Part shown: positions 1 through 64,000 of the stretch, in pieces
Numbering within the stretch: position 1 is the stretch's first letter
How the letters are laid out: each line of letters opens with the position of its first letter
DNA from: Candidatus Marinacidobacterales bacterium
GTDB lineage: Bacteria > Acidobacteriota > Vicinamibacteria > Marinacidobacterales > SMYC01
Direction of reading: 5' to 3'
DNA length: 64,000 nucleotides
Assembly: GCA_965224085.1 (NCBI GenBank)
Contig: CBDCYI010000009.1
Location: forward strand, 64,001 to 128,000
Translations under genes and position numbers: made by a program
Notes under the pieces: model-generated
What the model was told of the DNA's origin: nothing
Seen by the model: the letters and a program-made list of their open reading frames with translations, nothing else
Database searches by the model: none

Positions 1-537
1 GCCGGAATCAATTTCTTCTACAACCGCTACCAGGACTTAGTCGACTTCGATTTCGAGAGCTTCCAGCACATCAATCGATCGAGCGTAGGATCTCGCGGCG
101 TAGAGCTGGCTCTCACGTGGAAGGCCACCGCGAACGTCGATTTCCAGGCGCAGGTTACCTGGAACGAGGTCGAGGACTTGACGACATCGATGACGCTGCT
201 TCACCGGCCTCGGTGGCTGGCTAGCGGTCGCTTGCGGTGGCAGCCGACGAGCGACCTCACTTTGTGGTTCGATGCCCGCGCCGTTTCCGAGACGCTCGAC
301 CGACAACTCCCGGTTCCGGAGCGCGAGCGCGTCGCCGGATACGGTGTCGTCGGCCTTGCCGGATCCTGGCGCTTTGCCGACCGGTGGGAGGTTCGCGGCC
401 GCATCGACAACTTGAGCGACCGTCAGTACGAGTTACTGATCGGCTTTCCGGGTCCGGGATTGTCGGCCAGGGTTGGCTTGCGCTACACGTTTCATCGAAG
501 CACGAAGCTAGAGGAAGCTTCGACGAAGAGCAACTAG
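1..537 (+). CDS. TonB-dependent receptor, C-terminal part (5' partial)
   Basis: Frame open from base 1; beta-barrel pattern ending DNLSDRQYE...GLSARVGLRYTF plus a 14 aa tail. Confidence 0.8.
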   Translation, partial: AGINFFYNRYQDLVDFDFESFQHINRSSVGSRGVELALTWKATANVDFQAQVTWNEVEDLTTSMTLLHRPRWLASGRLRWQPTSDLTLWFDARAVSETLDRQLPVPERERVAGYGVVGLAGSWRFADRWEVRGRIDNLSDRQYELLIGFPGPGLSARVGLRYTFHRSTKLEEASTKSN

Positions 538-627
538 GCTTACCTCCAATACGAGGCGATCAACAGCGGGACGTCGTTTGGCGCGATCGATCTGGACCGT
601 CCGCCTTCCTCGAGCACAAACTGCGCA

Positions 628-2079
628 TTAGCTTTCGAGGTTCGGCACCTGCCATCGTTTGCGGCGAAGCAGCTCACCGCTGCCGGGCTTACCCGTGATC
701 CGACCATTCTCGTACACGATTTCACCGCGACGAATCGTAATTTGGGGCCAGCCGGTCGCTTCCTGGCCAGCGTGGATGGAGAAGCCGGTGTTAGAGAGCA
801 TATCTTCGTCTCGAATCGTTCGCGTCTCGTTCGGATCCCACACAACCAGATCGGCATCGGAGCCGACCGCGATCGTCCCTTTTCGAGGGTAGAGGCCGAA
901 CAGCTTCGCCGGATTCGTTGCGGTCACGGCGACGAACTGTTCTTCCGTGATTCTTCCCGTCCGGACCCCTTCCGAATACAGCATCGGTCGGATCTCCTGC
1001 AGGTTGGGGATGCCGGGCCGGTGGTCGGTTACCGTTTGCGAGGGATTGAGTTTTTGCTCTTTCGTATATGGAACGTGGTCCGTTCCAAGGACGTGGACCG
1101 TTCCAGCAGCGAGTCCCTTCCAGAGCGCATCCTGGTCGTTTTTTGTGCGCAGCGGGGGGTGGTGGATATACATTCCCCGATTCGCTCCCTCGAGTTTGTC
1201 CCGTGTGAGATGGAGGTAGATCCCGAGCGCTTCGACGTAGACCGGCAACCCGCGCGCTTTGGCTTCCTCGGCGACGCGCAACGCCCGTTCCGCCGACAGG
1301 TGCACGATATAGATCGCCGCTCCAGTCGCCTCGGCCATCGCCACCGCGCGGTGTGTGGCGATCACTTCGGCGAGGACGGGTCGGCTGTCGGAAAAGTATT
1401 CGAGCGAGCCATGGCCCTCGGCCGTCAGACGCTCCTGCGTATGCGCGACGATCGCGGCATCTTCACAGTGCACCATCGTCAAGACGCCCGCTTCCGCGGC
1501 CGCGGCCATCGTCTCCAGGTAAGCGTGGCTCTTCTCATCGAATGCCGCACGGCTCATGAAGACCTTGACACTCGTCTGTCCGAGCTCAGGCAACGATGCG
1601 ATCTGCTCCTTCTGTACGTCGGGGTTGTTGATGCCCGGGTGGAGCATGACGTCGGCGATGGCCTGGGCCCGCACCAGCTCAGCCTGGCGCTCGACGGCTT
1701 CTGAGAGACTTTCTTCTGATTGCGGAAACGCAAGGCTGGAAATCGTCGTGATCCCACCGGCGAGCGCTGCCGCGGAGCCGCTGGTGAAATCATCGGCCCG
1801 GTCGATGTGGACGTGAGGGTCGACTCCCCCGGGCAAAACGAGGAGCCCGGCAGCGTCGATCTCCCGAGCGCCACTAGAGTCCGCCAGATTCTGCCCGATT
1901 TCGACGATGACACCGTCGCGAACTCTAATATCGCCTTCGGAGCGTCCGTCAACGGTCACGATGACCCCGTTGCGGATGATCAGCTCGCCTGACTGTTGCG
2001 TTGCGGCGCCAACCAGCGGTGCCACGCACAACAAGATGAGCATCGACAGCAATCGAGGATGATTTGTTTTCGAGTGCAT
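628..2079 (-). CDS. Dihydropyrimidinase/hydantoinase-family amidohydrolase with signal peptide
   Basis: PGGVDPHVH, SVKVFM (carbamylated Lys), VHCED, GTDH, NPAKLFGLYPRKG, DADLVVWDP; hydrophobic N-terminus. Confidence 0.9.
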   Translation of the reverse strand: MHSKTNHPRLLSMLILLCVAPLVGAATQQSGELIIRNGVIVTVDGRSEGDIRVRDGVIVEIGQNLADSSGAREIDAAGLLVLPGGVDPHVHIDRADDFTSGSAAALAGGITTISSLAFPQSEESLSEAVERQAELVRAQAIADVMLHPGINNPDVQKEQIASLPELGQTSVKVFMSRAAFDEKSHAYLETMAAAAEAGVLTMVHCEDAAIVAHTQERLTAEGHGSLEYFSDSRPVLAEVIATHRAVAMAEATGAAIYIVHLSAERALRVAEEAKARGLPVYVEALGIYLHLTRDKLEGANRGMYIHHPPLRTKNDQDALWKGLAAGTVHVLGTDHVPYTKEQKLNPSQTVTDHRPGIPNLQEIRPMLYSEGVRTGRITEEQFVAVTATNPAKLFGLYPRKGTIAVGSDADLVVWDPNETRTIRDEDMLSNTGFSIHAGQEATGWPQITIRRGEIVYENGRITGKPGSGELLRRKRWQVPNLES

Positions 2080-2141
2080 CCTTCTTCTCCTCAGGAACTT
2101 TTTCTCATGAAACTTGCGACGCCCCGGGTAGCGGGCGTTCT

Positions 2142-4361
2142 CTAACTTTCGGGAACGCTCGGCGGCAGATGACGGAGGAAGTAATCGGTCATCAGTGTGA
2201 ACCGATGCAGTTGGGTATTGCCGCCTCGCAGTGAGTGGTCGCGACCGTGATAGAGCATCAGATCGAACTGTTTGTTGGCCGCCTGCAAAGCCTCAACCAC
2301 CTCGACCGTGTTCTGTAACTGCACGTTGTCGTCCGCGATCCCGTGTATCAGTAAAAGGTGACCTTTCAGCTTCGGCGCGTAGGTGACGACCGCCTCCTTG
2401 TCGTAAGCTGCCATGTTCTCCTTCGGCAGGCCCATGTACCGCTCGGCCCAGGAGCTCGAGTAGAAAAGATAATTCGTGACCGGTGCGATCGAGACCCCGA
2501 CCGTGAAGTAGTCCGATCCTTCGGTCAGAGCGAAACACGTGAGGTATCCGCCGGCGCTCCTGCCCCAGATGCCCAAGCCCGATGGGTCCACGTAGGCCAG
2601 GCGGGAGAGGTATTTCGCTCCTTCGATGTGATCGCGCAGCGGCCACGTCCCGAGGTTCTGGTACATGAAGTTCTCGAAAGCTTTCCCCCGCCCGCCGGTG
2701 CCACGATTGTCGATCGTGAACACGATGTAGCCCTTGTGGGTCATGAACTGTTGCCACAGCCCTCGATCGCCTCCCCAACGGTTGACCACCGTCTGAGAGC
2801 TCACGCCACCGTAGGCGTAAACGACGACCGGATATTTCTTTTTCGGGTCGAAACCGGCCGGCTTGATCATGACGGCGTTCAAATCCACCCCGTCGCTCGT
2901 CCGTACCGTCAGGAACTCCGGCTTCACCAGCTCGAAATCTGCCAAACCGTGCATCTCGCCGTTCCTCACCGAGCGCACGAGCGTGCCATCCGATCGATGC
3001 AGACTGATCTGTGGCGGTGTGTTCACGTCGGAGAACGTGTTCACGAAATGCTTGGCATCGGGTGACACGGACGCCGCATGCCACCCCGGCTCGGTGCTCA
3101 ACCGCTGGAGCTTCTGGCCGTCGAGCTTCACGCGGTAGACGTGCTGTTCGACGACGCCGTCCTTCTTGCCGTCGAAGTACAACCAGCCATCCGCCTCATC
3201 GACACCGAGCACCGCGCGACGCGATCGTCCCGCGTTAATCTCCCACTCGCCGCTCGTGATCGGGTTCAACAAGCGGCCGTCGTAGTCGTACAGGTAGGCG
3301 TGTTTATACCCGCTCCGCTGCGACGTCCAGATGAATCGGTCAGAGTTCTCTAGAAACGTCAGATCGTCGTCGATGCGCACCCAGTACGGATCGGTCTCCG
3401 TCAAGACCACCCGGGATGCGCCGGTGGTCACGTCGGCAAAAAGCAGCTCGAGCTTGTTCTGCTGCCGGTTGAGGCGCTCGATGGCTACCTGCGTCGGGTC
3501 GCGCGTCCATTTCAGACGCGGGAAGTAGACGTCCGTGTCCGGGCCGAGCGAAAGCCAAGTCGTCTCGCCCGAGTCGAGGTGAAGGACGCCGACGCGCAGC
3601 TTCCAATTCGTTTCTCCTGCCTTCGGATACTTCTTCCAATGCACCTGGGGATGCGGCGTAAGAAAGTCGATGAGGGGGACAGTGCCCACCGCGCTCTGGT
3701 CCACCCGTACGAACAGGATCCGTTTGCCGTCGGGCGACCAGCGCCAGCCATCCGACCCGAGGCCTTTGTTCACGCCGTTCAGGATGTCATCGCTGCCGTC
3801 GAAGGTGAGCTGGGTCTCAGTGCCGGACGCCCGGTCGACTATGTAGAGGTTGCCGCCTCGAACGAATCCGATCTTGGCGGCGTCGGGCGCGAGCTTGGCG
3901 TATTGCTGGCCGCCAGCAATTCCGGACAAGGGTCTGAACGTGCGCGTCGCGGTGTCATAGAGGTAATAGCTCCGGTCGGGGGGCGGGGAGCCGCGAAAGT
4001 CGACTTGGCTCCGCGGCCCGGCAATCACGAAAAACCGGCCATCCTCGCTCGCCTGATAGTCCGTGAACGCGATGGGTGCACCGCCCGAGCCGAGCACCAG
4101 GGACTTGCCATCGACCACGACGGCGCGCTCGCCGTCGTCGACGTTCTCCCGATAGATGTTGTTGGTTTTGCCATCCGGATGGGCGTCCACGTAGAGGAAC
4201 GCAGATCCGTCAGCTTCCCACTGTAGGCTCTGCAGGGACACACCGTCCCAGTTAGCGTCTGGTGCGAAGATGTCTTCGAGCGTCAGCGTGCGCTTCGGCG
4301 CGGCGGACGCGAGAGCGGGAAGTGCCAGGAGGCACAGGACGGATACGAGTCGTCTAGTCAT
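2142..4361 (-). CDS. Secreted S9B dipeptidyl peptidase IV-like peptidase
   Basis: Signal peptide, DPPIV propeller, GRSAGG nucleophile elbow, HGIADDNV, RDH. Confidence 0.92.
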   Translation of the reverse strand: MTRRLVSVLCLLALPALASAAPKRTLTLEDIFAPDANWDGVSLQSLQWEADGSAFLYVDAHPDGKTNNIYRENVDDGERAVVVDGKSLVLGSGGAPIAFTDYQASEDGRFFVIAGPRSQVDFRGSPPPDRSYYLYDTATRTFRPLSGIAGGQQYAKLAPDAAKIGFVRGGNLYIVDRASGTETQLTFDGSDDILNGVNKGLGSDGWRWSPDGKRILFVRVDQSAVGTVPLIDFLTPHPQVHWKKYPKAGETNWKLRVGVLHLDSGETTWLSLGPDTDVYFPRLKWTRDPTQVAIERLNRQQNKLELLFADVTTGASRVVLTETDPYWVRIDDDLTFLENSDRFIWTSQRSGYKHAYLYDYDGRLLNPITSGEWEINAGRSRRAVLGVDEADGWLYFDGKKDGVVEQHVYRVKLDGQKLQRLSTEPGWHAASVSPDAKHFVNTFSDVNTPPQISLHRSDGTLVRSVRNGEMHGLADFELVKPEFLTVRTSDGVDLNAVMIKPAGFDPKKKYPVVVYAYGGVSSQTVVNRWGGDRGLWQQFMTHKGYIVFTIDNRGTGGRGKAFENFMYQNLGTWPLRDHIEGAKYLSRLAYVDPSGLGIWGRSAGGYLTCFALTEGSDYFTVGVSIAPVTNYLFYSSSWAERYMGLPKENMAAYDKEAVVTYAPKLKGHLLLIHGIADDNVQLQNTVEVVEALQAANKQFDLMLYHGRDHSLRGGNTQLHRFTLMTDYFLRHLPPSVPES

Positions 4362-4446
4362 GGGCGAATCCTTCGCTGCGGTGTAAACGCTCCATCGGCA
4401 CGAGTGCTGTTACATAACATAAGTATTTGCCAAAAACTACCTAACT

Positions 4447-4535
4447 TTAGCGACACGCTCTAAGGAGACAGCGCACCTTGGCGACGAACTCATCGGTCGA
4501 GGATCACGTCGATACGTTTCAAGACTTCTTCCAAA
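4447..4535 (-). repeat. Diverged copy of 51452-51540 (mazF 3' end stub plus downstream DNA)
   Basis: About 90 bp align by eye; encodes EEVLKRIDVILDR* versus KEVLERIDVVLDR*. Confidence 0.7.
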
Positions 4536-4730
4536 CCCCAGCTGAAAGATTTGCCCGGACTGGAAGGAGCAGGACCAGCTCTCGACGCCGAGGAGCTCGA
4601 GCACCTGCGCAGACTGGCGAAACGTGCGTCAGGCTCGCCGGGCCACAGAATGAGCTTGACCCGATCGCGGAAGAATGCGATGCTATGTATGGCTGATACC
4701 ATGGAAAATCAGGTTATTTCGAGCTGAAAG

Positions 4731-7178
4731 ATGAAGCCATTCACTTTTGCGTTCCTGGGTGCGGCGCTTTTTTGTCTGGGACTGGCTCCTGACGGATCCG
4801 CCCGAGCAGTAGAGCCAGCCGTGGCCGGCGGGCAGGCGGCGGGGACGTTCTCACCCGAATCGCCGAATACGGTGATCCGTGAGTACTGCCTTGTCTGCCA
4901 CAGCGACACATTGATGACGGGAGGTCTAACTCTCGAGTCGTTTGACGTGGCGCACGCTGACCAGAACGCCGAAGTCGCGGAGAAGGTAATACGCAAACTG
5001 CAGGCGGGCATGATGCCTCCTAATTACGCGCCACAGCCGGAACCCGGGACCCGAGAGGCCCTCGCTCGGTCGCTGGCGGCGCTGATCGACGAGGCGGCCG
5101 ACGCCAGCCCGAATCCCGGCAGCCGGACCTTCCAGCGTCTCACTCGCATCGAGTATGCCCGCTCGATCCGTGACCTGCTCGCGGTCGAGGTGGACGTCGC
5201 GGCGTTTCTGCCGCCCGACACGGTGAGCGACAGTTTCGACAACATTGCCGATGTCCAGACCATGTCTGCGACTCTGATGGAAGGATATATGCGCGCGGCC
5301 CGTAGCATCAGCCGGCTGGCCGTGGGCGATCCGGAAGCGGGCCCGGTTGAGACGACCTACACCGTCCCGCGGACGGCCTCGCAAATGGAGCACGTCCAAG
5401 GTGCGCCGATGGGGACGCGCGGCGGGCTCTCCGTCGTCCACAACTTCTCGGCAGATGGCCAGTACGTCTTCAAAATACAGCTCCATGGAACACCAGAGGG
5501 CGTGCTCTTCGGGTTGACGGCGGGCAACACCGAGCAGATCGAGGTCTCGATTAACGGAGAGCGGGTGTTTCTTTTGGACATCGATCCTTTGATGTCGGAG
5601 ACGGACGCCGACGGCTTGATCCTGCAAACCGATCCCATCACCGTGAAGACAGGACCGCAGCTGGTCTCCGCCAACTTCATTCAAAGATTCGAGGGACCGG
5701 GCGACGATCTGATCGCTCCGATCGAGCACACCCTTGCCGACGGTACGATCGGTAGGGCGTTTGGTATTACGTCCCTGCCCCACCTGGCGTTTCTCAGCGT
5801 CAACGGCCCATACGACTTGACCGGGGTGTCGGATACGCCAAGCCGCCGCCAGATTTTCACTTGCCGGCCGACTTCCGCCGCCGACGAGCGGCTTTGCGCC
5901 ACTGAGATCGTTTCTAGACTGGCGAGCCAAGCGTTCCGGGGACGGGTGAACGAGCTGGACCTCGAAGGCTTGATGTCGTTCTACCAGGCTGGTGTAAAGG
6001 AAGGAGACTTCGAGACTGGAATCAGGATGGCATTGCAGGCGATTCTGGCAAGCCCACGCTTCGTGTTCCGAATCGAGCAGAGGCCGGACGTTGCGGATCC
6101 CGGCGGGATCTATCGCGTCAGCGACCTGGAGCTGGCGTCCCGGCTGTCCTATTTCCTGTGGGCCAGCGCTCCGGACGCGGAGCTTACCGCGCTCGCCCGT
6201 CAGGAAACCCTGCGAGATCCCGCGGCGCTCGAGAGCCAGGTGCGGCGCATGCTCGCCGATCCGCGCTCGGAAGCACTGGCCACCAGATTCGCTTCGCAGT
6301 GGCTACGTTTGCACGACCTCGAAGGGTTGCACCCGGATGCGTTGCTGTATCCGCAGTACGACCACAAGCTCGCCGCGGCCTTGCGTCGCGAGACGGAGTT
6401 GTTCTTCGGCAACCTCATTCGAGAGGATCGGAGCGTCCTCGAGCTTTTGACCGCCGACTACACGTTCGTTAACGAGCGCATCGCCAGGCACTACCGGATT
6501 CCGAACGTCACCGGACATCGATTCCGCCGCGTTACGCTCGAAGGCGACAATCGGAGAGGCCTACTGGGCCACGGAAGCATATTGACACTGACGTCCGTCG
6601 CCAACCGGACCTCTCCGGTGCAGCGCGGCAAGTGGGTGCTGGAAGTCCTTCTCGGAAGTCCCCCGCCGCCTCCGCCGCCCAACGTGCCGGAGCTCGATGA
6701 TACCAGCGCCGCTGCGGCCGGCAAGCTGCTCTCGGTGCGGGAGCGGATGGAGGAGCATCGCTCGAATCCCGCGTGTCAATCCTGCCACGACGTGATCGAC
6801 CCGATCGGCTTGGCGCTCGAGAACTTCGACGTGACCGGCGCGTGGCGCATCAAGGACAATGGGGTTGCCATAGAGGCTACTGGCCAGCTCTATGATGGAA
6901 CGCAGATCGACGGTCCAACGGGACTGCGGCAGGCGCTCGTGAGCCGTTCCGACACTTTCATCACGAGCTTTACCGAAAGCCTGATGACCTATGCCCTGGG
7001 GCGGAGGGTCGAGTACTACGACATGCCCGCGCTGCGCGCGATCGCCGCGGAGGCCGCGCACAACGGCAATCGCATGTCCTCTTTCATTCTTGGTGTCGTC
7101 GAAAGCTCGGCATTTCAAACGCGGAAGTCGGAATCCACACAAGAGACCACGGAGGTGGCAGCACCGAGTCTCCCTTGA
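4731..7178 (+). CDS. DUF1592/DUF1588/DUF1587 (PSCyt/PSD) c-type cytochrome protein
   Basis: Signal peptide, CLVCH and CQSCH heme motifs, [27 protein letters not shown]. Confidence 0.92.
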
Positions 7179-7208
7179 TTGCGAGCCGTCTCCAGAGGAT
7201 ACGAAACG

Positions 7209-8582
7209 ATGCACGTCACGAACAAACATCTCTCTCGTCGCACCATGCTCCGAGGCATGGGTACGGCGGTGGCCCTGCCGTTTCTCGAAGCCATGGTGCC
7301 GGCCCGGAGTGCTTTTGGCAAGCCGACCGGTGAGCCGGCTCGCTTGGTGTGCATTGAAATGGTCCATGGTGCGGCGGGCAGCACCAATTACGGGATCGCA
7401 AAAAACCTGTGGGCGCCGGCGGCCGAAGGCAGTGAGTTCGACCTCACGCCGAGCAGCTTGAGCCCGCTCGAGCCGTTTCGGGAATACGTGACAATCGTCA
7501 GTAACACCGACGTACGCAATGCCGAGGCGTTCGCGCTGCCCGAGATCGGCGGGGACCATTTCCGATCGAGCGCGGTGTTCCTGACCCAATCCCATCCGAA
7601 GCAGACGGAAGGCTCGGACGTCCACGTGGGGACGTCGATGGATCAGCTCTACGCCGAGCGGTTCGGTCAGGACACGCCCATTCCGTCCATGCAGCTCGCG
7701 ATCGAGAACGTGAACCAGGCTGGGGGATGCCAGTACGGTTATTCCTGTACCTACACGGACGCGATCAGCTGGGCATCGCCAACCGATCCGCTCCCGATGA
7801 TTCGGAACCCCCGGGTCGTTTTCGACCAGATGTTCGGCTCCGGCGGAACGCCGGAAGAGCGGGCTGCCACGCGCCGAACCGACCGCAGCATTCTCGATTG
7901 GGTCGCGAATCAGGTGGCTAGTTTCAAAACGAGCTTGGAGCCGGCCGACCGCAATCGGCTTGACGATTATCTCGAGAACATTCGCGAGATCGAGCGACGG
8001 ATCCAGAGGATCGAGGCACAAAACGCGAGCGGGGAGGAAAGAGAGTTGCCGGGTGCGCCCATCGGCGTGCCGGACTCGTTCGACGAGCACGTCAAGTTGA
8101 TGTTCGACCTACAGGCGGCGGCGTTCGCTTCGGACCTCACTCGGGTAATCTCGTTCAAGATGGGGCGTGACGTTTCGGGCCGCGTCTTCCCGGAGACTGG
8201 CGTCAACACGGGCTTCCACCCGGCCTCGCATCACGGCGAGCGAGAGGAGCGGATCGAAGACTTCGCGAAGATCAACAAGTACCACGTCAGCACCATCCCC
8301 TACTTTCTCGAGAAGTTGCGCGACACCCTCGAGGGCGACGCGAATCTCTTGGAAAAGACGCTGATCCTTTACGGCTCCCCAATGGGCAACCCGCACGTTC
8401 ACAATCACAAGCGCTGTCCGCTCTTTTTGGCCGGCCACGGAAATGGCCAGTTCAAGGGGAACCTCCATGTCAAAGCCGCGGACGGAACGCCGATGGCGAA
8501 CACGCTTTTGACCGTGCTGCGCCGACTCGGACTCGACGAGCTCGAGAGCTTTGGCGACAGCACCGGGGAGATGGCCATCTGA
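7209..8582 (+). CDS. DUF1552 protein (Tat substrate)
   Basis: SRRTMLRG..ALPFLEAM twin-arginine motif, HPASHH motif. Confidence 0.92.
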   Translation: MHVTNKHLSRRTMLRGMGTAVALPFLEAMVPARSAFGKPTGEPARLVCIEMVHGAAGSTNYGIAKNLWAPAAEGSEFDLTPSSLSPLEPFREYVTIVSNTDVRNAEAFALPEIGGDHFRSSAVFLTQSHPKQTEGSDVHVGTSMDQLYAERFGQDTPIPSMQLAIENVNQAGGCQYGYSCTYTDAISWASPTDPLPMIRNPRVVFDQMFGSGGTPEERAATRRTDRSILDWVANQVASFKTSLEPADRNRLDDYLENIREIERRIQRIEAQNASGEERELPGAPIGVPDSFDEHVKLMFDLQAAAFASDLTRVISFKMGRDVSGRVFPETGVNTGFHPASHHGEREERIEDFAKINKYHVSTIPYFLEKLRDTLEGDANLLEKTLILYGSPMGNPHVHNHKRCPLFLAGHGNGQFKGNLHVKAADGTPMANTLLTVLRRLGLDELESFGDSTGEMAI

Positions 8583-10420
8583 TGGACCTGTCGACGGAGC
8601 GCCGCATGTCGGGAAGAGGAAACAGCACCTCGAGCGTACATTGTGCTGCAAGCGCGGTCGTTGCATTCGTGACGGCGATGTTTGCGGCCGCGCCTCTTCA
8701 CGCCCAAGGTGCCTCAGGTCGCACGGACGCCCCGATCGCCTCTGCGGCCATGCGGAGCGAGCGAGATACAGTACGAACACTTCTGAAGCAAGGCGTCGAT
8801 GTGAACGCGGCACAAGGTGACGGCATGACGCCGCTTCACTGGGCTGCCATGAACGAAGATGTGAAAATGGCCGAAATGCTGCTTTATGCCGGAGCCAACG
8901 TCAAAGCCATGACGCGTCTTGGTGCCTATACCCCGCTACTATTGGCTAGCAAAACCGGCAACGCCGTGATCGTCGAGATGCTCTTGAGGGCGTCGGCCGA
9001 CGCTAACGCCACCACGACCGTTGGAACGACCCCTCTCATGTTGGCGGCCGTTTCGGGAAGCCCGGATGCCGTCGAGGTCCTCCTGGAGCACGACGTGGAC
9101 GTGAATGCGACGGAGGTGAAGGGACGCACGGCTTTGATGTTCGCGGCGGTCAACGATCGGTCTTCGGTGATCGACGCTCTGATGAAGCACGGTGCGGACG
9201 CCACCCTGACATCGAATGTGGTGAACGTGGCGGCACTGGAAACCGCGCACGAAGCGGCTCGTCGGGAACGTGTGGAGGCGCGCGAGACCGCGGCCGGGGC
9301 GACGAAAGACCAAGGGGTAGCGCGAAACGAGGGAGACAAAGGCGGCTCAAGTACCGTTTCCAAGCTTTTTGGATGGCTCCCGGGTGTGGGTAAGAAAAAA
9401 GAAGAGAAAGTCCGTCCGGCCCGGGTGTTCTATCGGGAAACGTTTGGTGGGCTCGTCGGCAACTATGGCGGTATGACCGCCCTTCTTCTCGCAGCGCGTC
9501 AAGGCCACCGAAAGGCCGTGGAATCCATTCTCGATGCGGGCGTGGATGTCGACGAAGTGAGCGCCGGGGACCAAACGAGCTCGCTGCTCATCGCCACCAT
9601 TAATGGGCACTTCGACGTGACCGAGTTGCTGCTCGATCGCGGTGCGGACCCGAACCTTGCCAGTGAGATCAACGGGGCCACACCCCTTTACGGCGCCGTG
9701 AACGTGCACTGGGCTCCCAAATCGTTTTATCCGCAACCGAGGGCCCATTTGCAGCAGCAGTTGTCGCACTTGGATCTGATGCAGGCGCTCCTTTCAGCAG
9801 GAGCGGACCCGAACGTGCGTCTGACGAAAAAAGTGTGGTATTCGGGATACAACCGCGACAAGTCGAGTCTGAACGAGCAAGGCGCGACGCCGTTTTGGCG
9901 GGCCGCCTATGCGGCCGATGTCGACGCCATGAAACTCTTAGTGGCCTACGGCGCCGATCCGGATATCCCGACCACGACGCCGAAGCCGCGGCGCCCAACC
10001 GAGGAGAAGGACGATCCCTCCGGGCTGCCCCCGGCTCGGATCGGCGGGCCGTCGATCACACCGCTGCAGGCGGCCGCGGGCGTCGGCTACGGCAAGGGCT
10101 TCTCGGCGAACTCCCACCGCTTCGCGGCCGGAGGTCAACTCCTGGCGGTCCAATACCTCGTCGAAGAGCATGGCGCTGACGTGAACGCCGCGGACCACGA
10201 GGGTAACAGGCCGCTCCACCACGCCGCGGCCAGGGGAGACAATGAGATGATCCTCTACCTCGTGTCGAAGGGTGCCGATGTGACCGTCGTGAACCGGAGA
10301 GGGCAGACCACCGCGGACATGGCGAACGGCCCGGCGCAACGCATTCAACCATTCCCCGAGACGGTGGCCCTGTTGATGAAGCTGGGCTCGAAGAACTCGA
10401 ACAAGTGCGTGTCGTGCTGA
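8582..10420 (+). CDS. Secreted ankyrin repeat protein
   Basis: Many GxTPL/ALxxAA..GADVN repeats; C-terminal KCVSC; start overlaps the DUF1552 stop. Confidence 0.9.
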   Translation: MDLSTERRMSGRGNSTSSVHCAASAVVAFVTAMFAAAPLHAQGASGRTDAPIASAAMRSERDTVRTLLKQGVDVNAAQGDGMTPLHWAAMNEDVKMAEMLLYAGANVKAMTRLGAYTPLLLASKTGNAVIVEMLLRASADANATTTVGTTPLMLAAVSGSPDAVEVLLEHDVDVNATEVKGRTALMFAAVNDRSSVIDALMKHGADATLTSNVVNVAALETAHEAARRERVEARETAAGATKDQGVARNEGDKGGSSTVSKLFGWLPGVGKKKEEKVRPARVFYRETFGGLVGNYGGMTALLLAARQGHRKAVESILDAGVDVDEVSAGDQTSSLLIATINGHFDVTELLLDRGADPNLASEINGATPLYGAVNVHWAPKSFYPQPRAHLQQQLSHLDLMQALLSAGADPNVRLTKKVWYSGYNRDKSSLNEQGATPFWRAAYAADVDAMKLLVAYGADPDIPTTTPKPRRPTEEKDDPSGLPPARIGGPSITPLQAAAGVGYGKGFSANSHRFAAGGQLLAVQYLVEEHGADVNAADHEGNRPLHHAAARGDNEMILYLVSKGADVTVVNRRGQTTADMANGPAQRIQPFPETVALLMKLGSKNSNKCVSC

Positions 10421-10460
10421 GGCCTGTTGGAAACCGGCCCCGCCCGTTTTCGTCTCTCCT

Positions 10461-10582
10461 GCCGATGACGTCACTTGGAACTGGTCGCCGCGAATCGTAA
10501 CGGCTGCCCAAAAAGCCTTCCATGATCCGCGCCCGGCCTCGGCCGAAACTTCTGAGCCCTTCCGTTGTTCACTTCGGCCACA
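10461..10582 (-). pseudogene. 3' stub of an NHL-repeat gene paralog (near-identical to 12313-12434)
   Basis: About 120 bp repeat with about 6 substitutions; VAEVNNGRAQKFRPRPG...RFAATSSK*. Confidence 0.85.
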
Positions 10583-10860
10583 CCGCGGCGCCGAGGCGGA
10601 AGACGAGCCCGCCGCGCTCACCGTTGATGCCCGCGAGGCCAAGCTCCTCGGCGAGCATTCCTGGAGCCGTGAATATTCGAAAAACTGGAAAATACGTTCC
10701 CACGACCGCGACGACGAACCTGCGAAAACATGCCCCGACGAAAACTAGCTGGACAGAGTTGCTCGGGATCGCAACGGACTCTCCTCGCGCCTATAGAGTC
10801 ACGTATAATTCTTCCTCTTTACTGGAGTATCGTCATCTGACATTCACAGGAGGCAGCTTG

Positions 10861-11448
10861 ATGTCTGACGAAATGAAAAGCACATTTGAGACAAGAAGCA
10901 AAACACTTATCGGTCTGGCCATTTTCTGTAGTGTGGCTATCCTAGGCTGCGCGCAAGTTGATGAGGAAACTGTGGCGGCCACACCTGAAGAAGAGGTTCC
11001 GGCAGCCGCCAACCCGTTGATTGGCACTGCACAAGAGATACTCGAAGCGTTCAATGCAGACGATTGGGAAGCGTTCAAGACCCTCATGACGGATGACGCC
11101 GTCTACGAGGAGGTGGGAACATCTCAGACAATCAAGGGGGTCGATTCAATCATCGAGCAATTGAAAGGGTGGAAAGGAGCGATGCCTGACGTCAAGGGTA
11201 CCGTGAACAATTCAGAACTCACGGAAAAAGGAGTCCTCCTCGAAGTGACATGGACGGGTACCAACACGGGTCCCTTAGTCGGACCGCACACGGTTTCAAA
11301 ATATGGTCCCGAAGGCTTTCCGGCTACCGGAAAGGTCCAGACTACGCGTGCAGCCTGGGTACTGGAATTCGATGGATCAAAGCTCAGTCGGAGCCGCCAC
11401 TACTTCGACATGCTCTCATTCATGAAACAGCTTGGTGTGATCGAGTAG
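10861..11448 (+). CDS. SnoaL-like ester cyclase / NTF2-fold lipoprotein
   Basis: Lipobox ILGC; WTGTNTGPL..ATGK..YFD pattern; GGAGG upstream of ATG 10861. Confidence 0.8.
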   Translation: MSDEMKSTFETRSKTLIGLAIFCSVAILGCAQVDEETVAATPEEEVPAAANPLIGTAQEILEAFNADDWEAFKTLMTDDAVYEEVGTSQTIKGVDSIIEQLKGWKGAMPDVKGTVNNSELTEKGVLLEVTWTGTNTGPLVGPHTVSKYGPEGFPATGKVQTTRAAWVLEFDGSKLSRSRHYFDMLSFMKQLGVIE

Positions 11449-11680
11449 CACGTTCCGGGTTCGCATCGGTCCGATCTGCCCGTGCAACATGCGTCCCATC
11501 CTGCTCGTCGCTTGCTTTTGATCGCTCGGTAGCGTATGAGCGTCGATATTCATCGTGATCTTCACGCGCTTGTGACCTAGCCCATGTTTCCCTTTTAGGT
11601 CTCTAAGTCATTATAAACAAAGGACTGAGATCCGCGGTTTGTCTCTACGCTGACAGCACCTCCTCGTAAAAGGATGCTTC

Positions 11681-12016
11681 ATGCTCATCGTAGCTTTCGT
11701 TTTGACGCTCAACAACTTCTTCTACGCCGTCAATCCCGCTGCGGCCAAGCCCATATTCGATTGGATCGACCCTTTCGCAATCGTCGCCCTCGTACTCGTT
11801 TTCATCGAGAAAATCCTCGGTTCGATGCGGGGCGAAACCGAATGGCCTCGGCTCGAGGTGACGGTCCTGGTGGGGGCGCTGGTTCATTTATACCCTACAA
11901 TTACCTGGCGAAGATGGGCTGGACTGGAGAGCGGGACCTTGTGGCTGGTTATGGTGCCGTTTGCGGTCTCCTTGCTCATCTATGAGGGCTTTTTTCTGAT
12001 TCGTGAATCCAAATAG
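11681..12016 (+). CDS. Small membrane protein (about 4 TM)
   Basis: 111 aa with alternating hydrophobic segments. Confidence 0.5.
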   Translation: MLIVAFVLTLNNFFYAVNPAAAKPIFDWIDPFAIVALVLVFIEKILGSMRGETEWPRLEVTVLVGALVHLYPTITWRRWAGLESGTLWLVMVPFAVSLLIYEGFFLIRESK

Positions 12017-12099
12017 GGGCTTGTCTAGTCATGGATATAAGCCCCTAACTTAACCGGCACACCTGCTTGGAGCGCCCGTGTCGCCGCGCGTCGAGGGGC

Positions 12100-12285
12100 G
12101 CGGTGGATATGGGGAAGGTCCGAGATGCGGTGGGTCTTCGGTTCGGGGTCGAGGCCGTTGATGAAGCGCGTCTCGACACCGGTGCTCATGCAAAGGAAGT
12201 GGAGCGGGTTGACGGGCGGATTGCGCCCGGCCGGGAGGCCGCTCGCGTACTTGTCCGCTTGCAGCTCGACGCTGGTCAGGGGGTC
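12100..12285 (-). pseudogene. hsdR: Type I restriction HsdR N-terminal internal fragment
   Basis: Manual translation LTSVELQADKYASGLP...PLHFLCMSTGVETRFINGLDPEP resembles HsdR N-termini. Confidence 0.6.
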
Positions 12286-12312
12286 GCAGATTCAAATCCT
12301 GCCGCTCAGACC
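12274..12312 (+). other. Degenerate 3' half of tRNA-Pro (att-like remnant)
   Basis: GGTCAGGGGGTCGCAGATTCAAATCCTGCCGCTCAGACC resembles variable loop, T-arm and acceptor strand; no 5' half. Confidence 0.6.
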
Positions 12313-12322
12313 GCCGATGACG

Positions 12323-13465
12323 TCAGTTGGAACTGGTCGCCGCGAATCGTAACGGCTGCCCTACGAGCCTTCCATGATCCGCGCCCGGCCTCGGCCGAAA
12401 CTTCTGAGCCCTTCCGTTGTAGACTTCGGCCACAAAAAGATTGCCGTCCTGATCCACGCTGATCTGATGGACGCCCCCAAGATCCCCCGGGGAGCTTCCA
12501 TAGGTCCCCCAGGAGTCTAGAAGCTTCCCGTTGAGGTCGTACTTCAATATCCTGTGGGTGGCGCCGTCGGCGACCCAAAGGTGTTGGTCGGCAGTCACGT
12601 AGAGATGGAAAGGGGAGCGGAGGTTGGGCCACTCGTCGAGGTAGTTTCCGTTCTCGTCAAAAATCTGGATCCGGTGGTTCGAGCGGTCGGATACGTACAC
12701 GCGACGCTGATCGTCGATGGCAATACCATGGAGCACGTTGAACTCGCTGGGACCCGTACCAGGCTCGCCCCACTCCATGAGATACTCGCCGTCCTTTGAG
12801 AACTTGACCACCCGCGTGTTGATGTAGCCGTCGGTTACGAAAAACGTGCCGTCGGGCAGCCAGGCGATGTCGGTCGGCCCTGCGAAATGACTTTCATCGT
12901 TGCCGGCGCTGCCCTCGCCCAGGGTCATCACCAGTTCCTCGCCGTCATTGGTGAACTTGTGGATTTGATGGGTGCCCTCCGTCGACGCTGGCGCCAGACC
13001 TGCCGAGATTATCCAAACATGCTTGTCAGGATCGTAGGGGCTTATCAGGATCTTGTGACCCCTGTAGAAGCGCTCGTCATGTTGCGTCCAACTATCGATC
13101 AGCTTCCCGTTCCCATCGACGACGAGCACGCAATGCTCCCAGCGTGGTTCCGCGTTAGTGGCCGTCCGCTGTGAAGCGCCAGGAGGCAGAACGGGTAGCT
13201 CGCCACGCTGAAGGATGAAGATTTTATCCGGCGTCTCGGCAAAGATGCCCGCCGTCGACCCCCAGGTCCACCCCTCGTGGTCTGGTAGAGGCTGCGGCCA
13301 GCCCTCTACGACTTCGTACGGGCCCGTTAAATCTTCACCACCCTTTTCATGAACTTCGGCCGAGGATTGCTGTACCTCGACTTGGCCTTGTTGATCGGGT
13401 GCCGGGGCGCACATGGCCGCCGTCAGGCCCAGAGCTACCGCCCCACCCCAAATCCGCAAATTCAT
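12323..13465 (-). CDS. NHL-repeat beta-propeller (peptidyl-alpha-hydroxyglycine lyase-like) exported protein
   Basis: FFVTDGYINTRVVKF, VYVSDRSNHRIQIFD; signal/lipoprotein N-terminus; GGAGG RBS. Confidence 0.88.
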   Translation of the reverse strand: MNLRIWGGAVALGLTAAMCAPAPDQQGQVEVQQSSAEVHEKGGEDLTGPYEVVEGWPQPLPDHEGWTWGSTAGIFAETPDKIFILQRGELPVLPPGASQRTATNAEPRWEHCVLVVDGNGKLIDSWTQHDERFYRGHKILISPYDPDKHVWIISAGLAPASTEGTHQIHKFTNDGEELVMTLGEGSAGNDESHFAGPTDIAWLPDGTFFVTDGYINTRVVKFSKDGEYLMEWGEPGTGPSEFNVLHGIAIDDQRRVYVSDRSNHRIQIFDENGNYLDEWPNLRSPFHLYVTADQHLWVADGATHRILKYDLNGKLLDSWGTYGSSPGDLGGVHQISVDQDGNLFVAEVYNGRAQKFRPRPGADHGRLVGQPLRFAATSSN

Positions 13466-13499
13466 GGTGACCTCCTTCCCGTCTTGCAGTTACCTTAAT

Positions 13500-13550
13500 A
13501 TCCCAGGGAAGTGTATATATCCTAGGGAAGTTTATAAATCCAGGGAATTG
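13500..13550. promoter_or_regulatory. Three 19 bp-period direct repeats upstream of the NHL gene
   Basis: ATCCCAGGGAAG / ATCCTAGGGAAG / ATCCAGGGAATT starting at 13500, 13519, 13538. Confidence 0.55.
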
Positions 13551-13738
13551 TGTGCGGCTCCGAATTCTTGGCACCAAACCACTCGAGCGGGCCCAAGGTG
13601 CCGTTCGATCCCGGTCGGTGCCGTCGCGGTTGCGAATCGAGGGGTGGTTGATAGTTTCGCTCGCGAGTGGACCCGCTCGCGCACCGCAGAGGCGATTCTC
13701 TACAACCGGGCGGATGGGCTTGATGTTGGGGAGCAATG

Positions 13739-13798
13739 CTAGTTGGCGGGGACCAGACGCTTGAGTTCTTCGTACCAGTTGAGCACGAATTCCAGGCT
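13739..13798 (-). pseudogene. C-terminal stub of a kinase-TolB protein
   Basis: SLEFVLNWYEELKRLVPAN*. Confidence 0.75.
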
Positions 13799-13953
13799 CG
13801 AAAAACCCCTCGATCTTCGCTGTGTGTTCGCCTAATTGCGCCGCTCCTCGTGCCTGACTGCGGCTCTGGCGATGGTTGATCGTTTTTCATCCCTTTTCGC
13901 GAGCTCCCTATCAGCACTGCTACCCCGTAACAAACACTACTCTTCGTCCACAC

Positions 13954-14200
13954 TTATTTCGTCGGTACCAGTCGTTCGAGCTCATGGAACCAGTTGAGCA
14001 CGAATTCCAGCTCGAGGGTGGCGAAATCGATGCCTCTTTTCGGTGATGGCGCGGGCCTTTCCTTGAAGATCGACTCTGACGAGGTGCGATCGAGTCCGCG
14101 TGCGCTTTGTCTTGCATAGACCAAGGAGCCGTCGCTCGCGACCGTGAACTGAGGCGCACCGCCTTCCTCTATGCAGATGGTGCCGACGTCCTGAGGTTCG
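13954..14200 (-). pseudogene. Internally deleted kinase-TolB C-terminal fragment
   Basis: GAPQFTVASDGSLVYA ... LEFVLNWFHELERLVPTK*. Confidence 0.7.
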
Positions 14201-14213
14201 TCACCTAAGGTTC

Positions 14214-14266
14214 GAGTGTGCAACTTTCAACCGGTGAAAATGGGCCGTTTTAGACTGGCGTTGACA
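14214..14266 (-). mobile_element. Orphan IS21-family terminal repeat
   Basis: TGTCAACGCCAGTCTAAAACGGCCCATTTTCACCGGTTGAAAGTTGCACAC: TGT end plus internal tandem transposase-binding repeats. Confidence 0.65.
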
Positions 14267-14541
14267 CTCCTCCGTGATCAGCTTCTCTGGCACGGCGAGG
14301 CTGACCAGGAGCGTCGCCAACGGATTCTTGCGACGCTGCGGCATGTAAATCGAACGAGCACTCGGGCAGCCACCTAACACGCCGATGAACCGGACGTGGT
14401 CTTTCTCTTCGTGTGACGATTGGGTACCAGGCGATCTCAAAGGGATGTTCGGTGCGTCAGCAACTCGGTGAAACGCAGGTGCACGAACCGTTGCAACCGG
14501 TCGACGGCGTACTCATGTAGCGGTGTCGCATGCTGGTCCGG

Positions 14542-16131
14542 CTAGAAGCCAGCCGCTTCACCATCGCTGCGTGGATCGGACGCGCCTTCCAGAAGACCGG
14601 ACGGATGGTGCACCACGGCGCCGGCATGACCCATCAACTCGTCGTACGGGCCCACGACTTCGATGTCGTGACCAGCGTCGCGAAGCCGATCGATGAGATC
14701 TATTTCGAAACGACTCTCCATCCTCAGACGGGTGATTTCGGTTCCCCAGGTCCGCCCCAGCAGCCAGCGCGGTGCGGTGATCGCTGCTTGCAACTCCTGG
14801 CCGTAGAGCACGTGACGAGTGAACACTACCGCTTGCGTCTGAGGCTGGCCGTCACCACCCATAGTGCCGAACACCAGGGTACGCCCGTCGTTCAGCAGCG
14901 CGAGTGGAGGTTGAATGGTGTGAAACGGCCGGCGGCGCGGTTTGAGCTCATTCAGCGAGTGCTTGTCCAGCGCAAAACTGCAGCCGCGGTTCTGCCAGGT
15001 GATGCCGGTATCCGGCAACACCACCCCCGAACCGAACTCCCAGTAGAGGCTCTGGATCATGCTGACCGCCCGACCAGTGGCATCGATTGCGCCCAGCCAA
15101 ACCGTATCGCCCGCCGTCGCGGGATGGGGCCAGGGTGCCGCTCGCTCGCGATCGATGTCGGCCGCCATGGCATCGAGTGCCTGCTCGGTGAGGAATTCGG
15201 CCGGGTCCCGAGGCATGTAATCCGGATCCGTGACCTCTGCATCCCGCACCCGGATTGCCTGTTTGGTGGCCTCGACCAGACTGTGAACGAAATCGAAGCT
15301 CTCCACCTTGCTGACACCTAACCGATCGAACACCCCCAGCAGTATCAGCGACGCCAGTCCTTGGGTGGGGGGTGGCAGATTGAAAATCCGGCCGCAGTCG
15401 AGCGCCAAACAAAGCGGCAAGACGTCACGGCAACGGTAGCGTTTGAGGTCTTCGTGCCCGAGCGGGCTTCTGGCTGCCTGCAAGCCGGCCCCGATGCGGC
15501 GAGCCAGCTCGCCGCGGTAGAAATCATCCAGACCGTTGCGCACCAGCAGTTTCAGGGTTTCCGCAAGTGCGAGGTTCCTGAACAGCTCACCGGCAACCGG
15601 GATCCGTCCGCTCGGCATGTACAGGTCGTGGAACCCGACCGTATCCGCCATCTGATTGTGCTTTGCTGCGGTGCAACTGCTTTGACTGGCCGATACGGCA
15701 AAACCGTGTTCCGCGTAGAACACGGCATCTTCGAGCAGGCGGGCAAGTGGCAGACGGCCACCCCAGGTCCTGCCGACTTCGAAGGCGCGCTGCCAGCCGG
15801 AAACCGCGCCCGCTACCGTGAGGGCGGCACCGGGACCACGCGCCGGTATCGCCGCATCGCCGTGGTCGAGATAGTAGCGGGTATCGGCGGCATCGGCAGC
15901 GCCTCCGCAGGCATCGATACCAGCCGGCTCACTGCCGGGGGCATGGAACAGCCAGAAGTTGTCACCGCCCAGACCGTTCATGTGCGGGTACACGACGGCG
16001 ATAGTACTGCATGCTGCCAGCATTGCTTCGATGGCATTGCCACCTTCGGCCAGCACGCGTTGCCCCGCGCGCGCGGCGAGGTAGTGCGGCGCCGTTACCA
16101 TGCCCTGGTAGGCACGTCGGGTCTGCAGCAT
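14542..16131 (-). CDS. hpxW: Gamma-glutamyltransferase family, oxamate amidohydrolase (HpxW)-like
   Basis: VVYPHMNGLGGD, GDTVWLG nucleophile Thr, QSLYWEFGSG, GTMGGDGQPQ; purine-catabolic context. Confidence 0.75.
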   Translation of the reverse strand: MLQTRRAYQGMVTAPHYLAARAGQRVLAEGGNAIEAMLAACSTIAVVYPHMNGLGGDNFWLFHAPGSEPAGIDACGGAADAADTRYYLDHGDAAIPARGPGAALTVAGAVSGWQRAFEVGRTWGGRLPLARLLEDAVFYAEHGFAVSASQSSCTAAKHNQMADTVGFHDLYMPSGRIPVAGELFRNLALAETLKLLVRNGLDDFYRGELARRIGAGLQAARSPLGHEDLKRYRCRDVLPLCLALDCGRIFNLPPPTQGLASLILLGVFDRLGVSKVESFDFVHSLVEATKQAIRVRDAEVTDPDYMPRDPAEFLTEQALDAMAADIDRERAAPWPHPATAGDTVWLGAIDATGRAVSMIQSLYWEFGSGVVLPDTGITWQNRGCSFALDKHSLNELKPRRRPFHTIQPPLALLNDGRTLVFGTMGGDGQPQTQAVVFTRHVLYGQELQAAITAPRWLLGRTWGTEITRLRMESRFEIDLIDRLRDAGHDIEVVGPYDELMGHAGAVVHHPSGLLEGASDPRSDGEAAGF

Positions 16132-16349
16132 TGAGGCCGTTTTCGAATACTCAGCGGACGATTCCGCTCCTGCAACTGCAATTGTGAATGCGCCAGGCCG
16201 CCGACGCAAGCCGTCTCACTCCCGCGACACGTGATTCATACGCGACGCATCCGCCGCCGTGAAGGCTATGTGCGTCGCTGTTGCGTGGCACGATGCGCCT
16301 GGTAACGTCACTGGACAGTATCGCGCGGATTGTGGTGGGATCGTTTGCT

Positions 16350-17606
16350 ATGGATGACATGACGAGCAGTCGGACCCCCGCCCTTTTCGACGCTCTGGAC
16401 CCGCCACCAAGACTGCTGATGGGTCCGGGTCCGGTCGACGTCTATCCGCCGGTATTGCGTGCCATGGCAACACCCATGCTGGGTCAGTTCGACCCACAGT
16501 TTACCGCCTACATGAACGAGGTCATGGTGTTGTACCGGCAGGTGTTTCGTACCGACAATCAGTGGACGCTTTTGGTCGACGGCACGGCCAGAGCCGGTAT
16601 CGAAGCCTGTCTGGCATCCCTGATCACGCCGGGGGATACGGTGCTGGTGCCGGTGTTCGGGCGTTTCGGGCACTTGCTGATGGAGATCGCGGCGCGCTAT
16701 GACGCGCGCGTCGAATCGATCGAAACCGAGTGGGGGAGCGTGTTCGAGCCCGACCAGATCGCCGACGCGGTGCGTCGACATCGGCCCAACGTACTGGCGA
16801 TGGTTCATGGTGACACCTCGACGACCATGGCGCAGCCGCTCGCCGAAATCGGGGCGTATTGTCATGACGCGGATGTCGTGGTTTACGTTGACGCCACGGC
16901 GACGCTCGGTGGCAATCCGCTGGAAGTCGATGCGTGGCAGCTCGATGCGGTGACCGCCGGATTGCAGAAATGCATGTCAGGCCCCCCGGGTTCTGCGCCG
17001 GTCACTTTCAATGAACGCGTGGCGGACGTCGTCAATACGCGTAAACACATCGAACTCGGCATTCGCCCGCAAGGAGCCCGGGACGCTGCAGGGGCCCGTA
17101 TACGCTCGAACTATTTCGACCTGCCGATGCTGATGGACTACTGGTCGCCGACACGCCTGAATCACCACACCGAGGCGACCAGCATGCTCTACGCAGCGCG
17201 CGAGTGCGCCCGCGTAGTATTGGCCGAGGGTCTGGAGCAGGGGTTTCAGAGACACGCCGTTACCGGTCGCGCGTTGCGTGCCGGTCTCGAGGCCATGGAC
17301 CTGCAACTATACGGCGACCCGGGTGCGCGGATGGCGAACGTGACCGGCGTAGTGATTCCAGATGGCATCGACGGTGATCGGCTGCGAACCGAAATGCTGG
17401 AGGATTTCGGTATCGAGATCGGCACCTCGTTCGGCCCGTTGCACGGCAAGATCTGGCGGATCGGTACGATGGGTCACGTGTGTCGCCGAACGAGCGTATT
17501 GCGCTGTCTTACTGCACTGGAAGCCGTGCTCCGTCGGCAGCACTATACTTCGAGCCCTGGTGCGGCGGTGGATGCCGCCTACGCCGCCTACGAACAGCCG
17601 AGCTGA
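16350..17606 (+). CDS. pucG: (S)-ureidoglycine aminotransferase (PucG/HpxJ), class V PLP enzyme
   Basis: RLLMGPGP, GQFDP, DGTARAGIEA, GLQKC, RLNHHTEAT, WRIGTMG. Confidence 0.88.
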   Translation: MDDMTSSRTPALFDALDPPPRLLMGPGPVDVYPPVLRAMATPMLGQFDPQFTAYMNEVMVLYRQVFRTDNQWTLLVDGTARAGIEACLASLITPGDTVLVPVFGRFGHLLMEIAARYDARVESIETEWGSVFEPDQIADAVRRHRPNVLAMVHGDTSTTMAQPLAEIGAYCHDADVVVYVDATATLGGNPLEVDAWQLDAVTAGLQKCMSGPPGSAPVTFNERVADVVNTRKHIELGIRPQGARDAAGARIRSNYFDLPMLMDYWSPTRLNHHTEATSMLYAARECARVVLAEGLEQGFQRHAVTGRALRAGLEAMDLQLYGDPGARMANVTGVVIPDGIDGDRLRTEMLEDFGIEIGTSFGPLHGKIWRIGTMGHVCRRTSVLRCLTALEAVLRRQHYTSSPGAAVDAAYAAYEQPS

Positions 17607-17618
17607 GCCGTCGCGCCC

Positions 17619-19064
17619 ATGTCGAAACCGCCAGATCGTAAACGCCTCGATCAGGTAACCGGCGTCATCAACGTGGGTCTCGAAGCGTTCGCCAGTGACC
17701 TGTCAGAGCTCGGTGTCGATGTGGTGCACGTGGACTGGGCTCCGCCCGCTGGTGGCGATCCGGAGCTGGCGTCGCTGCTCGGGAAGCTCGATGACGTGTC
17801 GGCGAGCGGCCTGAGTTCGCGCGTCGAGACGGCCAATCGGGAGGCATTGCAGCGCATCCTCGCTTCCGACCCGGTGCTGATCGATGTCGTGCCGGCGACT
17901 GAATGCATTGCCGGGCTGGGGCCGCAAATGATCCTGCATGCCGGCCCGCCAATCGACTGGCAGCGTATGTGCGGGCCGATGCGGGGTGCGGTGGCCGGGG
18001 TCGCGGTTTTCGAGGGCTGGGCGGAGGACCTGGCCGCGGCGGACCGCATGGCGGCGCGCGGTGCTTTCGACTTTCAGCCCAACCATCACTTTGCCGCCGT
18101 TGGACCGATGACCGGTCTGACCACGATGTCCCAGCCAGTGATGGTTGTAGAGAACCGTGCGTTCGGCAACCGTGCGTATTGCACGATCAACGAAGGCCTG
18201 GGAAAAGTCATGCGCTTCGGTGGCAACGACGCGGATGTCCTCAGCCGGCTCGCGTGGCTGCGTGACGTGCTCGGTCCGGTGTTGGGCGATGCTTTGCGTG
18301 ACATGGGGGGCGTCCCAGTCAAGAACCTGGTGGCCCGCGGTCTCGGGATGGGTGATGAGATGCACCAGCGAAACGTTGCCTGCACGGGACTGCTGTTGCG
18401 AGCATTGGCGCCCGCGCTGGCGCGGCGTTGTAACGATAGCGAAACGCTCGCGCAAGCACTGACGTTCATCGCTGGCAACGACCAGTTCTTCCTCAATATC
18501 GCGATGGTGCTCAGCAAGGCGATGATGGATCCGGTGCGCGGTATCGAGGCGAGCACGGTGGTGACCGCCATGTCCAGAAACGGTACCGATTTTGGCATCC
18601 GAGTGAGTGGCACCGGCGATGAGTGGTTCACAGCACCCGTGGAGATGCCGCAGGGCCTGTACTTCCCGGGGTTCAGCGAGGTCGACGCCAACCCGGACAT
18701 GGGTGATTCGACGATCGTCGAGACCGTCGGGCTTGGCGGATTTGCGATGGGCGCAGCGCCAGCGGTGGCAGGGTTCGTAGGGGCCGGACAAGCATCCGAA
18801 GCGGCGCTCGTCACACACCGTATGCGAGAGATCACCGTCGGTGGGAACCCCGAGTGGACGATACCCGCGCTTGACTACCTGGGCGTACCAACCGGCATCG
18901 ATATTCGCCGCGTCGTCGCGAGGCGCATCGCCCCGACCATAAACACCGGCATTGCGCACCGCGAACCCGGGGTAGGGCAGGTCGGCGCCGGGGTTGTCGA
19001 AGCACCGCTCGGCTGCTTTGAGCAGGCGTTGCGTGCCTTCGCGGCGAGGATGGGTATCCGATGA
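17619..19064 (+). CDS. ylbE: YlbE/DUF1116 oxamate carbamoyltransferase subunit (AllG) with N-terminal FdrA-tail module
   Basis: LHAGPPI, GDEMHQRN, PDMGDS, INTGIAHR; N-terminal INVGLEAF..VDWAPPAGG. Confidence 0.88.
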   Translation: MSKPPDRKRLDQVTGVINVGLEAFASDLSELGVDVVHVDWAPPAGGDPELASLLGKLDDVSASGLSSRVETANREALQRILASDPVLIDVVPATECIAGLGPQMILHAGPPIDWQRMCGPMRGAVAGVAVFEGWAEDLAAADRMAARGAFDFQPNHHFAAVGPMTGLTTMSQPVMVVENRAFGNRAYCTINEGLGKVMRFGGNDADVLSRLAWLRDVLGPVLGDALRDMGGVPVKNLVARGLGMGDEMHQRNVACTGLLLRALAPALARRCNDSETLAQALTFIAGNDQFFLNIAMVLSKAMMDPVRGIEASTVVTAMSRNGTDFGIRVSGTGDEWFTAPVEMPQGLYFPGFSEVDANPDMGDSTIVETVGLGGFAMGAAPAVAGFVGAGQASEAALVTHRMREITVGGNPEWTIPALDYLGVPTGIDIRRVVARRIAPTINTGIAHREPGVGQVGAGVVEAPLGCFEQALRAFAARMGIR

Positions 19065-19654
19065 GCATATCCCTGCACCGAGTACGGAGCGGTTTTTTTC
19101 TCGACTCGGTCGCCCTCATGCGCATCTCGCGAGCCGTGGCCGACAGCGACGGTGTCGATGACGCCGCACTGATGATGGGTTCGCCAACCAATCAACGACT
19201 CATGCTCGATGCGGGACTCCTGAGTGGTGACGGAATCGACGCGAGTGGTGGTGATCTGGTGATAGCGGTTCGCGCGCGCTCAAGGGCTGCGGCGGAACAG
19301 GCGCTCGAAGCGGCCGAGTACGCGCTTGATGCGGAACGCGGTTCGCGCGGCCAGCAGAAGACTGGCGGCTTTCGACCGCGCGACCTGCGCGGTGCCTCGC
19401 AGGTGCTGCCGGCTGCCAACCTGGTGTTGATTTCGGTGCCGGGTTTGTACGCCGCTTTCGAAGCGCAGAAGGCACTCGCAAGCGGCCGGCATGTGATGAT
19501 CTTCAGCGACAACGTGGCGCTGGCCGATGAGGTGGCGCTCAAACGCCAGGCGCGGGATCTCGGCTTGCTGGTGATGGGGCCGGACTGCGGCACCGCCATC
19601 ATCGATGGCGTGCCGCTGGCGTTCGCGTGTATCGGTAGCCGGGGAGGCGGCTAG
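19061..19654 (+). pseudogene. fdrA: FdrA (AllF), C-terminally truncated
   Basis: DSVALM, ISVPG, IFSDNV, MGPDCGTA, then a stop after only 197 aa. Confidence 0.8.
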
Positions 19655-19656
19655 CT

Positions 19657-20619
19657 ATGGTGTTCCCGATCCCTGATCGTCTGCTGGTCGCGATCGGCGG
19701 CAACGCGACTCACCCCGAGGACATCGAAGGGACCGGAAACGAGCAGAAGGCGATAGCGGCTCGTACCGCGACTTCGCTGCTGCCGCTGTTGCTTTCGGAC
19801 AACGAGTTGATCATCACGCACGGCAACGGTCCGGTGGTTGGCAAGATACTCATGCGCCAGGCGCTTACGCGCGATCGCATCGCGCCGATGCCGCTCGATA
19901 TCTGCGTCGCCCACAGCCAGGGCGGTATCGCTTACCTGCTCGTGCAGGCACTGGAGAGCGCGCTGCGCAGGGCGGGCAATGAGCGCCATGTCGCGTGCCT
20001 GCTTACCCAGGTCGAGGTCGACGGCGAGGACCCGGAGTTCTCACAGCCGACCAAACCGATCGGCCCGTTTTTCAGCGCGGCAGATGCCGCCGCCGTACAG
20101 GCCGAACTCGGCTGGTTGATGAAACCTGACGGCGCTCGTGGCTGGCGCCATGTTGTGCCGTCACCCGAACCGCTGCATATCTGTGACATTTCACTGGTCG
20201 AGGAGCTGGCGCAACGGGGTACGGCGGTGATCGCCGGTGGCGGTGGCGGTATTCCGGTCGTGCGCGCCCCCGATGGCGCGCGATGCGGTGTCGAAGCCGT
20301 CATCGACAAGGATCGGACATCAGCGCAAATGGCCAATATTCTGGGCATCGAGACGCTTCTGATCCTCACCGCGGTGGAGCGAGTGTCAGTGGATTTCGGC
20401 GGGCCCAACGAGCGCTCGCTCGATACCGTGAGTCTGCAAGAGATCCGCCGCCTGCGTGCCGAACATCAGTTTCCACCGGGCAGCATGGGTCCGAAGATCG
20501 ACGCCGCGATTCACTTCATTGAAGGTGGCGGCGAGCGGGCAGTTATCGGTCATCTGAATGCTGCGCTGAGCGCATTACGCGGCGAAGCCGGCACCCATAT
20601 CGTGCGAGACGATGCTTGA
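19657..20619 (+). CDS. arcC: Carbamate kinase
   Basis: AIGGNA, THGNGP, KPIGPF, GGGGIPV, EAVIDKD, GSMGPK. Confidence 0.93.
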   Translation: MVFPIPDRLLVAIGGNATHPEDIEGTGNEQKAIAARTATSLLPLLLSDNELIITHGNGPVVGKILMRQALTRDRIAPMPLDICVAHSQGGIAYLLVQALESALRRAGNERHVACLLTQVEVDGEDPEFSQPTKPIGPFFSAADAAAVQAELGWLMKPDGARGWRHVVPSPEPLHICDISLVEELAQRGTAVIAGGGGGIPVVRAPDGARCGVEAVIDKDRTSAQMANILGIETLLILTAVERVSVDFGGPNERSLDTVSLQEIRRLRAEHQFPPGSMGPKIDAAIHFIEGGGERAVIGHLNAALSALRGEAGTHIVRDDA

Positions 20620-21544
20620 TTCTAGCCAGCGTCTGGCGATCCGTGCTATCGAAGTCGGTTGTATTGCGCAGCCGAGTCTGATGCAGGGCACCGAGTTTCG
20701 GGTGGCTTCGGTGTTCACGCGCAGTTGCTACCTGGTGTCCGTGACCGGCGACTGGATCTGCCTGCTGCCCGAGACGGCTACGGCCGACCCGCTGGGTATG
20801 CGGCTCCGCGTGTCTGGCGGTGTGGACTGGCACGCAAGCGGGGTGGCCGCCGGCATGCATTGCTGGTGCGGCGTATCGGCACTTCATGTCGGCGCGCGAC
20901 TGGCGATACACCTCAGTGATGCACCCACCTGGACTCCGCCGGCACCGCCGCCATGCAACAGGGTGTCGCTGATGCGGGGCTTGACGTGTCTCGATGCAAG
21001 CGCGATGACACGGGATGCCGGCGAGAAGCAGGGGTTGCTGTCGCTCGTCTACCCGGAAGCGGGGTATGCTGACCGTCTTGCTCACGCCGCGGACCCGACG
21101 GTCCGGGCATTACGCGCGTGGTTGAGGCAGTCGCTGCCGGCGGCGACGGTCATGGCTCCGCCTGCGCTCGACTCGCTGGTCGGACTCGGTCCGGGTCTCA
21201 CCCCATCAGGTGACGATTTCATCGGCGGCGTTCTGGCCACGTTGTATCAACTGGGCTACCAGCCGGTTGCCGAGCGGCTCTACGAGACCGCCGCGCCGCT
21301 CGCGGCGCAATCCGGCAATCCGATCAGCGCCGCCTACCTTGCCGCTGCTGCGCGCGGCGCGGCGAATGCTGACATTCATCGAGGATTGCACGCAGTGCTC
21401 GACGGTGACATGGACGAGATTGGCGAAGCGTTGCGGGCGATTGGCGGTATCGGGCACACGTCGGGATTCGATACGTTTGCCGGTGTCATCGTGACGCTGC
21501 GTTGCATAGCCGAATTCGAGTTCGGCGGGTGCCCAACCAGATGA
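20612..21544 (+). CDS. ylbF: DUF2877/YlbF (AllH) protein
   Basis: LVGLGPGLTPSGDDFIGG and IGHTSGFD motifs. Confidence 0.88.
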   Translation: MLDSSQRLAIRAIEVGCIAQPSLMQGTEFRVASVFTRSCYLVSVTGDWICLLPETATADPLGMRLRVSGGVDWHASGVAAGMHCWCGVSALHVGARLAIHLSDAPTWTPPAPPPCNRVSLMRGLTCLDASAMTRDAGEKQGLLSLVYPEAGYADRLAHAADPTVRALRAWLRQSLPAATVMAPPALDSLVGLGPGLTPSGDDFIGGVLATLYQLGYQPVAERLYETAAPLAAQSGNPISAAYLAAAARGAANADIHRGLHAVLDGDMDEIGEALRAIGGIGHTSGFDTFAGVIVTLRCIAEFEFGGCPTR

Positions 21545-21569
21545 ACGAACCAGGTCTTTTTACGGCCGA

Positions 21570-22135
21570 TTACAGGAGTGAACCCGGTAGGGTCGAGGGC
21601 TGGCGCGGTACTCCGTAGGTGTGGCCTATAGTGCGCCGCGAATTCGTGTATAACCCCACTTCGGATTCGACTTCGCCATGGCCACGACGAGCTCGGTAAT
21701 CTCGACCATCACCCGGGGTCGTCCGAGCTGTTTCCACCGCTCCGCTTTCGTCCCACTTCCGCGCAATGAGCCTTCGGTGCCACGCCAAGAGAGTGTCCGC
21801 GGTGACGATACCAGCGACTTCGGCCAAGAGTTTCCGGCCAAGCTCCTTACCCTTTACCGCGAGCCGACGTCGCTCGTTATCGGTGAAGCGAAGTTTACTC
21901 CCGCGAAGCCGAGCTTTGAGGACTCTGTTCTCCTCGAGCAAGTAGACGATACCGGCCTGTTGGTCACGCTGGATCCAACCAGCCACGGCGACGACCAACA
22001 ACGTCCAGGGTTGGATCGGCGTGCTCATGACGGAGCATTCTAGCTTCCCTTGGCGAAGTAAGCGTTAGACGCGTCTATCCGAAACGCCCCGGCTGACGCG
22101 GGTCTTGAGTTCGTTCGTGTTTTTGGACAGGACGC
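21570..22135 (-). mobile_element. Truncated, frameshifted IS481/integrase-core-type transposase with probable left end
   Basis: [49 protein letters not shown]; end-like GTCCTGTCCAAAAAC near 22120-22134. Confidence 0.7.
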
Positions 22136-22200
22136 GGACGATTCTTCCCGTTCAGTCCGCGTCGAGTGCTTGCCGCACCCAACGTACGGCCAACATTTTC

Positions 22201-25085
22201 TCAGTTGTCGGTGGGGACGAGGCGCTTCAGCTCCTGAAACCAGTTCTGGACGACCTGAAACTCAGGTGGCCCTTGGCTCTCGACCTGGATAAAGACGAAC
22301 CTCTTGCCGTCGGGAGCGAGATCGTACAGTCGGGGGAAGGCCGGGAGATGACGCAAATACCCCTCCTCGAAAAGCAATTGTGGTGGTCCCACAGACAGCT
22401 CAGGACGGGAGACTTGCACTCTCATCATCCCGTTCTCGGTCCGGTAGTAGAGTTCTGCCTGATCCGGCGACCACACCGGGGCACTCCCGCCGTCTGTCGA
22501 CACCTGCTGCCTTCCACCGGGCCGCTCGTAGGGCGTGATGTAGACCTGCCTCCGGCCCGATTCATTGGAGGTGTATGCCATCCAAAGCCCATCGGGTGAC
22601 AAGACCGGCTGGGCCTGCATTCCCCTAGGGTCGAGGACGGTCCGCGAGGTTCGGTCCGCTAAAGTTAGCTCAAAGATCCCCCAGTCTTGGTGGTGAGTGT
22701 CCGTGTAGAGAAGGCGCTCCCCATCCGCGGACAAGGCATCGGGAATCTGATGGCCAGCGCTCTCGGTCAGTCGTTCCGCAGGCCTGCTTCCGTCAACCGC
22801 TAAAGAGAAAAGGTTCACGTCCTGACCGGGAGCCGTGGCGCTGACCGCCAAGCTCTGGCCGTCCGGACTCCACGCAATACCTTCAAAAAAGAAGCCCTCG
22901 CCCGATGGACCGTCGAAGCTGGAAGCCACGAGGCTCAAACGCTCTTGCTCCAGCTCGTAGACATAAATCTCATGGGGTGTCGCGTCCGCCCCCACGGACA
23001 CGGCGAGACGACGGCCATCGGGTGAGAAGCGAGCTCGCCAGTAGGGCATCAGTGGAGCGGCGAGCGGAGCAGCCGTTCCTTGAAGATCCACGAGGACCAA
23101 ACGGGATATCGGGAAACGCCGGGCAAAGTAAACGAGCGTTCCGGTGTCGGAAAACGTGAAGAAGGCGACGCCGTTTCCGAGTGAGCGTACAGTGACGCCT
23201 GTCTGAACGGGAATTCCCGTGCCTCTCACCTCCATGCGGTCGAGATCGAACGGATGGCGTACAGAGTATCCTCTCTTGCGTAAATCAGGTGTCCTGTCGG
23301 TGCGTAGCGAGCGTAGCTCGCATTGAGCAAGAATCTACGCTCGCCGGTCTCCAAGGATTGCACCACGATGTTGGAGTCATCATGGTTTTGGCCGGTCACG
23401 GCGCAAAAGATGACGCCCTTTCCGTTGGGCAGTGCGTGCGGCCAGTAATGTAATCTTTCACCTTGATCGGGATTAATGCTCGCCAAGACTTCCGGCGTCC
23501 CTCCCGAGGCGGGAACTCTCATGAGGCCCGTCGTATAGTTGGCAAAGACGATCGTCCCGTCGACACTCCAATCGGCGCCCCGGTAATTAGGAGCATCGCA
23601 GAGGACGGCGGCCCCCGCTCCATCGAGACGCACTTTCTTGAGCTTCCCACCCGCGACGAATCCCACCCACTGGCCGTCCGGTGAGAAGAACGGGCCCTGA
23701 CCGCCCTCGGTTCCAGGAATCGGCGTCGACTCGTTCCGGTCGAGTTCTCTGAGGTAAAGTTGGAATCCCTGCCCTTCTATGAATACCCCGTACACCAGTT
23801 GAACGCCATCGGGCGAAAGTGCCGGAGGAAAATGGGTTACATACGTCTCCGCAGGCAGGTTGATGCTCGTTCGAAAGAGCGTCTGGTTTTCAGCGGGACC
23901 GGTGCGCCAGGAAGCCCACAAGGCAAGGCCAGCAAGAACGGCCATCAGCGCTACCAGAACCCAGGGCAGGACGGTCCTCGGGGAAGCAGCGGTCGCGCCA
24001 GCGGCCGGTACGCTTTGTGCTTCGTCCAGCTCGATACGCGCGTCGGCGATGTCATGGAGGCGCCGTCGAGGATCTTTCTGGAGGCATCGACGCAGCAAAC
24101 TTCGGGCAAGCAGCGGCACGTGCTCCGGCAATGCCCCCCAATCCGGCTCTCCTTCCAGGATCTTGGCAATGGTGTCCGAGACCGTCTCTCCAAGGAACGC
24201 AGTCTTGCCCGTCAGCGCTTCATACAAGCAGCATCCGAACGACCAAATGTCCGTGCGCTTGTCCAGAGTCTTGCCACGAGCCTGCTCGGGACTCATATAC
24301 GCGGGCGTTCCGAGAATGACTCCGGTCTCGGTTTCTTGCCGAGTGACGGTTGGTGACTCGGACTTCACGTCCTGAACGAATTCCCCCTTCGCCAAACCAA
24401 AGTCCAAGATTTTTGGGCTTCCTTCGGGTCCGATCTTGATATTGGCGGGCTTCAAGTCACGGTGGATCACACTCTTCTCGTGCGCGGCCTCGAGACCCGT
24501 GGCGATTTGTAAGAACAGCCGGAGAGCTTCGTCGATCGGTATCGGCCCTCGAGCGATTCGTTCCGCCAGCGTCTCGCCCTCGACGAGCTCCATGACGAGA
24601 AAGCGGATCCCGTCCGCGTCTTCGAGCCCGAAGAGGGTCGCGACATTGGGATGGTTCACCGAAGCAAGAAGCCGCGCCTCGCGCTTGAACCTCGCCAAGC
24701 GCTCCTTGTGCTGTGAGAACTCCTCGGGCAGGACCTTGATCGCGACGTCGCGCCCGAGCTTCCCGTCTCGTGCCCGATAAACCTCTCCCATGCCGCCTTT
24801 GCCGATTGGGGAGAGGATCTCGTAGGGGCCGAGGCGCGTTCCGGGGGCAAGTCCCATGCTATCTGTCTCGGTCCCTCTTTGTTTTAGGAGCGAGGAAACT
24901 GGAGCCTGAGCGAGAAAGCCGTTCGCTTCCGCCTCCTCATGGTTGGCCAAAAGCTCCTTGACCTGCTGTTGCAGCTCGTCCTGTTTGGGACAGGCTTTCT
25001 CCAAGAAAGCGCGCCGGTCCGCTGGGGCGAGCTCGAGCGCGGCTTCGAACAGGGCTGTGACACGCTCCCAAGAATCCGACTTCAA
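22201..25085 (-). pseudogene. Ser/Thr protein kinase with TolB/PD40 repeats, one frameshift near 23250
   Basis: GKGGMGEVY, HRDLKPAN, DFGLAK; second ORF continues the propeller and ends NWFQELKRLVP. Confidence 0.88.
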
Positions 25086-25674
25086 GAGACTTGCCTCTTA
25101 ACCTCACCGTAGAGCCAAGCTCGTGCGGCACGCCATTCCCTCTTGACCGTTCGGATGCTGGTGCCCATCAGCTCCGCGATCTCCTGCTGCTTCAGGCCTC
25201 CAAAGAATTGAAGCACCACGATCCGTTCCTGGCGGGGAGATCGCTTGCTCAAGCCGCAGAGCAGTTGAGAGCAAGAACGGTGTCCGATTGCTCGTTCAAC
25301 AGAATCGAAGCGTCGTCGAATGTGAAGTGCGGTCGGCCACCGCCGCGCTTTTCCGCTTTTCGCCGGCGGGCGTGGTCGACTAGGATCCGTCGCATGGGCT
25401 CGGACGCTGCCGCGAAAAAGTGAAGTCGGTTCCGCCAGGATTTGTCACGCTGCTCGACGAGCTTCTCGTAAGCCTCGTGCACCAGCGCCGTCGCCTGCAG
25501 CGTGTGGTCGCGAGGCTCGCGAGCCATGTAGTACCTAGCCAGACGACGTAGTTTCGGATAGACGGCCTCCATGAGCATCGACTCCGCGTTGGGATTCCCG
25601 TTGCTCCAGGCTTTGAGAAGTTGCGTAATCGTGCGCTGCTCGGGGTCCGCTGTGACGGATCTAGTGGGTGCCAA
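25082..25674 (-). pseudogene. ECF sigma factor (kinase-associated TIGR02999 type), frameshifted
   Basis: HTLQATALVHEAY, RRILVDHARRR; C-terminus FFGGLKQQEIAE..TVKREWRAARAWL lies in another frame. Confidence 0.85.
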
Positions 25675-25799
25675 CGCTAGCCCTCGCTGTTGGACTCATC
25701 CTACAGCACTCCGTAACTGAGCCGCAAACCCACCTTTATCTCCAACCGTGGCCCTTTGGGCAATTGGTCTGCGCGATTCAAGGCGGAGGGCAAAAAGCG

Positions 25800-26495
25800 A
25801 TGGAAAAACGAATTGGCCTTGATGGAACACACATCCCGGCAACATCGCTCGGTCAGATCCTGTTGATCGCGATAATGAGCGCCCTGGGTTGCCTCGGGCA
25901 AACGATCGCTCCAGGGGAAAGCGTACCCGCTTCAGCTACAGCCCAAAGCCTCATCGTTGTCTGGCACGACCCGGAGGGGTTGTTCCGTACGGGATCGGAA
26001 AGGCTCGCTCGACAGGTGAAGGACTTTTTTGCGGCCATCGCCGTAGAGACCGCCTGGGAGCAGGGAGAGACGAACCCGTCAGCCGACTCGAGTGCGGTAC
26101 AAGTGCGCGTCGTCCTCCGGCCTTCGGAGCCTTCGAGCTGGGGGTTGTCCAAAAACGTGTTGGGCGTCTGCTTTATTCGAACTTCTCCACCGGATGCGGC
26201 TTACATATTCTTCCCCGCCGTGGCGCGAACTTTGGGTTACCGGCCGCAAAACCTCGTCAAGTACGGATTGACTCCGCGACAAAGGGTGGCGATGGCCCGG
26301 GCCTTGAGCCGAGTGGTTGCCCACGAGGTTGTCCACGCCATTGCCCCGGGGCTGGACCACGCGCCCAATGGCTTGACCATGAATAGTCTCGACAGCGTCT
26401 GGCTCGGAAAGGGCACCAAGTCGCAAATCCACCCCCGCGCGGCGGCGGTTTTTCGGAGGGAACTGAGAAAATTGTCCTCACCGGCCGATCGATAG
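25800..26495 (+). CDS. Hypothetical exported protein with HExxH motif
   Basis: VAHEVVHAI..DHAPNGL; start uncertain. Confidence 0.6.
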   Translation: MEKRIGLDGTHIPATSLGQILLIAIMSALGCLGQTIAPGESVPASATAQSLIVVWHDPEGLFRTGSERLARQVKDFFAAIAVETAWEQGETNPSADSSAVQVRVVLRPSEPSSWGLSKNVLGVCFIRTSPPDAAYIFFPAVARTLGYRPQNLVKYGLTPRQRVAMARALSRVVAHEVVHAIAPGLDHAPNGLTMNSLDSVWLGKGTKSQIHPRAAAVFRRELRKLSSPADR

Positions 26496-26531
26496 GGGCA
26501 CACCAGAACCCCTGGCGGCCAGGCCAGCCTC

Positions 26532-26568
26532 ATAACGCTTGCCGTTATATAACGAGTGACGTTATAAT
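26532..26568 (+). promoter_or_regulatory. higBA promoter with two tandem operators
   Basis: ATAACG-N5-CGTTAT at 26532 and 26549; TTGCCG at 26539 and TATAAT at 26563. Confidence 0.75.
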
Positions 26569-26574
26569 TTCTGT

Positions 26575-26859
26575 GTGATCAAATCCTTTCGAGATCGCGA
26601 CACCGAGAGGATATGGCTCGGAGAGTCGTCGAAGCGCCTGCCGCCGGATATTCAGCGGCCTGCGAGACGAAAGCTTAGAATGCTGAACAACGCGCGTGAT
26701 TTGACGGATCTGCGTGTTCCGCCGGCGAACCGGTTGGAACGTCTCGAGGGCCGGCGCCGCGGTCAGCGCAGTATCCGAATCAACGATCAGTGGCGAGTCT
26801 GCTTTCGTTGGTCGCGCGGCGACTCCTACGACGTCGAGATCGTCGACTACCATCGGTGA
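26575..26859 (+). CDS. higB: HigB toxin (RelE/ParE superfamily)
   Basis: MIKSF..ARRKL..PPANRLE..SIRINDQWR..EIVDYH. Confidence 0.93.
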   Translation: MIKSFRDRDTERIWLGESSKRLPPDIQRPARRKLRMLNNARDLTDLRVPPANRLERLEGRRRGQRSIRINDQWRVCFRWSRGDSYDVEIVDYHR

Positions 26860-26869
26860 GGAGAGTGAT

Positions 26870-27175
26870 ATGGCAAAGAAACTGCCCAACGTTCATCCGG
26901 GCGAGGTACTCCTGGAAGAGTTCCTCGAGCCCCTCGACATGAGCCAAAACCGCCTGGCGCGAGAAATCGGGGTTCCACCTCGACGGATCAACGAGATCGT
27001 CTTGGGCAAGCGCTCGGTGACACCCGATACGGCGCTGAGACTATCGCGCTATTTCGGGACTTCGAGTCGTTTCTGGCTGGGGCTTCAGATGGACTACGAC
27101 TTGGAAGAGACCGAAAGAGAAAAGTCCGCAGAGATCGAGCGCGAGGTACGACCTCGAGAGAAAGTTGGTACTTGA
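26870..27175 (+). CDS. higA: HigA antitoxin
   Basis: HPGEVLLEEFL, RINEIVLGKRSVT, FWLGLQ. Confidence 0.93.
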   Translation: MAKKLPNVHPGEVLLEEFLEPLDMSQNRLAREIGVPPRRINEIVLGKRSVTPDTALRLSRYFGTSSRFWLGLQMDYDLEETEREKSAEIEREVRPREKVGT

Positions 27176-27200
27176 CCGCATCGCTGAACGGAGGCGAGAG

Positions 27201-27491
27201 TCATGGAGCCTGTCCGCCTTCACCCTCCGGGCTACGACGCGGCAGGCCGATACGCTGCCCTTCCCGTCGCCTCGACTCCTCGAGTCCCTTTCGGATTCCG
27301 GCGGTCGCCTCCAGGCGGTCCACGAGCTCCAAAAGCTTCTGATACGAACCCGCGTCCTGGACGACGAGCTCGGCCCGACCATTGATAGTCAGGACAATCG
27401 GATCACCGCTCTGCTTGAGCTGGCGCACAAGCCCGGTCGTGTTCCGCTTGAAATCGGTGAGGGGATGGATGTCCTTAGTAATGTCCAGCTT
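27201..27491 (-). pseudogene. Phd/YefM antitoxin, start codon apparently lost, no toxin partner
   Basis: LDITKDIHPLTDFKRN..PIVLTINGRAELVVQD; GGAGG followed by AAG where ATG is expected. Confidence 0.7.
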
Positions 27492-27746
27492 AGCCTCCGC
27501 ATCAAATTCGCATCTTTTGTAATGCTAACCTGCGAGGCCCTTGAATGCAAGCGAGGACGTTGTCCGGCAAGCCAAAAACGTAAGACTGGTCGCGCAGGCG
27601 TCTGTGAGGATAGCGTCGTTGTCCGAGCTCCGGTCAAGCCGACGGCGCACCCAGAGCGGCCTCGCACCCAAATCGGGAGCCGCTGGGTTTTTGGGCCACC
27701 ACTCGATGCGTAGATTAGTGCCGCCGGGCCGGCCCTCCTCCGCCGT

Positions 27747-30700
27747 TCACGGCTGCCGGCCGGTTGAGGACTCTCCGTTACTCGACTCGGTGGCTCCCAG
27801 GATTCCGTCGAGCTTTTCCACTTGCTCCCGAAGTGCGCCTTCCAGTTGCTCGTAACGCTCGTAGGCGTCTCGTCCGGGCCGCTGGTCGGTGCGCCTCAAG
27901 TTCTGGTAGAGGTAAACGAGCTGGTCCAGGATCATGGGCTCGGCCTTCCACACGCTTCCAGCTTTGGGCAGCGCGGGGAGCAGCGCCTTTTTGATCTCGA
28001 GGAGAGTCTCGTCGTCGGGCCGTTGTTCGAGCGCCTTGTCGAGTCGAGTTGCTGCCCGGCGCGCGCTGCTGAGGGCATCGCGCGCTTTGAGAACGAGCTC
28101 CACCTGAGCGGTGACGTCCGCCTCGGTGACCGTGCCTTCCTTGACGATTCGGGGATCCATCCTTGTTTCGAACGAGACGGTTTGCGTCCAATCTCCTGAA
28201 GTGAGTCGCGCCCGGTAAGTTCCCGGCGCCGCCATGGGTCCGTCTCGGCCGGATCGCTTCTCATCGGAATCCCAGGGACCGTCATGCAGAAGATCCCAAA
28301 GGAAGCGATGCATCCCGGCGCTTTTCTCGAGCGCCGGCCGTTCGAGCTCCGACTCGTTCATGCTGGCCTGCTCGGGCACTACGTTCTGCTCGCCTGACGT
28401 CTCGCTCGAGTAGGCACGGATGACGTTTTCCTGCCCATCGAGAATCTCGAGCTGGATCTCTCCCGTGGGCTCGGCGGCCAAGTAGTAGTCGATGTTGGCC
28501 CCGGGGCGTGGGTAATTAGGCTCGCTGGGTTCTTTAGTGCGGCTGAATCTGGGAGGATAGAAAAGACGATAGGCATCCTTGACCTCGAAGAGATGTCTCT
28601 CCGCCGACGCCACTTTATCGTCGATCTCGTGAAGCGGCGTCACGTCGTACAAGATCCAGAAACCCCTGCCCATCGTGGACAGCACCAGATCCTGGTTGAC
28701 CACCTTGATGTCGGTCACCGGTGTGACGGGCAAGTCGAGCTGAAACGACTGCCAGTGTGCTCCGTCATCGAACGAGAGGAACATCCCGAACTCGGTTCCC
28801 GCGTAGAGCAGCCCCTCTCGATCCGGATCCTCCCGGACCACCCGGACCGGGTGGTCGTTGGGAATGCCGTTCTCCCCGGTTGTGATCCGTGTCCAGCTCT
28901 CCCCGTAATCCTCGGTTTTGTAGACGTGCGGGGTGAAGTCGTCGAGCATGTACCTCAGGATGGAGACGTACGTCTTGGATGGCTCGTGGGGGGACACCTC
29001 GATCTGCTGAACGCGGCCATAGGGTCCGAGCCCGGGAGGGGTCACGTCCTTCCAGTTCTTCCCGTTGTCCCGGGTGATGTGGATGGGCCCGTCATTGGCT
29101 CCTACCCAGACGACCCCTCGCTCATGTGGCGACTCCTGGATGTCGTAGATGGTGCTGAAGTGCTCCTCCCCGGTTGCATCAATGGTGATCGGTGTGCCCG
29201 AGAGCACCTGGGTTTCCGTCGTGAAGGCGGTGAGGTCAGGGGAGATGGTCTGCCAGGACCTGCCGGCGTCCTCGGTCACGTGCACGTAGTGCGAAGTATG
29301 GTAGACGCGATTCGGATCGTGCGGAGAGACGTGGATGGGCGCCACCCTCTGGAAGCGGAATCGGAGGTCTTTGGGGTTGAAACCGTTGATGTTCCAAAAA
29401 CCTACATAAAAATGTTGCTCCTGGCCCGTTCGCCGGTTGTGGAGGCTGAAACGGCCCTTGCATTCGGCGTAGACAAGGTCGGCATCACCCGGCTTGGGAA
29501 CCACCGGTCCGGTCTCGCAGCCGCCGTGCGTTTCCCACAGCGCCGTGTGCCCGCCGGGCATGCTCCGTGGCGGAAGACTGGGAAGGGAGATGGTCGTGTT
29601 GTCTTGCTGCCCCGCGTACATCCGATAAGGGAACTCATCGCTCACGTCCACCTGATAGAGCTCGGCGGTCGACTGGTTGTGCATACTGGACCAAGTCTTG
29701 CCGCCATCGAGGGTGACGACCGCCCCTCCGTCGTTCGCTTGGATGAAGATGTGCGGGTTATCGGGGTTGATCCACATGTCATGGTTGTCACCGTGGGGTA
29801 TGGTCTGGCGATCCCAAGTCTTGCCGCCGTCCTCGGATTTGTAGTACCCCTCGGCCATCGCCCACAGCGTGTCCGGATCCTTCGGATGAGCATCGAGGTT
29901 GCAGAAGTAGAAGGGGCGGTAGAGGATCTCTTTGTGGTCCGAGACTTGAGACCAGCTCCCGCCGCGATCGTCGGAGCGGTAAACGCCGCCCTCGTCGCCG
30001 GGCGCTTCCATCAACACATAAACCCTATCGGGGTCGGCCGCCGAGACGGCTAGATCCGCTTTTCCTCGGAGGCCGTTCGGGAGGCCGTTCGTCAACTGGG
30101 ACCAGTGATCCCCTCCGTCAGTGGATTTATAGACCCCTCCCTCGTCGCCGCCGCTGATGATGGTCCAGGGCTTGCGCTCCGCGAGCCACATGGTGGCGTA
30201 GATCTCATCCGGATCGTCCGGGGTGAACTCGAGGTCGACGGCGCCCGTTCTCTCCGATATGTACAGCACCTTCTCCCAGGACTCTCCTCCGTCCCTCGAC
30301 CGGTAGACCCCACGCTCGGGGTTCGCGCCGAACGGGTTGCCGATGGCGGCGACGTATACGAGATCCGGGTTGCGCGGATGGATGAGGACCGCTCCACTAT
30401 TGCCCGTCTTCTCGAGGCCGATATGCGTCCAGGTCTTCCCGGCGTCGGTGGACTTGTAAACACCCTTTCCGATGATCACGTTGCTTCGGATTCCGTCCGA
30501 GCCGGTGGCGACGTAGACGATATTGGGATCCGACTCGGCAACCCGGATGGCGCCAATCGAGCCGGTGGCAAAGTAGCCATCGGAGATGGGGTGCCAGTTG
30601 TGGCCGTAATCGGTGGTCTTCCAGACGCCGCCCCCGCTCGCTCCCATATAGAACGTCGACGGCTGGTCCCGGTGGCCGGCAACCGCGGTCACTCGGCCTG

Positions 30701-30854
30701 CCCGGGACGGTCCCACCGTCCGATAGGACAGACCAGAGAAAAGTTCCGGAGCGTAGATCTCGTTGCCGGACGCGGGAAGAGTTTCACCGACAAGCATCGG
30801 GACCTGAGTGATTGCCAGCAGGGCGAGCGCGCCCACGACCCACTTCATCTGCAT
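27747..30854 (-). CDS. Secreted BNR/Asp-box (VPS10-like) glycosyl hydrolase
   Basis: Repeated SxDGGxTW boxes, GDNHDMWI, GQQDN. Confidence 0.9.
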   Translation of the reverse strand: MQMKWVVGALALLAITQVPMLVGETLPASGNEIYAPELFSGLSYRTVGPSRAGRVTAVAGHRDQPSTFYMGASGGGVWKTTDYGHNWHPISDGYFATGSIGAIRVAESDPNIVYVATGSDGIRSNVIIGKGVYKSTDAGKTWTHIGLEKTGNSGAVLIHPRNPDLVYVAAIGNPFGANPERGVYRSRDGGESWEKVLYISERTGAVDLEFTPDDPDEIYATMWLAERKPWTIISGGDEGGVYKSTDGGDHWSQLTNGLPNGLRGKADLAVSAADPDRVYVLMEAPGDEGGVYRSDDRGGSWSQVSDHKEILYRPFYFCNLDAHPKDPDTLWAMAEGYYKSEDGGKTWDRQTIPHGDNHDMWINPDNPHIFIQANDGGAVVTLDGGKTWSSMHNQSTAELYQVDVSDEFPYRMYAGQQDNTTISLPSLPPRSMPGGHTALWETHGGCETGPVVPKPGDADLVYAECKGRFSLHNRRTGQEQHFYVGFWNINGFNPKDLRFRFQRVAPIHVSPHDPNRVYHTSHYVHVTEDAGRSWQTISPDLTAFTTETQVLSGTPITIDATGEEHFSTIYDIQESPHERGVVWVGANDGPIHITRDNGKNWKDVTPPGLGPYGRVQQIEVSPHEPSKTYVSILRYMLDDFTPHVYKTEDYGESWTRITTGENGIPNDHPVRVVREDPDREGLLYAGTEFGMFLSFDDGAHWQSFQLDLPVTPVTDIKVVNQDLVLSTMGRGFWILYDVTPLHEIDDKVASAERHLFEVKDAYRLFYPPRFSRTKEPSEPNYPRPGANIDYYLAAEPTGEIQLEILDGQENVIRAYSSETSGEQNVVPEQASMNESELERPALEKSAGMHRFLWDLLHDGPWDSDEKRSGRDGPMAAPGTYRARLTSGDWTQTVSFETRMDPRIVKEGTVTEADVTAQVELVLKARDALSSARRAATRLDKALEQRPDDETLLEIKKALLPALPKAGSVWKAEPMILDQLVYLYQNLRRTDQRPGRDAYERYEQLEGALREQVEKLDGILGATESSNGESSTGRQP

Positions 30855-30955
30855 GGTTCCATGTCTCCTTTAGAAGTCTCGCGTGATGCTAGATGGCCCA
30901 GAGATGGAAAGTCAAGGGATAGACGCGATGCTCAGCTCACCACCACCCCGCTGAG

Positions 30956-31015
30956 CTGCTCCTCGCAGCCGCCAGCTTGATCTGGAAGGGACTCGCCGAC
31001 TTCCTTCCAACTTGA
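30956..31015 (+). pseudogene. C-terminal stub of a TauE/SafE homolog (compare 56085-56138)
   Basis: LLLAAASLIWKGLADFLPT* versus LLLAAASLVWKGLSDVT*. Confidence 0.75.
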
Positions 31016-31040
31016 CGACTGGGGTATAGTCGTCGTCAAG

Positions 31041-31132
31041 GGTCCGCGCAAAGAATAAGTTCGCATTTTCCGGCGTCGAGGCGCCCGTCTGGCAAGGCGC
31101 GAGGCGCGAATAATATCTAGATATGTGAGCGC
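31041..31132. repeat. Probable truncated MITE-like interspersed repeat
   Basis: Segment absent from the homologous intergenic region at 56140-56176; AAGAATAAGTTCGCATTTT and GCAAGGCGCGAG motifs. Confidence 0.4.
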
Positions 31133-31152
31133 GTCACGAGAGGAAAAACCAG

Positions 31153-31935
31153 ATGCCCAACCTCAAAGACCGGTTCCGCGACGGTGAGATTCTGGTCGGA
31201 ACCTGGCTCAACGGGCCGGTCGCTTCGCAAGTCGAGATCATCGGGGGCGCCGGCTTCGACTTCGTGATTCTCGACTCAGAGCACAGCTCCTACGGCCTTG
31301 ACCAGTGTGAGGACCTCGTGCGCGCCGCCGATGCTGTGACGTTGCCTTGCCTCGTCCGCGTGGCTCCGGGCGATGCGCGAGAGGTCGGCAAGGCGCTCGA
31401 CTTCGGAGCTCAGGGCATCATCGTTCCTCACGTGAGCTCTGACGAAGAGGCACGCGCTTGTGTTCGGTACGCTCACTTTGCGCCACTGGGCGCGCGCGGC
31501 GCGGCGCCGACGGTGCGAGGCGCCCGCTTCGGACGCACGGCCTGGAAAGACTACCTCGCCCAGGCGACGTCCGAAACGATGGTGGTGCTCCAGATCGAGG
31601 GCCAGGAGGGGATCGATCAGCTCGACCGCATCATGTCGGTGGAGGGCGTGGATGTTCTCTTCGTCGGCACGTTCGATCTTTCGGAATCGCTGGGGGTCTC
31701 GGGTCAGCTCGACCATCCGAAGCTTCTGGACGCCGTCGCCCATATCGTCCGTCGGGCGCGGGAGAAAGAGATTGCGCTGGGTCTGTGGATGCCGAAGCCC
31801 GAACAGGTGGGGCCGTGGATCGAGCGCGGCGTCCAGATGATCACCGTCGCCAACAACGACATGATCTTCTTCGAGGCCTGCCGGGCCGTTGCGGAAGCGG
31901 TGAAGGCCCGCATCGCGGATCGGTCGGCGTCGTGA
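31153..31935 (+). CDS. HpcH/HpaI aldolase family (copy 1)
   Basis: DFVILDSEH, LDFGAQGIIVPHV, LQIE, LFVGTFDLS. Confidence 0.9.
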   Translation: MPNLKDRFRDGEILVGTWLNGPVASQVEIIGGAGFDFVILDSEHSSYGLDQCEDLVRAADAVTLPCLVRVAPGDAREVGKALDFGAQGIIVPHVSSDEEARACVRYAHFAPLGARGAAPTVRGARFGRTAWKDYLAQATSETMVVLQIEGQEGIDQLDRIMSVEGVDVLFVGTFDLSESLGVSGQLDHPKLLDAVAHIVRRAREKEIALGLWMPKPEQVGPWIERGVQMITVANNDMIFFEACRAVAEAVKARIADRSAS

Positions 31936-32324
31936 CGGACCCGACGCTGGCGAGAATCGGATTCGCAGCGCCGTTGACGGGCGACCAGGCGATCGTGGGC
32001 GTGCCCATGCGCCAATGCGCCGAGCTCGCCGTCGAGGAGATCAACGCGCGGGGGTCGGCTCCCTTCCGATGGAAGCTGGTGGCGGAAGACGACCGGGCCG
32101 ATCCCAAGGTCGCCGTCGACGTCGCGCGCCGCTTCGTCGACGACCCCGCCGTCATCGGTGTGGTTGGACACAAGAACAGCGGTCCTTCGGAGGCGGCAGC
32201 GCCCATCTACGCCGAGGCCGGTCTCACCCAAATGACGCCTTCGTCGACCAATCCCGCTTTGAGCCGAAAGGGTTATCGCACCTTCTTCCGCCTCTGCGCA
32301 CACGATACCCGGCAGGGCGAGGAG
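31195..32324 (+). repeat. 1.13 kb near-identical direct repeat of 56216-57345
   Basis: Offset 25021 bp; about 3 synonymous differences seen. Confidence 0.95.
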
Positions 32325-32669
32325 AGAAGCGTCGTCGTGGGCCGCGGCGCTCACTATGTGGTGGCCCCCGATGAGGCGCTTCGAGTTCGAGTCGTGTGTT
32401 CGCTTGAAGAGCGTGTCCGCCGGTACAGCGAGCACGAGGGAACGAGTCTCGATGCCGCCCGCAAGATTTTGGATCGTGAGGACGCTGCGCGTGCCCGCTT
32501 CCTGCGCCACAACTACGGGAGCGATGGGACGAACCCGGCCGACTACGACTTGATCGTCAATACGGGACCGATACCGCTCGAGCGGGCTGCCGCGCCGATC
32601 CTCGCCGCCTACGAAGCGAAGTTTGCTCGCAGACCCGGGGAGGCGGAAACAGAACCCCTCAGATCTTGA
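31932..32669 (+). pseudogene. Chimeric ORF: LivK-like N-terminus fused in frame to a cytidylate-kinase-like C-terminus
   Basis: Identity with copy 2 ends at DTRQGEE, followed by VVVGRGAH..ERVRR..YDLIVNT. Confidence 0.75.
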
Positions 32670-32699
32670 TCGCCAGGTCGGCGCCGTCGCGGGAGGAGA

Positions 32700-32905
32700 A
32701 ACCTCGTAGGTGACTGCCATGGAGCAGACGCGTGTCGCTTCCACTTAGCTCTTGATCGCCAGAACGTCTTCGATCGCCGCGCGGTCCACTCGACCCTCAT
32801 TTCGAAGGATCTGCCGTTTGGCCACCTCGTGTGAGACAACATCACCTGAGTCAGCGGCCTCCAGAGCGCGATCGATCTTCTTCTTAACGTAACGTCCAAG
32901 ATCGA
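32700..32905 (-). pseudogene. Degraded antitoxin plus RelE/ParE-like toxin fragments
   Basis: YVKKKIDRALEAADSGDVVSHE, then MRVEWT / AAIEDVLAI with frameshift and stop. Confidence 0.5.
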
Positions 32906-33048
32906 AAGCGTGAAAGGGTGGAGCAGCTGGTTCTGGAGAAGAGCTTGCTTCCGTCGAGAGCCGAGCACACGTCGTACTTCTGACATGTATTGAACTGTCA
33001 AGTCCCGGCACGATCTTTTTTATAGCATCCGATCTCCCACGCTCATCT

Positions 33049-33225
33049 GGTCAGGGCACGAGCAGCATGAAGCGACGGTGAATCAACCTGATATACGCGT
33101 GTTGGTTAACGCCTGATATGTATTCGTCGCGGAGCTGCCTCTGTCTACTGGCGAGTGTTCTCCCGATAGGGGAGTCTCTTAGCACATTACGAGGATTCTC
33201 CAACCGGGCTCCTCGTGCCCTGGCC
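33049..33225 (-). ncRNA. Putative right-end bridge/seek RNA
   Basis: Closing stem GGCCAGGGCACGAG...CTCGTGCCCTGACC; internal matches to the element end (11/12) and flank (8/8). Confidence 0.7.
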
Positions 33226-33324
33226 ACATCGTTGCGATGCCGACCTGTTCTGCCTGTTGCGCGGTATCGTGTGTCGTGGTGATCCACCTCCTGAGTCCGG
33301 AACCTCCGGCGGATGCCGCCGGGA

Positions 33325-33667
33325 ACTCACCAGAGCGAAACAGCGACGCTAACTTCAACCCATCGCGACGATCCGTCTTCACTCGCTCGCCAGGTTTCTT
33401 CGGAATCAACGACGGCGCCACCACTACACAATCGTGACCCGTCTCTTTAATCCAACGGTAAACTTCGTATCCACACGGTCCCGCCTCGTAACAGAATCCA
33501 AGCACTTCGCCCTCTCGCGAGAGGCGATGGACCAGATTCTGAATTGACTTCTTCGTGTTGGCGATCACACCCAGCGATTCGGGCTTGGACCGACCCGGGT
33601 TCGCCAACGCTGGCGAGATCGTCTCCTTGTGTACGTCCAGTCCCACGTATCCGCTATACTCTTCCAC
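33325..33667 (-). pseudogene. IS110 transposase N-terminal DEDD domain only
   Basis: YVGLDVHK, CYEAGPCG, KTDRRDG; homology stops at FRSGE. Confidence 0.9.
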
Positions 33668-33799
33668 GACCTGTCCTCCTTGATTATGGCTCTGAGCCTT
33701 CTTGCTAGATCCTCGAAAGCTTAACCCACGCCCTCAAGGTCAGGGCAGGTTCAATACATACTATCTACTGGGCTCGGCTAGAGCTAGAATGCCGACACT

Positions 33800-35164
33800 A
33801 TGGAATACCGGACGGTGAATCCGACGACAGGAGAGCTCATCGAGAGATTCCCGAATGCCGCCGATGCAGATGCCGCCAGGGCACTCGATGCCGCCACGGC
33901 TGGTTTCGCCACCTGGTCGAAGAGCCCCTTTGCCGAGCGTCGGGAGCTCCTACGGTCGCTCGCACAACGGCTCGAGGGGAGAGCCACGCCCTTTGCGGAG
34001 ACCATGGCACTCGAGATGGGTAAGCCGCTTGCGGAAGGCGAGGCCGAGGCGAAGAAGTGCGCCTGGGTCTGTCGCTACTACGCCGAGGAGGGCGAGCGGG
34101 CGCTCGCGCCGGACTCCCACGAGTCCGACGGGTCCGAAGCCTATGTGCGTTACGACGCGCTGGGGCCCATTCTCGCGATCATGCCCTGGAATTTTCCCTT
34201 CTGGCAGGTCTTCCGCTTCATGGCGCCAGCGATGGCCGCCGGCAACGTCACGATCCTGAAGCACGCGCCCGGTGTCCCGCGTTGCGCGCTCGCGATCTCC
34301 GATCTGATGAAGGAAGCGGGCACGCCGGAGGGCGTCTTTCAGAATCTCTTTCTTGGAAACGACCAGGCGGCGCGCGTGATACGGGACCCAAGAATCCAGG
34401 GGGTGACGCTCACGGGAAGCTCCCGAGCGGGAAAGCAGGTCGGCGCGGTGGCTGGCGGAAACCTCAAGACGATGGTGATGGAGCTCGGCGGCAGCGACCC
34501 GTTCGTCGTTTTCGCGGATGCCGATCTCGACGAAGCGGCCGAAGTCGGTGCGCTGGCTCGCTGCATCAACTCCGGTCAGAGCTGCGTGTCGGCGAAACGT
34601 TTCCTCGTGGAGCGTTCCGCTTTCGACGATTTCGAGAAGCGCTTCATCGAACGGCTTTCGACACGGAAGGTGGGCGATCCGACAGACCGCTCGGTCCAGA
34701 TCGGGCCGCTGGCGCGGAAGGACTTGAAAGACAACCTGGTCCGTCAGGTTTCAGAGAGCGTCGCCGCGGGCGCCGAGGTGGTGTTTCGCGGTGAGGCCCC
34801 CGACGGCCCGGGCTTCTTCTATCCGGTGTCGGCCATCACGAAAGTGACCGAGGAGATGCCCGCCTATAGCGAAGAGCTCTTCGGACCGGCCGCGGTGCTC
34901 CTGCCGTTCGACGACGAGGATCGCGCGGTCTCGGTGGCCAACGACACCTCGTACGGGCTCGGCGCCAGCCTGTGGACGAGCGACCGCTCCCGCGCCGAGC
35001 GGCTAATCCCGCGCATCGAGGCGGGCGCGGTCTTCATCAACGGTCTCGTGAAATCGGATCCAAGGATCCCTTTCGGGGGAATCAAGGAATCCGGTTTCGG
35101 GCGCGAGCTCGCCTACGAAGGCCTGCGGGAGTTCGTGAACCGCAAGACGGTCTGGATCAAGTGA
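33800..35164 (+). CDS. NAD(P)-dependent succinate-semialdehyde dehydrogenase
   Basis: IMPWNFPFWQ, LTGS, ELGGSDP, GQSCV, PFGGIKESGFGREL. Confidence 0.9.
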   Translation: MEYRTVNPTTGELIERFPNAADADAARALDAATAGFATWSKSPFAERRELLRSLAQRLEGRATPFAETMALEMGKPLAEGEAEAKKCAWVCRYYAEEGERALAPDSHESDGSEAYVRYDALGPILAIMPWNFPFWQVFRFMAPAMAAGNVTILKHAPGVPRCALAISDLMKEAGTPEGVFQNLFLGNDQAARVIRDPRIQGVTLTGSSRAGKQVGAVAGGNLKTMVMELGGSDPFVVFADADLDEAAEVGALARCINSGQSCVSAKRFLVERSAFDDFEKRFIERLSTRKVGDPTDRSVQIGPLARKDLKDNLVRQVSESVAAGAEVVFRGEAPDGPGFFYPVSAITKVTEEMPAYSEELFGPAAVLLPFDDEDRAVSVANDTSYGLGASLWTSDRSRAERLIPRIEAGAVFINGLVKSDPRIPFGGIKESGFGRELAYEGLREFVNRKTVWIK

Positions 35165-35200
35165 ACCGCCGACGCCGCGTCGCGTTCGTCTTGCGTCGTC

Positions 35201-35430
35201 TCACCCGTGTGGACCCAGATAGATACCCTGCGGGTCGAGCTCGTCCCGAAGAAGCTCCAGAACATCTTTGCCGGGACGCGCGGTGATCGAGAGGGGTTCT
35301 TTGATTTTCAATGGCCAGCCTACCTCGGACCGGACCTCATCGACACTCACCCCAGGATGGAGCTTCTCCAGCACCATTTCCCGCGACTCGGGATCGAAGC
35401 CGTAGACACCCAGGTTGGTGATCACCCTCT
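35201..35430 (-). pseudogene. CoA-transferase beta subunit, C-terminal stub
   Basis: RVITNLGVYGFD..LHPGVSVDEVR..GWPL..ELDPQGIYL. Confidence 0.75.
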
Positions 35431-35803
35431 CGCAGACGCTTTGCCACTTCCAGGTTGTGCTGGTACTTGGGATTGTCTTCCGGCGGTTCTTCCACTGCCA
35501 GGGCGTCCCGAAGGCGTTTTTCGTTGTGAGGGTGAAACTTCTTCGATTCAACGATGTCTTCGAGCGTCTGGTAGGGTGCGTGGGGCCCCAGGCTCTCCAG
35601 GTATCGATTGAAGTCGTACTTCAGGCTGCCCGCTCTTCTCCGGAACGAGTCACGGATCTCTTGCAAGCCCTCGATCCGTACCGGGTCGATGAGGGTGGCG
35701 CCGAGCGATCTCAGCTCGGCCAGGGCCTCTTCCATCACCCGCAGCACTTCGGGATCGGCGTCCCCCGGTGCGAACAACTGGCGGGCCACACCGAGGCGAG
35801 CGT
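35425..35803 (-). pseudogene. Amidase internal fragment
   Basis: ARLGVARQLF..ALAELRSLGATLIDP..KYDFNRYL..TLEDIV. Confidence 0.65.
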
Positions 35804-36006
35804 AGGTTTTTGAAATTGCAGTGTCAAAAACGCCAGGAAAGGTAGCCGAGCGTTGTCGTCTTCGACGTCGCGATTTTGTTCCCTTCTTCGTACAACGTCA
35901 GCCGGCGACGGTCGTGATGGAAGCCTGCGGTAGTGCCCATCATTGGGGGCGCGAAATAACTCAACTTGGTCATAACGTGAGGCTACTACCCACGCTTCAC
36001 ACCAAG

Positions 36007-37373
36007 GGATGTGTCCCGAGGTTCGTGGAAAAAGAACGGCGCCCTCCACTCCGTCATCAGGGTATCAGATCAGGCGGCAACCTCCGCGTGTTTGAGAACC
36101 TCGCTCAGACCTTGGTAGCCGTCGATGCGCCGTAGTTGAATCTGGCCAGAGGCGATAAGCCCAAACAGCAAAGCGACCGCGGACTCCTCGCTGGAGAACG
36201 ACGCTTGGGTTTTCGTCCGACGTCGAAACTCGCGGTTGAGATTCTCCAGAGCATTGGTCGTGCGAATCGATTTCCACATGACACGAGGGAATTCGTAGAA
36301 GGTCAGCAGCTGATTACCGGCCTCCTCTAGGCTTCGGACGACGGCCGGTGTGAGAGGCGTCCACTTGGCGACGAGTTCGCCATAGGCTTTGCGAGCATCG
36401 ATCCCGTTCTTGGCGTAGACGATCCGGTTGTAGTCACGCCGGAGTTCACGGCGTGCGTGCGCCGGGCAATGTTCGAGCAAGTTGGCGCGCTTGTGCTCGG
36501 TACATCGCTGCACCCGGCACCCCGGCCACTTCTCGAGCGCTTTCGTCAGCCCCTTGTGGCCATCGCTAATCACTAGCTTGGGAGCCCGGAGTCCTTGAGC
36601 CTGGAGTCCCTCCAGCATGGAGCCCCAATGCGTCGAGGCTTCGCTCACCGCCAGACGCAATGACAACAGACGTTTCTGCCCGTCTGGCGTGACCCCGAGC
36701 GCGGCCAGTACGGGTACGCTGATCACACGCTTCGCCATCCGCACTTTCAGGTGGAAGCCGTCCAGGTAAACGATCGCATAGACCTCCTCGCTGAGATCAC
36801 GGTTCTGCCATTCTTCGAAGCACTCCTTCAGACGACTAACCACGCGAGACACCGCGCTCTTCGATAGGTGCTCCTCACCGAGCAGCGGTTTCAGCGCTTT
36901 GCGGATCCGGCGGCTATTCGCGCCCGACAAGTACGTCCCCAAGATCGCCTCGTCGACCTCACGAGTCCGGCGTGCATACCGGGGCAACAGCTCGCTCCTG
37001 AACTCTGTCGTTTCTCCCGTTTCCTCGTCTCGCACGCGGGCTCGTGGCACCCGGAGCTCGCGTGTTCCCACCGACGTCGTCACGCGACGGGTTTCGGCTC
37101 CGTTGCGATACCCACGGCGGTCTTCCGCACGCTCGTAGCTACGACACCCCAGCGCTTGGTCGACTTCTTCCTCGAGCACAACCTCGATCGCCTCCAGTAC
37201 CCGCTTACGCAGCCGAAGTTGGACGAACTCCCGGTACTCGCTTACGGACTCCTTCGATATGGTGGTAGGCTTCTTCATGGCGTAATCCTCCTCCTCGCCG
37301 TTACAGGCGTGGTTTGGTTTTTCTTAACCGGAGGTTACGCCATTCTTATTTCCACGGGAATCGGGACAGATCC
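36007..37373 (-). mobile_element. Complete IS256-family element
   Basis: Imperfect TIRs GGATGTGTCCCGA../GGATCTGTCCCGA..; 8 bp TSD ACACCAAG at 35999-36006 and 37374-37381. Confidence 0.93.
36070..37278 (-). CDS. IS256 (Mutator) transposase
   Basis: GYRNG, VYLDG, ISDGHKGL, QRCTEH, TTNALENLNREFRRR. Confidence 0.95.
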   Translation of the reverse strand: MKKPTTISKESVSEYREFVQLRLRKRVLEAIEVVLEEEVDQALGCRSYERAEDRRGYRNGAETRRVTTSVGTRELRVPRARVRDEETGETTEFRSELLPRYARRTREVDEAILGTYLSGANSRRIRKALKPLLGEEHLSKSAVSRVVSRLKECFEEWQNRDLSEEVYAIVYLDGFHLKVRMAKRVISVPVLAALGVTPDGQKRLLSLRLAVSEASTHWGSMLEGLQAQGLRAPKLVISDGHKGLTKALEKWPGCRVQRCTEHKRANLLEHCPAHARRELRRDYNRIVYAKNGIDARKAYGELVAKWTPLTPAVVRSLEEAGNQLLTFYEFPRVMWKSIRTTNALENLNREFRRRTKTQASFSSEESAVALLFGLIASGQIQLRRIDGYQGLSEVLKHAEVAA

Positions 37374-37409
37374 ACACCAAGCCCTACGTCCGATGAAACA
37401 AAACCGCCG

Positions 37410-39218
37410 GGCTCGATCATCGTCGTGGGATGGATCTCGAAAGGATCTGTGGGCTGCTCGAGGCTGCCACGTCGACCGAGGGCGACGAAGCCACCACTTT
37501 GCAGCCGAAACGAGACGCGGACGTTGACGTAACGGCTCACCACCTTGCCCTGCTGGTCCATGAAGTGGTCGAAATCCACGTTGGGGCCGATCTCGCGCGC
37601 ACGATGCCCCGCCACCAGGGCTGACGGTAGCGGTACCGGACGTTGGCCCTCGCCCGCCGAACGCCGAGCCGCGGCGCGAAGCCGACTTCCGGGTTGAAAT
37701 TGTCCTGGAGACTCGAGTACGACGCCGAAAAATTCAGCGACCTCGAGGTGAAGGCGTAGGCGATGCGGCCGGCGAAGTCGTCTCCTTCGAGCCCGGGCGT
37801 TGCTGTTTTGGCAATGTAGGCATTGACGTCCATCGCCGGATTGAGACGGAAGTTGCCATCCACACCGATGCTCCGGTTGTAGTGGGACGAGTCCATCGTG
37901 TCCCGGTTGATGAACATGACGCCGATGTCGGAGTTGGCGAAGACGTTTCGCTTCACCCGCACGACGCTGAAGGCGTCGCCCGTCGAGATGCCCACCTCTC
38001 TTCACCGGTCAACATCCCGAGAAACCCGAACTGGTAGGGTCCCGCACCGCCGGTGAGGCGTCCTCCCGCTCGTACCGGGATGGGCTCACCCTCTTCGGAG
38101 AGGCCGATCCTCCTGCTGAAGAACAGGAGTAAATCGTTGCCCCGGCTCTGACCACCACGCACACCTCCTCCCGCCGCCAGGCCGAAACTGCTCCGAAAAG
38201 CCCTCCGCTGCCGGCTCTCCGGTGGACCGAAACGAAAGATGCCCGAGTTCTCGAGGAAGAAATCTCGTTTCTCGGGAAAGAAGAGGCTGAACCGCGTCAG
38301 GTTCACCTGCTGCACGTCGGCCTCTACCTGGGAGAAATCGGTATTGGGTGTCAGGTCCAGCGTCAGGCCGGCGCCGATGCCGATCTTCGCGTCGAGGTCC
38401 GCATCGAAATCCCCTTCCCGGAGCGCTTGCTCGTTCTCGGTGACGTCGCCGGTTACGTAGGGCATGAGCTTGAAACTCGATCCGGGGCGCACGTCCCGCA
38501 TCTCCTCCAAGGTCCCGGCGAGCGAAACGCGGGTTGCGGTATGGATCCGTGGAATGGGCGACCAGAAGCTGTCCTCGTTCAGTCGCCGGTTCCGGCGCAT
38601 GAAGTTGACGCCCCAGGTTTGAATCGCGGCATCGCTGAACTTGAGGGTCTTGAAGGGGATGGAGATCTCCGCCGTCCAGCCCGTCTCGACGATGCGCGTG
38701 GCGACATGCCACACACCGTCCCAGTTGGAGTTGGACTCCTGCCCCTCGTTGAACGACTGAGTGTCGTATTTGGCCCCCATCGGATTCGTCTGGAACATGT
38801 AGCTGTTGCGACGATCGTGGAACGTGTCCAGGATGATGGCGAAGGAATCGACGGAGCGCGTGTTGTAGTCGCGGGTCAGGTCGCGGATGATGAGCTTGTC
38901 CGGCTCGTCGTCGTAGGCCCGAACGCCGATATACAGGTTCTGGTCGTCGTAGAGAACCCGGACCTCGGTATCGAAAGTGGCAGGCTCCCCCTCCCGGGGC
39001 TCGCTCTGGATGAAGTCCTTGGCCACCGGGGCCTCGCGCCAATCGCCCTCCTCGAGCGCCCCGTCGAGAAGGATGTCTCCGTCCGTGCGCACCGCCATGA
39101 GTCGCCGTTCGAGGCGCGCCGTCTCGTAGTCGATGGGCCCATTTTGATTTTGAGGCTCCGCATGGACGGGCACCGCGAGGGCGAGAACGAGGAGGAGCGG
39201 TTGCGGAAATCTCATCAA
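37410..39218 (-). pseudogene. CBM9/DUF5916 protein, frameshifted and truncated
   Basis: LDTFHDRR, WTAEISIPF, NTDFSQVEAD, FFPEKRDFFLE; frame changes near 37995 and 37600. Confidence 0.85.
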
Positions 39219-39306
39219 TAACCAGGGCGGGGGGCCGCCCTGATTCTATCCGAGACCGCGCTCCGCCCGAAGCGGCAGCACCTAACCTCACTTCCGAGAC
39301 GGGACA

Positions 39307-40212
39307 CTAGCTCCTCGACGGCGCGGAGAAATCGATGGCGTTCAGTGCTTCCTGCATCTTCTGCAGAGTGTCCTCGGGAAGAGGCAGATAGGGCTGGCGC
39401 GTGAAGCCGCCGCGCCTCCCCAGGAGGTTCATACAGGCTTTCACCGTCGGGTAGTTCCCCGCGCCGAATCGGGAGATGATCGCGTAGACGGCGTCGATCA
39501 CCGACTGGTGCTTCAGCCCCTCCGCCCAGCGTCCCGCCGTCGCATGCTCGTAGTAGGCGACCACGTCCGCGCAGCAGACGTTGGCCACCATCGACACGAT
39601 TCCCACCGCGCCCCGGTGGATCATCGTCATCCCGTAGGGCTCCATGCCGGTGAAGACGGCGAGCCGACCCTTGACACGATCCAGCGTCTGCGATTTCTGG
39701 AAGAGATCCTTGGAGCTGTCTTTCAAGGCCACGACCGAATCGAAATCGGCAATCTGGTCCATCAACGTGGCATCGAGGTTGATCTGCGTTCGGTTGGGAT
39801 TGTTGTAAACCATGATCGGCAGGCCCACCTTCGCCACCGACTCGAAGTGTGCGACCACCTCACGAGGAGTCGGAAGCGCGTAGGGCGTCGGGAGCAGCAG
39901 TGCACCGTCACAGCCGATTCTTTTTGCCTCCCGGGTGAGCGCCACTGCCTGGTCGGTTCCAATGGCGGACGTGCCGGCCAGAAGAGGCTTGCCGTCCACT
40001 TGATCTCTTCCGATCTCGAACATTCGAATGCGCTCGCGGTCGGTGAGCGAGAACCACTCGCCGGTGCTGCCGGCCACGATGATGCCGTGCGCCCCTTCCT
40101 CCAGCTGCTGGTCGATGACGCTGCGAAAGGCCCGTTCGTCGATCTCGCCATCCTTCGTGAAGGGCGTTGCGGTCGCAGGGAAAACACCCCTCCAATCCGT
40201 TTCTCCTGCCAT
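39307..40212 (-). CDS. DapA/NAL family aldolase/lyase
   Basis: TPFTKDG, GSTGE, VYNNP, ALKDSS. Confidence 0.9.
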   Translation of the reverse strand: MAGETDWRGVFPATATPFTKDGEIDERAFRSVIDQQLEEGAHGIIVAGSTGEWFSLTDRERIRMFEIGRDQVDGKPLLAGTSAIGTDQAVALTREAKRIGCDGALLLPTPYALPTPREVVAHFESVAKVGLPIMVYNNPNRTQINLDATLMDQIADFDSVVALKDSSKDLFQKSQTLDRVKGRLAVFTGMEPYGMTMIHRGAVGIVSMVANVCCADVVAYYEHATAGRWAEGLKHQSVIDAVYAIISRFGAGNYPTVKACMNLLGRRGGFTRQPYLPLPEDTLQKMQEALNAIDFSAPSRS

Positions 40213-41657
40213 CACGTCCTCCCTTCGGCGCTCGTCCTCGAAGGCTTTTTTGTCACGAGCGAGACGAGGACCACAAGCGCTGCCGATACGCCAACGGCGA
40301 TGAAAATCCGGTGCTCACCGAGAGCCGGGATCTGGGTGAGAGCGCCCCCGGTGAGGAGGCCCACCCGCGCTCCCCACGGCGTCACGTTACTGTTCTGGAC
40401 GCCCATTCGGAAGGCCTCCCCCGAGCGATTCTTCCAGAGCAGCCCCACCAGCAGCAAGGGCACGATGGAGCCGCCGGCAAAGGAGTAGGAAGCGGCGAAC
40501 AGTCCCACGATGGTGTCCGACCACAGAGCGGCCGCCGCGGCGAAGATGCCAATGAGGACCGTCGCCACGATCGAAGCTCGCACGAGCCATCGATCCGAAG
40601 CGTCTTTCTTGAGCGGACGCAGAAGGTCGTTGACGATGAGCGTCGCCGCGGAGTGGAGGTTCGAATCGGCCGAGGACATGCCGGCGGCCAGGATGAGTGC
40701 GAAGATCGTCGCCGCGACGAGCGTCGGGACTCGATGCTGGAGGAACCAGGACACCGCGCCCGCCGGGTCCAGCTCGGGATTCAGAGTGTGGATGACGAGA
40801 CCCACGAGGGTCGTCATCATGACCAGCACCACCGCCATCGTCCCGCTCAGCAAAAGCCCTGTCCTTGCGGTGCTTGCATTCCGGGCGGCGAAGCAGCGTT
40901 GCCAGTAAACCTGTGCAGCGAAGATGCCCAGGGTGGCGGTCAGAAACTGCCCGAGCAGCACGCCGTAGCCAACGGAGGAGAAGCTCCAGAGCTCGGAGGC
41001 TCCCAGCGCTTCGAGCCTGCTGCCAATCGCGGAAAGGCTGAAGCCGACCGGCTCGAACGCGTAGTAGTAGAACACTCCGCCGAAGACGAGAACCAGGATT
41101 CCCTGCAAAAGGTCGGTCCAGACGACCGAATAGATGCCTCCCATCGTCGTGTACAGGATGAAGATGGCTGAGAACGCCAGCACGATTCCAGTCTCGTTGG
41201 CGCCGGTAATGGCGTGGAACAGTGTGCCGAAACCCTTTCCCTGGCCACCGACCCAGGCGATCATGATGCAGGCGGCGATGATCCCCGCGAGCATCCGCGT
41301 CAGCCGATCCCGGAAGAGCAGGTCGTCCATCAGCTCCGGCAGCGTGTGGTAGGTGAGCCTTCCCGCGAGGCCAGCGAACAAGAGGGCGAAGGGGATCTTC
41401 GAGCCTTGCTCTCCCAGCACGAAGGCCAGGTGAGGAAGCCCCACCTCGTAGCCCCTCGAGGCGTGACCTATGAAGTTGGCGACGCCCATGATGGTGGCGA
41501 GGTCGGTGAAGAAGACGAGCGCCAGCGGAAACGTGCCCCCACCAATGACGAAGTGAGCGTAGCTCGCAGTGGCTCGCTTTCTCACCTTCCAGGAAACGGC
41601 GAGGAAGGCAGAGCAGAAGACTCCGGTGAGGATCCAGAGCCACGTTGCCAGGCTCAC
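40212..41657 (-). CDS. Sodium:solute symporter
   Basis: GGIYSVVWTDLLQ, YWQRCFAA, AAGMSSADS; many TM segments. Confidence 0.9.
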   Translation of the reverse strand: MSLATWLWILTGVFCSAFLAVSWKVRKRATASYAHFVIGGGTFPLALVFFTDLATIMGVANFIGHASRGYEVGLPHLAFVLGEQGSKIPFALLFAGLAGRLTYHTLPELMDDLLFRDRLTRMLAGIIAACIMIAWVGGQGKGFGTLFHAITGANETGIVLAFSAIFILYTTMGGIYSVVWTDLLQGILVLVFGGVFYYYAFEPVGFSLSAIGSRLEALGASELWSFSSVGYGVLLGQFLTATLGIFAAQVYWQRCFAARNASTARTGLLLSGTMAVVLVMMTTLVGLVIHTLNPELDPAGAVSWFLQHRVPTLVAATIFALILAAGMSSADSNLHSAATLIVNDLLRPLKKDASDRWLVRASIVATVLIGIFAAAAALWSDTIVGLFAASYSFAGGSIVPLLLVGLLWKNRSGEAFRMGVQNSNVTPWGARVGLLTGGALTQIPALGEHRIFIAVGVSAALVVLVSLVTKKPSRTSAEGRT

Positions 41658-41663
41658 GGCGAC

Positions 41664-42362
41664 TCACAGCTCCCTTGGCTGCACGGAGTCGTAGCGTGTG
41701 GTCGGCGCGGGGACTTCGCGGGAAACGACCACGTCCACCAGGGCCGGCTTCCCCGACGCTTCGGCCCAGCGGAGGGCGGGCTCGAGCTCGTCGGGATCCG
41801 CCACGCGCTCCCCGTGCGCACCGAATGCACGGGCGACTGCGGCGAAGTCGGTGTCGAGAAAGTCACTCGCTTCCGGACAGAGCTCTTTGTGAATGAACTT
41901 CTGAATGTGATACTCTAAGGCGAGCGAGGCGTTGTTCATGACGACGGTGACGACGGGAAGCTTCCACCGGAGCGCCGTCTCCAGGTCGGCGAGGTGATGG
42001 CCGAATCCACCGTCACCGGTCAGACAGAGCACGCGCCGCTTGTCTCCCGCGGCGAGCTTCGCACCCATGGCACCCGGAAAAGCCCAACCGAGGGAGCCGG
42101 CGGCGCGCAGACTGAATCGACCCGCCCGTTTCTGTTCGATCAGAGTGGACGCCCAGCTCGCCATGTAGCCGGTGTCGGCGACTACGACATCGTCCTCGCG
42201 CACGTGATCGTCGAGCGTCTGCATCACGCTGCGGGCCTCCTGACCTGCGGCAAGCGAGGGGCCAGCCATAATTGCCAGTGTGCACGTCAATGTGGCCAGT
42301 CTCCTCGTCCCATGCAAACCTTCAGAGCACATGATTTCCTCCTTGCTGGGAGACACACCCAT
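41664..42362 (-). pseudogene. TPP-enzyme C-terminal domain fused to a foreign signal-peptide N-terminus
   Basis: VADTG, GSLGWAFPGA, GDGG..NN; PYR and middle domains absent. Confidence 0.75.
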
Positions 42363-42754
42363 GGATCATCGCGGCGCCAGCGAACCTCCTCACCGCCACT
42401 CTCTGGTGGAAGTCACACAAGTGATGTTTTGAGGTTGGATGCTGACAACAATGGTGGATTCTCGGGCACGGCGTTCAACCAACTCCGTGTCGATTGTAAT
42501 CCAGATTGTTCTGATTGTGAAACGAAGACGATCTCCTTGATCTCCTTTCGCGTCGGTGAGAGGGTCACACTCTGACCGCTCGCGACGACGTCCCATCCTC
42601 GCTCCGGTCAACCGCCGTGGAGATCGGACACCCGCAACTGAGCTATAGGCGGCGCTCCTCGCCGCATGCAAGGCTTGCGAGCCGAACAACGTCAGCATAA
42701 TCGACGGAGGAAAAGATGATCGCCAGATCTCGGCTTTCAGGATTCGCCATCCTA

Positions 42755-43152
42755 CGGCGAGATGGTCCAGTGGGACACGCCGATTCCACCGGCGGAGGCG
42801 TACGAGATCCTGGCCAAGATATCGACCTTCGAGGAGGCGGCCTCCTACAAGGTCGGCGAAAGCTACATGGGCAAAGACGTCTGGGCCATGGATTTGATGC
42901 CGCCGATTCAGGCCTCCCACTGGTCCCAAGCCAAGGCAACGGCGCTCAAGCCCACGGTGATCTACTCGGCTCGTCAGGACGCCAACGAGGTCTCCTCTAC
43001 CAGCCACGTGCTAAAGCTGGCGGAGCTTCTGTTGACGGATCCCGGGTACCGGGAAAAGCTGAACAAGGTAAACGTCGTCGTTCAGCCCATCACCAACGCC
43101 GATGGCGCCCAGCTCGCCTACGATCTGTACAAGATCACGCCCAACTTCATGC
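42755..43152 (+). pseudogene. M14 peptidase internal fragment
   Basis: GESYMGKDVWAMD, ARQDANEVSST, ITNADG. Confidence 0.75.
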
Positions 43153-43261
43153 GGTATTGTCAAGTTGGCGGATCGGGCCCCAATATAATGGAGTTCGAGC
43201 GTACACCGTCAACTACATCTTGCGGTCGGATTCGCCTGGGAGCTCTCAACTTGACAATACC
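43153..43261. mobile_element. 109 bp MITE with perfect 15 bp TIRs
   Basis: GGTATTGTCAAGTTG (43153-43167) and CAACTTGACAATACC (43247-43261); no TSD. Confidence 0.8.
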
Positions 43262-43289
43262 CCCTCCGGGGAGGAAAGACCGGAGTCTA

Positions 43290-43443
43290 TCGCACGAACG
43301 CTTATGGCAATCCATCGTACAACGTGGCTCCGGACGGAAAGAGGTTCCTCATGATTCTTCCCGGGCGCGAATCGAGCGCGCGCCTCGAAGTCGCGCCCGG
43401 CTGGCTCGAGGAGCTGGAACGACGGGTGCCGACGCATCACTAG
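43290..43443 (+). pseudogene. Kinase-TolB C-terminal stub
   Basis: SYNVAPDGKRFLMI..GWLEELERRVPTHH*. Confidence 0.75.
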
Positions 43444-43518
43444 ACAGACTAGACTGGCCGTGCCGCATCGCCCGGTCGAGCGCGGTGTCGTCGAGCCTGT
43501 CCGCAAAAGGGGGAAACA

Positions 43519-44568
43519 ATGAGTCGGGGAGTGTTGCTGAGCTGCTTGCTGGCGCTGGCGGAATTCGCCGTGGCGCAGCAAGCCGATCGTCCCGCGGCGG
43601 ACCACGTGCTCAAGCCCTCACCGCAGACGGTGGTGTGGGGATATTTCGATCCCACCTCCGCCCCGGTCCTTCGCATCCAATCCGGCGAGACAGTGGAAAT
43701 CGAGACGCTGAGCACCTCGAGCCCCGAACGACTCGAGCGCGAGGGTGTTCCTCCCGAGCACATCAAGCAATCGCTGCGGGATATCCATCGCGAGGTGACC
43801 GATCGGGGCACGCCCCTCCGGCGAGGCGGGCACATTCTCACCGGACCGATCTACGTCGAGGGCATCGAGCCCGGCGACGTCCTCGAGGTCCGGATTCTAA
43901 GGGTTCAGCTCGCCAGCCCGTTCGCTCGCAACGGTTTCTCGCCCGGGCGCGGGGTCCTGCCCGAGGACTTCCCCTATGCGCGCGGCAAGATCGTCCCCCT
44001 CGACGAAGAGAAAATGGTCGCGCGATTCGCTCCGGGCATCGAGATCCCCTTGCGTCCCTTCTTCGGCAACCTGGGCGTGGCCCCGCCGCACGGACGAATC
44101 CACGCCTCTCCACCCTGGTTTCATGGAGGAAACATGGACCTCAAGGAGCTGGTCGCGGGCACGAAGCTGTTTCTACCGGTGCACGTACCAGGGGCATTGT
44201 TTCAGGTAAGCGACGGCCACGCTGCCCAGGGGAATGGAGAGGTCGATGTGTCGGCGCTCGAAACCTCTCTCGTTGGCGTCTTCCAGTTCGTGACTCGCAA
44301 GGACATGCGTCTGCGCTGGCCACGGGCCGAGACGCCGACGCATTTCATCACCTTGGGGCTCGACGTGGACCTCGACGAAGCGGCGAAGCTGGCGGTGCGA
44401 GAGATGATTGACTTCCTGGTGAGCGAAAAGCACCTCACCCGCGACGACGCCTACATGCTCTCGAGCGTCGCCGTCGATGTTTCCATCACCCAGCTCGTCG
44501 ATGGAACGAAGGGTGTGCACGCCATGATTCCCAAAGCTATCTTCGTTGACGCTGCCGAGGACCGTTGA
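43519..44568 (+). CDS. Secreted acetamidase/formamidase family protein
   Basis: HILTGPIYVEG, HGGNMD, DGHAAQGNGE. Confidence 0.9.
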   Translation: MSRGVLLSCLLALAEFAVAQQADRPAADHVLKPSPQTVVWGYFDPTSAPVLRIQSGETVEIETLSTSSPERLEREGVPPEHIKQSLRDIHREVTDRGTPLRRGGHILTGPIYVEGIEPGDVLEVRILRVQLASPFARNGFSPGRGVLPEDFPYARGKIVPLDEEKMVARFAPGIEIPLRPFFGNLGVAPPHGRIHASPPWFHGGNMDLKELVAGTKLFLPVHVPGALFQVSDGHAAQGNGEVDVSALETSLVGVFQFVTRKDMRLRWPRAETPTHFITLGLDVDLDEAAKLAVREMIDFLVSEKHLTRDDAYMLSSVAVDVSITQLVDGTKGVHAMIPKAIFVDAAEDR

Positions 44569-44584
44569 ACGCGGGGCCCTAAGC

Positions 44585-46267
44585 CTAAGCCACCCACTTC
44601 GACACCGGCGCCTGCGCTTCCTGGAGTTGCTGGACGACAACATCCACGAGGGCGGGCCCCTCTCCGATCAGAGCCTCGCTCAGAGCTTCGTGAAGCTCCG
44701 AGGGGCTTTCCACCCGGCGTCCCCGAATCCCGTATGCTTTCGCGATGCGGGCGTGGTCGGAATCGGAGAAGTCGACGTTGTAGTACTTTCCACCGTGAGC
44801 CTTCTGACCGGCCTTGATCCATCCGTAATTCGCGTTGTTGAGAACGATGAGGGTTACCGGGAGATCGAGCCGCGCCAGCGTCTCCAGCTCGCCCACCGAG
44901 AGGCCGAAGCTACCGTCTCCCATGACACCGACGATACGCCCGGCATCGGGCCGCGCAAAATAGGCGCCGCAGACCGCGGGCAGAGCGTACCCCAAGGCGC
45001 CGTGGGCCCGCGGGGTCACGAACCAACGTCCCGCCTTGGGCAGCTGGTAGTAGGCGGAGAAATACGGGCAAGGTGTTCCGGGATCGGCACAGACCACGGC
45101 GTTGTCTGGCAATAGCGGCAGCAGCTCGGACAGAAACCGTTCGGGGCGGATGGGCTCTTCGTCGGAGGAGAAAGCGTCGATCCGAGACAAGCAAGCCTCC
45201 CTCCGCTTTCCGATGTCCTCCGTATCGACTTTTTCCGCCGAACGACCGGAAAAACGCTCGTCCAGCTCCTGGCCCAGTGCCGCGAGCCCCAGCTTGGCGT
45301 CGGCGACGATCCCAACCGCGGTATCGTAGTTGGAGCCGATGCGATCCGGCTCGACGTCCATTTGAATGAGCGTTTTCTCGCCGTTTGCCGGAAGGGTCCA
45401 TTTCTCCGTGGTAACGGATCCCTGGCGGCAGCCAACGTAGAGGATGACGTCGGACTCCCGCAGGATCTCGTGTCGGTACGGTAACCCCCCATTGCTACCA
45501 ATCACGCCCAGCGACAGCGGATCGGTCTCTGCAATGCTTCCTTTCCCGCTTACCGAAGTCGCCACCGGTGCGCCCAGGAGCCGCGACAGTGAGGTGAGCT
45601 CGTCCCAGGCAGCGGAGCGCAGCACGCCGGCACCGGCAACCACCAGCGGACGACGTGATCGGGCGAGAAGATCGGCAGCCTCCCTGATCACCTTGGGCTC
45701 CGGAGCGGATCGGTGCGCCGGATAGGAGTTGAAACGCGAATCGATGTACACGTCCTCGGGATCGACGTCTCCCGTCTGGACGTCGAAAGGGAGTCCCACG
45801 TGCGCCGCCCCGAGCTCGGAAGTTGTGGCGGTGCGAAAGGCGCGTCGCAGCGCTCGTGGGAGCTCACTCGCATGACCGGGAACGGCGGTGAACCTGGTCA
45901 CCGGCGCGAACAGGGCCCGTTGGTCTAGCTCGGTGAGCGCACCCCGACCGACATCGCCGGTACTGATATCGCTGGTGAGGCACACCAGGGGCACCGAGGA
46001 GCCGTTCGCCTCCGCCACGCCCGGCAAGATATAGGTCGCGCCCCCGCCGCTGGGGCCTTCGCAAACGCCGACCTTCCCGCTCAAGCGTGAATAGGCATCC
46101 GCCATGTAGGAGGCGGAGCGCTCATCTCGCGTCACCACGTGCCGTATCCCGTGATCGAGATCGTAGAGAGCCTCGTAGAGCGGCAGGGTGGTGTCTCCGC
46201 ACAGACCGAAAACCACGTCCACGCCGAGGCCTTGCAACATTCTGACCACACATTCGCTACCGCGCAT
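44585..46267 (-). CDS. TPP-dependent acetolactate synthase large-subunit-like enzyme
   Basis: RDERSASYMADAY, GPSGGG, GDGS..NN. Confidence 0.9.
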   Translation of the reverse strand: MRGSECVVRMLQGLGVDVVFGLCGDTTLPLYEALYDLDHGIRHVVTRDERSASYMADAYSRLSGKVGVCEGPSGGGATYILPGVAEANGSSVPLVCLTSDISTGDVGRGALTELDQRALFAPVTRFTAVPGHASELPRALRRAFRTATTSELGAAHVGLPFDVQTGDVDPEDVYIDSRFNSYPAHRSAPEPKVIREAADLLARSRRPLVVAGAGVLRSAAWDELTSLSRLLGAPVATSVSGKGSIAETDPLSLGVIGSNGGLPYRHEILRESDVILYVGCRQGSVTTEKWTLPANGEKTLIQMDVEPDRIGSNYDTAVGIVADAKLGLAALGQELDERFSGRSAEKVDTEDIGKRREACLSRIDAFSSDEEPIRPERFLSELLPLLPDNAVVCADPGTPCPYFSAYYQLPKAGRWFVTPRAHGALGYALPAVCGAYFARPDAGRIVGVMGDGSFGLSVGELETLARLDLPVTLIVLNNANYGWIKAGQKAHGGKYYNVDFSDSDHARIAKAYGIRGRRVESPSELHEALSEALIGEGPALVDVVVQQLQEAQAPVSKWVA

Positions 46268-46336
46268 GATCTGACCGCTCCTTCGCTCCCTTGACGGAAG
46301 CGGAACGTTCTGCTGGAAAAAAACGGCGTGGGCCCC

Positions 46337-46984
46337 TCACTTCCACGAATCCACCTCAAACCGATCGGCCGCCCTCTCGTCAAAGGCGACACCCGTCCCG
46401 GGCTCTTGCGACACTGCCAGAGTGCCGTCTTTCGCCTCGATGGGGTCCACGAGCACCTCGCCGAGGTTCAGCACGCTGAGGTCGGGAAAGTACTCCACCA
46501 TGACCGCGCTGGGAAGAGAGGCCACGATCGACGCGTGGAGGTGATGCATCCAGTGGGGATAAAGGGGAACGTTTCTCCCCGCCGCCATTCCGGCGACCTT
46601 GCGAAACTCGGTGATGCCTCCCAGTACGGTCGCATCCGGCTGAAGCATGTCGGCCGAGCCCTGTTCGAGCAGCTCAGCGAAGCCCCAACGGGTAGCCTCG
46701 ATCTCGCCGGTGGCAATGGGAACGCTCACCTTTCCCCGGATGGCGGCGTGGCCGCGGATGTCGTCCGGCATGAGGGGCTCCCGACGCCGCCTTCGCCTCC
46801 CGGACGAAGCGTTGTTTTCTCTCGGGCTCATGGCTTCGGGCCGAAGCAGTTTGATCGCCACGGTGCGCTCGAGGCGGGTGTCGAGGGCACGGTACAGAAT
46901 GCCCATGCCCCCCTCGCCGAGCTTTTCGAGAATCTTGTAATGGGAAAGGATGGCGCCTTCCAATGCTGACCTCCGATCGTTCAC
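46337..46984 (-). pseudogene. Chimera: Ser/Thr kinase N-lobe stub plus mandelate racemase/enolase C-terminal fragment
   Basis: LGEGGMG..VAIKLL; EPLMPDD..ATGE..QPDATVLGGITE..PGTG. Confidence 0.8.
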
Positions 46985-47123
46985 GCGGAGAGAGTGTGGA
47001 AGTATAAACGCCCTTGGTGAGGATGGCGAGCGAGATTTCGCGAGGGCACAAGAGCGCGGAGTCGAGATCTACCGGGACGGCACTCCAATCCCCTTTGCAA
47101 TGGACCTATTCTAAACGCTTTGT

Positions 47124-47190
47124 GCCGCTCCACGAACATGTAATACGGAACGGCGCCGAGCTTGACTTGTTCGGTCCACTTCCGCGCCCA
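47124..47190 (-). pseudogene. KamA-like radical SAM micro-fragment
   Basis: WTEQVKLGAVPYYMFVER. Confidence 0.5.
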
Positions 47191-47617
47191 GCAGCGTGAG
47201 CTCGGGCTTGGCACCGAGATGCGCCGCCGTAACGCCACGAAGTTGATCGAGGGCGGCTGCATCGTGACCCTCGGTACCGATAATTTCGCAGGCTCAGCGC
47301 CTGAGTTCGCTCGGACACCGAAGCGCATATCGTCGGAGCCGGGCATCGGAACCATCATTGCCATCGAGGGTTTGGTCGAGCTTGGCATGACCCCCTCCGA
47401 GGCGATCGTTGCAGCGACGAAGAACGGCGCTATGGCCTGCAAGGCTCTCGATGAGTTCGGCACCGTGGAGGCGGGCAAGATCGCCGACCTGCTGGTCCTG
47501 GATGCCGATCCCCTTGCCAGCATCTCCAACGTCCGCAAGCTCGGCACTGTGATGCGGGAAGGCCAGATCATCGACCGCCACAAGCTGCCAACGAAACCGA
47601 TTTTCTACAAGCGCTAG
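47190..47617 (+). pseudogene. Amidohydrolase C-terminal fragment
   Basis: LGTD, GMTPSEAIVAATKNGA, GKIADLLVLDADP. Confidence 0.8.
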
Positions 47618-47796
47618 GCGAATCTGGATCGTCGATCCTGGCGTCCTTGTCCAGGGAAAACAGGAGGGATCAGTGATGAGGAATCGAGTCTCTCTTCAGC
47701 CCCCAAACGGCACTGCCCGGAGCGCTCTTCGCTGCCTGGTGCGTCCTTGACCGCCGCGGGTTCGAGCGCCTACCGCCGCCGGAAGAGCTAGTACGG

Positions 47797-49318
47797 TCAG
47801 TCTCGATGTCGGACCACGCTGGCCGTCGTAGGCGCTGGATGTGCGCTGGGCTTTGCCGCATCCAGGATGAATTCCTTCACGTCTCCGGTGAATCTCGACA
47901 GCTCGAACTGAGGTGTATAGACCATGTGGCCGGCTTGGTAGTAGCGACGAACGATGTTTTTCCGCAACTCAGGTTTCAGGAGCAGTTGATCGAGCGCATA
48001 GTCTATGGTCGTAAAGGGACAGGCATAATCGTAGTATCCCGCAGCGACGAGGACCTTCATATTCCTGTTGTTCTTCATTGCTTCACTCAGGTTGGGCACG
48101 ACCGAGAACGGAGAAGGTCTTCCGCCCCATGCCCATGGGCGGACATTACCGCTGACGACATACGGTTTGATCGTATCGTACCCGAGAACGGTCCTGACGT
48201 AGTGGTTCAACAGTGGCGATAGAGTCCTCGTCAAATCATAAGCTCCGGCTTCGAATCGAGCATCCGAGCGGTGCAGACTCAAGCCTTCATCGCGCAAAAG
48301 TTCTGCTCTGAATTCCGCGGAAGTGATTCGAAGATTCTTCTCCATGATGAAATCTTCGGACAATCCCGTGTAGCGGGCCATCTGGCCGGCGATCTCTTTC
48401 TTTTTGGAATCATCGAGCTTGTCGCCCTTGATGAGCGCCACCATATAATCTTCGCTAGCCCATGTCGTCACTTCCGTGACCAGTTTGTCGAAATCCGCCT
48501 GCAAGTCGCCATCCAGCTTCTTGTGGTACCAGGCAGTCGTGGCGTAAGTCGGAAAATACTGTGAGAGGTACATAGGATTGTGCTTGCTCGTTCCCAGACT
48601 CTGCCAATCGTAAGCCGGCGAGATCAAGATGAGACCGTTTACATTCAATTTGATCCGACGATTGTTCTGTAACTCTTCCGCAAGCAGGGCACCGCGAACG
48701 CCACCATAACTCTCACCGGCCACGAAAATCGGCGACAGCCAGCGAGCGTTCTCGGTGATGTACATGCGAATGAAATCGCCAACGGACTCGGCATCCGCTG
48801 CAGCACCCCAGAATTGCTTGGTGTCCGCTCCTGGATGAGGAAAACTGAACCCTGTGCCTATGGGATCGATGAACACCAGATCGGTGAAGCTAAGCCATGT
48901 ATCCACATTGTCCACCATACGGGGTGGCGGTGCGGGAGTATTGCCGTCCTCGAGAAGCACGGCCTTTCGGGGCCCAATGGTCAACATATGGAGGTAGATC
49001 GAGGAGCTTCCCGGTCCGCCGTTGAAGCAGAAAGTCAAGGGACGAGAAACGGAATCCTCATCCTGCTTTGTGTATGCGGTGTAGAAAAAGTAGCCAATGG
49101 GCTTGCTATCTGCATCCGTTTGAATCATATAGCCTACGGTGGCGCTGTAGTTTATGGATTCTCCATCCACTGTAATGGTGTGCTCTGTCACCGATGGCGC
49201 TCTCAATTCAACGGGCTTGTCAGAGGTCTCTTCCTCTGCCTTCTGCTGAGCGAAGAGATAGCTGCTCTGCCAGCAAATCAGGCAAGTCAGAATACCTGTT
49301 AGCAAAGCAAAGGCCCCC
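47797..49318 (-). CDS. S10 serine carboxypeptidase (native start apparently lost)
   Basis: FNGGPGSSS, FIDPIGTGFS, GESYGG, AGHMVY; signal h-region without its own ATG. Confidence 0.8.
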
Positions 49319-49583
49319 GATGAGGTTCGTGAAGTAGTGATACTTCGCGGCGGCGACCGCGGGCGGGTCCTTGTCGATGCCAAGCTTCACCAGTCCGTCG
49401 GGATAGCGCTCGTCCTGGTGGTTCCGTGAGGACGTCGTGCCACACGCGATGGAGCGCTGCCTCGCCTTTCTCGCGGAAGGTCATCGCGGTGAGCCCCGAG
49501 AACGTCCGGCCCCATAGGCGGGTGGCGGTTCCGCATCTCCGCTTCAACGCTTCCAGTTCGGCGCCGGTCTCGGGGGTCTTCAT
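49312..49583 (-). pseudogene. N-terminal stub of a hypothetical gene coupled to the CoA ligase
   Basis: GGAGG RBS, MKTPETGAEL..; frameshift near 49428; abrupt join to the S10 gene. Confidence 0.55.
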
Positions 49584-51268
49584 GGGATCTCCTCCTTGTC
49601 TTCGCGTTGTGCGGGCGCGTTCGGCCGCCAGCCTCCCTTCACCCGATCGTAGGTGCCCGATCGGAGATCGGGCTTCGCCGCGATCAAGTCGGATTTCCTG
49701 ATCTTGAGGCTCGGGGTGCGGGGGAACTCGTCGACGAGCTCGAGGTAGCGCGGGATCTTGAACGGCGCGAGGTTGGCGCTGCAGTGCGCGAGAACGCGCT
49801 CGATGAGGGAATCGTCGCCACTCGAGTCCGGACTGAGCTTGAGGTACGCCTTGACCTCCTCTCCCCGGATCTCGTCGGGCACCGGCAGCACCGCCGCCTC
49901 GAGCACCTCGGGCACGCCGCGCAGTACGGACTCGACTTCGATGGCCGAGACGTTCTCGCCGCTGCGACGGACCATGTCCTTCATGCGACCCAGATACCAG
50001 AACCAGCCGTCCTCGTTGCGGTAGGCGAGATCGCCGGTGCGGAACCAGCCGCCCGGATGAAACGCGTCCGCGCTGGCCTCCGGAGTGCGAAAATAGCCCT
50101 CCAGGATTCCGGCGCCCCGGATGCAGAGCTCGCCGGTCGTGCCGTGGGGCACCGGCGAGCCGTCGGCGTCCGCCACCATCTCCTCGCGGAAGGCGACCGG
50201 GATGCCCACCGTCGCCGTGCCCGTCATCTCCTCGGCCTCCATCGGAACGTACAGCGCGCAGCCCAGCTCGGTCATCGAGAAACCCTGCCGGGCGAGCCCC
50301 CCGTAGCGCCGCTCGTACATCCGATAGTTCTCGGGGCGGTGGCTGTAGCACGACATGACGATGAGATCGTCCAGCCGATCCGCGCGCTCCGGCTGACGCG
50401 ACACCACCTCGGGAAAGTTACAGTACTGGATACGATAGCTCCGCAGCCAGTCGAGGAAACGGCTCGAGTGCATCTTGCGCGCCACGAAGGCGGTGGCGCC
50501 CTGCCAGCAACTCATGAGCGTGAGCCATTGCGCGTCAACGTAGTAGAAGGGCTGGGCAATCAGGATGCGGCGCAACCGATCCTGGAACTGCGCAGCGCCC
50601 GTGCGGCCGAACGTGAGCCAGTACCGGTGGGTCTGCATCGCACCCTTCGGCATGCCGCTCGTGCCGGAGGTGTATTGGATGTTCATGAGAGCATCGAGGG
50701 CGGGCGGCGCCGGCGCCTGGAAATCGGCCGGGGCGGCATCGACCAGGCTCTCCCAGTGGAGCGGGTAGCCGGCCAGCAGGCCTCCGGCGACGATCACGTG
50801 ATCGCGCGGCACGCTCGAGCCGCCCTCGATGGCCTCGAGCACCGGGATCAGATCGTCGGCGATGACGACGTGCGACGCATCGGAGTCGCCGAGCGTGTAA
50901 TCGAGCTCGCGCGGGGTGTAGCTGTCGTTGATGGGCACGGTGACCGCGCCGAGGGAGGCGAGCGCGAGCCAGGTCAGGGGATAGTGGCGGCCGGTGTGGA
51001 CCATCAGCCCCACACGACTCCCGGGGCCGATGCCGGTCGTGGTGAGGCCGGCAGCCGTCCTTCGCACCAGCCGCGACACCTCGCCGTAAGTGAGCTCCTC
51101 GGCGTCGTCGAAGAACACGAGGAACGCTCGCCGCGGATGCGACTGGGCGCGCACCTCGAGCAGGGCGGCGACATTAGCCGGCAGCGGCGCCGCCTCGATC
51201 GCGCGCATCAGGCGCTCGGAGTGCCACTCGGGATTCGGTCTCGACATCCTCCCCCAGTCGGCCGCCAT
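49580..51268 (-). CDS. CaiC-like acyl-CoA ligase
   Basis: YTSGTSGMPKG, FSMTE, FRTGD, RMKDMVRRSGEN, PRTPSLKI. Confidence 0.9.
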   Translation of the reverse strand: MAADWGRMSRPNPEWHSERLMRAIEAAPLPANVAALLEVRAQSHPRRAFLVFFDDAEELTYGEVSRLVRRTAAGLTTTGIGPGSRVGLMVHTGRHYPLTWLALASLGAVTVPINDSYTPRELDYTLGDSDASHVVIADDLIPVLEAIEGGSSVPRDHVIVAGGLLAGYPLHWESLVDAAPADFQAPAPPALDALMNIQYTSGTSGMPKGAMQTHRYWLTFGRTGAAQFQDRLRRILIAQPFYYVDAQWLTLMSCWQGATAFVARKMHSSRFLDWLRSYRIQYCNFPEVVSRQPERADRLDDLIVMSCYSHRPENYRMYERRYGGLARQGFSMTELGCALYVPMEAEEMTGTATVGIPVAFREEMVADADGSPVPHGTTGELCIRGAGILEGYFRTPEASADAFHPGGWFRTGDLAYRNEDGWFWYLGRMKDMVRRSGENVSAIEVESVLRGVPEVLEAAVLPVPDEIRGEEVKAYLKLSPDSSGDDSLIERVLAHCSANLAPFKIPRYLELVDEFPRTPSLKIRKSDLIAAKPDLRSGTYDRVKGGWRPNAPAQREDKEEIP

Positions 51269-51494
51269 TATACCGGGGTCGACTTGACAAGAACGGCTCC
51301 CGGTCGCGACTCGCTTACTTGTGGTGGTGTCCCGCTAAATCGATTTGTTCCGCAACGCCTTATGCTACTCAATGCTTCTAGGCGCTACCTTCGGGCAGGG
51401 GCTCGGGCTCGGGCACGGTGTGGAGCAGAATCCTGGTTTTCGAGACAGAAGTTAGCGAGACCCTATAACGAGTTAGCGCACCTTGCCGACGAGC

Positions 51495-51650
51495 TCATCG
51501 GTCGAGAACCACGTCGATACGTTCCAAGACTTCTTTCAATAGACGACCGGGTATCCTACTCACTTGCTCGGTGAAGAGAGCGCGATCGACCACGATGATT
51601 TTCGAAACGTTCGCTACGGAATCTTTCGGAAGACCTGATGCACGCGGTCC
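51495..51650 (-). pseudogene. mazF: MazF/PemK toxin C-terminal fragment
   Basis: SGLPKDSVANVSKIIVVDRALFTEQVSRIPGRLLKEVLERIDVVLDR*. Confidence 0.75.
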
Positions 51651-51824
51651 GGACCGGAGTCTTGACGCTTCACCCAGATAACGGATAGATTAGCTCCACG
51701 TTAGAGGTGGCCAATGGCCCTCGGTTCCGGTACTCGGCTTGGTTCCTACGAAATCCTCTCGTCTCTCGGGTCTGGAGGGATGGACTCCCCACGCCGGATC
51801 AAGAGAAAACGTTCTTCGTAATAG

Positions 51825-53094
51825 TCATCCGCGATTCGCTTTTTTTGTGGGCCACCGGGAGGGGTCGTAAAGGGTTCCTTGTCGAAGCATCGCAATGGCG
51901 ATGGGGAGAATGCGGTCCATGACGCCTCTGAGAGTTCTGGCATGGCTGTGGCCTCTGTCACGAAGCCGGTCGTAGTGTTCTTTGAAGTGGGGGTCGTGCA
52001 AAACGGCAGTGCGTGCCCAATGGTGGAGAGCATTATTGAGGGGCAAAGAGCGAGCTCTCCTCATCAGGATCGTTGGTCGCAACTGACCGCGCTTGCCGCT
52101 CTTTTTTGTGACAGGAGCAATGCCGCCGAGAGTCCTGAAGGCGTTGAGATTACGGAGCCGAATGGGGTCGTGGGCATAGCAGAGCACGGAGGCGAGCACG
52201 TAAGCACCGACGCCGGGCAAAGAGGCAAGAATGGCAGGGTCGGAGCAATGCTCGTCGGTTAGTGCTTGCACGCGCTTGAACCACTTCTCGAGATGCTGGT
52301 CGGAGGCACGACGATGTTGTCGAACGAGGAGCAACTGCTGGAGTAGTAGTTGGAGATGCTCGGCGGTAGCTTGAGTGGTTGCGGTTGCGACCCGGAGAGG
52401 TTTTTGTTTGAGGGTATCGAGGATCTTCTCGGGTTTTAGACGTCGGATGCGGTGTTTTTGAGCGAGGGTCTCAATGGAGTGGCGGCTAAGAGGGTTGGGG
52501 CTGGATTCGAAGAAGAGTTTTAGGAGCTCGCAGAAAAAAGCGTCGAGAGCCTTGTCCTTTGGCGCGAGCGAGACGAGGTGAGGCCAGCAACGAGTAAGGA
52601 GTTCTCGGATCTGCGAGCTGAGGGCCACATGGTTTTTGACGAGTTGGTCGCGGGTACTCAGCAACCCGCGCATAGCGAGGATCTCCGTAGGTGGGAGATG
52701 CAAGCGCTGAAAGCGGTGGCCGTCGGTTCTGAGCGAATCGGCGAGAACGAAGGCGTCTCGCCGATCATCCTTGGCGCCGCTCATAGAATGCCGGTCGCGG
52801 AAACGGTCGACCTGCTTGGGATTGATGGAGAAAATGGCGATGCCGTGGTCAAGAAAGAGCTCGACGACGGCCCCATGAGGTTTTTCGATCGCCACCGCGA
52901 TGCGCTCGGTATCTTGCGAGGTCTCTTCCAAAAGCCAGTCGATGGTTCCCGATAGTCCTTCGCGGCTATGGGGGGAAGCCTCTCTCCGCCAAGAAGTTAC
53001 CTTTGGCATCGACCACACTGGCCAAGTGAAGCCATTGACCCAGGTCGATACCGACGAAGAAGTCGTATTTGAGTTGATTCATGGAAGAACTCAT
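51825..53094 (-). CDS. IS110 DEDD recombinase split by one extra base in a C6 run near 52970
   Basis: FVGIDLG, AIEKP, KDDRRDA, LPGVG, APVTKKSG (catalytic Ser). Confidence 0.9.
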
Positions 53095-53114
53095 TTCCGC
53101 CAGCGCATGTGATG

Positions 53115-53250
53115 TTTCATCGGCCCCTGTACTGGCGCTCGAAGCGCAACTCCCCACTGGATGTCCATCACAAAAGAATTGCCGGCACGCATGTCCATTC
53201 CTGGCGCTAGGAGCGCAGGGCGACGTATGGCGTTGCCGGCAAGCTGCTGA
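53115..53250 (-). ncRNA. Putative bridge RNA (target- and donor-binding loops)
   Basis: Two stem/internal-loop/GCGC-hairpin units; four guide segments match the flanks and ends. Confidence 0.8.
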
Positions 53251-53289
53251 CGAAATCGAAAATAGTCCAAGCTCATCGTGATATTTGCT

Positions 53290-53637
53290 CTACCATGGCA
53301 ATCGGAGTTGTCGCGCGATGCCACGAGTTCGTGCTCGGTTTTTTCTCGGTAGTTTCGGGCGAAGCACGTCCGAGAGTTTTTCTCGAATGTAAAGAACATA
53401 AGGCGGGTCTAGATATTGACTTTGCACTTCCTGGAGCACAGGTGAAAAATAACGAAGGGAGCGAATGGGCTGCAGTGGCTCCTCATGTTCTTGTAGCTCC
53501 CTACGAGCGCAACCCAGAAGTAGGGCACACTCGAATTCGTGTAACGGGACTCCTTGGCGGTAGAGCTGCGTCGCGATGAAGCGGTCGTCGCGCCGTGGCC
53601 GTTGAATGAGCCATCGGGCCACTAGCTTGAATTTCAC
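53290..53637 (-). CDS. Conserved-looking hypothetical protein (passenger)
   Basis: QLYRQGVPL..ECALLLG..RR..PIRSLRYFSPVLQE resembles mobile-element accessory proteins. Confidence 0.6.
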   Translation of the reverse strand: MKFKLVARWLIQRPRRDDRFIATQLYRQGVPLHEFECALLLGCARRELQEHEEPLQPIRSLRYFSPVLQEVQSQYLDPPYVLYIREKLSDVLRPKLPRKNRARTRGIARQLRLPW

Positions 53638-53929
53638 GAACTCCTAGACTGCCAGAATTACTGGGGTGAATGAACCCTTGCTCCGTCACTATTTTCGCCG
53701 CCTGGCGTAGACGATAATTCTGTTGCCGAGCCGCGTGGAGTTTTCGTGAGTTGAAACCTTTCTGGTAATTTCGGTTATTTTCGCGCTGGTTCTCTCGCCG
53801 GGTTTCGTCACGGCAGGTTGGACCGCAGTAGCACTGTCCCTGGTAACATGACTTGCAGATGAAGAAAGGCATCCCACAGCTTTTGTTGCGGCAGAAAAGC
53901 CGGAGAAGAACGACAGGTTTGGTGGCCAT
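53501..53929 (-). CDS. Cys-rich zinc-ribbon/basic protein (passenger), similar to ORFs found beside IS21 istA
   Basis: C-x4-C..CxxC..YCGPTC followed by basic RKLHAARQQNYR..VTEQG; may start at 54025. Confidence 0.7.
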   Translation of the reverse strand: MATKPVVLLRLFCRNKSCGMPFFICKSCYQGQCYCGPTCRDETRRENQRENNRNYQKGFNSRKLHAARQQNYRLRQAAKIVTEQGFIHPSNSGSLGVREIQASGPMAHSTATARRPLHRDAALPPRSPVTRIRVCPTSGLRS

Positions 53930-54269
53930 TCGGAACTCAGCAAAGTGCTGGACGATGGCCGCCCGGATGTGAGAGGCTAGCTTCAACTTGTAGTGGAGCG
54001 CCTCCTCCGGGGGCCATCCAAACATCAGAGCCCCGGTCGTTTGTAGCGGCTGGGGCTCACTATTGTCGCACAGCAGGTTCACCCTCTTCTTGCCGGCGCG
54101 AGACGATCTGACTGACTCGCGCCAAAGGCGCGAGAGGATGCTGGCCTCGCGCCAGAGGCGCGGGATGAGGCCTTGTACACAGACATTTCCTACCGACTCT
54201 TCCCGCAACACACGCTTTCGCTGCACTGATGCTTCGGCAAGCGTACAGGGGGACGTGTATCGAGCGAAG

Positions 54270-55000
54270 TCCTTTTCCCGTCTACAGGAGGCGAACCCAT
54301 CGCCGTCACCGACAGGAACTCGCGCGACCGGAGCCCGAGCTGGTCCTCGGATGGACGCCGGGTCTTTTTCGTCTCGAACCGCGGCGGGAGTATGGATCTC
54401 TGGCAACAGCGCCTCGGGGAGGAAGGGCCGGAGGGTGCTCCAGAGCTCTTGACCGTTGGTGTCGGAATGCGAAGGGCGCCTTTTCTCCCGACGGGACGAA
54501 GCTCGCTTACTCCAAGGGCCGGTTGGTGGGAAACGTGTGGCGCGTGCCCATTCTCCGCGAACGTCCAGCGAGCTGGGCGGATGCCGAGCAGATCACCATA
54601 GGCCAGGCATACACCTGGGTCAGCGACATCTCTCCGGATGGCCGGAGACTCCTGGTGAGTTCCGACCGTTCAGGGAATCGGGATATCTGGGTGCTCCCCG
54701 CCGAGGGGGGCGCTATGACCCAGTTGACGACGAATCCCACGGGTGATGGGCGCGCAAGATGGTTGCCGGACGGACGGGAGATTGCCTTCCGGTCACGCCG
54801 CAGCGGAAACCTGGATCTCTGGGTGATGCCCGCGGAAGGGGTCCCGCCCGGCAACTGACTTCAGACCCAGAACCGAATTACCACGTGTGGTGGTCTCCGG
54901 ACGGAAGGAGATCGCCTTCACCTCGTACCGAAGCGGTAACGCGGAGATTTGGGTGGTCTCGGCGGATGGGGGTGAACCGCGCCAGGTGACGGATCAGCGA
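54270..55000 (+). pseudogene. TolB/PD40-repeat internal fragment with frameshifts
   Basis: WSSDGRRVFFVSNRGG, SDRSGNRDIW, WSPDG repeats spread across frames. Confidence 0.75.
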
Positions 55001-55024
55001 GGCGCTCGGGGAGCCGAGCGTGCC

Positions 55025-55240
55025 CACCAATCGGCGAAGCGCTCCCGGCATGGCCAGGGGCACGCACGAATTGGCGCCGAAGACACCCGCGTTCCCCATG
55101 GAACAGCCTTCGCCGGGGCCTCCTCTGTCGACGAGGGTGACGCTAAAGCCCTGCCTCTGTAGATACAGAGCGCAGCAGATGCCCACAATCCCCGCCCCGA
55201 TTACGGTAGCCTCACGCGACGCGTTGGTTTGCGATACCAC
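55025..55240 (-). pseudogene. DadA-like FAD oxidoreductase N-terminal stub
   Basis: VIGAGIVG..VTLVDR..CSMGNAG. Confidence 0.75.
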
Positions 55241-55349
55241 TTGGACTCCAGCTCACGCACCCGACCACACGAAGTATCCTATATGCTATGACACGATTCC
55301 CTAGAGGGAACCGTCGCACGTAGTATGTATCGTCGACGCCTGAGAATTC

Positions 55350-56138
55350 TTGTTGTTCGGCCTTCCGGTTTTTTCCGACACCTCGTCCAACGGTGTGCTG
55401 GTACTGGTTCTCGTCTACTTCCTCTCGTTTTTCATCAAAGGGGCGGTCGGTGTCGGTTCTCTGTCACCGGTGATCCTGCTGAGCACGTTTCTCCTGGGAC
55501 CCCATCGCGCCGTGCTGCTCGGGCTCACCACCAATGCGCTTTCCCAGATCCAGTTCGTGCCTCAGGGCATCCGTGACGGTGACTGGAAGATCGCGCGCCG
55601 GGTGATCATCGCCAACTACATCGGCGCTGCGGTCGGTGTCTGGATCTTCGGGAGACTCGATTCGACCTGGCTGACGCTTATTCTGGGGGCCGCGCTCGGT
55701 CTCGTTGCGGCCGCCGAGCAGTGGAAGCTCCTCGCCTTGCTTTCGGAACGTGTCGACCTCTTCCGGACAGGCCTTCTCGTGCCGTTAGCGGGGATCGCCG
55801 GACTCGTCAGCGGGGTCAGCGGAGCCGGGGGCATCTTCTTCATCGCAGCGTACCTGCGGCACGTCTGCCCCGACGCCCGGACCTTCCGCGGTACGATGCT
55901 GCTTCTGAGCGCCCTTCTCGTCGGCTGGCGGATGGCGCTCCTTGTCGCAAGCGGCTACATCACGCGCCAGACTTGGTTGGAAGCGTCAGTACTGTTTCCT
56001 GTCGCTTTTCTGGGAGGGCTCTCCGGGACTTGGTTCTATCGCCCGCTTCCCACCGCGCGCTTCTATCAGATCTTTCAAATCGTTCTGCTCCTCGCAGCCG
56101 CCAGCTTGGTCTGGAAGGGTCTGAGCGACGTTACTTGA
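55350..56138 (+). CDS. TauE/SafE (DUF81) exporter family
   Basis: IKGAVGVG, SGVSGAGG, FRGT; about 8 TM segments. Confidence 0.82.
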   Translation: MLFGLPVFSDTSSNGVLVLVLVYFLSFFIKGAVGVGSLSPVILLSTFLLGPHRAVLLGLTTNALSQIQFVPQGIRDGDWKIARRVIIANYIGAAVGVWIFGRLDSTWLTLILGAALGLVAAAEQWKLLALLSERVDLFRTGLLVPLAGIAGLVSGVSGAGGIFFIAAYLRHVCPDARTFRGTMLLLSALLVGWRMALLVASGYITRQTWLEASVLFPVAFLGGLSGTWFYRPLPTARFYQIFQIVLLLAAASLVWKGLSDVT

Positions 56139-56176
56139 CGCCTGGGTTATAGTCGACACAAACGAGGGGAGAGATC

Positions 56177-56956
56177 GTGGGTTTGAAGACGCGCTTCCAG
56201 AAAGGCGAGATACTCGTCGGAACCTGGCTCAACGGGCCGGTCGCTTCGCAGGTCGAGATCATCGGGGGTGCCGGCTTCGACTTCGTGATTCTCGACTCAG
56301 AGCACAGCTCCTACGGCCTTGACCAGTGTGAGGACCTCGTGCGCGCCGCCGATGCTGTGACGTTGCCTTGCCTCGTCCGCGTGGCTCCGGGCGATGCGCG
56401 AGAGGTCGGCAAGGCGCTCGACTTCGGAGCTCAGGGCATCATCGTTCCTCACGTGAGCTCTGACGAAGAGGCACGCGCTTGTGTTCGGTACGCTCACTTT
56501 GCGCCACTGGGCGCGCGCGGCGCGGCGCCGACGGTGCGAGGCGCCCGCTTCGGACGCACGGCCTGGAAAGACTACCTCGCCCAGGCGACGTCCGAAACGA
56601 TGGTGGTGCTCCAGATCGAGGGCCAGGAGGGGATCGATCAGCTCGACCGCATCATGTCGGTGGAGGGCGTGGATGTTCTCTTCGTCGGCACGTTCGATCT
56701 TTCGGAATCGCTGGGGGTCTCGGGTCAGCTCGACCATCCGAAGCTTCTGGACGCCGTCGCCCATATCGTCCGTCGGGCGCGGGAGAAAGAGATTGCGCTG
56801 GGTCTGTGGATGCCGAAGCCCGAACAGGTGGGGCCGTGGATCGAGCGCGGCGTCCAGATGATCACCGTCGCCAACAACGACATGATCTTCTTCGAGGCCT
56901 GCCGGGCCGTTGCGGAAGCGGTGAAGGCCCGCATCGCGGATCGGTCGGCGTCGTGA
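56177..56956 (+). CDS. HpcH/HpaI aldolase family (copy 2)
   Basis: Same motifs as copy 1, different first ~10 aa. Confidence 0.9.
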   Translation: MGLKTRFQKGEILVGTWLNGPVASQVEIIGGAGFDFVILDSEHSSYGLDQCEDLVRAADAVTLPCLVRVAPGDAREVGKALDFGAQGIIVPHVSSDEEARACVRYAHFAPLGARGAAPTVRGARFGRTAWKDYLAQATSETMVVLQIEGQEGIDQLDRIMSVEGVDVLFVGTFDLSESLGVSGQLDHPKLLDAVAHIVRRAREKEIALGLWMPKPEQVGPWIERGVQMITVANNDMIFFEACRAVAEAVKARIADRSAS

Positions 56957-58098
56957 CGGACCCGACGCTGGCGAGAATCGGATTCGCAGCGCCGTTGACG
57001 GGCGACCAGGCGATCGTGGGCGTGCCCATGCGCCAATGCGCCGAGCTCGCCGTCGAGGAGATCAACGCGCGGGGGTCGGCTCCCTTCCGATGGAAGCTGG
57101 TGGCGGAAGACGACCGGGCCGATCCCAAGGTCGCCGTCGACGTCGCGCGCCGCTTCGTCGACGACCCCGCCGTCATCGGTGTGGTTGGACACAAGAACAG
57201 CGGTCCTTCGGAGGCGGCAGCGCCCATCTACGCCGAGGCCGGTCTCACCCAAATGACGCCTTCGTCGACCAATCCCGCTTTGAGCCGAAAGGGTTATCGC
57301 ACCTTCTTCCGCCTCTGCGCGCACGATACCCGGCAGGGCGAGGAGGCGGCTCGCTTCGCGGTACGCTCGCTGAAGGTGGCGACGGTCATCGTGATCCACG
57401 ACGGCACGAGCTACGGCAAGCCTCTGGCCGAAGTGACGCGGGATACCTTCCTCGCCGAAGGGGCCAACGTCGTGCTGTTCACAGTTATCTTGCCGGGAGA
57501 ACATCGCTATCCGGAGACCGTCGCCCGCATCCGGGACCTGAGGCCGGAGCTCGTCTATTTTGCCCTCACGGAGATCGAGAGCTCGATTCTGGCGCGGGAG
57601 CTGAGAGCCGCCAACGTCGATGCCGCGCTCATCGGAACCGATGGGAGCCGGCAGTCGCAGTTCCTTCCACTCGCCGGCGAAGCGGCGGAGGGAGCGTATC
57701 AGACCTATGCCGGGGTCGACCCGGAGAGCGCGCCGACGGCGCAGAACTTTGTAGAGTCGTTCAACGCCCGCTACGGGCCGGTGCCCGTTTACGGTGCCGA
57801 GGTCTACGATGCGACGCGAGTATTGATCGACGCGGCGGAGCGGGCAGATCGTCTCGACCGTTCGCGTGTTCTGGGAGAGGTGGCGGGAGGCCGTTTCGAG
57901 GGCGTCACCGGCACGATCCGCTTCGATGCGAGCGGCGAGAGGCGTGATGCAGCCGTCAGCGTCTGGCAGGTGCGAGAAGGGCAAATGGAGCTAGTTCCGT
58001 TCCAACTTGTTTCACCTAGTACGATCGCCGCTGAATCCAGGTTGGAGCCACAATCGAAAGCTCCCGGCCCTTGGCGCAGATCGTTGCAACGGCACTAG
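56953..58098 (+). CDS. LivK/LivJ-type binding protein without signal peptide
   Basis: IGFAAPLTG, VVGHKNSG, STNPAL, FEGVTGTIRFD; GTG start overlaps the aldolase TGA. Confidence 0.85.
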   Translation: MTDPTLARIGFAAPLTGDQAIVGVPMRQCAELAVEEINARGSAPFRWKLVAEDDRADPKVAVDVARRFVDDPAVIGVVGHKNSGPSEAAAPIYAEAGLTQMTPSSTNPALSRKGYRTFFRLCAHDTRQGEEAARFAVRSLKVATVIVIHDGTSYGKPLAEVTRDTFLAEGANVVLFTVILPGEHRYPETVARIRDLRPELVYFALTEIESSILARELRAANVDAALIGTDGSRQSQFLPLAGEAAEGAYQTYAGVDPESAPTAQNFVESFNARYGPVPVYGAEVYDATRVLIDAAERADRLDRSRVLGEVAGGRFEGVTGTIRFDASGERRDAAVSVWQVREGQMELVPFQLVSPSTIAAESRLEPQSKAPGPWRRSLQRH

Positions 58099-58161
58099 TC
58101 GGTCTCACCCGGGACCTCGCTGCAGGCTGGCGGGGCCAACCAGAGGAAAGAAAGGAAGCTC

Positions 58162-59073
58162 ATGCATCGAAGAGAATTCCTGACAAGAAATGGACTGGCT
58201 TTGGTGGGAAGTGGCCTCAGCGCCGCTCCCAAGCGCCCATCCACGTCGAGCAAGGAGCGCATCATCGACTTCCGCGTCCGTCCGCCCTTCAAAGGCTTTC
58301 TTGAGACCGCGAACTACCGGAACGCGACCCCGCCCCCGATCGAGACCTTCATGGAGGAGGTGGAGGAGGCGGGCATCGACCTCGCGGTGGTCATCGGAAG
58401 ACAGACCCCACCTTCGATGCGCTATCGGGGTTCCTGGGGGCTTCCCTACGGGTCGGTGCCGAACGACGATATTGCGGAGCTCGTCGAGCGTTACCCGGGA
58501 CGACTCATCGGCTTCGCCGGCATCGACGGTTCCACCGGTGATGCCGCGCTCCGGGAGATCGAGCGTTGCCGGGGCCTCGGGTTCAAAGGCATCGCGCTCG
58601 ACAACGGGTGGTGTGACCCGCCGCTCTACGACGACGACGAACAGCTTCTTCCGATCTACGAGAAGTGTGAGAAGGACGCGCTCATCGTGGCCATCACCAG
58701 CAGTGTTGCCATTGGCCCGGACATGGACTACTCGAAGCCGGTTCACATTCAGCGGATCGGCAATCGTTTTCGCGAGCTCCGCATCGTGGTGCCGCACGCC
58801 TGCTGGCCCTGGGTCGAGCTCGCCTGCACCGCTGCCTTCCGAATACCGAACCTCTATCTGATCCCCGACTACTACATCGGGATGCCCGGTGCCGAGCTCT
58901 ATGTGCGCTGGGGGAACGGGCGTCTGAGCCGGCAGGTCCTCTTCGCCAGCAGCCACCCGGGGGGTGGGGGACCCAAAAATGCCGTGGAGCGCTACCGGAA
59001 TCTGCCGTTCGAGAGCGACGAGATCCGCCGCCGGGTGATGGGCGAGAACGCAGCGGGGCTTCTCGGGTTGTAA
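58162..59073 (+). CDS. Amidohydrolase_2 family, Tat substrate
   Basis: RREFL signal; IIDFRVRPP, PHACWPWV, LFASSHP, MGENAAGLLGL. Confidence 0.85.
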   Translation: MHRREFLTRNGLALVGSGLSAAPKRPSTSSKERIIDFRVRPPFKGFLETANYRNATPPPIETFMEEVEEAGIDLAVVIGRQTPPSMRYRGSWGLPYGSVPNDDIAELVERYPGRLIGFAGIDGSTGDAALREIERCRGLGFKGIALDNGWCDPPLYDDDEQLLPIYEKCEKDALIVAITSSVAIGPDMDYSKPVHIQRIGNRFRELRIVVPHACWPWVELACTAAFRIPNLYLIPDYYIGMPGAELYVRWGNGRLSRQVLFASSHPGGGGPKNAVERYRNLPFESDEIRRRVMGENAAGLLGL

Positions 59074-59122
59074 TCCGCTCCTTGCCGTGTGCGAGGCGCA
59101 TCATGAAGAGGAGGGTGAAGCC

Positions 59123-62100
59123 ATGTCGACCCGACGCGTTTGCCTGTTCTGCTCACTCGTTTCCGCCACTTGCGTTCTCTCGTTTTCTGCCGCGCTCGCA
59201 CAACCGGGAGACGACTGGGACGTAACCCTCCCCAGGGGCGAGACACGACAAATCGCATTCACGACCCACGAAGGTACGTGGATGTCGGTCGATCTTTCTC
59301 CCGACGACCGCTTCGTTGTGTTCGATCTGCTCGGACACATCTACCGGGTCCCCATCGAAGGAGGCGAGGCCGTCTGCCTCACTCAGGATAGCGGCATCGC
59401 GGTGAACTACCAGCCCCGTTACTCCCCGTACGGTCGGCATATCGCGTTCATCTCCGATCGCGCCGGCCAGGACCATCTCTGGATCATGGAGGCGGACGGC
59501 TCGAATCCGCGGCCGGTCGAGACCGACTCGACTATCCGCCTCTCCGAGCCCGCCTGGACGCCCGAGGGCGATTATCTTCTCGTGAGCAAGCGGAAGACCG
59601 GTCTGGAGTATGTGCCGTTCGACCAGGGGATCTGGATGTATCACCGCCAAGGAGGCGAGGGGGTCCACGTCGTCGGAGACGACAACGCGGGCGTGGGGGG
59701 GCCGTCCCTCTCGTCCGACGGAGAGTATCTCTACTTCCATGCCTCCAACGTCGCTGGACCTCTCCACTCCGTCGAGGGGAACATTCACCTGCGGCGTCTC
59801 GAGTTCCGCACCGGCGAGATCATCGAGCTGACCTCCCCGCCTTCGAACCGAGGACGCGACCGGCTGGCGGTGGGCGAGTCCTACGCTCCGGAGATCTCAC
59901 CGGACGGCCGATGGCTTGCTTTCGCGCGGCGCATTCCCGACGCCACCATGAGCTACAAAGGTCACGAGTTCGGGCCTCGTACGGCGCTCTGGCTTCGGGA
60001 TCTCGAGACGGGCGAAGAGCGCCTCCTCGTGGATCCTATCGAGCTCGACATGGCGGAGAGCTTGAAGCGCCACTGGACACGCATCCTCCCCGCCTACACC
60101 TGGTCGTCGGACGGGAGCTTTATCGTCATTGCACAGGGAGGCAAGCTGCGACGCGTCGATGTCCGTAGCGGAGACGTCGAGACCATCCCTTTCAATGCCG
60201 GGGTCGACCGGACGATCTCCGAAATGACCCGTGCCTCGTTCCGGATCACCGATGGGCCGTTCCAGGTGCGATTCCCGCGATGGCACACCGCGTCCTCCGA
60301 CGGGAGCACGCTCGCGTTTCAGGCGGTGGGAAAGATCTGGATAATGGATCTGCCTGAGGGACAGCCGAGGCGGCTCACTCCTGATGCGTTCGAGCCGTTC
60401 GAATACGCGCCGGCCTGGTCACCCGACGGGCGCTTCGTCGCGTTCACGAGTTGGGACGACGAGCGGCAGGGGCACCTCTTCAAGGTCGCGGCGAGCGGGG
60501 GTCCACCCGAGCAGCTGACGCCGGAGCCCGGTGAGTACACCCATCCCGTGTGGAGCCCCGATGGTGAGGAGATCGTCGTGGTCCGGGGAAGCGGCGTGAC
60601 GGCCCGGGGACGGAGCTGGGTTGCGAATCGGTGGTACGACCTCGTTCGCGTTCCGGTGAACGGTGGCGACCCCGTTTTCGTAACGAAGGTCATGAGCCCT
60701 CCCGGCACCCTCCACCGTGGTGGCAAACGCCAGATCGTACGCCCCTCGTTCGGACCGGAAGGTCGACTCTTCTACCCCGAGCAAAAAGTGGTGGACGGGG
60801 AGATCTTTCTCGTCTCGGTACGTCCGGACGGCAGCGACAAGCGGCATCACCTGAGCTTCTGGCAGGCGGACGAAGTCGTCGTCTCTCCCGACGGGCGCTG
60901 GGTGGCGTTTCAGGAAGGGGACAACGTCTATCTCACGCCGTTCCGGTGGCCGGCCCACGGGGTCGGGGTGCTCCGAATCGACAAGAGAAACGGCAAGCTT
61001 CCGGTGACACCGCTCAGCCGAGCCGGTGGGCTGTTCCCGCGCTGGCCCGACGACGACACGGTGGAGTTCGGAAGCGGCAATACGTACTACGCCCATCACA
61101 CGGAGTCCGGCACGACCGCGGAGACGAGGATCGCGCTTCGGGTTCCCCGATACATTCCACCCGGACGGATCGCTCTGACGAACGCGCGTATTCTGACCAT
61201 GGACGATCCGCCCGTCATCGAGAGAGGAACCCTCGTGGTCGAAGGAGCGCGGATCGCCTGCGTGGGCGAGTGCACGACCGACGCCGCCGACCGGGTCATC
61301 GATGCGACGGGCAAGACGGTGATGCCCGGTCTCGTCGATATGCACTCGCACCACTACCACGCCCACCTCGGCATCCAGCCACGAAAAGACTTCGAGCAGG
61401 CGATCTATCTCGCCTTCGGCGTCACCACGAGCTTCGACTGCGCCGTGTGGTCGCACAACGCCTTTCCCACCGCCGATCTCATCGACGCCGGTCGGACGAT
61501 CGGCCCGCGCACCTACGCCACCGGAGACCAGATCGAGGGAGGCCCGGACGACATGCGCCGGAACGAGATCCGGAGCTACGAGATGGCTCGAGACGAGGTG
61601 CGCCGGCTCGCGTCGTGGGGCGCCACCGGCCTGAAGCAGTACCTGATCCCGCGGCGCAACCAGCGACAGTGGATCTCCGATTGGGCTCGCAAGGAGGGGC
61701 TGATGCTGACGGCGGAGGGAGGTCATCTCACGTACAACCTCGGCATGATCATGGATGGCCACACGGGCTGGGAGCACCAGTTGAGCCAGACGCCGCTCTA
61801 CGCGGACGCGACCAAGTTCTTCGGACAGGCGGGGGCCACGTACTCGTCGACGTTCGTAGTGAGCGGTCCGGCTCCGTGGAACATCGAGTACTTTTTCGGG
61901 AAGAGTGACGTCTGGAAGGACGAGAAGCTCCGTCGCTTTCTGCCCTGGCGCGATCTCTACCCGCGCGTTCGCCGCCGCATGCTCCGCCCGGAGACCGACT
62001 ACGCTTTTCCCTTCGTGGCGCAAGCGGTGGCGGACATCATCCGCGAAGGAGGAAACGGCGCGATCGGATCGCACGGCGAATACTACGGGCCCGCGCCTCA

Positions 62101-62425
62101 CTGGGAGATCTGGATGGCCGCCTCGGCACAGGAACCGATGGGCGCCCTCGAGCTCGCCACCCTTCGAGGAGCCCGATTCCTCGGAGCGGAGCAGGACCTG
62201 GGCTCCCTCGAGGTCGGAAAGCTCGCCGACCTTCTGGTGCTCAACCGGAACCCGCTCGAAGACATCCAGCATACGATCGACATCCAGTACGTGATGAAGG
62301 GCGGCGTCTTGTGGGATGCGACCACGCTGGACGAGATCTGGCCCGAGAAAAAGCCTTTCGGGGACTATTACTGGGTGGACGAGGACGCGCTTCGCTCGGG
62401 CTCGAAACGAGGAGCCGAGCACTAG
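59123..62425 (+). CDS. Secreted TolB-propeller/amidohydrolase fusion
   Basis: EGTWMSVDLSPD, PD40 repeats, PGLVDMHSH, GSHG, GKLADL. Confidence 0.9.
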   Translation: MSTRRVCLFCSLVSATCVLSFSAALAQPGDDWDVTLPRGETRQIAFTTHEGTWMSVDLSPDDRFVVFDLLGHIYRVPIEGGEAVCLTQDSGIAVNYQPRYSPYGRHIAFISDRAGQDHLWIMEADGSNPRPVETDSTIRLSEPAWTPEGDYLLVSKRKTGLEYVPFDQGIWMYHRQGGEGVHVVGDDNAGVGGPSLSSDGEYLYFHASNVAGPLHSVEGNIHLRRLEFRTGEIIELTSPPSNRGRDRLAVGESYAPEISPDGRWLAFARRIPDATMSYKGHEFGPRTALWLRDLETGEERLLVDPIELDMAESLKRHWTRILPAYTWSSDGSFIVIAQGGKLRRVDVRSGDVETIPFNAGVDRTISEMTRASFRITDGPFQVRFPRWHTASSDGSTLAFQAVGKIWIMDLPEGQPRRLTPDAFEPFEYAPAWSPDGRFVAFTSWDDERQGHLFKVAASGGPPEQLTPEPGEYTHPVWSPDGEEIVVVRGSGVTARGRSWVANRWYDLVRVPVNGGDPVFVTKVMSPPGTLHRGGKRQIVRPSFGPEGRLFYPEQKVVDGEIFLVSVRPDGSDKRHHLSFWQADEVVVSPDGRWVAFQEGDNVYLTPFRWPAHGVGVLRIDKRNGKLPVTPLSRAGGLFPRWPDDDTVEFGSGNTYYAHHTESGTTAETRIALRVPRYIPPGRIALTNARILTMDDPPVIERGTLVVEGARIACVGECTTDAADRVIDATGKTVMPGLVDMHSHHYHAHLGIQPRKDFEQAIYLAFGVTTSFDCAVWSHNAFPTADLIDAGRTIGPRTYATGDQIEGGPDDMRRNEIRSYEMARDEVRRLASWGATGLKQYLIPRRNQRQWISDWARKEGLMLTAEGGHLTYNLGMIMDGHTGWEHQLSQTPLYADATKFFGQAGATYSSTFVVSGPAPWNIEYFFGKSDVWKDEKLRRFLPWRDLYPRVRRRMLRPETDYAFPFVAQAVADIIREGGNGAIGSHGEYYGPAPHWEIWMAASAQEPMGALELATLRGARFLGAEQDLGSLEVGKLADLLVLNRNPLEDIQHTIDIQYVMKGGVLWDATTLDEIWPEKKPFGDYYWVDEDALRSGSKRGAEH

Positions 62426-62443
62426 TTTGATTCAAGAGGGATC

Positions 62444-62646
62444 ATGATGCTTCGAGTGCTTCCACGCATCGGAATGGCTTTCATCCTGCTTCAAGAAAAT
62501 GCGGGAGCTCGATCAGAAAAAAGCGCTGAAGGACTTTCACGATCGCGTCTACAGGATCGGTTTTCTTCCGGCAACCCTGGTGCGTGAATGGCTCTTTCAC
62601 GAGCTCGAGACAGAGTTTGGCCACACACCAGCGATGAACGACTGAC
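62444..62646 (+). pseudogene. Signal-peptide stub joined to a DUF885 C-terminal stub
   Basis: MMLRVLPRIGMAFIL, then KALKDFHDRVYRIGFLPATLVRE..*. Confidence 0.6.
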
Positions 62647-62660
62647 AGGGAGACGACTCG

Positions 62661-64000
62661 ATGGAAGGACGAATGGTTAGCGCGTCGTTTGCGGGCCTGG
62701 TGCTTGCGGCGGCGACGCTCGCGCTCACGGGCGAAAACGGCTCGAGATCGCGGCACTCGACGTCCGCCGTCCTGACGATGGAGAGCTACCTGCAGGCGCG
62801 CTGGCCGTCCCGGCCGAGCTGGTCGCCAGACGGCCGCTACGTCAGCTTCCTCTGGACCGACTGGAAGACCCAGGATCTCTATGTGGTTGCAGCCGAGGGT
62901 GGCCCGCCCATCAAGTTGACCCGCTCGAGCGACTTCCTCGGCGGATCCACCTGGAACAGCGCCGGGCAGTTCGGCGAGTGGTCGCCGGACGCGAAGGAAA
63001 TCCTGTACTCTGACCGCGGCGACCTGTACCTCGTTTCCGTTCCCGGAGGCGAGAGCCGGCGCCTGACCGACACCGCGGAGTCGGAAAGTGGGGGGCGCTT
63101 CTCACCGGACGGCGAGCGGATTGCCTACGCCCACGACGGCAACCTCTTCGTGCTCCACCGGAGGGAGGCGACGCGGAAGCAGCTCACCCGTGACGGACGG
63201 GCCAGCGGCGGCTTCTCCTGGTCGCCCGACGGCCGATGGGTGGCTCTGAGCGTGGCCGATCCACCCACTCGTCTGAGCGCGTCCCCGACCTACTCCGGTC
63301 CGCTCCTCACCATACATCGGTTCAGACGGCACCAGCGCGATGTTGCGCTCGTGCCGTCTCAAGGGGGTGAGCCCCGCACGATCCTGGCTTCGCCAGAGCA
63401 GGAGTCGGTGCTCGACTGGCATCCCGACGCCAAGAGCTTTCTGGTACAGCGAAGGACGATCGACGCGAAGGAGCGAACGCTCTTCTGGGTCAGCGTGGAC
63501 GGGGAGGTGCGGACGCTTTACCGCCAGCGCGACGATAAATACCTTGCCACGAACGATCAGGTAGCGATCTTCTCTCCCGACGGACGTTACGTGCTCCTGA
63601 CCAGCGACGAGGATGGCTGGAATCACATCTACGTGATCCCGCTCGAAGGCGGGGAGCCCATCCAGATCACCCGGGGCGCCTTCGAAGTGAGCTTCCCCGC
63701 CTGGGCACCGGACGGGCGGTCCATCTTCTTCTCATCGACCGAGGGCGGATCCGAACAGCGCCACCTTTACTCCGTGCCGAGCGAGGGGGGCAGGAAGACC
63801 CGTCTGACGACCCGGCCCGGGATCCACACCACCGCGATCCTCTCTCCTCACGGCGAACGGGTGGCCTTCATCCACTCCGACCCCTCGCACCTGCCCGATC
63901 TCTGGGTCCTCGATACGCGAGCGGGCGGAGTGCCCCGTCAACTCACTCGGTCGATGACGCCGGAGCTCGAGGCTTTCGTCTGGCAGACCCCCGGGATCGT
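62661..64000 (+). CDS. S9 peptidase N-terminal propeller (3' partial)
   Basis: Signal peptide, repeated WSPDG motifs, SDEDGWNHIY, open to the window end. Confidence 0.8.
   Translation, partial: MEGRMVSASFAGLVLAAATLALTGENGSRSRHSTSAVLTMESYLQARWPSRPSWSPDGRYVSFLWTDWKTQDLYVVAAEGGPPIKLTRSSDFLGGSTWNSAGQFGEWSPDAKEILYSDRGDLYLVSVPGGESRRLTDTAESESGGRFSPDGERIAYAHDGNLFVLHRREATRKQLTRDGRASGGFSWSPDGRWVALSVADPPTRLSASPTYSGPLLTIHRFRRHQRDVALVPSQGGEPRTILASPEQESVLDWHPDAKSFLVQRRTIDAKERTLFWVSVDGEVRTLYRQRDDKYLATNDQVAIFSPDGRYVLLTSDEDGWNHIYVIPLEGGEPIQITRGAFEVSFPAWAPDGRSIFFSSTEGGSEQRHLYSVPSEGGRKTRLTTRPGIHTTAILSPHGERVAFIHSDPSHLPDLWVLDTRAGGVPRQLTRSMTPELEAFVWQTPGI

What the first reader, a model, noticed from the sequence alone, without database searches (positions are those of the whole stretch)
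51782..54249. Cargo-carrying IS110 bridge-recombinase element whose ends can be read from its own RNA guides
Seen on the minus strand: upstream of the recombinase lie two parallel loops. Loop 1 is TTGCCGGCA..ACGTCGCCC-T-GCGC[TCCTA]GCGC-CA-GGAATGG..TGCCGGCAA. Loop 2 is CATC..GTGGGGAGT-T-GCGC[TTCGA]GCGC-CA-GTACAGG..GATG. GTGGGGAGT (53149-53157) equals the sequence 33 nt past the stop codon (51784-51792, then CC). GTACAGG is complementary to CCTGTAC at 54243-54249, about 1 kb upstream. ACGTCGCCC matches the left flank plus core ACGTCCCCC at 8/9. GGAATGG predicts CCATTCC versus the observed right core plus flank CCATCCC, 6/7. Established: IS110 bridge RNAs use four such guides around a dinucleotide core. 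Inference: the element is 2468 bp with core CC and ideal target ACGTCGC-CC-ATTCC. Unusually, two protein genes and a structured leader sit between the left end and the bridge RNA, so this would be a natural RNA-guided transposon with passengers.
Basis: partly seen in the sequence, partly recalled or inferred. Interest (0 to 1): 0.88.

Follow-up and report, generated by a model that had tools for sequence, protein, structure and literature searches.

The report
Kinase-targeting bridge-RNA transposon with accessory genes
This is a decayed copy of a multi-copy RNA-guided IS110 transposon that carries two conserved small accessory genes inside its left end and always inserts into the ATP-binding-loop codons of bacterial Ser/Thr kinase genes.

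Summary
Window 51782-54249 (minus strand) is one of five full copies of an IS110-family element in this genome, all with the predicted ends. The two RNA loops behave as bridge-RNA target and donor loops: the structure is kept through compensatory changes, and the guides match the flanks and the element ends. In 29 of 29 related loci with enough upstream DNA, the left end lies 1.0-1.2 kb upstream of the RNA.

Corrections:
- The window copy is dead. A 174-bp deletion breaks both small genes, and an extra C breaks the recombinase.
- The "passengers" are a conserved pair: A is Cys-rich and basic, B is helical. They are under purifying selection, occur as natural A-B fusions and also sit inside IS21-family elements.

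New points:
- The target is the antisense strand of the kinase glycine-rich loop. All 28 left and 20 right flanks from other samples fit it.
- Guide variation falls on third-codon positions.
- The nearest A/B-less relatives are canonical 1.74-kb elements.

No circle junction was seen, and the function of A and B remains unknown. Cargo-bearing IS110 elements were described in a 2026 preprint.

The parts
54250..54256 (-). Left target half-site (7 nt) flanking the element. Together with the core it matches the loop-1 5' arm at 8 of 9 positions.
54248..54249 (-). Left copy of the CC core.
   Evidence: all 9 left junctions carry it.
51784..54247 (-). Body of the IS110-family element, without the two core copies. 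This is a defective copy.
   Evidence: five full copies share these ends.
54243..54247 (-). Left-end terminus (right donor half). With the core it is complementary to the loop-2 3' arm.
   Evidence: a change in the arm is matched by a change in the end in L028-L032; same terminus in canonical relatives.
53930..54242 (-). Structured non-coding leader. It has a duplicated hairpin at about 54164-54145 and 54134-54116, and a terminator-like hairpin at 54055-54031. The upstream ATG at 54025 probably lies in leader RNA, not in coding sequence.
   Evidence: The extension carries stop codons in L030-L033.
53602..53929 (-). Remnant of gene A (Cys-rich, basic, about 138 aa when intact). Its C-terminal CxxC part is lost.
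53601..53602 (-). Junction of the 174-bp deletion that removes the end of A and the start of B.
   Evidence: (contigs of X1, X2 and X6 carry 174 extra letters here).
53290..53601 (-). Remnant of gene B (138 aa when intact), lacking its first ~35 codons.
53109..53242 (-). Bridge RNA core. The target-binding loop is 53242-53179 and the donor-binding loop 53171-53109.
53218..53226 (-). Left target guide (9 nt, includes the core).
53193..53201 (-). Right target guide (7 nt, 53201-53195) plus two following bases (53194-53193) that could pair with the last two bases of the right end. I read these as a handshake guide.
   Evidence: The handshake is read by eye.
53149..53157 (-). Left donor guide, identical to the last 9 nt of the element.
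   Evidence: One mismatch in the sister family and in L051/L054.
53125..53132 (-). Right donor guide (53132-53126) plus one possible handshake base (53125).
51825..53094 (-). IS110 recombinase gene (422 aa when intact), frameshifted by an extra C in the run 52975-52970.
51797..51802 (-). -35-like hexamer in the right end. After circularisation it would face a -10-like hexamer in the left end, 17 nt away.
   Evidence: a TTGAC-type hexamer in 16 of 16 loci. The promoter itself is inferred.
51784..51792 (-). Right-end terminus (left donor half).
51782..51783 (-). Right copy of the CC core.
   Evidence: all 11 right junctions carry it.
51777..51781 (-). Right target half-site. With the core it matches the right target guide at 6 of 7 positions.
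51650..51781 (+). N-terminus of the interrupted Ser/Thr kinase gene, read on the + strand up to G-G-M. Six more kinase codons follow at 54250-54267, after which the frame runs into a PD40-repeat gene.

Best explanation
Window 51782-54249 is a defective copy of an active, multi-copy IS110-family (bridge-recombinase) insertion sequence.

Shown:
- The mobile unit runs from a TGTAC terminus to a GGGGAGT terminus, with a CC core on each side.
- Just upstream of a DEDD/Ser recombinase gene it encodes an RNA with two internal loops.
- Loop 1 matches the flanks and loop 2 matches the two element ends, in the orientation described for IS621.
- Changes in the loop arms are accompanied by changes in targets or ends across the family.
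- The target is the strand opposite the codons G-G-M|G-[ED]-V-Y of Hanks-type kinase genes. The positions where guides differ between family members are third-codon positions.
- Between the left terminus and the RNA lie a structured leader of about 250 nt and two conserved genes, A and B. These also occur inside IS21-family elements and as single fused proteins.

Inferred:
- The element excises as a circle whose RE-CC-LE joint forms a sigma-70-like promoter.
- That promoter drives one transcript: leader, A, B, bridge RNA, recombinase.
- The RNA then bridges the circle joint and a kinase site for recombination at CC.
- A and B act together as a portable nucleic-acid-binding accessory or regulatory unit of the element, not as host-benefit cargo. 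I put this last point at about 0.4.

The window copy keeps intact ends and an intact RNA but has A, B and the recombinase broken. It could move only with proteins supplied by sister copies.
For: Copies and ends:
- There are five full copies with identical ends, and 9 left and 11 right junctions in total.

Recombinase:
- PF01548 scores 108.8 bits and PF02371 45.4 bits. NF033542 scores 162.8 bits against a cut-off of 140.

RNA structure (33 distinct sequences, 31 pairs):
- 98.6% of cells are paired, against 19.8-44.2% when the partners are slid.
- 5 pairs carry changes on both sides.

Guides against ends:
- 40 loci carry the RNA.
- In 29 of the 29 with enough upstream DNA, the reverse complement of the loop-2 3' arm occurs exactly once, 1022-1189 nt upstream.
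- A variant 3' arm goes with a variant left end in 5 of 5 loci (L028-L032).
- A variant 5' arm goes with a variant right end in L030 and L032.

Guides against flanks:
- At the variable positions, 33 of 68 (left) and 14 of 28 (right) match.
- Shuffled pairings give 23.0 and 7.5 (p about 0.005 and 0.006).

Target:
- Flanks from other samples read as kinase on the opposite strand in 28 of 28 (left) and 20 of 20 (right).
- In the own genome 4 of 7 insertion sites are kinase N-termini.
- Of 13 vacant matching sites in the genome, 10 are kinase loops.
- A recombinase lineage only 26% identical carries A-B, has different ends with matching loop-2 arms, and sits at the same kinase position.

Genes A and B:
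- dN/dS is 0.21-0.64 for A (28 of 28 pairs) and 0.20-0.54 for B (7 calculable pairs of 15).
- P0073 is an A-B fusion: residues 1-142 match the A profile (E 3.5e-26) and residues 170-302 match the B profile (E 4.5e-44). P0074 is a second fusion.
- Among 85 loci holding B, 39 are A-B-RNA-IS110 and 34 are IS21-type.
- The IS21 unit in L066 (573-3850) has the same bounds in four other contexts, and A and B lie inside its inverted repeats.

Relatives without A/B:
- Canonical elements of 1742-1783 bp without A/B share the same donor ends but target palindromic repeats.

Other:
- The right end carries a -35-like hexamer in 16 of 16 loci.
- Contigs of three runs carry the intact form, and depth over the element is several-fold that of the flanks.
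- The guide orientation is taken from Durrant 2024 (passages) and Hiraizumi 2024 (passages).
Against: - No circle junction and no empty site of this locus was seen. Only assembled contigs could be laid, and these drop rare forms.
- No Rfam family matches.
- No sigma-70 consensus promoter lies inside the element. The junction promoter is read by eye, and its -10 hexamer is weak (3 of 6 in this copy).
- The fold of the single RNA is not better than shuffles (z = -1.46).
- Strict identity of the left target guide to the flank is rare: 3 of 34 are 9/9. It rises to 18 of 34 only if G-U pairs are allowed (my hand count).
- Metagenome contigs of repeats can be chimeric.
- The left donor guide has one unmatched position in the sister family and in L051/L054. 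The right end of L033 was not found.
- The donor guide does not Watson-Crick pair with the core.
- Three of seven own-genome sites are not kinases.
- One relative (G037) lacks B, so B is dispensable or supplied in trans.
- A and B have no match in Pfam, NCBIfam, PADLOC, PHROGs or PDB sequences, so their role is pure inference.
- The RNA-library contigs come from relatives and hardly cover A-B.
Confidence: 0.86

Rival explanations
1. A and B are true passengers: selfish or host-directed genes that merely ride on IS110 and IS21 elements and play no part in transposition or its control.
For: - No homology to any transposition protein or regulator.
- They sit on two mechanistically unrelated transposons.
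- One relative works without B.
- Canonical relatives need neither gene.
- A preprint reports that IS110 elements commonly pick up cargo.
Against: - Their position is fixed relative to the transposase genes in both element types: A is first, overlapping istA or B.
- A conserved leader hairpin travels with A.
- They are small and look like nucleic-acid binders (8 conserved Cys plus an Arg/Gln-rich helix). This is unlike the resistance, metabolic or defence cargo described in the preprint.
- All 10 strong B hits in this genome lie in element copies.
Confidence: 0.3
2. A and B form an addiction (toxin-antitoxin-like) pair that stabilises the element in the genome.
For: Two small, translationally coupled genes (start and stop overlap) on mobile elements. 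One of them is a putative DNA binder.
Against: - In IS21 elements the two genes are 2.3 kb apart, on either side of istAB.
- Natural fusions exist.
- One element keeps A alone.
- The window copy has lost both, apparently without consequence.
- No PADLOC match.
Confidence: 0.07
3. The 2.6-kb unit is a nested composite: an independent small A-B element happens to sit inside the left end of an ordinary IS110. The true IS110 left end lies next to the RNA.
For: - Canonical relatives have the RNA within about 250 nt of the left end.
- One copy in this genome begins about 35 nt upstream of the RNA.
Against: - All five full copies, and 29 of 29 related loci, share the far-left end, and it matches the donor guide.
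- No repeat or end signature lies between B and the RNA.
- The short copy lacks the flank-plus-core signature and occurs once.
- In IS21 elements A and B are not adjacent, so they are not a self-contained element.
Confidence: 0.04
4. The copies spread by segmental duplication or homologous recombination, not by RNA-guided recombination, and the loop-flank matches are coincidental.
For: - Rearranged and truncated copies exist.
- No circle was observed.
Against: - Homology stops exactly at the cores in every copy, and the flanks are unrelated apart from the 14-nt site.
- Guide and target co-vary.
- Insertions in 28 and 20 different kinase genes from many samples share the same position.
Confidence: 0.02

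Closest known systems
IS621 and other IS110-subgroup bridge recombinase elements (Durrant et al. 2024, PMC11208160; Hiraizumi et al. 2024, PMC11208158; passages read)
   Same: - DEDD plus Tnp-domain recombinase.
- RNA upstream of the gene, with a target loop first and a donor loop second.
- The 5' arms have the sense of the left halves; the 3' arms are complementary to core plus right halves.
- Dinucleotide core at both junctions.
- Possible handshake bases after both 3' arms.
- A promoter half in the right end.
   Different: - The core is CC, not CT.
- The left donor guide covers 9 nt before the core, and the next base can pair with the core only by wobble.
- About 1.1 kb (structured leader plus two genes) lies between the left terminus and the RNA.
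- The target is a protein-coding motif, not a REP-type repeat.
- The RNA probably lies 1.2 kb downstream of the junction promoter.
Cargo-bearing 'expanded' IS110 loci (Hu, Xie, Yang, Rubin; bioRxiv 10.64898/2026.08.14.744561; abstract and sections 5, 6 and 8 read)
   Same: An IS110 element larger than 2 kb, with extra genes inside boundaries that match its own guides and no other transposase.
   Different: - There, cargo is varied (resistance, plasmid DNA), is added stepwise and often downstream, and whole-unit mobility falls with size.
- Here, one small conserved gene pair at a fixed upstream position is kept across recombinases down to 64% identity, and again in a lineage at 26% identity.
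- Here the whole unit is multi-copy.
- Their supplements could not be seen and might list such elements.
Canonical sister elements in the same phylum (G314, G240, G142; loci L100-L111)
   Same: - Recombinase 40-44% identical.
- The same donor ends and donor guides.
   Different: - 1742-1783 bp long, with no A/B and no long leader.
- Their target loop reads palindromic repeat units.
IS21-family elements carrying A and B (L014, L017, L056-L081 and others)
   Same: They carry the same two protein families and the same hairpin upstream of A, inside the element ends.
   Different: - A DDE transposase (IstA) and an ATPase (IstB) lie between A and B.
- Terminal inverted repeats are present.
- There is no guide RNA.
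Small DNA-binding regulators encoded at the 5' end of insertion sequences, such as IS1 InsA (recalled, not tested here)
   Same: A small Zn-binding or basic protein encoded first in the element, upstream of or overlapping the transposase gene.
   Different: No sequence relationship was found. Binding of A to the ends or the leader is untested.

Membership tests
IS110 family (IS110 subgroup) bridge-recombinase element | Recombinase with an N-terminal DEDD (RuvC-like) domain and a C-terminal Tnp (Ser) domain. | tested here: met
   On the intact sister copy, PF01548 scores 108.8 bits, PF02371 45.4 bits and NF033542 162.8 bits (cut-off 140). The window copy is frameshifted. Individual catalytic residues were not checked.
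IS110 family (IS110 subgroup) bridge-recombinase element | Structured non-coding RNA with two internal loops, encoded upstream of the recombinase gene. | tested here: met
   31 pairs are 98.6% paired in 33 distinct sequences, 5 pairs are compensatory, and slid controls give 20-44%. There is no Rfam match, and the single-sequence fold has z = -1.46.
IS110 family (IS110 subgroup) bridge-recombinase element | Target-loop arms match the left flank plus core (same sense) and the core plus right flank (complement). | tested here: met
   Mean identity is 7.7 of 9 and 6.5 of 7. Matches at the variable positions exceed shuffles (p about 0.005 and 0.006). The sister family shows a matching change.
IS110 family (IS110 subgroup) bridge-recombinase element | Donor-loop arms match the right-end and left-end termini. 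| tested here: met
   29 of 29 left ends and 22 right ends were found by exact match, with matching changes in L028-L032. Exceptions: one mismatch in the sister family and in L051/L054; L033 was not found.
IS110 family (IS110 subgroup) bridge-recombinase element | The same short core at both junctions, and no terminal inverted repeats. | tested here: met
   CC is present at all 9 left and 11 right junctions. The two termini are not inverted repeats (read).
IS110 family (IS110 subgroup) bridge-recombinase element | A circular intermediate whose joint forms a promoter. | not testable with these tools
   Only contigs were available and no back-joint was listed. A -35-like hexamer is in the right end of 16 of 16 loci. 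The -10 hexamer is read by eye.
IS110 family (IS110 subgroup) bridge-recombinase element | Compact size of about 1.2-1.6 kb with only the recombinase gene (the classical definition, as cited in the preprint abstract). | tested here: not met
   The element is 2644 bp with two further genes. This feature is already relaxed by the 2026 preprint.
IS21 family (for the A/B-bearing relatives, not for the window element) | IstA transposase plus IstB ATPase between terminal inverted repeats. | tested here: met
   In L017, IstB_IS21 scores 201 bits and IstA matches Mu-transpos_C_2 (88 bits) and rve. The L066 unit 573-3850 has 12-nt ends matching at 10 of 12. The window element has neither gene.

The most novel reading that the evidence does not exclude
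A and B are a previously unrecognised, portable accessory module of insertion sequences: a Zn-binding, basic protein and its helical partner, together with a leader hairpin. The module has been recruited independently by unrelated transposition machineries (RNA-guided IS110 recombinases at least twice, and IS21 DDE/AAA+ systems). It controls or assists the step these elements share, namely expression from, or handling of, the joined-ends intermediate. If so, natural bridge recombinases in this lineage work with protein cofactors. The lineage has also specialised on the kinase ATP-loop codons, with guides that drift along synonymous sites.
Probability: 0.35. Interest if true: 0.85.

Novelty: new variant of a known kind. 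Interest (0 to 1): 0.72.

Why it matters
- It is a natural test case in which the ends and the target of an RNA-guided transposon can be read from its own RNA. The reading was checked against dozens of independent insertions.
- It shows that a bridge-RNA element can specialise on a conserved protein-coding motif of a large paralogous gene family. Here that is the kinase glycine-rich loop, with guide diversity confined to synonymous positions. This is a different ecological strategy from REP targeting, and a recurrent way of knocking out kinases.
- It identifies two large unannotated protein families as transposon-linked. The A profile finds 2427 representative clusters at E <= 1e-10.
- These families are shared by two unrelated IS families, which points to accessory factors that current two-component bridge-recombinase models and tools do not include.

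Tried and rejected
Searches that found nothing:
- Rfam on 51000-55000: no match at E <= 1.
- Pfam, NCBIfam, PADLOC, PHROGs and PDB sequence or profile searches for A and B: nothing significant.
- Literature: searches found no paper on kinase-targeting IS110 elements or on IS21 accessory ORFs of this kind in the held library. Supplements of the papers used were not available.

No fold evidence was obtained.
- Earlier-findings tool: not open.

Ideas tested and dropped:
- I considered that the IS110 left end derives from the IS21 left inverted repeat. This is rejected. Leader similarity equals the shuffle mean (score 18.0 against 17.95), and canonical A/B-less IS110 relatives already have the same left terminus.
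- Circle junction or empty site in public runs: no such joint was listed among the contigs of X1, X2, X6 and X16. Contigs cannot show rare forms.
- RNA-library contigs (X16) come from 90-95% relatives and cannot show transcription.
I did not rerun it. Only a hand count from the output is given.
- The exact-match search for the right end missed L033, L051 and L054. L051 and L054 have one mismatch; L033 was left unresolved.

Caveat on the tree:
- The A tree used 28 of the 51 A ORFs found. The backbone type of L069 and L070 was assumed from similarity.
Full report
**Observation.**
- An IS110-type recombinase gene runs from the ATG at 53094 to the stop at 51827-51825.
- Upstream of it are two similar internal loops.
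- The 5' arm of loop 2 (53157-53149) equals the last nine bases before a CC at 51783-51782.
- The 3' arm of loop 2 (53132-53126) is complementary to CC plus five bases at 54249-54243.
- The two arms of loop 1 match the sequences just outside these points at 8/9 and 6/7.
- The recombinase ORF is split.

**Is it a mobile unit with these ends?** Yes.
- BLAST of the region against the organism's own genome gives five full copies.
- Their homology starts and stops exactly at the predicted bases.
- A scan finds 9 left and 11 right junctions in total, all with the CC core.
- The five copies differ at only a handful of positions.
- The window copy lacks 174 bp at 53601/53602 and, like one other copy, has an extra C in the run 52975-52970.
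- Three copies are intact at 2644-2645 bp.
- Contigs of three public runs carry the 174 extra letters and lack the extra C. Depth over the element is several-fold that of its flanks.

**Is the RNA a bridge RNA?** The evidence says yes.
- The intact recombinase matches PF01548 and PF02371, and it matches the NCBIfam equivalog 'IS110 family RNA-guided transposase' above its cut-off.
- I collected relatives through gene B and found the RNA in 40 loci, 33 of them distinct.
- On a hand-drawn two-loop structure of 31 pairs, 98.6% of cells pair. Slid controls give 20-44%. Five pairs show compensatory changes.
- The arm orientation is the one published for IS621: the left guides have the sense of the top strand, and the right guides are complementary to it (passages).
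- The donor arms are nearly invariant. Where they vary, the ends vary with them: a changed 3' arm goes with a changed left end in 5 of 5 loci, and a changed 5' arm goes with a changed right end in L030 and L032.
- The target arms vary at three positions only.
- Guide and flank agree at those positions more often than shuffled pairings do: 33/68 against 23.0, and 14/28 against 7.5.
- In this genome a sister family, about 91% identical, has changed target arms. Two of its three right flanks carry the matching base.
- Two bases after the right target guide could pair with the last two bases of the right end. One base after the right donor guide could pair with the last base of the left target. 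These would correspond to the 'handshake' bases of IS621. This is my reading and was not tested.

Weak points of the bridge-RNA reading:
- The left donor guide stops before the core. The next base is U (wobble only), or C in L030-L032.
- It has one unmatched position in the sister family and in L051/L054.
- Strict 9/9 identity between the left target guide and the flank is rare (3 of 34). By my hand count it becomes 18 of 34 if G-U pairs are allowed.
- Rfam has no matching family.

- In 29 of 29 loci with enough upstream sequence, the complement of the right donor guide occurs once, 1022-1189 nt upstream of the RNA. It is preceded by a flank that resembles the left target guide.
- The other 11 contigs are too short to show it.
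- The same holds for a 2.0-kb variant in genome G037 that has A but no B.
- It also holds for L092, whose recombinase is only 26% identical.
- One own-genome copy begins about 35 nt before the RNA. It has no flank/core signature and occurs once, so it is a truncation.
- By contrast, the next recombinase relatives in a sample of 301 genomes of the phylum (40-44% identity, found in 3 other genomes) are canonical elements of 1742-1783 bp without A or B.
- These canonical elements have the same donor ends and donor guides but target palindromic repeats.
- So the terminus is ancestral IS110. The leader-A-B block was inserted inside the left end of one lineage.

**The target.**
- Joining the flanks of each own-genome copy in a script and reading the opposite strand gives kinase N-termini, interrupted between G-G-M and G-[ED]-V-Y, in 4 of 7 sites. 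The other three are look-alike sites.
- In loci from other samples, 28 of 28 left flanks and 20 of 20 right flanks read as the two halves of the Hanks-type kinase glycine-rich loop and the following V-A-I-K strand.
- The element is always antisense to the kinase gene.
- The three variable guide positions are the third bases of the Gly, Gly and Asp/Glu codons.
- The genome still holds 13 vacant matches to the 14-mer with those positions left free. Ten of them are kinase loops, and one is in the window near 24780.
- The 26%-identity lineage has different ends but sits at the same kinase position.
- My searches found no paper describing this. The Durrant paper contains no occurrence of 'kinase'.

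**The block between the left end and the RNA.**
- In intact copies it holds a leader of about 250 nt, gene A and gene B. The start of B overlaps the stop of A.
- The leader is conserved and has hairpins: 22 pairs are 82% paired against 25-41% when slid. A terminator-like helix is 87.5% paired with three compensatory pairs.
- The ATG that extends A upstream in this lineage lies in that leader, and the extension carries stop codons in L030-L033. A therefore probably starts at 53929.
- A has eight conserved Cys, an Arg/Gln-rich helix and a C-terminal CxxCG motif.
- B is a conserved, probably helical protein.
- Both are under purifying selection.
- Neither matches any library searched.
- The A profile finds 3758 representative clusters at E <= 1e-3 and 2427 at E <= 1e-10.
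- All 120 homologues listed for A carry either no name or 'hypothetical protein', and most sit on contigs of 1-4 kb.

**A and B are not specific to IS110.**
- Among 85 loci holding B, 39 are A-B-RNA-IS110 and 34 are IS21-type. In the IS21-type loci A precedes istA and B follows istB, or B is fused to an HTH-like N-terminus. One locus has another order, and 11 are too short to classify.
- In L066 the IS21 unit (573-3850) has the same bounds in four other contexts. A and B lie inside its inverted repeats.
- The hairpin upstream of A is recognisable there too.
- Two proteins are natural A-B fusions.
- In an A tree, the main IS110 group is one clan (support 96/97). The A of the divergent IS110 lineage groups with the IS21 A sequences.
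- These facts favour a functional pair that travels between transposon backbones over random cargo. What the pair does is not shown.

**Mechanism (inferred).**
- The right end carries a TTGAC-type hexamer in 16 of 16 loci. After circularisation it would lie 17 nt from a weak -10 hexamer at the left terminus.
- This is the arrangement described for IS110 circles.
- No consensus promoter lies inside the element.
- I therefore propose one junction-driven transcript: leader, A, B, bridge RNA, recombinase. The RNA is either processed out of it or acts within it, and A/B act on the leader or on the joined ends.
- The window copy has an intact RNA and intact ends but no working protein gene. It sits in a kinase gene that has itself decayed.

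**Comparison and novelty.**
- This is a member of the IS110 bridge-recombinase family by every defining feature that could be tested, apart from the classical size limit.
- IS110 elements with cargo were reported in August 2026, so that point is not new.
- As far as my searches show, four things are new:
  - the fixed upstream position and wide conservation of one accessory pair;
  - its sharing with IS21 elements;
  - the structured leader;
  - the specialisation on kinase ATP-loop codons, with synonymous-site guide drift.

Noticed in passing
window ~24780 (G000:C9:88780): An intact Ser/Thr kinase gene whose glycine-rich-loop codons match the element's 14-nt target with the three wobble positions left free. 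It is a vacant potential insertion site inside the same window.
   Followed up: partly
window 54250-54860 (+ strand): The interrupted gene keeps only six kinase codons after the insertion point and then continues as a PD40-repeat frame, which itself carries a frameshift near 54470-54480. It looks like a kinase-PD40 gene that decayed after the insertion. An internal deletion is suspected.
   Followed up: partly
G000:C11:764560-766950 (L007): A sister-family copy is truncated inside gene A and abuts an inverted 32-nt right-end fragment of another copy. This is a rearrangement between two copies or an insertion of one into the other.
   Followed up: no
G000:C5:333078-334703; C5:1945125-1946508; C4:1703784-1704404: Further partial copies: one with an internal deletion of about 1 kb, one that is left part only, and one that is right part only.
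   Followed up: no
L018, L019 (metagenome contigs): B (89%) and the recombinase (93-94%) are close to the window family, but A is only 59% identical, with a different Zn-finger and helix segment. This indicates mosaic exchange within gene A.
   Followed up: no
window 53125-53166: In three DNA runs and one RNA-library run, several contigs share only this donor-loop stretch and diverge on both sides, and depth peaks here. The donor loop seems to be shared by a wider set of elements in those samples.
   Followed up: no
L015, L016, L095, L097: In one IS21 subgroup, B is the C-terminal half of a 250-aa protein. Its N-terminus weakly resembles HTH_36 and replication-initiator HTH domains (E 0.0015 to 0.03, below cut-offs), and no A was found upstream.
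   Followed up: partly
L004 1844-2012 (window ~53257-53090): The minimum-energy fold pairs the stretch just before the target loop with the stretch just before the recombinase start codon. This would enclose both loops and possibly mask the ribosome-binding site. Conservation was not tested.
   Followed up: no
window 49580-51268 (- strand): A 562-aa ORF that looks like an acyl-CoA/AMP-dependent ligase lies next to the element. It appears unrelated to the finding.
   Followed up: no
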